Below, piece by piece: positions 1 to 29,272 of a stretch of DNA of 29,272 nt. The notes under the pieces are model-generated. The model was given only the letters and a program-made list of their open reading frames with translations, had not been told where the DNA came from and made no database searches. The stretch lies in NCBI RefSeq assembly GCF_011745625.1, contig NW_027191484.1, positions 248,001-277,272 on the forward strand, read 5' to 3'. The DNA is from Cladosporium halotolerans (lineage: Eukaryota). Positions within the stretch are counted from its first letter, which is position 1; each line of letters starts with the position of its first letter. A program made the translations under genes and the position numbers.

Positions 1-599
1 CCACAGCAGCACGCCGGATCCGATGGCCCGCCAGACCCCGTGTGGCAGTACCCTGGCTTCACGTGCGCGGCGTCCGTCAGCCGCAGGCATCTTCAGGCAA
101 CCCAGCGTCGCCCGCCATTCCACAGCTCCACCCATCGGGGCGCAGTGCCGACAGGGCTGCGCGAACTCACCGCGACTCGGCCGCCTCCTCGCTGCCACAG
201 CCCTCAGCTCACTGCTCAGACCGGCGGGCTGCAATGCCTTCCACTGCCCGGCGCCGACAGGGGTGCCGGCATGATCGCACTCTCGCCGTTGCTACTCTGC
301 AGCCATCCCTTCTACCCGCCGCACGCTATGCGCTGTGGCATTGCTGGCATGCTTGTAACTTTCCGACATCTTGCGGTGACTCTCAACTCAACGTGCGGTA
401 GGGCTGGCCTATACATTGACTGTCGTCTCGTCTCTCGTCTGTGTCGGTTGTTCTTGATCTCGTCCCACATAACTACCCACTTGGAGCCAACCTTACCTTC
501 GCAGCTCTGCTTGACTTTCATCGACGAATCGTCAGTTGTAGTTGCATATCTCAGCTCTCAGCCCTACTTGCATCCCTTGTGTGCCTCGTTGTCTGAGGC

Positions 600-1765
600 A
601 TGACCACAGCGATTCGCGCTCCAGCTTCCTTGCTGCGCGACTCGTCTATTATGCCCGGCCTGAGGATGGGTTTTGATTCGATGGCTGCGTGGGACAAGAC
701 CTCGCTTGAATTTGATGATCACATCCTGAAGAGGTGCGTTCCTGCCGATTGTTCCCATGCACGTTCGTCGAGCTGACGCGAATCAGAGCACACACATCAA
801 CAATCGCTCCCCGACATGTGAACAAGATCCAAGGTCGATCGTTTTCAGATCCAATCTACAAGCCGCCCTCCTTCAGAACAGCGACATCATCATGGAGCCC
901 TCCCGCGTCCCCAACATCACCAATTTCGCCTTCATCAATACCCAGATCCATACCAACGACGGTCACCCCGCCTAGATCTCCCCAGGTCAACCCTTCAACC
1001 CGCGCTGCTCCCACCCTAACACCTCGAGAACGCCACTCCCTCGCCGCGAGACTCTACGCGGCCGCCTGCACCGGCGACCTCGCGCAAATCTCCATCCTCA
1101 TCTCCCTCGGCGCCCCCCTCAGCACCGCCACGCAAGTCAAAGGCCTCTACGAAGCCTTCAAGCCCGCGAAAAACGGCCACCTCTCCGCCCTCGCCGGCGC
1201 CGCCTCCCAAGGGCAAATCGCCGCAGCCCAAATCCTCCTCTCGCACGGCGCCGAAGTCAGCCCCAGCGTCGCGCAGTCTTCTTCTTCACCCCTGCACCAA
1301 GCCTGCCACGCCAACGACATCGCCATGGCCCGCTTCCTGCTCGCCGCGGGCGCCGACGTCGACGTCCAGAACTGCTACAACTCCACGCCGCTCATGTACG
1401 CCGTCAAGTACGGGTCCTCGGCGCTCGTCGCGCTCGTCCTGTCGTACTACCCTCGTCTGGAAACGACGGCTTTCATGGAGACGACGGCCGCGCATTGGGC
1501 GGTGTTTAATAGCCGGCCGGAGGCGCTGGCGCTGCTGCTGCGTGCGGGAGCGAACCCTGATGCGCGGATGGTCGATGGCAGCTCGCCGTTGCACTGTGCT
1601 GCTATGAGCGGGGCGCAGGATACGGCGGGGTTGTTGGTGGAGTTTGGTGCGGATGTGGTGTTGAGGGATGGGCAGGAGAGGACGCCGGGGGAGGTTGCGG
1701 TGTGTAATGGGAGAGGGGAGTTTGTTGAGATGCTGCAGAGAGTCGCGAGGGAGAAGAAGGCATGA
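600..1765 (+). CDS. Ankyrin-repeat protein; exons 600-733 and 787-1765
   Basis: Several ankyrin motifs (SPLHQAC..LLAAGADVD, TPLMYAV, TAAHWAV..LLRAGANPD, SPLHCAA..GAD). In-frame ATGs at 600, 651, 666 and 681 join the 734-1765 ORF through an intron GTGCGT(734)...GCTGAC...CAG(786) in the correct phase. The start choice is uncertain. Confidence 0.85.
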
Positions 1766-2340
1766 GGAGATTAGACAGTGAGACTGCACGTTTTCACGAG
1801 GGACGATGGATGATTCACGGCAATGGAAAAAGGGAACTGGAGGGCTTTGACAATGAGACTGCATGCTTTCATGAGAGACGAAGGACGAATTATGCACGAT
1901 TATAACCCCGGGATGTATGAGTATTTGGATTTTGGTTTTGGAGCGACAACGCAAAAAATACACCTTCTGAATTGAACTTGCTCATTCTGCAGTGTCTCTT
2001 TGATCACTCTCAGATTAGTCCGACGTGAGCAACACGAGTCCATCCGTTACCTCAGCCCCTCCGAAAGGCTCCCACGACGGCAGCGAGCACTGCATGCATG
2101 ACCTCAGCGCCTTACTAACCACATCACCCTCGCCGGTCCTCCTCACAATTGACTTCGCCTCGTTGCACGGCAGCTAGGCGCCCTTCGCAGTAGCCATTGG
2201 CCAAGCCCGCCAAAAGTGGTTCGCTTGGTGGACCTGTAGGATCGATCCTGCGCTTGTGACGCCGACTTCGCTTCGCAGCTGATGTGGGGGTGTTTTCGTA
2301 CAGCTTGCTCGTTTGAACCCCACCGTGCGTAAGGTAGCTT

Positions 2341-2347
2341 TATAAAA
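2341..2347 (+). promoter_or_regulatory. TATA box of NMT1
   Basis: TATAAAA followed by a CT-rich tract, about 110 nt upstream of the first 5' UTR splice donor. Confidence 0.55.
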
Positions 2348-2454
2348 GCACCGAGAAGTGATCTGTCTTTTCTGGCCTTCTGTTTCCTGTTCTCTCCACG
2401 TTTCACACGTTTCACAAGAACTCACGACTTACCCCCGATCCAGCCACCCATCCG

Positions 2455-2757
2455 GTACGGCGTTACGAGAGGAGGAGAGCAGCAATGTCGTCGGCGTGCA
2501 GAATGTCGTCTGGTCAAGGTAAAGTGTGACAAAAGCAGGCGGGTGCTTGCCCGCGAGAGCAGGTCCTCCCTCTTCTCTCCTCGCCCCCTTCTCCTCTTTC
2601 GGAGAGCGTGACTGAGAAGACAGGACCTGCTCTGGCGGGCTCGCTGAGAATACACCGTTACTCCACTTGATCAGCGTAATAGCTGCGCAAGAACATGCTT
2701 CTCCCCCCATGTCCCCTGGGCACAAAACGAGCGTGGAAGTATTGACTTTTAGTGAAG
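2455..2757 (+). promoter_or_regulatory. Alternatively spliced 5' UTR intron of NMT1: donors S1 (2455) and S2 (2519), uAUGs at 2485 and 2503, acceptor TAG 2752 (or AAG 2757)
   Basis: Donors GTACGG at 2455 and GTAAAG at 2519 lie 64 nt apart with two ATGs between them. A branch-like ATTGAC is at 2741. This is the same layout as Neurospora NMT1. Confidence 0.8.
2533..2700 (+). ncRNA. TPP (thiamine pyrophosphate) riboswitch aptamer with extended P3/P3a
   Basis: P1 AAGCA/TGCTT; P2 GCGGGTG/CACCGT; P3 GCCCGC/GCGGGC; P3a AGAGCAGGTCCT/AGGACCTGCTCT; conserved GCTGAGA; P4/P5 CTTGATCAGCGTAATAGCTGCGCAAG. It sits upstream of a thiamine biosynthesis gene. Confidence 0.95.
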
Positions 2758-2770
2758 CGCCACCGACACC

Positions 2771-4054
2771 ATGTCTTCCGACAAGATCACTTTCTTGACG
2801 AACTGGTGCGCTGGCCCCGTCTCTGTACCTACTAACGATGGAGGATGTGTTTGGCTGACCGTCGACAAGGCACGCCACGCCGTACCACGCTCCGCTGTAC
2901 CTGGCTCAGGCTAAGGGGTACTTCAAGGAAGAAGGAATTAAGGTTGCTTTGTTGGAGCCGAATGATCCGAGTGTACGTTTGGTTATCTTTTGAGCTTCCT
3001 TCTTGATAAAATGCTGATTTCTGGAACAGGATGTCACCGAGATCATTGGCACTGGCAAGGTTGATCTGGGCTTCAAGGCTATGATCCACACTCTGGCTGT
3101 GTGTATCTTTTCGTCGAAGTTGCTGAGAATGTCTGCTGACTTTTTGTAGGCCAAAGCCCGTGACTTCCCCGTCCTCTCCATCGGTTCGCTCCTCGACGAG
3201 CCGTTCACCGGTGTCGTCTACCTTAAGGACTCCGGCATCACCACGGACTTCCGCACCCTTAAGGGCAAGCGCATCGGCTATGTCGGCGAGTTTGGCAAGG
3301 TCAGTACAGTAGCTGTTAGATATTATCTGTCCGTATCTCCACCTGCTAACAAAGCCCCTAGATCCAAATCGACGAGCTCACCTCGCACTACGGCATGACG
3401 CCCTCGGACTACACCGCCGTCCGCTGCGGCATGAACGTCTCCAAAGCCATCATCAACAAGGAGATCGACGCCGGCATCGGCCTCGAAAACGTGCAGATGG
3501 TCGAGCTCGAGGAGTGGCTCGCCTCTCAGTCCCGCCCCAAATCCGACGTCCAGATGCTGCGCATCGACGAGCTCGCCGAGCTGGGCTGCTGCTGCTTCTG
3601 CTCCGTGCTGTACATCGGCAACGAAGCCTTCATCTCCCAGAACCCGGACAAAGTCCGCGCGTTCATGCGCGCCGTCAAGAAGGCGACGGATTTCGTGCTG
3701 TCCGAGCCCGAGAAGGCCTGGGCCGAGTACGTCGACTTCAAGCCCGTCATGGGCTCGCCGCTCAACCGCAAGATCTTCGAGCGCAGCTACGCGTACTTCT
3801 CGCAGGACCTGCAGAACGTCAGGCGCGACTGGACGAAGGTCACGAACTATGGCAAGAGGCTTGGGGTGTTGAAGGAGAGCTTCGAGCCGAACTACACCAA
3901 TGAGTTCTTGGGCTGGAAGCTGGAGGAGGACCAGGAGGATCCGACCGGCGACCAGAAGTCGATGATTCAGCTGCAGAAGGAGATTGCTGAGAAGGGTGGC
4001 TTCAAGAGGCTGGATGTGAAGAGGTGCCCTTGTGCCGTCCCTGCTGCTGCCTAA
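2771..4054 (+). CDS. NMT1: HMP-phosphate synthase NMT1/THI5; exons 2771-2805, 2870-2972, 3030-3098, 3150-3299, 3362-4054
   Basis: The spliced product reads [79 protein letters not shown]. These are the THI5/NMT1 signatures, including the catalytic Lys/His and the CCCFC motif. All four GT-AG introns keep the frame. Confidence 0.97.
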
Positions 4055-4311
4055 ACTGCGCTCCTGCTGAAGTCGGTACGGGATGATGTACGATGTCGTC
4101 CTGCTTCGACAGCTGTACTCTCTTCGTGAGGCTCGATCAGACCACGGCTCGCCTGGTCGTCGGCCATAACATTCGTTCATTACTGCAACGACGATGATGA
4201 CAGTAGTCGCGCTAGTTAGCTTTCTTTCAACAGACAATGCAATGAAGTGTCGACGTCTTAAATCAATATGCTCCGTCCAGCAACTTTCGACCACAGAAGT
4301 AGCCCTTGTGG

Positions 4312-4347
4312 CGACCGTAAGTTCAAATAAACGATCGTAAGTTCAAA
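4312..4347. repeat. Short direct repeat, 16 nt twice, period 20
   Basis: CGACCGTAAGTTCAAA (4312-4327) and CGATCGTAAGTTCAAA (4332-4347). Confidence 0.7.
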
Positions 4348-4635
4348 GGTAAGAAAGTACACAGACTACTTCGACGACGTCCCTTCGGACTTAAAAGACT
4401 TCAGTCAGTTTCTCGCTTCACGGAGTTCTTACGACGGCAGAAGCAATTGACGGTGTTCATGCATCCAAAGGGATGTCTTGCGTCCTGATATCGTTCTTGA
4501 CAGACATTATGTCCCCTCCCTGTGTCTCGTGCGCGAAACAGGTCGGTATTTTGTTGGTGATTAATACCACGTTCTTCAGTTGAGGGATTCATACATCGCC
4601 CAAAGTCAATCAGCACAAGTTTCAACGGGCTGCTC

Positions 4636-4714
4636 ATCCATTCGTAACATCGTATGATCGTTAGAAACATTCTCCCGGATGTCCTCTAACGATCATACGA
4701 TGTTACGAATGGAT
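4636..4714. repeat. Perfect 30-bp inverted repeat with 19-nt spacer (hairpin)
   Basis: ATCCATTCGTAACATCGTATGATCGTTAGA (4636-4665) is the exact reverse complement of 4685-4714. Confidence 0.95.
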
Positions 4715-6864
4715 AAGTACCCTCCACTTAGAAGACCCAGAAAGTTGGCGTACTCCCAGTCCGCCATCGTGAAGGTCGTATTGGCCAGAGACGAACGGTT
4801 TGAGAGTGTTCCAGACTACATCTACATCCAACAAGGCCGGAAGGAATGAGCTGAAAGTAATGGACGAAATGTTGCCGTAAGTCAAGCAGATACTGAAGTT
4901 GAAGGAAGATCAATGTGAAAGAACAAAAAGTAGGGTGTTCTGAGAAATTCGCATTTGGCGATGCTCATACAGTTCGTTCATATTCCGACGAGGCAGCCGG
5001 TAATCTCCCGCTGATTGGACCGACGCATTCTCCCCATGTCTCTAACGTGTGTTGCGGATTAAGGTAGACATTATCAGGCAGGAAGGTGGTGATCATGCAT
5101 GTTTTGAGTGAGAAAGCGCTCAAGTGATATCGCTACGGATTAGCTGGCACGAGAATTAAATCGTCGGTGCGAATCTGATGACAAAGTGTGGGTTTGCGCA
5201 ATTTGGCCGTTCGCATTAGCGTGGTAAGCCGCAAAATCACATGCGTTCGTAAAGAGCACACCAGTACGGCCGCTCCTGCCAATCGACAGGTTTCGCAAAG
5301 AAGCTCAGACCTCCGCGTCGCGAACGTCACTTGTCCGATTGATCAAGTTGGTTTCCGTTCAAAAACCACCGTCGCATTGCGCGCATCACTTGATGGTACG
5401 TCTCGACGTGAAAAATTCATGAAGGATATGTCGCAGTAAGCCTTCCGAGTCGCTAGCGCACAACCATTAGCACATGACACGACACGATATCTACTTGTGA
5501 AACGAAGACAAGATCGATTCTACCGCACGTCGCATCTGTTGGATTTCTCCAATATCTACCTTTTCAGAACGCGGATCGAACACGTGCGATCGGGACGTAT
5601 GTATGGGCAGCCTAACTGGCATCGTGTTTAGTCCACGTCATTTTCGGCGCTAGAGTCCGTCTGTTCGACGTACGAGATGTTCGAACTATCCGCGAAATCA
5701 GCCTGACGATCTTCGGATGTAGTTTGTCAGATCCCAGCAAACCCAATGGATGCCCTGGGATTGCGCAAAGGTCATAATGGTCAATGAATTGAACCTTCAG
5801 GACATGAGAGACCTCCCGTGATATAGAATATTCCGCAACTTCCCGTAACATTTTTCAGGCAAATGTCGTTTCTGGCAACATTCAGTGCTGTCCTTTCCGT
5901 TGTCGATCATGATCTGTTCATCTATATCTAGTGATTCTGTCAGTTTATGACAGCTGCGACTGCCAGCCTGGAACCTCTATGATCATATGTTCCTTCTGTG
6001 TGCGGAGACAGAGGTGTGAGTGGTCGCTCAGGTGCTCGAACAAAATTGACAAGGCCCGACAGCACTCGATGCCATATGACTGGCCCAAAGGATACATCAG
6101 CTGATCATTGACAAGCAGTCTCATAGACATTGCAAGGTCATGCATAGCTTTCGTGGATATGGCAGACCTGGGACATTATTGCACCCTCGTCGATGATCAA
6201 TCTTCGTCGGCATTGCTCTACCGTTTGAGGCCAAATTTGTCGAGTTCAATCACCTGCCTTGTGAAGTCTTGTATCAGCGTTCAAGCCGATGGCACATCTG
6301 TGAGAGCGACTTCGAATGTCCGGGATTTTGCACTTTGTCTGTTGAGTGTATGCTCACTACAAATGCTTTCAATCAACAGCGCGGTTCCCTTGTCCCATCA
6401 TCTTCTTGCCACACTGTCGTCCACGTCTACTTCAAGCGACGGATATATACAAATTGAACCCCTATCAGCTCACTCGTGGGAGTTTTACATAGGGCTATCC
6501 AGACCTCCAGTAGCCCTGGTTTCGGTGCTCGAATTACACAGGATGACGGCACGCTGCTGCAGGCGAGCGGAGTTCTTTTCTTCTAAAGTATTCTCCGCTA
6601 CCTCATCGGACTCACCGCACCACCGCTAGCAGAGCTCGATCAATCTGTCGTCACACCACAGAGAGCGACACAAGCAAGAGCTGCCCCGCGTTGCCGGTAT
6701 TCCACGGCGGCACACGACTAGATCCTGTTGTAAGCGAGCATATCCAGTGGCGCACACAGGACTTCAGGAGTCTGCTCTTGCCATGTCTGGCAGCTCGCAA
6801 ATAAGCAGCTCGGTAAACAGAGGTGTGCCGATCCCGCCACATACCTAAAGTGGCATATGCCGCT

Positions 6865-7941
6865 ATGAAAAAGCTGCTGACGCTGCTCATGGTCGCCACA
6901 TTAGGCATCTTGACATCTTTGCCTGATCAAATCCATCTCATCAGGAACCCTACACATCATGTCCACCTTTTCCCGGCATACACACCCACTGCTCAAGCCG
7001 AGCAGGGTCGCTTGATCATCATCGGAGATGTACACGGTATGCTCAATGAGCTTCAGAGCTTGTTGAGAAAGACACAGTATTCTAGTGCAAATGGCGACCG
7101 CATCATCTTCACTGGCGACCTGGTCAACAAGGGTCCGGACAGCGCTGGAGTCGTCCAGACTGCTATGGATCTCAATGCCAGCAGTGTACGTGGCAATCAC
7201 GAGGACAAAGTCTTGCGAGTCTGGGCAGAAGCTCAAGAAGCGCGCATCCATGCTGAAGCTCAAGGCAAAGACGGTCGCAAGGCGTTGAAGAAGTTTGAAG
7301 CAGGGCTCAGCAAGAAGAAGCGTGCAGCGCTCGACGTGGCGCGGTCATTATCTTCAGAGCAACAGCATTGGATCGCTTCTCTGCCCGTTACGATTGACCT
7401 CGGCCATCTACCTGGAATGGGACATTGTATAGTCGTCCATGGCGGGCTGGTACCAGGCGTGTCTCTTGAGAACCAAGAGCCTTGGGCTATGTACAACATT
7501 CGCGCGTTGATCGATATCAACCACCTCGGCGCGAAGAGCGAGAAAGACGCCTACAAAGCCACTATTACTGAGCGGTTGACAGACATGCGACCTGGAATCG
7601 AGCCTACAAAGACTCAACTCTCGAATGCGAAGCAGGAGCTACTTGCGAGCTATAAAGAAGCCGGATTCATCCCTACTGGCGAGTTTCACGACGGCACCTG
7701 GTGGGTCGAGACATGGAACGAGCGAGAGAAAGCAAAACCAAAGGAAAGCAGGCTCACAGTGATTTACGGGCACGATTCGAAACGAAGTATTCAACAGAAA
7801 GACTTCTCGATTGGTCTAGATAGTCGATGCGTCGAGGGCGGCATGTTGACGGCACTGGTACTGCAGCTGAAGGAGGGTTCGGACGTGAGAAGCTCCGAAC
7901 TGGGGCGTAGCCTGGTCGGCGTGTCCTGCCATGATGAGTAG
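6865..7941 (+). CDS. Calcineurin-like metallophosphoesterase, PPN2/YNL217W-like, with N-terminal hydrophobic signal/anchor
   Basis: Motifs GDVHG, GDLVNKG, RGNHE, VVHGG, YGHD and GLDSRC. The first ATG (6865) opens MKKLLTLLMVATLGILTS. Confidence 0.88.
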   Translation: MKKLLTLLMVATLGILTSLPDQIHLIRNPTHHVHLFPAYTPTAQAEQGRLIIIGDVHGMLNELQSLLRKTQYSSANGDRIIFTGDLVNKGPDSAGVVQTAMDLNASSVRGNHEDKVLRVWAEAQEARIHAEAQGKDGRKALKKFEAGLSKKKRAALDVARSLSSEQQHWIASLPVTIDLGHLPGMGHCIVVHGGLVPGVSLENQEPWAMYNIRALIDINHLGAKSEKDAYKATITERLTDMRPGIEPTKTQLSNAKQELLASYKEAGFIPTGEFHDGTWWVETWNEREKAKPKESRLTVIYGHDSKRSIQQKDFSIGLDSRCVEGGMLTALVLQLKEGSDVRSSELGRSLVGVSCHDE

Positions 7942-8420
7942 AACGAACGGCTTCGTGTGGCCCATCGCATGGCAGGCATATCGAATAAGCCTCCAGTTGA
8001 TTAGCTTTGTGTAGCAATCAATATATATCACGCGAGATAATCTTCTGCACACCAGATCTCACGTCAGCGGTCGTGTAGGCGAGGCGCATCCGATCTCTCA
8101 TGCGTTCAGCCTCAGGCACAACAAGCTGGGGTCGCGCTTGCCGTCACATGCCCACCTCGACAGCTGCTGTTTGATGCTTCTTAGCCAGCCACGTATTGCC
8201 TCACCGCTCACCCTCTTGACCAAACCTAACGATTGCCACCGCTATCAAGCTGGCGCCCAGAGGATTGAACACGTTCGTTCCCCGACGCCCTTTTATCCTC
8301 TTCTTCCTTCTCCTCCTCGCAACCGTGGCTATCTTTCAGCTCCTCTCCGCTCGCTCGCGGACGTTCGCACCAAAGGCTATATTCTCTCTTGGAAGCTTCA
8401 GACCGGTCACTACAAGCGCT

Positions 8421-10571
8421 ATGGCGGGAGCCAAGTTTCAGAAGCCTCCCCAGGCGCCGCCTCTCTTCACTCACACTCCGGAATCCCTTCTAAAGGCTGC
8501 CGATCGTCTGCTGGCACAGAGCAAGGCGACTACGGACAAGGTGGTCGCCGCCAACACGCCTGAGAATGCGACATTTCAGAGCGTCATTCTGCCAATGGCG
8601 CGCGATGACAATCATCTGAGCCTTGAGTCGCACATCGTTGGTTTCTACCAGGCAGTCTCGACTGACGCGAAGCTGAGGGATGCGTCCACTGAGGCGGAGA
8701 AGAAGATGGATGACTTTTCGATTGAGGCATCGATGAGGGAGGATGTCTTCCAGCTGGTGGATGCGGTATTCAAGAAGCAAAAGAACGACGAGAAGCTGGA
8801 CCCGGAGAGTAGGCGTCTGCTCGAGAAGGACCACAAGGGCTACATCAGGATGGGCTTGGGCGTTCCTGCTGGGCCGCAGAGAGACCGCTTCAAGGCGATC
8901 AAGAAGCGCCTGTCTGAGCTCAGCATTACGTTCCAGAAGAACCTGAACGAAGAGCAGGGAGGTCTTTGGTTCACGCCGCAAGAGCTGGATGGTGTGCCGG
9001 AGGATGTGATGAGCAACCTGCAGAAGGGCGAGGCAGGGACGGAAAATGAGGGCAAGCTCCGCCTGACCTTCAAGTACCCAGATCTGTTCCCTACACAAAA
9101 GTACTGCAAGGTCGTGGAGACGAGGCACAAGGTGTTTGTTGAGAATGAGAACAAGTGCAACGAGAACATCGCGCTCTTCAAGGAGGCTATCGTTCTCCGC
9201 GACGAGGCAGCTCGCATCCTCGGATATCCCAACCACGCTACTTTCAGAATCGAGGACAAGATGGCAAAGACACCCAAGACTGTCGACGACTTCCTTGGAG
9301 ACTTGAAGTCACGCCTCGCGCCCGGCGGTGTGAAGGAGATTGCCAAGCTGAAGGAGCTGAAGAAGGCCGAGACTGGCAAGGCCGACAACTACTTTCTCTG
9401 GGACCACCGCTTCTACGATACTCTCATGCTTGAGAAGGACTTCCAGCTTGATCAGAACCGTATCGCAGAGTACTTCCCTCTGCAAACTTCTATCGAAGGA
9501 ATGCTTAAGATCTTTGAGGAGCTCTTTGGTCTTCTCTTCGTGAAGGTTGAGGGGGAGGATCGCAAGGCAATCTCTGAGACCGGCAAGGGTGAGGACATCA
9601 CGTGGCATCCGGACGTGCAGATCTTCTCTGTCTGGAATGATGAAGGTGAAGGCAGTGGATTCGTTGGCTACCTGTACCTCGACCTCCACCCTCGTGATGG
9701 CAAGTACGGTCACGCCGCCAATTTCAACATTCAGCCCGGTTTCATCACCGAGAGTGGCGAGCGCCGCTACCCTGCGACCGCCCTTGTGTGCAACTTCAGC
9801 AAGCCTTCGGCTAAGAGACCTTCCCTCCTGAAGCATGATGAAGTCGTCACTCTCTTCCACGAGCTTGGCCACGGCATCCACGATCTTGTTGCCAAGACAA
9901 TCTACTCTCGCTTCCACGGCACCAACACAGTCCGCGACTTCGTCGAGGCGCCCTCACAGATGCTTGAAAACTGGTGCTGGACACCCTCACAGATCAAGAG
10001 CCTCTCCAAGCACTGGTCGTACCTGTCGCCTGAATACGCCGAGGCATGGAAGGAGAGCTCGAAGTCGACCGAGCAGCCGCCTGAGTCTATGCCTGACGAT
10101 CTGATCAACAATATCGTCAACACTCGCCACGTCAACGACGCCCTCTTCAACCTCCGCCAATTGCACTTTGGCATTTTCGACATGACAGTCCACGAGGCCG
10201 CTTCTCACGAAGAGATCAAGAACCTCGACGCAAGCGAGACTTACAACCGTCTCCGCAAGGAAATCAGCAAGATCGACGGCCCAGAGGCGCTCGGCGAGGG
10301 CTTCAAGTGGGGCCACGGCCAGGCGACCTTCGGTCACTTGATCGGCGGCTACGATGCTGGCTACTACGGCTACTTGAGCAGCCAGGTCTACTCGGCCGAC
10401 ATGTTCTACAGCGTCTTCAAGAAGGATCCTATGAACGGCAAGGAGGGCAGGAGATACAGGTACTTGGTCCTCGAGAAGGGCGGCAGCCGTGACGAGATGG
10501 AGAGCCTGAAGGAGTTCCTCGGACGCGAGCCGAGCACCGAGGCTTTCTACAAAGAGCTGGGCGTGGCGTGA
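8421..10571 (+). CDS. mepB: M3 family metallopeptidase (MepB / thimet oligopeptidase / saccharolysin-like), intronless; possible non-AUG N-terminal extension from 8250
   Basis: Motifs TLFHELGHGIH (zinc site), DFVEAPSQMLENW, YLDLHPRDGKYGHAA and GYDAGYYGY. The first in-frame ATG is at 8421. Confidence 0.93.
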   Translation: MAGAKFQKPPQAPPLFTHTPESLLKAADRLLAQSKATTDKVVAANTPENATFQSVILPMARDDNHLSLESHIVGFYQAVSTDAKLRDASTEAEKKMDDFSIEASMREDVFQLVDAVFKKQKNDEKLDPESRRLLEKDHKGYIRMGLGVPAGPQRDRFKAIKKRLSELSITFQKNLNEEQGGLWFTPQELDGVPEDVMSNLQKGEAGTENEGKLRLTFKYPDLFPTQKYCKVVETRHKVFVENENKCNENIALFKEAIVLRDEAARILGYPNHATFRIEDKMAKTPKTVDDFLGDLKSRLAPGGVKEIAKLKELKKAETGKADNYFLWDHRFYDTLMLEKDFQLDQNRIAEYFPLQTSIEGMLKIFEELFGLLFVKVEGEDRKAISETGKGEDITWHPDVQIFSVWNDEGEGSGFVGYLYLDLHPRDGKYGHAANFNIQPGFITESGERRYPATALVCNFSKPSAKRPSLLKHDEVVTLFHELGHGIHDLVAKTIYSRFHGTNTVRDFVEAPSQMLENWCWTPSQIKSLSKHWSYLSPEYAEAWKESSKSTEQPPESMPDDLINNIVNTRHVNDALFNLRQLHFGIFDMTVHEAASHEEIKNLDASETYNRLRKEISKIDGPEALGEGFKWGHGQATFGHLIGGYDAGYYGYLSSQVYSADMFYSVFKKDPMNGKEGRRYRYLVLEKGGSRDEMESLKEFLGREPSTEAFYKELGVA

Positions 10572-10722
10572 GCATGTTTCTTTAATGCGTGATGATTAAG
10601 CTAAAATGTCTTGCTACAGAGCTAAAACCAGAATTAGATGAGGATTTCACACTTCAGCTTCCCTCTAACGACGACGTGGATCCCCCTTCACTTATTGCCC
10701 AAATGCTACAAAGAACTGACGA

Positions 10723-11738
10723 TTAGTGCTTGTGCGCGCTGTGCCTGCGCATGTGCTGGCTCAGATCCCTCTTCATCATCGCGAGACTCTCAGCGTAGTC
10801 GGACGTGCCATGGTTCGGATCCGCATCGCGCGCAGTGCAGTCCGATCCCTCGCCATGCTGACCCGCCGGACCCTCGACGGCGCGGAACTCACGCTTGTCT
10901 GTGCAAAGCAGCATATCCTCCGCCGCCTCAGGCAACCAGCCGTTGATGAAGTCGCCGTGCGAGCAGTACGACGAACCGCAAGCAAGCTGGAGCGGCGGCT
11001 CGCCAGACCATCCAGTGGGCAGGACTCCGCGCAGATCGTAACGGATCGAGAACCGCAGCTGCGGCATGCGCTTCATGCCCGCCGGGCAGCGGTTGGCAGG
11101 CTTGAAGCCGTCCTTCCAGTTCTGCACGCCGGAGTAGGCGCTCTCGAGCGTCTCCTCGTTGACGCAGTCGTGGAAGAGCAGCAGCGTCTGCAGCATCGTC
11201 GAGCAGGTGCTGGACGGGAAGGCCGCGAGGTCTTTGTCTTCGGCGGGGTCGCCTTCGCAGAACCATTGGATGCCCGCGAGGTCTTCGACGTCGGCTTGCG
11301 AGGTCGCCTTCGCATTGCCCACGACCACTTTGTAGTCTTGCGGGATGGCGACTTCGGCGTGCTCGATGCCGATGTAGTATGCGCTGAAGCGGCCCGGGAA
11401 GATCGGGGTGTGCGTGGAGCCTTCGACGTGGTAAAGGGTTGGGACCCCTGGGCATGGATCGTCAGTCTTTGATCTGCATGTCAAGTACTGTGCGAGGACT
11501 TACAGTAGATGGAGAAATCGTTAGGGTTCTCCGCCGTCGAGCAGCCGGCCTGCAGCTCCTTGGACGAGTTTGTGTTGAGGGTCACGGCATCCGAGCCGAA
11601 GAACGAGTGCATGTGGCTGTTGTAGGTGCCGGGCAAGACCACCGGGTCGATATTTTTGAACATGAAATGCTTGTTGACGACAACAGTGTAGGCCGAAGCC
11701 ACGCTGCTGGCAGCGAGCAGCAAAGTCGGGCGAATCAT
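10723..11738 (-). CDS. Secreted DUF1996-domain protein; exons 11738-11504 and 11447-10723
   Basis: Signal peptide; IDPVVLPG..HMHSFFGS; NDFSIYWVPTLY (spanning the 11503-11448 intron, GTAAGT...CTGAC...CAG); HGDFINGW. Confidence 0.9.
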
Positions 11739-12271
11739 CTTGTCGATGTTGAGAGATTGAAGGCAACGGTGGTGATCGACAAAACAATACAGAAGCCCTG
11801 AAAGCGATCAATATATAGGGAGGTAAATCGATGCTTGTGTCGCCAAGCGCGAGGCTATGTAGATAAACCCTTGTGATACTTCGGTTGAGTGTAGCAGGTC
11901 CGGCCCTGCTTCGCTACGTCTTATAGCTTTCTATGTAAAGTCACAAATACATTGTAGCCGCAGCTAAACTGGCCGGAGGCCGAGGCAAGGCCAGTCTCCC
12001 GCCTTTAGTATCGAACGGTGACAGCGGCAGTGGGCGTTTAGCTGTTTCAAGTAGCTTAGCGATGGGGATGCTTGAACTTGCACGGGCCAAATTGTGCCGC
12101 ACGGTTCGCCATGGCCATTCAGGGATCAGATATACACTACTGGGTTCAGCAGCAAATGTTTCTCATGGACCCCTTTCTGTAGGATAGATGATAGACGATA
12201 AGGTCATGCTTCGACATTCTAGCAATGCGATTTGTTGATCGAAGCGCATGACTCGATATCGGCTTCATCAC

Positions 12272-13879
12272 TCAGATGACGTACTGCGAGAAAGTCAGGA
12301 CATGCTTGCAATGGCAGTGTCGTCTATTCACTTACGGGAATGAAGAGGTAAGGAACCTCTTTCTCATAGCGCTCCCACGCCTTGCCATACTTTCTGCGGC
12401 ACCTAGCGACATCTCTCTGAGTGCGGTGGATGATCATGACCATGAAGAAAACAAAATAGAACCAAGGAAACGGGCTCCTACAGACAGCTGGTTAGCGATG
12501 ATCTTAAAGACTTGTCGAGGAACCGCGTTGTCTTACTTGAAGCCCGTGATCAATCCCCAGGCCATGGAGAAGAACATGTCTGGCACGTAGTTCGGCTTTC
12601 GGACGATTGCAAACCAGCCGTCGACCATAATCTTGTCGCCGGCGTCGGTCTCGATGAACTTGGGGTTCTTCACAGCCTGCCATGGCACCTGCGGGAAGGT
12701 GTTTCGCTTGATGATCTGGTCTTTCTCTCCAAGTCGGACGGCGTTCTTCTGTCCGTTGGCGCTGTCCCACATCCAGTAGAAGAAAAGATACGCAAGCGCG
12801 AATACTGCCAGGGCATAGCGGTTCCAGCGATATTCGGAGGGATCATGGTTGGCCAAGTAGAGCGCGCAGTGGCAGTAGGTGAAAGGCACGCCGGCCAGGT
12901 TCCAGAAGGTAAGCAAGAAACCCAGCTTCTCGAAGTACATGTCCCTTGATTGCACATTAGCCTCGATCTCACGGAAATCCATGAAGCACAGAATACGATA
13001 TTTGACAAATTTCAGCGCCGTGAAGACTTACCAGCTAGTAATGATCAGATGCTCGCCTTTCGCACAAGCGTTCGCGTAAAGATAGTGGGCTCCGGCAAGG
13101 AAGATCACCTCCGCAGAGACATAGCCATACTTCTCGTACTGGCGAGCCGCCACAGAAGATGTAATAAGGAATAGGATAAACCATGGGATTCGCACTTCGT
13201 AGAACATTTTGAAGTCCAGAATTCCAATGCGAGGGTTCAGTTCGGCTCCGACGAAAAAGTCGTAGATTGTGGATCCTGTCATGCGGAGGGTGCGACCGCG
13301 TACGATGGCCTGGATGTAGACTATGAAGCTGTTGATGAATCCGGAAAGGATGGCGACGCTCATGATGGAGCCGAACTCGTCAATGAGAGTGTACAACGGG
13401 AAGATCTTCGTGAAGTGAAGAACAGCCGCGACAGCGATAGTGGTGTAGAAACTGCTGTAGGCGGAACAGTAGTAAGGCAGTCGCTTGCCTCCCTCATGGT
13501 TGAGTCGGCGGCCGTAACTGAGAACGCCTGGCATGTAGCAATACATGAGGGCCTCGAAGACGAAAAACACCCAATAGATGGCCCATGCCTTAGCGGTTGG
13601 GTAAGCTCCTTCGTAGAGCAAGTTACCAAGGTGTCGCACGAAGTCGGTCCATGACTGATCTTGATGAGGCAGAGGGAGTTGGCCGTCATAGTATGTCGCG
13701 CCGATCCACATATACCACATCAGAAGAGGGAATCCAATCATGAGGGAAGAGGCGCCAAACACGCCGCCAAATTCGAACTCATCAGTGGCTCCATCTTTGT
13801 AGTCGGTGGCTGCTAGTCCGTTGGATCCTTTCTCAGATGTTGCGATTTCCGCTCGAGGCTTTCTTTGCGAGACACCCAT
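12272..13879 (-). CDS. ERG4: Delta24(24(1))-sterol reductase; exons 13879-13032, 12944-12537, 12477-12336, 12283-12272
   Basis: ERG4 motifs [86 protein letters not shown]. Three frame-consistent introns. Confidence 0.95.
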
Positions 13880-14875
13880 GTTTCAGCTGTACTGGAAGTG
13901 GTGCTGTCGCAATCGGACAGGGCCTGAGTCGATGCAAGGTGGACGACCACGCCGTGGCGGCCATAGTCACGTACATGTACTTACCTATACGAGGCCAATT
14001 TTACACGATCGGCTGTTAGCCTTCATTAATCCACTGATGGGGCTGAAGCACTAATTCTAGACTACCAGTCCTGTGGAATACTTCCTGCGGATCCTCGTTT
14101 TTCTCGGGATAGATGGCAATTGGGCATGCAGGGGAAGGTGGAGGCTGATGTCAGCCTTCGAAGCGAGCCGGGGATCATCTTTTCCACCCGTCGATGCGTC
14201 CGGTACTTCCCAGTAGTTGGAGTGGGACGTCTGTAGACGAAATTAAACGATGACCGTGCTGTGCTTTGTCACCAGGAGTGTGCGAGGCGGCATCGTACGA
14301 GGTGCCTCGGCTTTGCTGGCATCCGGCTTGGCTGCCTTTCTGTTTCTCGTCCTCGACATCTGCCGGCTTTCAGGGAATTCCATTCCGCCCGCATTGCGAA
14401 ATGTGCACACCTTATGCATGTGTCAATGCGTCTGAGCAAGAGAGCAAAAGAATTGTGAAACGTCTGGAGCTTGCGCCATTCATCCTCCCTGAACAATGAG
14501 CCAGGCAGCTCTGAAAGAGGCGGTTTGCCGCTCAGGCTCGCTTCATCTACGCAGAAACACACCAGTTCTGGCAGGTCTCGATAGCGAGGTGAAACGGTAA
14601 ACGCTGAGGGTCACCTATGGTATGATGGCCTCTTTGTATCACCAACATGTCAGTGAATGGCAATTGCTGCTATGCATTTGCTTAGGGTGAGTCAACTGCT
14701 TTCCGTCGACAAAGCCGTCTGGGATCGAAGACTTTCACCTATATCGAAGTGAATGGATCACGGAGAAACCCTGCGGCCTGTGGGCAAACGTGTTACTCAA
14801 CGTGACATTTAGAATCTGCAGAGTCCGTGGGGTGGAGGTCACCAACGAGCAAGCACTCATATTCAGGCCAACGCA

Positions 14876-15382
14876 ATGCAACAGTCCAAGATGGAAGAGG
14901 ACTACGATTACGATTGGGACTGGAATCCAAACAACCTCCCAACCACTAGCGTGTCGGAGCACTTCGTATTCGCTGTCAAACCACCCATCCAAGTAATACG
15001 CGAAGGAGTCGACAGCATCGATACCCTGGCCGCAAAAACGCATTCCGACAAGGCCTTGCGCGCCATCGCTGCTGGTATCGAGCGCGCCGTCGAGGTCGCC
15101 CGCAAAGACATCCATGAGTGCTTGGAGTTTCGCCCAGAGGTTGGAGCAGACAAATTCCTCACCACTAATGTCTCAGGGCTCGTCACGGCCGGCATCGCGT
15201 GGATTCTCTTCCATTACGACTACGGAAAAGACAAGATGAAGCTAGAGATCGAGCCCGAGCTTGAAAGGCTGATGGAGATTGCGAAGGAGTACTCCGATCG
15301 TGCTGCGAGGAGCGATGGAATCGTCCAAACTGGGAGAGCTACTCCCTACGACGGAGAACTAGAAAACGGCCAGCCATTCTGA
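14876..15382 (+). CDS. Hypothetical 168-aa protein (may start at 14891)
   Basis: Uninterrupted ORF with protein-like, helical composition. The second ATG has a good context (CAAGATGG). No family recognised. Confidence 0.55.
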   Translation: MQQSKMEEDYDYDWDWNPNNLPTTSVSEHFVFAVKPPIQVIREGVDSIDTLAAKTHSDKALRAIAAGIERAVEVARKDIHECLEFRPEVGADKFLTTNVSGLVTAGIAWILFHYDYGKDKMKLEIEPELERLMEIAKEYSDRAARSDGIVQTGRATPYDGELENGQPF

Positions 15383-16440
15383 GATGGAGGATTGCCGGGG
15401 TTCAACTAAGGCGGGGTTTGAGCAACATTGTTAGAAGCAACTCATGCTTCTGTTTGGATCTCTAGGGCTGGGATTGTTGGCGAAATGAGAATCACAGGAC
15501 GGCTTGAGATCTTTTTTCGGTGAATGTGTGGGATCTTGCTTCGGAGATACATGGCAGTGTGAAGACCGTGTGCCAGGGTTGCTCACTTGGTTCACTTGTG
15601 GAAGCTGTGCATATGCGCTGCATCGTCGATGGTCCTGCACAACAGGGATGCTTTGCAGTCTGATATCCGAGGTCCTAATCGGATATACGAAGACGCTCAC
15701 AGCAGTCACGATCTTATTACCCAAGGTTCATGCTCTAGAATCATCAAGGAATATGGGATGTCCCCATTCTAGGCCCTGCAAGAAAGTTACCCTAACCCTA
15801 ATAACCCCGTTGGTATCTTGTTGCGAAGCTTCTATCGCGCCGCCATATGTGCTTCTGCACGGTAGTCATAGATCGTTTTGGAGTCTGCGACTTCTGTGAA
15901 CATTCAAAAGCTTTGCCTTTCTCATGTTGACGAATTTGGCTCTGTTCGTAGGGAATGATCTTCTCAAGACGCTGAACCAAACTGCCCAGAGGATCAAACA
16001 CATCGACGCTGCTTTCAGACTCAAGAAACGGTAGCAAGCGGAGACCTCAGCGTCCAATCACGTGAGATATATAGTTGTCTACACGCTTCTGGACTCCGGT
16101 TAATGGGTTTCAAGTACTCGTGAACTACAGAAGCACCTGCGGAGACGTGCAAGAGGCTGCCGCATCAGGACGGGCTATGATTCCGCACGTGCGTTTGGAA
16201 CGCCTGATTGATCAAACGTTTTACGGTAAACAACTTGCAAGCAAGAGTGACATTGAATAGATATCGGTATCGAACTATAAGCTAAGAGTCATGATGTTGA
16301 GGATTCGAGAGCAAGCTGCCGTCAGGTTGGCTGGAGATTGTTTGGGATCAAGCCACGCATCAGTCTTCATCCAGCTACTCTCCGATTCTGTTCGCAATCC
16401 ACATATTTCGGTCCGCCTAGTCCGACAAGCTTATTTCGTC

Positions 16441-16446
16441 GGCTAA
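16441..16446 (+). promoter_or_regulatory. Candidate XlnR/Xyr1 site (GGCTAA) in the cip1 promoter, with CreA-type SYGGRG sites at 16331 and 16496
   Basis: Consensus matches 300-470 nt upstream of a cellulose-induced gene. The motifs are short and could occur by chance. Confidence 0.3.
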
Positions 16447-16795
16447 GGTGAAAAGCTTGCCCGGCCTTATTGTGGGCGCCGTGGATCGATCCGGCGCGGA
16501 GGGAGTGCCATTCATCCCGATGCGGAATGCGGCGCCAGAATGCCGACACGACCGAGCAGATCCATCACGGCGACGGTTATATTGCAATATGAGCCCACTG
16601 TTCGTACCATGAGCTTTCGCGTGGCAAAGGCGCTTGTTCTACGTCCCGATCATCATGTCTGCAAGCAAGAGGAGTGGTATAAGAATGGTTCTTCAGGAGC
16701 ATGGGTTGCGATTTGAGAAACGCAAGAAACCCTCATCGAATACTCGAGCTCGATACATTCGATCCATAGCATCTTCGATTTGCTTCCACACAATC

Positions 16796-17896
16796 ATGCT
16801 CCGTCGACTCTGCCTCGCGGCCTTGTCCGTACTCCCCTTCTCCCTCGCCCAGATCACAGCCGACTTTGAGAGCGGATGGGACCAAACAACATGGGCAACC
16901 TACGCTCCCGACTGTAATCAAGGCGGCGTAGTGTCCCTTGACACTTCCAAGGCACACAGTGGAAGCAACTCCATGAAGGTCGCCGGTGCCGGCGGCTACT
17001 GCGGGCACCTGTTCTTTGGGACGACAAAAGTCCCAAGCGGCGATGTCTACGTTAGAGCTTGGATGTGAGTACCTGGCCTGGATTCGTGCGACACAGCACA
17101 CCACGAAAGCTGACCATATTCGCCGGAAAGTCAATCCGCCAAAGCCCTGACCTCTGAGCACGTCACGTTCATCGTCATGCCGGATGCGGCACAAGGAGCG
17201 AAGAAGCATCTCCGCTTTGGCGGCATGTCCGAGATCATGATGTACAATCGGGAGGACAATGATGCCACTCTCCCCGATCTCTCTCCGCAAGGCATCGCCA
17301 CCTCCGCTAACCTTCCCGCTGGTTCCTGGCAGTGTCTTGAGTACCACATCGGCACCGACGGAACCCTCGAGACCTGGCTGAACGGCGCGTCCATCGCTGG
17401 CCTGAACGTGGGCCCTGGTATCTCGAATCCGAATGCCAACGGCTGGACCAGAAGCAGCTACGTGCCAAAGATCTCTGGCGTTTACTTCGGCTGGGAATCC
17501 TACGGCGGATCTGCCAACACCTTCTGGTACGATGACATTGCCATTGCCTCGAGCCGCGTTGGGTGCTCTGGCTCTGGCGGCGGATCTTCGTCTTCTCGGT
17601 CGACTACCACTTCCAAGAGCACAACGCTTGTGACCAGCACAATCGGTACCTCCACCTCGATTCGCACCACCACTGCCACCACCACCACCAGCACGAAACC
17701 AACGACTATTGCATCGCCAACACCCACCGGCTGTGTTTCCCCGAAATGGGGACAGTAAGTCAAACCAGCAAGCGCTTGTGAAGTACCTCGCTAACTCTTC
17801 GCCAGGTGTGGCGGTCAAGGGTGGTCTGGATGCACTGCCTGCGCTTCCGGATCGACCTGCAAGGTCTCTAACGAGTGGTACTCGCAGTGCCTGTAA
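16796..17896 (+). CDS. cip1: Cellulose-induced protein Cip1 with S/T linker and C-terminal CBM1; exons 16796-17064, 17131-17754, 17806-17896
   Basis: Signal peptide, then [44 protein letters not shown], closely resembling T. reesei Cip1 as I recall it. CBM1 reads [25 protein letters not shown]. Confidence 0.93.
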
Positions 17897-18584
17897 CAGG
17901 GGGCCGAGGTTGGAACCGTGGCGATTTCCGGGTCGCAGGCCAAGGTGTCATTGTGAGCCGTAGTTTCCGCTCCCCAATGCAATTCCAAGATTCCTTACAT
18001 TTCTTGATCAAATCCTGCTCCATGCATGGTCAAGGCTCGATGCCGCAAATATACCAGCAGTTAAGTGTGTTAAGGATAAGGCCATCCGTGACGAGACTAG
18101 TCAGCAATCAGCCGTGGGACTCCACGTCTGTACGCCAGCCTGGCCTGGACAAATCTCGACAGAGAAGGAGTCTGGCATGTCTATGTAAAGTCCCAATCCA
18201 AAATAAAGGTCTGTCAAAATGAGCCGAGGATCGCATCCCTGATCACGGTTGCAAAGGCCGTACATATTCTGCAACTGAGGGGTGAGGATTTGAGCGCAAA
18301 ACCGCCTGACCATCATTCCATTACCGATGCGAAATCACCACTGACATCACTTTGTTGCCCATAGGAAGGTTGAATTATCGCTCCAAATAGGGGAGGAAAA
18401 CCCGCAACCGCCGGATCCACTGTACATGGAACTTCATTTCGAACAACCGCGCCTCCTGAACTAAGCCTCCTTCAACCATGAAGTGGCTTTGTCCAGTATA
18501 AGAAATCACCACCAGCCGTCTCCGCCAGAGCTGCAAATCGCAAATGCTGACCATAGTATTCAAAACCATAATTCATCAATGGGA

Positions 18585-19484
18585 TCAAGGTCTCCTCGAC
18601 TCCCGTCGTGTTTCGGAGCTCTCGTCACTTCTTCGTCGTGGCATATCACGTGGCATCTCACTTGGCGCTCGTGATGCTGCTCGGGAGGGCGCTTTGGAAG
18701 GCGCTTTGGAAGGTGCTCTTGAGGGAGCCTTAGAAGGCGCACGCGAAGGTGCTTTGCCTGACAATCTCGACCTGGCCTTTGACGCAACATCATCTTGTTC
18801 TGACGGCGGAGGTTCTAGCCTTGGTGCTCGCGAAGGAGCTTCGGAAGGTTCCCTCTGCCTGTCCGGCAGATAAGTCAACGTTCGCATGTCGCTCACAGTC
18901 TCAGCGTCGCGTATGTCATCCCACTCGCGCTGCCGCTCCCTCCGCTCGATCTCCCTCTGCTCCTCTCTGCGGCGCTCACGCTTTCTCCGTTCGAATTCGC
19001 GCTGCCGTAACCGACGTTGCTCTTTCTCCTTGTCTGCACTCTTCTTCGTAGTCCACAACTGGAACGCACCAGCCATGACGGTGACTATGCCCACTAGGAA
19101 CGAGGCTTTGCCCAGCCCGTCGAATTTCCCATCTTTGTCTCTGTCATCTCTCGTGCTGGGCTTGCGCGTGCGCGTGCCGCGAGAAGAGGGAGGATACGAC
19201 CGCCGTCGCGAGTAGTAAGAGTCGTCGGAGTAAGCAGATGGTGAGGTGTTGCGATATCGCTTCTTGCGGCCTGGAGGCTCAGAATAGCCGTCGTCGTATC
19301 TGTCGTCATATCGCTCCGTATACCGATCGTCATGTCTGCTGCTTCGGTCGTCGTACCGGTCGTCATATCGGTCGTCGTATCTGTCGTCGTATCGTTCGGT
19401 ATATCTGTCATCGTATCGGTCGTCGTAAGAAGAGCGGTTGTCGCGGTCAGTACGGCGTGAGACGGCGCTCTGGGCGCGCGACAT
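18585..19484 (-). CDS. 299-aa low-complexity protein: YDDR repeats, one hydrophobic helix, R/E coiled coil, SRAP/SKAP repeats
   Basis: The ATG at 19484 has a GCCGCCATG context inside the 380-aa ORF. The repeats vary at synonymous positions, which indicates coding constraint. Confidence 0.75.
   Translation of the reverse strand: MSRAQSAVSRRTDRDNRSSYDDRYDDRYTERYDDRYDDRYDDRYDDRSSRHDDRYTERYDDRYDDGYSEPPGRKKRYRNTSPSAYSDDSYYSRRRSYPPSSRGTRTRKPSTRDDRDKDGKFDGLGKASFLVGIVTVMAGAFQLWTTKKSADKEKEQRRLRQREFERRKRERRREEQREIERRERQREWDDIRDAETVSDMRTLTYLPDRQREPSEAPSRAPRLEPPPSEQDDVASKARSRLSGKAPSRAPSKAPSRAPSKAPSKAPSRAASRAPSEMPRDMPRRRSDESSETRRESRRP
18660..18756 (-). repeat. Coding 12-nt tandem repeat (S-K/R-A-P, about 8 units)
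   Basis: KAPSRAPSKAPSRAPSKAPSKAPSRAASRAPS. Confidence 0.85.
19290..19427 (-). repeat. Coding 12-nt tandem repeat (YDDR/YTER, about 11 units)
   Basis: YDDRYDDRYTERYDDRYDDRYDDRYDDRSSRHDDRYTERYDDRYDD. Confidence 0.9.
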
Positions 19485-20390
19485 GGCGGCGCGAGTGCGG
19501 CAGCAAGAGGTCTCGGGGCAGGGCGGAGTGGAGCGACGAACGGGGCCACACGAGGGAGAGTGGACGGCGCATGTTGCAGGCCTTATACAGTAGCGGTGTG
19601 GCTCACGGAGCCCAGCGCAGCATACAGCTGCGCCCGTCTGCAGGCAGCACCTGCCCGCCGCACGCGGCTTCTCCACACTGGCGTCACGATGCCGAGGCCG
19701 ATGTTGACCAGCTGCCTGCGCTGCCATTTGTCTGTCAGCTCTTGCAACTCATCTGACGCTGCATCGTGACCACCGGTGTTTCGAGATAGCTAGACTCATT
19801 CGAATCTTCGGCCTTCAGACCCTTCCATTCGTGGTCTGAAGACTTGTTAAGGTTCTGCGTCCAAGTCAGCCTCCCGCCTCAAGCGTTCTCATTGCCTCGC
19901 GAGTACCTGCATCATCGGTTGCCTTCGCCAGGTACCACGCATTCGTCAGGCACCCTCCACTAAGAAGCGAGTCCAATTCGAAGTGACTGCTATACATCTT
20001 GAGCCGCGACATACCAGCCCTGTCGCTAGTTGGTAAGTGGCAAAGTGCTTGGGGACGCAGTTACGTCCTTAACCCTCTTCACGAGCGTGGCAAATACCCT
20101 CTACTTCGACAACTTCGATCAAAGGCTCACACCATCAATCCATTCCAATCGAGACTAGTGTGCGATGAATAGACTCAGAAGGCTAGAGTAGTCGCTCGAG
20201 ATCGCAGACCTTCGACAACGAAGCCCATAAACGTTCGGTTGACGATTAATCGTCACGCGTCTCGATGATATCACAGCCACGCCTCTTTTATTCCCTTCGA
20301 TATGCTCAGCGTCCTTAAACTTCCGACCACTCAATCCTGACTTCTTGCAGCCAAGCACCTCGGAGTCGGACCTCGTCCTTTCCCAAGCCC

Positions 20391-21479
20391 ATGCTCGCTC
20401 GTCTTACAGAGCTGAGTAGAACGATCGTCTCCTCACCACAAGCCCGCATCATGAGCACCTCGACGAAGCTTCCAGCTTCGTGGCATCAAGGCCCTGAAGA
20501 CTCGTTCCACGGCAAAATCACTGCGGATGGGCCGTTCACTCCGGACAAGGGCCGTTACCATCTCTACATCGGCCTCTTCTGCCCGTTCGCACATCGACCA
20601 AACTTGGTTCTCCACCTCAAGCAATTGGACAAACATGCCGGCATCGACGTCAGTGTTGTCAGACCGTACCCTAAGGGCACCGAAGGCTGGCGGTTCAACG
20701 TTGCGGGCGAGCCACCTTATGAGGACGCCACGGAAGAGCCCTTTTTCGGCGCTCGCTTCATTCATGAGCTTTACTTCAAAGCAGACCCCGACTACAAAGG
20801 AAAATACTCTGTTCCCGTCTTGTGGGATAAGAAGCTCAACACCATCGTCAACAACGAATCTCACGAACTTCTGAGGGACCTCCAAACGTCGTTCAACGAC
20901 ATCATACCCTCAGACCTGGCTAGCTTGACCCTATATCCTGAGAAGCACCGCGAGAAGATTGATCGCATCGAAAAATGGATGCAGTCCGATCTGAACACTG
21001 GAGTATACAAGGCCGGCTTTGCTCCTGATCAAGAGGTCTACGAGAAGAACCTCCCGCTTTCATTCGCCGCACTCAACAAGCTCGAGAAGCTCGCCGTTTC
21101 TACCGGCGGCCCATACCTCCTCGGCAAAGAGATGACGGAGCTTGACATTCGCGCATACGCTACGCTAATTCGCTTCGACACCGTGTACGTCCAGCATTTC
21201 AAATGCAATCTCGGCACAATTCGGCACGACTATCCAGTGCTCAACAACTGGCTGAAGAACTTGTACCATAATCATGCGGAATTCAGAGAGACAACCAATT
21301 TCCGGCACATCAAGGAAAACTACACGAAGAGTCACCTGGACATCAATCCGAAGATGATCACGCCAGTGGGCCCATGGCCGAATGTCGAGCAAGGCTACGA
21401 GGAGGATTGGTCGAGGCTCAAAGTTGGCGAAGTGGGCATGCCCGAAGTGCTGGAGCACGAGAAGAAGCTGGAAGTATGA
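20391..21479 (+). CDS. Glutathionyl-hydroquinone reductase (ECM4/GTO/YqjG-type Cys-GST)
   Basis: Motifs RYHLY..CPFAHR, YSVPVLWDKK..IVNNES, NTGVYKAGFA, TLIRFD.VY..HFKCN, HIKENYTKSH..INP..ITPVGP. Confidence 0.93.
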   Translation: MLARLTELSRTIVSSPQARIMSTSTKLPASWHQGPEDSFHGKITADGPFTPDKGRYHLYIGLFCPFAHRPNLVLHLKQLDKHAGIDVSVVRPYPKGTEGWRFNVAGEPPYEDATEEPFFGARFIHELYFKADPDYKGKYSVPVLWDKKLNTIVNNESHELLRDLQTSFNDIIPSDLASLTLYPEKHREKIDRIEKWMQSDLNTGVYKAGFAPDQEVYEKNLPLSFAALNKLEKLAVSTGGPYLLGKEMTELDIRAYATLIRFDTVYVQHFKCNLGTIRHDYPVLNNWLKNLYHNHAEFRETTNFRHIKENYTKSHLDINPKMITPVGPWPNVEQGYEEDWSRLKVGEVGMPEVLEHEKKLEV

Positions 21480-23388
21480 GACTGCTGAGGTTAAGGGCGG
21501 AATGCCAACAGCGATGACTTGGCGCATAGTGGAAGACGCCCGGTACAACGGCAAACAACCAGCAAACAAGCCTGCATGCAACCCACCCCACGTTCTCAGC
21601 TGTACGTGTGAAGAATCAACCATGCCATTCGTTCGACCGCTTCCCTAATCAGTCCGATATGAGGATGGAGGGCAAACATCAACACCCTTGTCGGAAGTCG
21701 GTAGAATGTAGCCTCGCTAGAGCTGGTGCTGTTCGTCATTCACTTCTGCAGTCAGCCTTGCAGGGCGGTCATGCGTGCAGCTGCGTTGCAGGCCATATCG
21801 ATATCTTGGTCACAAGCGCCATGCAGCAAAAGCATGGGATGCTTCGCTCAATCGACGGGACAAGGCGATCGGTTTCTCTTCTTCAGCCTGATTCAAGCAC
21901 ATGTCGACGTCTAAGCCTCGGACGTGGGATGACCAGGCAGATTGAAGTAAGAAAAATAAAACCAGTACATGGCGCGCCATTGCGACCACATCAATCGCGA
22001 CCCATTTCATCTCGAAGAGAAACCGAATTGACGTTCGATTATAGTATCTACCGCTGCGCGCCTGAGGCTACACCTGGAGTGGGAATCTCAGAAGCTAAAG
22101 CACTTGGGTTCGGCCCCTACGCGCCGAGCCCGACCCCACGCGGTGGCTGCATGACCGGTGAACGTCTCCTCCAATCCCCTTTCCTTCCTAGACTTGACAA
22201 AAGTCGAAGGATCTCTCAGCCGAGATGGGGACAAACATTCGGAAAGTAGCTTGCCGACATGGTGTTATCCATCCCGTGCGTCTCGAGAAGCGAGGGGCCC
22301 GTCCCGAGGCATCCGTTTGTCAAATGTCAGAACCCGTCCGAACGGAACCAACCAGACGATCGCGAGAGATGCGCCTGACGCGCTGTGCCGCAGCCTAAGC
22401 GTCGAAATTGTGAGGCGACCTATCAAGCTCCTTGTGATCGAACGTGGGCGGGAAATCCGTGACTCTAATCATTAGCCTGACGCATGGCGCCTACGACTCA
22501 TTTCAGGAGCGACCGTGTCCCATCTGCCCACGTATATTGAAGCTGAGAGCTGGAGCTGGAGCTTCCGCGCCACCGCACACTGCGCGTCTACTCACAGTGC
22601 CAGCGGCACAGCGGGAACACTTCAGACAGCTCAGTCAAGGCCACGATAGCAATAGGGCCGTGTGACACCCGTGGAAGCGGTGGGCACGTCGACCGGCAGC
22701 CATCAAGCGGTATAGCCCCACTCATTGGACTCTCGAGGTTGCCTTAAAGTCCTGCAGGCTGCCGGTACTAATTAATTGTACTGCAACGCGAGCCGCCCCC
22801 ACGGACCACTCAAAACGCTCACGCGTATGCGTCACATTACTACGGCAACAAGGAGTCTGAGATCTGGTGCTCCGGTACCAGGCTGAAGCCATCGTTTCGG
22901 TAGGCAAGTGAAGTCTGCTCGTTAGAAGCTCTCATATTCATTCTCGGTTGCAGCCGCAGCCCAAGTGACCGGCCACGGCGGCCTCCGATGAATCTTGCGC
23001 TCCTGTGTGTCCAGGAAGATGATGGAAATATCTTTAAAGTGGCCGTCCAAATACGTAAATCTATCTCTGGGATGAATATTTGGAACATAATGTCAATTCG
23101 AACTACCCCGGACTCCTCCACACACAGAACGCGTCCCAGTGCCACCCAAGTTCACCGTCGAGGTCAATCATCATTCCCAGAAGTCATGATGCCTTCAGCA
23201 TCATCAATGACCCTTGAACCTCGGATGTTCCAGCCTGGGAAGGCAAGTTAACCAAGATGTCCGGCTCGATCCAGTCTTCTCACCGGGTTTGTTCTCCAAA
23301 GGTGTCAAGCAATGTGATGAAGCTCGCAAGCTGGTGGCGGCATATCCCTAGTGACGATACCATCATCATAAAACGTCTGCAGTTCCAC

Positions 23389-24597
23389 TCAGACATATCC
23401 AGGTTGTGCCTCGCTGGATCGTACTTGCTCCATCCAGTTAGAGACCCGGGCATGTGTCCTCTCTTGAGGTTTGTCATCACTTCCTGCATCAGAACCTTCC
23501 GCGCGTATGACCTCTGCCTCTTCGAACACCGTGTGTGGAATCTGGGAAAGGGCAGCTTGTAAGCTATCTTGATATCCCGCTCGGGGTCCGCCCTCCTCAT
23601 TGACCAAAGCAGACAGAGTGGATTGCGCTGTATCTACATTTGCTGTGAACGCCGGATCGAGGGCCATCTGCTTGCCACCGTTCAAAGCTTCAGTGGCGGA
23701 CAGCCACTGTGCTTTAATACCATCAGCTTCCTTGATGGCGCGGCTCAATTCTTGCGAGATGGATTCTTTCTCGAGCTGCGCGTTCGTCTCAAAATCCTCG
23801 TCGGGTAAACTGAGAGTTTCTTCATGGTCACGCCGGAGCTCCCTTCGGGCAACTTCATTCCAATACTCGAAGTTGTGCTCTGCAAGACGCTCACCAAGCA
23901 CGCTCACATCACTTGACTTCTGATTAAAGCGCCTCACAAGATGATCTAAGTCTGATACCGATGATGCAGCTGACTTGGGACGACCGGGTTGCCCATCTTT
24001 CCAATCTGGTGGCTGATCGAGTCGGGTGATAGCCGTCTGGAATCCGGGAGTCTGAACCCACAAGCGCGCCGTCAATATGAAATTCGTCTCGTTACGAGAG
24101 CGATACTGTTGTGCTGCTTGGAGCTCCTGCTGTACCCTCCTCACGTGAGTCGCGTGTGACTCCGCGTCCGACCTGTCGGTGATGTGAAGCTCGCGCAGAG
24201 TCGCAATGTCTCGACCGGCTCCCACTGGGTCTGATGGAGAGCGGAAAGGGTCGACAGCATTCTCGTAGAGCGTGCGCGACTTTCGGTAGACCTTCTGTCG
24301 TCGTTGCCATTCCTGCTCAGCCTTCTCCAGTTCTTTGACTAGTGTTTGCTCGTGAAAGCGCGAGGCCTCCACTTCTTTCCATTGCTGCATGAGTCTGTCA
24401 CTCGAAGGACGATCTGTTTCTTCGCTCATTGTGGATATCGGAAGGCTTTGCACAGATTGTCGTCGACGAAGAAATCTCATGTTACTAGCTGGATGACTGC
24501 TTGGTGCGCGCATGGGCGGGCTGGCGACACGCTCTTTTTCCGTTCGAATGGCTCCTTCACGACCAGGCAGACCTCGTCGCTCTGATGAATCGTCCAT
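23389..24597 (-). CDS. Hypothetical coiled-coil protein (paralog A), divergent from the DUF6590 gene
   Basis: 402-aa ORF with E/Q/R-rich helices. It shares an ungapped 80-aa block with the 27208-28335 ORF. Confidence 0.75.
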   Translation of the reverse strand: MDDSSERRGLPGREGAIRTEKERVASPPMRAPSSHPASNMRFLRRRQSVQSLPISTMSEETDRPSSDRLMQQWKEVEASRFHEQTLVKELEKAEQEWQRRQKVYRKSRTLYENAVDPFRSPSDPVGAGRDIATLRELHITDRSDAESHATHVRRVQQELQAAQQYRSRNETNFILTARLWVQTPGFQTAITRLDQPPDWKDGQPGRPKSAASSVSDLDHLVRRFNQKSSDVSVLGERLAEHNFEYWNEVARRELRRDHEETLSLPDEDFETNAQLEKESISQELSRAIKEADGIKAQWLSATEALNGGKQMALDPAFTANVDTAQSTLSALVNEEGGPRAGYQDSLQAALSQIPHTVFEEAEVIRAEGSDAGSDDKPQERTHARVSNWMEQVRSSEAQPGYV

Positions 24598-25018
24598 TGG
24601 AGATCACTGCTCGTGTAAATGGTGTCAATATCTGTGCTGCTTGCTGCTTTTGATCCCCTATGAAGCGAAAATGTGTACGGGAAAAGTTCTATCTGGAGGC
24701 TACGTGCCAGAGGTCATGTTTTGATGACTGCTTGGCACCTTCACAGGGGTGCTGGATATAGGGTGCCTCAAGACTAGATGTCTGGGGTCGGCTCGGAAAC
24801 GAGCTAATAAGCCGACGAATAAAGCTCGTGATCTCATGCGTGCAGCACTTGGCAAGCCTTGCAGTATCATTGCATCCAGCTGTCAGCCTACAGCCAACGC
24901 ATGATCATGGCGCTCATCGTTGTTCTGCTGCTACATGGGGAAAAAGCCACCACGCATTACTACCCAACGGACTGTCGGAGGACATGTAGCTAGAGGCGCG
25001 ATGAAGCTTCCGATGGGG

Positions 25019-25025
25019 TATATAA
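25019..25025 (+). promoter_or_regulatory. Candidate TATA box of the DUF6590 gene
   Basis: TATATAA about 90 nt upstream of ATG 25116. Confidence 0.4.
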
Positions 25026-25115
25026 CGACCTCATGTCGCATGGAATCGTGGCTCAATCTGATTCAGCCCATGAACCTGGTTCCTCAACCTTGACGCGCAG
25101 GCGCTTCGCGTTGAC

Positions 25116-26412
25116 ATGAGTTCTCCGACTTCATCTTCGTTGCCCTCAGGGATTCAGTGGCAGCTCGATCCGCAGACAAGGCGATGGTTCTACATCGACA
25201 GTCGTACGCGGCAGCGTGTCTATCATCCGCAACCTCAACATCAAGCTCTCAATGCCCCGAGAAGCGCCCCAGCTCCACCCAGGGAGGTTCCCCCCTTCGA
25301 ATACCGGCCGCCAAGGAAGACTCTCGATCAAGGTACACCTTTCTCGACCAGAGTTCGCGGTTGTTCACAACGACGACTGACCTTCGCAGATTACAAAGTC
25401 CGAGTCCATCCGAGGAAGTTCTTCAAAATTGGCAAGGTCAGTCGTGTGGCTTTCAATGACCTGACACTCATTGACAAAGTGATCAGGTGTTCCTGACACT
25501 GCATACCGAGCCTCGTGGGAGCAATTCTACGCTCAACACAAAGAACCATGATATTTACACCGTCGCTTTGGGCGAACAGGCGTTCAGCAAAATCAGGCGT
25601 TTCATCGTCGTACGCGAAGGCCGAGATTCATGCAGTGCGTTGTAAGTATTGTCCCTATCCCTAATCTTCGACAATGACTGATTTGAGGAAGGGCAATCTC
25701 AACCCACAGCGGCAATGGAGCTTCTCGAAGGAATGCGTCTGAGCATGGTATCGTTCATACCACTGGCACGAGACCGCCACCAACGATGAGACAGGAAGAC
25801 GGCCTCCTGCCATCGCCAATTCGAATTGATCCGTTGAATGAGGACGACAGACTCGACGCAACATCCCGTATGGACTATGGCAAGCTGTACAACATCGAGC
25901 ACAACGTCAAGGTCAAGCCGTACGGTGTTGTGAACAACCAGTCTATGCAAACTCTGATCAAGCAGTGGACCCAAGTCTTTTTCGGGCGAGCCGCCACACC
26001 TGCAGCAACGGCTTTCCGTTCACCCAACCCCCAGACGCTTCAAGCCTTGAAGTTCTCTCCAAGCCAGATCAGACAAGTCTTGAACATTCTGTCAAGGCGG
26101 GGAGCTGATCCCCGGCAGGTGATCACTTCAGTGGCAAGGGCCTCCGCGGAAGAGGCTCTTGGTACGAAAGCGCTTGCAGATCATGCGGTCGAGCTCATTG
26201 TAGCAGGCATGGACTATAATGCAGCAGTTGCTCAAACTCGTTTGCTGCAGGACAGGAGGAAAGAAGCCGACGAAGACGACAGTGGCGATGAGGGTATCGA
26301 TGCTCAGAATTCGGAAGAAGAAGAAGAAGAAGATGATGATGACGATGATGACGATGACGACGAGGAGGATGAAGAGGAAAGCTCCGCTGACTCTGGCTCT
26401 GACGATGAATAG
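25116..26412 (+). CDS. DUF6590-type protein (PemK/MazF-like by eye) with WW-like N-terminus and acidic C-tail; exons 25116-25332, 25390-25436, 25487-25641, 25692-26412 (379 aa)
   Basis: The spliced core reads KFFKIGKVFLTLHTEP..FSKIRRFIVVREG..CSALAISTHSGNG..EHGIVH..PIRID..LDATSRMDYGKLYNIEHNVKVKPYGVV, matching the fungal DUF6590 pattern as I recall it. Three introns give a 1140-nt in-frame CDS. Confidence 0.85.
26314..26379 (+). repeat. Coding (GAA)6/(GAY)n trinucleotide tract encoding poly-E/D
   Basis: GAAGAAGAAGAAGAAGAAGATGATGATGACGATGATGACGATGACGAC... Confidence 0.9.
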
Positions 26413-27207
26413 TGATTCCTCCTTCCGACGAAGCAGTCCCCACCGCCTGCAGACCTTTGGAGAAACAGCACACCCCGTTTCCTTATTTGGAGTTTTACGG
26501 ATGCTTGACGACCAAAGACAGCGGCCGCCACAGACTGACGACACTGCAAGTTTCTTGTAACCCTTGCGCTCTTGTGCTGATGCACTCAACATACTGGCTA
26601 ATCGAGCACAGAACTCTTCCAAGGAAGAGAAGCTGCGGCTTGACTAAGCTATCTTTGGCCTGTGCAAATTGTCTGCAGCTGATGCTTTTCTTCATTATCT
26701 TTCATTGTAATGAGACCAACGAACCCTGATCCAGCCAGATTGTATTTAGCGTATTTATCTTCGAGCTGAAACTAGCGATGTCTTCCGTTCAACTGTTCAG
26801 ATGCACACAGTGGCCGTCTTGTTACACCAGTGACTTTTGCAGCTTCACGTTGCGCTGGGCACAAGAGAAGCTCAAAGTTCGCGAGCGAAATAAGGTATCC
26901 TAGCAAAGCCACGCACTGGCGTGAAGAGCCTTTGAGCGGTAATGGAGGTTGAATATCATCTCACAACATAAGGTCGCAATGATGAAGTTGATGAAGGAAA
27001 CACAGCAAGAACACCCTTGTCACTTGTGCATCAAAGCGTAGTGTCCTCGTTGAAGCCGGGTGCTTTTAGGTCGGTCTATGATGCAGATGAAAGAGCTATG
27101 AAGAATCATCGTCGGCAGAGGCATACCTGCCGGTGTTTCATGAGAGTACCTGAATGTTTGAAAATATCTCTTTGCTTGTACTCGCCCTCGGTAGCCCAAA
27201 CACGCTG

Positions 27208-28257
27208 TCAAGTCGTTGGTCGGCACGGATGTCCCAGCGCGCTCAATGACTTCACCTTGCGAATTGGAGCAAGATGAAGATCGCTGAGAGACCGACTTTT
27301 CGACCTACCCACGTCAGTAATTCCTTCATTGTCTTCTGCATGGCGTGTACGAGTATCTGGGGACTTGATCTCCATATCGTTGACCCATGAAGCTATTCTC
27401 TCTCCGCGAAGGGGCTCGCCAGTGTGCTGTGTAGGAGCATTTCCGAGAATAACATCTGTCAGTACTAAAGCCTTACTGCTGGACCGAGAACACGCATTAG
27501 CCGTCTCAAAGCTGTCAACACTTGCTTTCTCGGAAGTCTGCCAATCTTGGACGGGATTTGCAACCCCAATATTAGGGAAATCGACTCTGGCCCACGGAGG
27601 AATTTCGATCTGTTCCTTTCTGCATACGTCCAAGGCAGCCTCAACAACTTCCCATGCCTTGTGAAGAGCCTTTTCGCCAGTATCGAAGTGTTTCTGCCAG
27701 GATCGTTCGAACTCTCCGTCGCTTTGTTCCAGCGTCTGCTCCTGGTCCAACATCAGAATTCGCCGTTCTTCCTGTTCTTGCTTCTCAATATGAAGCTCTG
27801 CCCATCTCTCATGAACATTGTTTAGGGTGCCGACCGCGTCGAAGTACTGCTCAAGACTTGTATTCTGCGGTGGAGTAGACTCTTGCGAGGCAGAAGAAAA
27901 CACAGACGATGATGTCCCCAACGATGCATCAGACCAGTCGTCGACTTGATCTTGCAGGCCTCTTCCCTCTACAGCAGCATACATGGCACGGGCAGAATTC
28001 TCAGACCGACGCTCCGCTCTTTGTATTCGCATGTGACTCTCTTCCAAGTCTTTCATGAGCACTTCAACATCTTGTAGCTGGCTAATGAGCATTTCCATTG
28101 CCTTTCGCGCTTTGATTTTGAGCCTTTTCTCCTTAGCCTTTCCGGCAACTTTGGTATCCTGCATGCCTTTCGACTTTCCCCTCATCATGGAGTCCATAGT
28201 GGCCTTTAGATGCTTGGCTGTGTACTGAAGTGTGTTCCACTGATGACAGATCTCCAT
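27208..28257 (-). CDS. Hypothetical coiled-coil protein (paralog B), convergent with the DUF6590 gene; start uncertain
   Basis: The frame is open from 28398 and the first in-frame ATG is at 28257. It carries the block YFDAVG..ERWAEL..E..RR.L..DQEQTL..SD.EFE, similar to paralog A. Confidence 0.72.
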   Translation of the reverse strand: MEICHQWNTLQYTAKHLKATMDSMMRGKSKGMQDTKVAGKAKEKRLKIKARKAMEMLISQLQDVEVLMKDLEESHMRIQRAERRSENSARAMYAAVEGRGLQDQVDDWSDASLGTSSSVFSSASQESTPPQNTSLEQYFDAVGTLNNVHERWAELHIEKQEQEERRILMLDQEQTLEQSDGEFERSWQKHFDTGEKALHKAWEVVEAALDVCRKEQIEIPPWARVDFPNIGVANPVQDWQTSEKASVDSFETANACSRSSSKALVLTDVILGNAPTQHTGEPLRGERIASWVNDMEIKSPDTRTRHAEDNEGITDVGRSKSRSLSDLHLAPIRKVKSLSALGHPCRPTT

Positions 28258-29272
28258 GCGCCTCGATGCATCATCGCGTCGAAGATCAGATGTTTTGCCG
28301 TGCCGTCTCTTGTAAGTTTTGACAAGCACAGGCAAAGGAGAATGTATTGACGTTCCTGACTGTTCCTTTGCAAGAGGGACATGGTCGGTGTAATTACTCT
28401 AAAGGTTTCCTTAGCGAATGAGGAAGATAATGCACAAACACTTCATATATTACCCCATAATCTGGAGAGTTATCTCCCACATCAACATAACTTGCGGAGG
28501 AATTGCTCACAGCCGAAGACCCATGCACAACACCAGAGCTACTCTCATGCGATCGCACACGAGTGTTTAGCGCCACAGGATTGAAGGCTTGCATGACAAG
28601 ACGCTAGTCGCTATACTGATGGAGTGAAAAGCCGAGGCAAGTGCCGGAGAAAGGGAATGACACGTAAAAGATGGCTAAGCCCAGTGTTATGAATTGGTCG
28701 CCGGAGCGTGGACGCCTTGTGACCCCTAATGAGAAGCCGAACGGACGATGAAATGAACACGAAATGCCGTGTCCGGGACGGTCAAGCCCAAACCCTTCCC
28801 ATTGGGCGCCACGAGCCACAGTCTCGGAATCTTCCTCGACTTTTGGCATATGCAGCACTTGAGAATAAAGCATGCATACCTTGGTGTACGTGCATGCATG
28901 GTGTGCTGGCGCGGCTGACATGCGTCCGCTTGGTACCACACTTCAAAGGTCACATTACAGAGCTAGCTCGTCAAAGCAGGACTGCCATTGCCTATATGAA
29001 ACTGGACACAGGATCCGGACGATCGCCATGGACTCACCATTATCCATCGAAGATGAACCATGTCACAACAAGGCTTCAGCCCCCACTTTGGGAACCACAT
29101 TTCCTATGATCCTCGAGAAGACATCATAACTTTTCCGGATGGCCAACGATTCGCACGCCCTACGGACATACTCCAGAGAGTACACCGACAGTCATGTCCA
29201 ATAATTTTGCCATGTTCATGTCATGTGCAGTGGGAAAAATCTATGTTCATATTCATGTCGCGTCATGTGCAG

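What the first reader, a model, noticed from the sequence alone, without database searches (positions are those of the whole stretch)
25410..25980. The spliced DUF6590 core aligns motif by motif with MazF/PemK endoribonucleases
By-eye correspondence to E. coli MazF (recalled sequence): GKVFLTLHTEP ~ GDLIWVDFDP; KIRRFIVVR ~ GHRPAVVLS; SCSALAIST ~ MCLCVPCTT; SRMDYGKLYNI ~ GVALADQVKSI; VKPYGVVNNQSMQTLIKQW ~ TKKGTVAPEELQLIKAKI. The order is collinear, and positions equivalent to MazF catalytic Arg29 and Thr52 are Arg and Ser/Thr. The motif only appears after three introns are removed, so the ORF track hides it. RNase activity is an inference.
Basis: inference. Interest (0 to 1): 0.8.

Follow-up and report, generated by a model that had tools for sequence, protein, structure and literature searches.

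The report
Fungal DUF6590 domain with MazF fold
An intron-split gene of a Cladosporium mould encodes a protein whose uncharacterised DUF6590 domain is predicted to fold, and to pair up, like the bacterial RNA-cutting toxin MazF, so fungi may use a MazF-like module, though no RNA cutting has been shown.

Summary
The gene is real. It has four exons (25116-26412, + strand), and all three introns are spliced in RNA-derived contigs of other runs. It encodes 379 aa: a weak WW-like start, a full DUF6590 domain (PF20233, E 6.4e-45), a helical linker and a poly-acidic tail.

By sequence alone the match to MazF is marginal. BLASTP gives E 10. Profile-profile gives P 0.044, and 9 of 200 column shuffles reach that score.

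- Two AlphaFold models (domain pLDDT mostly above 90) have only MazF-family chains among the Foldseek rows shown.
- A Foldseek-independent search puts MazF, Kid and CcdB at ranks 1-11 (Z 9.5-7.4), with the first unrelated chain at Z 4.9.
- A homodimer is predicted (0.67 against 0.01 for the best control).

The arginine aligned with MazF Arg29 is nearly invariant (163 of 164). The conserved Thr/Ser sits one residue after the position aligned with Thr52. MazF and CcdB are tied by fold, and RNase activity is untested.

Two of 148 relatives carry the domain at the N-terminus of NACHT-ankyrin (NLR-type) proteins. I found no paper linking DUF6590 to MazF.

The parts
25116..25332 (+). Exon 1 (ATG at 25116; residues 1-72 plus the first base of codon 73). 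Includes a WW-like stretch, residues 15-36 (about 25158-25223).
   Evidence: Reading. WW Pfam hit below cut-off: E 0.0025 for the exon alone and E 0.018, 15.5 bits against a cut-off of 26.9, for the protein. Three short strands at 16-36 with pLDDT 87-90. Weak match to the GAS7 WW domain, E 0.77.
25333..25389 (+). Intron 1, 57 nt, GT..AG
   Evidence: Skipped in the X1 contig (skips 57, GT..AG, 253 letters on the shorter side).
25390..25436 (+). Exon 2 (residues 73-88). The DUF6590 match begins at residue 81 (about 25413).
25437..25486 (+). Intron 2, 50 nt, GT..AG
   Evidence: Skipped in one X10 contig (skips 50, GT..AG). Retained in the X1 contig.
25487..25641 (+). Exon 3 (residues 89-139 plus two bases of codon 140). 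First half of the DUF6590 / MazF-fold domain. Codon of the near-invariant R125 at 25595-25597.
   Evidence: PF20233 profile 10-60, E 7.6e-9. R125 is R in 70 of 70 sequences and in 163 of 164 non-gap domain copies. Aligned with MazF R29.
25642..25691 (+). Intron 3, 50 nt, GT..AG
   Evidence: Skipped in contigs of X5 and X10. Retained in the X1 contig.
25692..25998 (+). Exon 4, first part (residues 140-242). Second half of the MazF-fold domain, with its C-terminal helix 222-238. S143 at 25699-25701 and the conserved T144 at 25702-25704.
   Evidence: PF20233 profile 63-151, E 6.9e-24. Strands and helix. Structural matches span model residues about 78-242. T144 is T in 133 and S in 33 of 172 copies.
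25999..26262 (+). Exon 4, linker and helical region (residues about 243-330)
   Evidence: Helices 263-275 and 280-305 at pLDDT about 64-76 in the P0002 model. The region is conserved in homologues P0003-P0016.
26263..26412 (+). Exon 4, poly-acidic tail and TAG stop (26410-26412). Approximate start.
   Evidence: Translation. The last 60 residues have net charge -31 and the best 20-aa window is 100% D/E. The tail is present in homologues. RNA-derived contigs run through this region without a joint.

Best explanation
The gene encodes a 379-aa intracellular protein. Its core, residues about 78-242 (Pfam DUF6590), is a fungal, intron-bearing branch of the bacterial MazF/PemK/CcdB toxin fold: an SH3-like barrel followed by a C-terminal helix.

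Shown in silico: the fold; a predicted symmetric homodimer; and a set of strongly conserved polar residues. These include an arginine that aligns with the general acid/base Arg29 of E. coli MazF, and a Thr/Ser at the end of the next strand.

Inferred: the dimer binds single-stranded RNA in the groove between the two subunits and cuts it by MazF-type, metal-independent transesterification. R125 would do the chemistry, and T144 (or S143) would stabilise the transition state. This would shut down translation as a growth-arrest or death effector.

The effector reading rests on relatives in which the same domain is the N-terminal module of NACHT-ankyrin (NLR-type) proteins. That is the slot which, from my general knowledge of fungal NLRs, holds the executing domain.

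Fungi have no operon to supply an antitoxin. Control would have to come from the flanking parts of the same chain (WW-like start, helical linker, poly-acidic tail) or from other proteins.

My odds: MazF/CcdB fold about 0.9; true homology about 0.8; active endoribonuclease about 0.45. The confidence given for this explanation is that of its least certain step, the RNase mechanism.
For: Fold
- Foldseek on two independent family models lists only MazF-family chains among the rows shown.
- The VIA-align wide scan has 8 chains at Z >= 8 and 13 at Z >= 5 out of 48,161. All 13 are MazF, Kid, CcdB or type III RNase toxins, and nearly the whole target is covered (89-109 aligned residues).
- 122 of 990 re-aligned chains reach Z >= 8, and the 50 rows shown are all MazF or CcdB.
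- The ESM Atlas's own model matches PemK clusters (TM by row 0.65 and 0.74), and a PemK cluster is at rank 6 by language-model features (0.85, a lead only).

Dimer
- Score 0.67 against 0.01 for the best control. The mark was reached by 21 of 30 proteins solved as pairs and 0 of 23 solved as single chains. On eukaryotes it was reached by 17 of 29, but by only 1 of 7 with no older solved relative.
- The runs agree in at least 86% of contacts, and the partner's pLDDT is 84.
- The interface uses strand 203-207 against itself, the long 95-118 loop, and helix residues 236-237.
- In MazF the last helix is part of the dimer interface (PMC11394972, passages).

Residues, counted over 172 domain copies from 148 proteins
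- R125: R in 163 of 164 non-gap copies.
- T144: T or S in 166 of 172.
- H158: 149. K152: K or R in 144. R199: 150. K213: K or R in 164.
- hhalign places R125 on R29, E118 on E24, and S143/T144 on T52/T53.
- Arg29/Thr52 (Arg25/Thr48 in B. subtilis MazF) are the catalytic pair (PMC8887465, PMC10893535, PMC11394972; passages). In MazF-mt3 the residue after the catalytic Thr also lies 4.4 A from the scissile phosphate.

Context
- P0039 and P0047 are DUF6590-NACHT-ankyrin proteins.
- P0039's cluster has 4 full-length members of 1144-1148 aa (P0039, P0289, P0290, P0291; seen on 15 contigs in all), so the fusion is not a gene-model artefact.
- 24 of 147 relatives carry 2-3 tandem copies, which fits a unit that works as a dimer.
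Against: - Sequence-level similarity is marginal: BLASTP E 10; hhalign P 0.044 and probability 1.2%; 9 of 200 shuffles reach the score.
- No PemK Pfam hit for P0002 at E <= 10. PemK is not among the 25 families shown, of 48, for the 70 members.
- No Foldseek match reaches E <= 1e-3.
- CcdB, which poisons gyrase and is not a nuclease, is tied with MazF by Z (8.7-8.8).
- The position that aligns with catalytic Thr52 is variable in the family (T35, V25, S24, A20, N16, Y11). The conserved Thr is one residue later.
- I could not measure whether Arg and Thr are close in space.
- The window's protein has no NACHT module, and only 2 of 148 relatives examined do.
- No neighbouring gene resembles an antitoxin.
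- The dimer pass may come from the model's memory of solved MazF dimers (caveat).
- No experiment exists.
Confidence: 0.45

Rival explanations
1. The domain has the MazF/CcdB fold but is not a nuclease. It acts by binding a protein target, as CcdB binds GyrA, or as a dimeric adaptor. The conserved polar residues would form a binding surface.
For: - CcdB is tied with MazF structurally: 1vub_A Z 8.7, rmsd 2.6, 90 of 95 residues aligned; 2vub_B Z 8.8.
- The Thr52-equivalent column is not conserved.
- Sequence profiles do not reach PemK significance.
- The protein carries a WW-like module, a protein-binding type of domain.
Against: - The near-invariant Arg falls where hhalign puts MazF Arg29, and a conserved Thr/Ser sits beside the Thr52 position.
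- The Foldseek rows shown and the named rows of the Atlas structure search are MazF/PemK, not CcdB.
- The only PHROG hit of a tandem relative is 'MazF-like growth inhibitor' (E 0.21, weak).
- I did not run a comparison with a CcdB profile.
Confidence: 0.28
2. The domain is a non-toxic RNA- or nucleic-acid-binding domain derived from the MazF fold, working in ordinary RNA or chromatin metabolism. The acidic tail would be a generic nucleolar or chaperone-like feature.
For: - The domain is net basic (25 K+R against 17 D+E) and the tail is strongly acidic.
- The tail gives weak hits to nucleolar and Pol III acidic-region families: Rpc31, Nop14, NOA36.
- Most relatives have no other domain and no immune-type partner: 143 of 148 show only DUF6590.
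- The window around the gene holds ordinary genes.
Against: - The family is large and diverse: 2190 representative clusters at E <= 1e-3. It also shows tandem copies and NLR, kinase and ankyrin fusions. That pattern suits a variable effector better than a housekeeping factor.
- Conservation centres on Arg, Thr, His and Lys residues typical of a catalytic or phosphate-binding site.
Confidence: 0.17
3. The resemblance is chance or convergence on a common small beta-barrel. DUF6590 is unrelated to MazF/CcdB.
For: - Sequence statistics are at the chance border.
- The tool notes that a best Z of 7 to 8 is typical for models without a clear Foldseek match (note).
- No Foldseek E <= 1e-3.
Against: - Nearly the whole target chain is aligned, including the C-terminal helix.
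- There is a clear gap between the family (Z 9.5-7.4, then type III toxins of the same fold) and the first unrelated chain (4.9).
- The result is replicated with a second member and with an independent ESMFold model.
- The predicted dimer uses the last helix, as MazF does.
- The low-confidence sequence register puts the near-invariant Arg on the catalytic Arg.
Confidence: 0.07

Closest known systems
MazF/PemK/Kid type II toxins (Pfam PF02452), e.g. E. coli MazF, S. aureus MazF/PemK, M. tuberculosis MazF-mt1/3/9
   Same: - Predicted fold over about 100 of 110 residues (Z up to 9.5-9.9).
- C-terminal helix.
- Predicted symmetric homodimer.
- A long loop between the first two strands that reaches across the dimer.
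- A near-invariant Arg aligned with Arg29, and a conserved Thr/Ser next to the Thr52 position.
   Different: - No significant sequence match.
- About 60 residues longer, with inserts: a 97-118 hairpin loop and a 163-197 segment.
- Eukaryotic, and split by three introns.
- Embedded in a multi-domain chain.
- No adjacent antitoxin gene.
- The conserved Thr is shifted by one position.
- Further conserved residues (H158, K152, R199, K213) have no counterpart that I could assign.
- Activity is unknown.
CcdB (gyrase poison, F plasmid)
   Same: Same superfamily fold. Z 8.7-8.8, rmsd 2.6, 90-91 aligned residues. Tied with MazF.
   Different: CcdB acts by binding GyrA, not by catalysis. I did not compare DUF6590 with a CcdB sequence profile, so the gyrase-contact residues were not examined.
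Type III toxins ToxN / AbiQ / CptN (RNases of the same fold)
   Same: They appear directly after MazF, Kid and CcdB in the structure scan: CptN Z 6.9, AbiQ 5.3, ToxN 4.9 and 4.8.
   Different: Lower similarity. Their inhibitors are RNA repeats, and no such repeat is implied here.
N-terminal effector domains of fungal NLRs (HET, HeLo, patatin, PNP_UDP and others; list recalled, not from a call)
   Same: In P0039 and P0047 DUF6590 sits in the N-terminal slot, directly before the NACHT Walker A motif, followed by ankyrin repeats.
   Different: - Only 2 of 148 relatives examined have this architecture, and the window's own protein has no NACHT.
- Two surveys of fungal NLR domains do not mention MazF, PemK, CcdB or DUF6590. 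This holds for the main text of PMC9815663 and PMC12258605 and for the supplements that could be searched.
Pfam DUF6590 (PF20233)
   Same: Full-length match, E 6.4e-45, profile 1-151 of 152.
   Different: The family carries no function. The link to the MazF fold is what is added here.

Membership tests
DUF6590 (PF20233) | Match to the Pfam model above its gathering score (27 bits) | tested here: met
   153.3 bits, E 6.4e-45, residues 81-229.
MazF/PemK (PF02452) | Match to the PemK_toxin Pfam model above its cut-off (23.1 bits) | tested here: not met
   No hit for P0002 at E <= 10. PemK is not among the 25 families shown, of 48, for the 70 members at E <= 1. hhalign against a 30-sequence MazF/PemK alignment gives P 0.044, probability 1.2%.
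MazF/PemK/CcdB superfamily | SH3-like barrel plus C-terminal helix | tested here: met
   Predicted models only.
MazF/PemK | Homodimer with the last helix in the interface | tested here: met
   In silico only. Score 0.67 against 0.01 for the best control. The interface includes 203-207, 95-118 and 236-237. I did not superpose it on a solved MazF dimer, and the pass may reflect memory of solved relatives.
MazF/PemK | Catalytic Arg (E. coli Arg29 / B. subtilis Arg25) | tested here: met
   R125 aligns with R29 in a low-confidence hhalign alignment. It is R in 163 of 164 non-gap copies.
MazF/PemK | Catalytic Thr (E. coli Thr52 / B. subtilis Thr48) | tested here: inconclusive
   The aligned position 143 is Ser in this protein but variable in the family. 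The conserved Thr/Ser is 144, aligned with Thr53. No coordinates were available to measure distances.
MazF/PemK type II TA module | Adjacent cognate antitoxin gene (MazE/PemI/Kis type) | tested here: not met
   The gene is eukaryotic and stands alone. The flanking ORFs, 23389-24603 (-) and 27208-28398 (-), have no Pfam family.
MazF/PemK | Sequence-specific ssRNA endoribonuclease activity | not testable with these tools
   Needs an in vitro cleavage assay.
CcdB | Gyrase (GyrA) binding through C-terminal residues | not tested
   Only the fold was compared (Z 8.7-8.8).
WW domain (PF00397) | Match above the gathering score (26.9 bits); three-stranded sheet | tested here: inconclusive
   15.5-18.3 bits, below the cut-off. 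Three strands at 16-36 with pLDDT 87-90. 3 of 70 relatives match WW at E <= 1.
Fungal NLR (NACHT-repeat protein) | NACHT/NB-ARC module and C-terminal repeats in the same chain | tested here: not met
   This protein has none. 2 of 148 relatives do.

The most novel reading that the evidence does not exclude
DUF6590 is a eukaryotic MazF-type endoribonuclease that fungi use as a death or growth-arrest effector. It would occur free-standing, in tandem as a single-chain pseudo-dimer, or as the executing N-terminal domain of NLR immune receptors. The poly-acidic tail that follows the domain in many members would be a built-in, RNA-mimicking inhibitor, making the protein a one-chain toxin-antitoxin.
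Probability: 0.15. Interest if true: 0.85.

Novelty: new variant of a known kind. Interest (0 to 1): 0.62.

Why it matters
As far as I know (recalled), and as far as my searches show, MazF/PemK/CcdB toxins are treated as prokaryotic and plasmid proteins. The searches 'DUF6590', 'PF20233' and 'fungal NLR' + 'MazF' each returned 0 papers. 'MazF' + 'eukaryotic homolog' + 'fungi' returned 2 papers that look unrelated by title and abstract.

A large fungal family with this fold (2190 representative clusters at E <= 1e-3) would give the family a testable function. It would add an RNA-targeting candidate to the list of fungal NLR effector domains. It would also be another case of bacterial conflict modules reused in eukaryotic cell-death systems. 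If the domain is active, it could serve as a sequence-specific RNase tool of eukaryotic origin.

Tried and rejected
- Own genome. None is held for this window, so I could not count paralogues in this fungus.
- PDB by sequence. phmmer with P0002 gave only two chance-level hits. hmmsearch with the family profile hit only acidic low-complexity tails (37 rows, none MazF).
- hhalign of the whole A1 alignment against single MazF. A 15-column match, probability 0.9%.
- Prokaryotic relatives. A pattern scan of 185,579 species genomes found 28 pattern matches, none confirmed by tblastn. No bridge family was found. The method is narrow, so this is no evidence of absence.
- PHROGs and PADLOC. Nothing for P0002. 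One weak hit to 'MazF-like growth inhibitor' for the tandem relative P0021 (E 0.21). The other hits were to the ankyrin or P-loop parts of P0039.
- Search for longer fused relatives. Only 4 hits, all with DUF6590 alone. It adds nothing on NLR fusions.
- Acidic tail docked on the domain. In the AlphaFold model of P0027 the last 45 residues have pLDDT 52-60, so there is no confident placement. This neither supports nor excludes cis-inhibition.
- Earlier notes of this scan. Nothing on this genome, and one unrelated prophage MazF note.
- Spatial distance between R125 and T144. Not obtainable, because no model coordinates are given out (one search shows none in /data).
- Review PMC7781912. It holds none of the residue names I searched for.
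Full report
1. The gene

Reading the + strand gives an ATG at 25116 and four exons: 25116-25332, 25390-25436, 25487-25641 and 25692-26412. They are separated by three short GT..AG introns of 57, 50 and 50 nt. Joined by coordinates, they make a 1140-nt frame with a single terminal stop, that is 379 aa.

The first 296 residues are identical to P0002, a 306-aa protein that a public source names 'hypothetical protein WHR41_07821 [Cladosporium halotolerans]' / 'DUF6590 domain-containing protein'.

RNA-derived contigs of related strains (95-99% alike) carry the spliced forms. Intron 1 is spliced in X1, intron 2 in X10, and intron 3 in X5 and X10. The identical DNA contig X15 has no joint.

2. What the protein contains

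Pfam gives a complete DUF6590 match: residues 81-229, profile 1-151 of 152, E 6.4e-45. It is collinear across intron 3.

The N-terminus gives a sub-threshold WW match (15.5-18.3 bits against a cut-off of 26.9). It folds into three short strands at pLDDT 87-90.

After the domain come a helical linker and a poly-acidic tail. The last 60 residues have net charge -31.

The public model P0002 replaces that tail through a fourth intron (26162-26611). Against that model:
- Homologues P0003-P0016 keep the read-through helical and acidic sequence.
- Contigs of X1 and X5 cross 26162 without a joint, and an X10 contig lies inside the supposed intron.
I therefore take the read-through form as the main product.

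3. Sequence similarity to MazF

I took E. coli K-12 MazF from the annotated genome. The results:
- Pairwise BLASTP gives E 10, in another register.
- No PemK Pfam hit appears at E <= 10.
- Sequence searches of the PDB give nothing relevant.
- I built a 30-sequence MazF/PemK alignment from MazF, ChpB, 16 diverse plasmid toxins and 12 homologues, and compared it with the 70-sequence DUF6590 domain alignment. The score is 16.8, P 0.044, probability 1.2%.
- 9 of 200 column shuffles reach that score.

Run loosely, the alignment is collinear over the whole domain. It gives G87~G10, E118~E24, R125~R29, S143~T52, T144~T53, and pairs the C-terminal helices. By sequence alone, then, the match is a lead and not a finding.

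4. Fold

- First model. The AlphaFold2 model of P0002, built from 70 sequences, has a mean pLDDT of 79.1, with most blocks of 70-240 above 90. It has eight strands followed by helix 222-238.
- Foldseek against 350,542 PDB chains. Every one of the 30 rows shown is a MazF-family toxin. The best E is 4.7e-3, target-normalised TM is 0.53-0.66, and none reaches E <= 1e-3.
- VIA-align scan, independent of Foldseek, over 48,161 representative chains. Ranks 1-11 are MazF, Kid and CcdB (Z 9.5-7.4, rmsd 2.5-3.2, 89-107 aligned residues of chains of 94-118). CptN follows at 6.9 and AbiQ at 5.3. The first unrelated chain scores 4.9.
- Re-aligning Foldseek's top 990 chains. 122 reach Z >= 8. E. coli MazF 5ckd_A scores Z 8.8, rmsd 2.8, 103 of 109 residues aligned. 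CcdB 2vub_B scores 8.8.
- Second family member. P0027, 36% identical, gives the same Foldseek picture.
- ESM Atlas. Its own model of this protein matches PemK clusters.

The fold assignment is therefore robust for a prediction. It does not separate MazF from CcdB.

5. Dimer

Two copies of residues 70-242 score 0.67 against 0.01 for the best of three controls. The runs agree in at least 86% of contacts, and the partner's pLDDT is 84.

The mark was reached by 21 of 30 proteins solved as pairs and 0 of 23 solved as single chains. On eukaryotes it was reached by 17 of 29, but by only 1 of 7 with no older solved relative. The pass may therefore reflect memory of MazF dimers.

The interface is symmetric. 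Strand 203-207 lies against itself. The long 95-118 loop crosses to the partner. Helix residues 236-237 touch residue 131 of the partner. In MazF the last helix is part of the dimer interface (PMC11394972, passages). I did not superpose the two dimers.

6. Conserved residues

In 172 domain copies from 148 representative proteins:
- R125 is R in 163 of 164 non-gap copies.
- T144 is T or S in 166 of 172.
- H158 is H in 149.
- K152 is K or R in 144.
- R199 is R in 150.
- K213 is K or R in 164.
- Position 143 is variable.

Arg29 and Thr52 of E. coli MazF (Arg25/Thr48 in B. subtilis) are the catalytic pair (PMC8887465, PMC10893535, PMC11394972; passages read). In MazF-mt3 the residue after the catalytic Thr lies 4.4 A from the scissile phosphate.

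The Arg criterion is therefore met at the level of a weak alignment. The Thr criterion is unresolved, because the conserved hydroxyl is one residue off.

From the DSSP strings alone, strands 119-131 and 136-144 form a hairpin. In a regular hairpin of that register, residues 125 and 144 would point to the same face and 143 to the other. This is my inference and not a measurement.

7. Family context

The family is large: 2190 representative clusters at E <= 1e-3, 1080 at E <= 1e-10 and 76 at E <= 1e-30. The Atlas clusters are mostly Ascomycota.

Of 148 relatives scanned with Pfam (32, 70, 46):
- All have DUF6590.
- Two, P0039 and P0047, are DUF6590-NACHT-ankyrin proteins.
- Two have ankyrin repeats without NACHT.
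- One has a protein kinase domain.
- The rest show nothing else significant.

In P0039 the domain is followed directly by the Walker A motif. Its cluster has four full-length members of 1144-1148 aa, seen on 15 contigs in all.

24 of 147 proteins carry two or three tandem copies.

65 of 147 have a window of at least 60% D/E within the sequence after the last domain (median 58 residues downstream). None of 147 has one before the first domain. The asymmetry is striking. Its meaning is open: AlphaFold does not place the tail on the domain.

The window around the gene holds ordinary genes: ankyrin, metallophosphoesterase, peptidase M3, ERG4/ERG24 and GST. The two flanking ORFs have no family.

8. 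Reading

The best-supported statement is that DUF6590 is a fungal branch of the MazF/PemK/CcdB fold that very likely dimerises.

The mechanism I commit to, at about 0.45, is MazF-type cleavage of single-stranded RNA by the dimer, with R125 as acid/base. The domain would serve as a growth-arrest or death effector, and in some relatives an NLR would switch it on.

The main rival, about 0.28, is a non-catalytic, CcdB-like binder.

9. Novelty

Literature searches:
- 'DUF6590', 'PF20233' and 'fungal NLR' + 'MazF' each returned 0 papers.
- 'MazF' + 'eukaryotic homolog' + 'fungi' returned 2 papers, unrelated by title and abstract.
- Two surveys of fungal NLR domains do not mention MazF, PemK or CcdB in the main text (PMC9815663 and PMC12258605).
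- Their supplements hold no DUF6590, PF20233, PemK or MazF. For PMC9815663, 11 files were searched and 2 were not. For PMC12258605, 5 of the 17 files were not searched.

I could not check whether Pfam already files PF20233 in the CcdB/PemK clan. AlphaFold-based fold catalogues may already list the similarity. I therefore rate this as a new variant of a known kind and not as categorically new.

Noticed in passing
window 26162-26611: The public protein model P0002 removes a 450-nt fourth intron and ends in a short unrelated C-terminus. Homologues keep the read-through helical and acidic sequence. RNA-derived contigs of X1 and X5 cross 26162 without a joint, and an X10 contig lies inside the supposed intron. 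The annotated 3' end is probably wrong or a minor isoform.
   Followed up: partly
window about 25158-25223 (residues 15-36): A degenerate WW-like module: Pfam WW below its cut-off, three strands at pLDDT 87-90, and a weak match to the GAS7 WW domain. 3 of 70 relatives match WW at E <= 1.
   Followed up: partly
relatives P0018-P0164 (not in the window): An acidic window (at least 60% D/E in 20 aa) follows the last DUF6590 domain in 65 of 147 proteins and precedes the first domain in 0 of 147. This is a position-specific feature that no result here explains.
   Followed up: partly
relatives P0018, P0019, P0021 and others: 24 of 147 relatives carry two or three tandem DUF6590 domains. These are possibly single-chain pseudo-dimers.
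   Followed up: no
window 25388-26305, contig of run X1: One 1527-letter contig has intron 1 spliced but introns 2 and 3 retained, with one letter missing at 25653 inside intron 3. It is either a partly spliced transcript or a strain difference.
   Followed up: no
window 23389-24603 (-) and 27208-28398 (-): The two long ORFs that flank the gene have no Pfam family. They are weakly alike: 25% identity over 157 residues, E 0.003 for the single comparison.
   Followed up: partly
window 719-1765, 6817-7941, 8220-10571, 13028-13882 (-), 20319-21479: Other ORFs match ankyrin repeats, a calcineurin-like phosphoesterase, peptidase M3, ERG4/ERG24 and a GST. The surroundings are ordinary fungal chromosome.
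   Followed up: no
P0141 (relative, named by its source as a Pycnora praestabilis MAG protein): A protein kinase domain (residues 36-237) is fused upstream of a DUF6590 domain (467-620).
   Followed up: no
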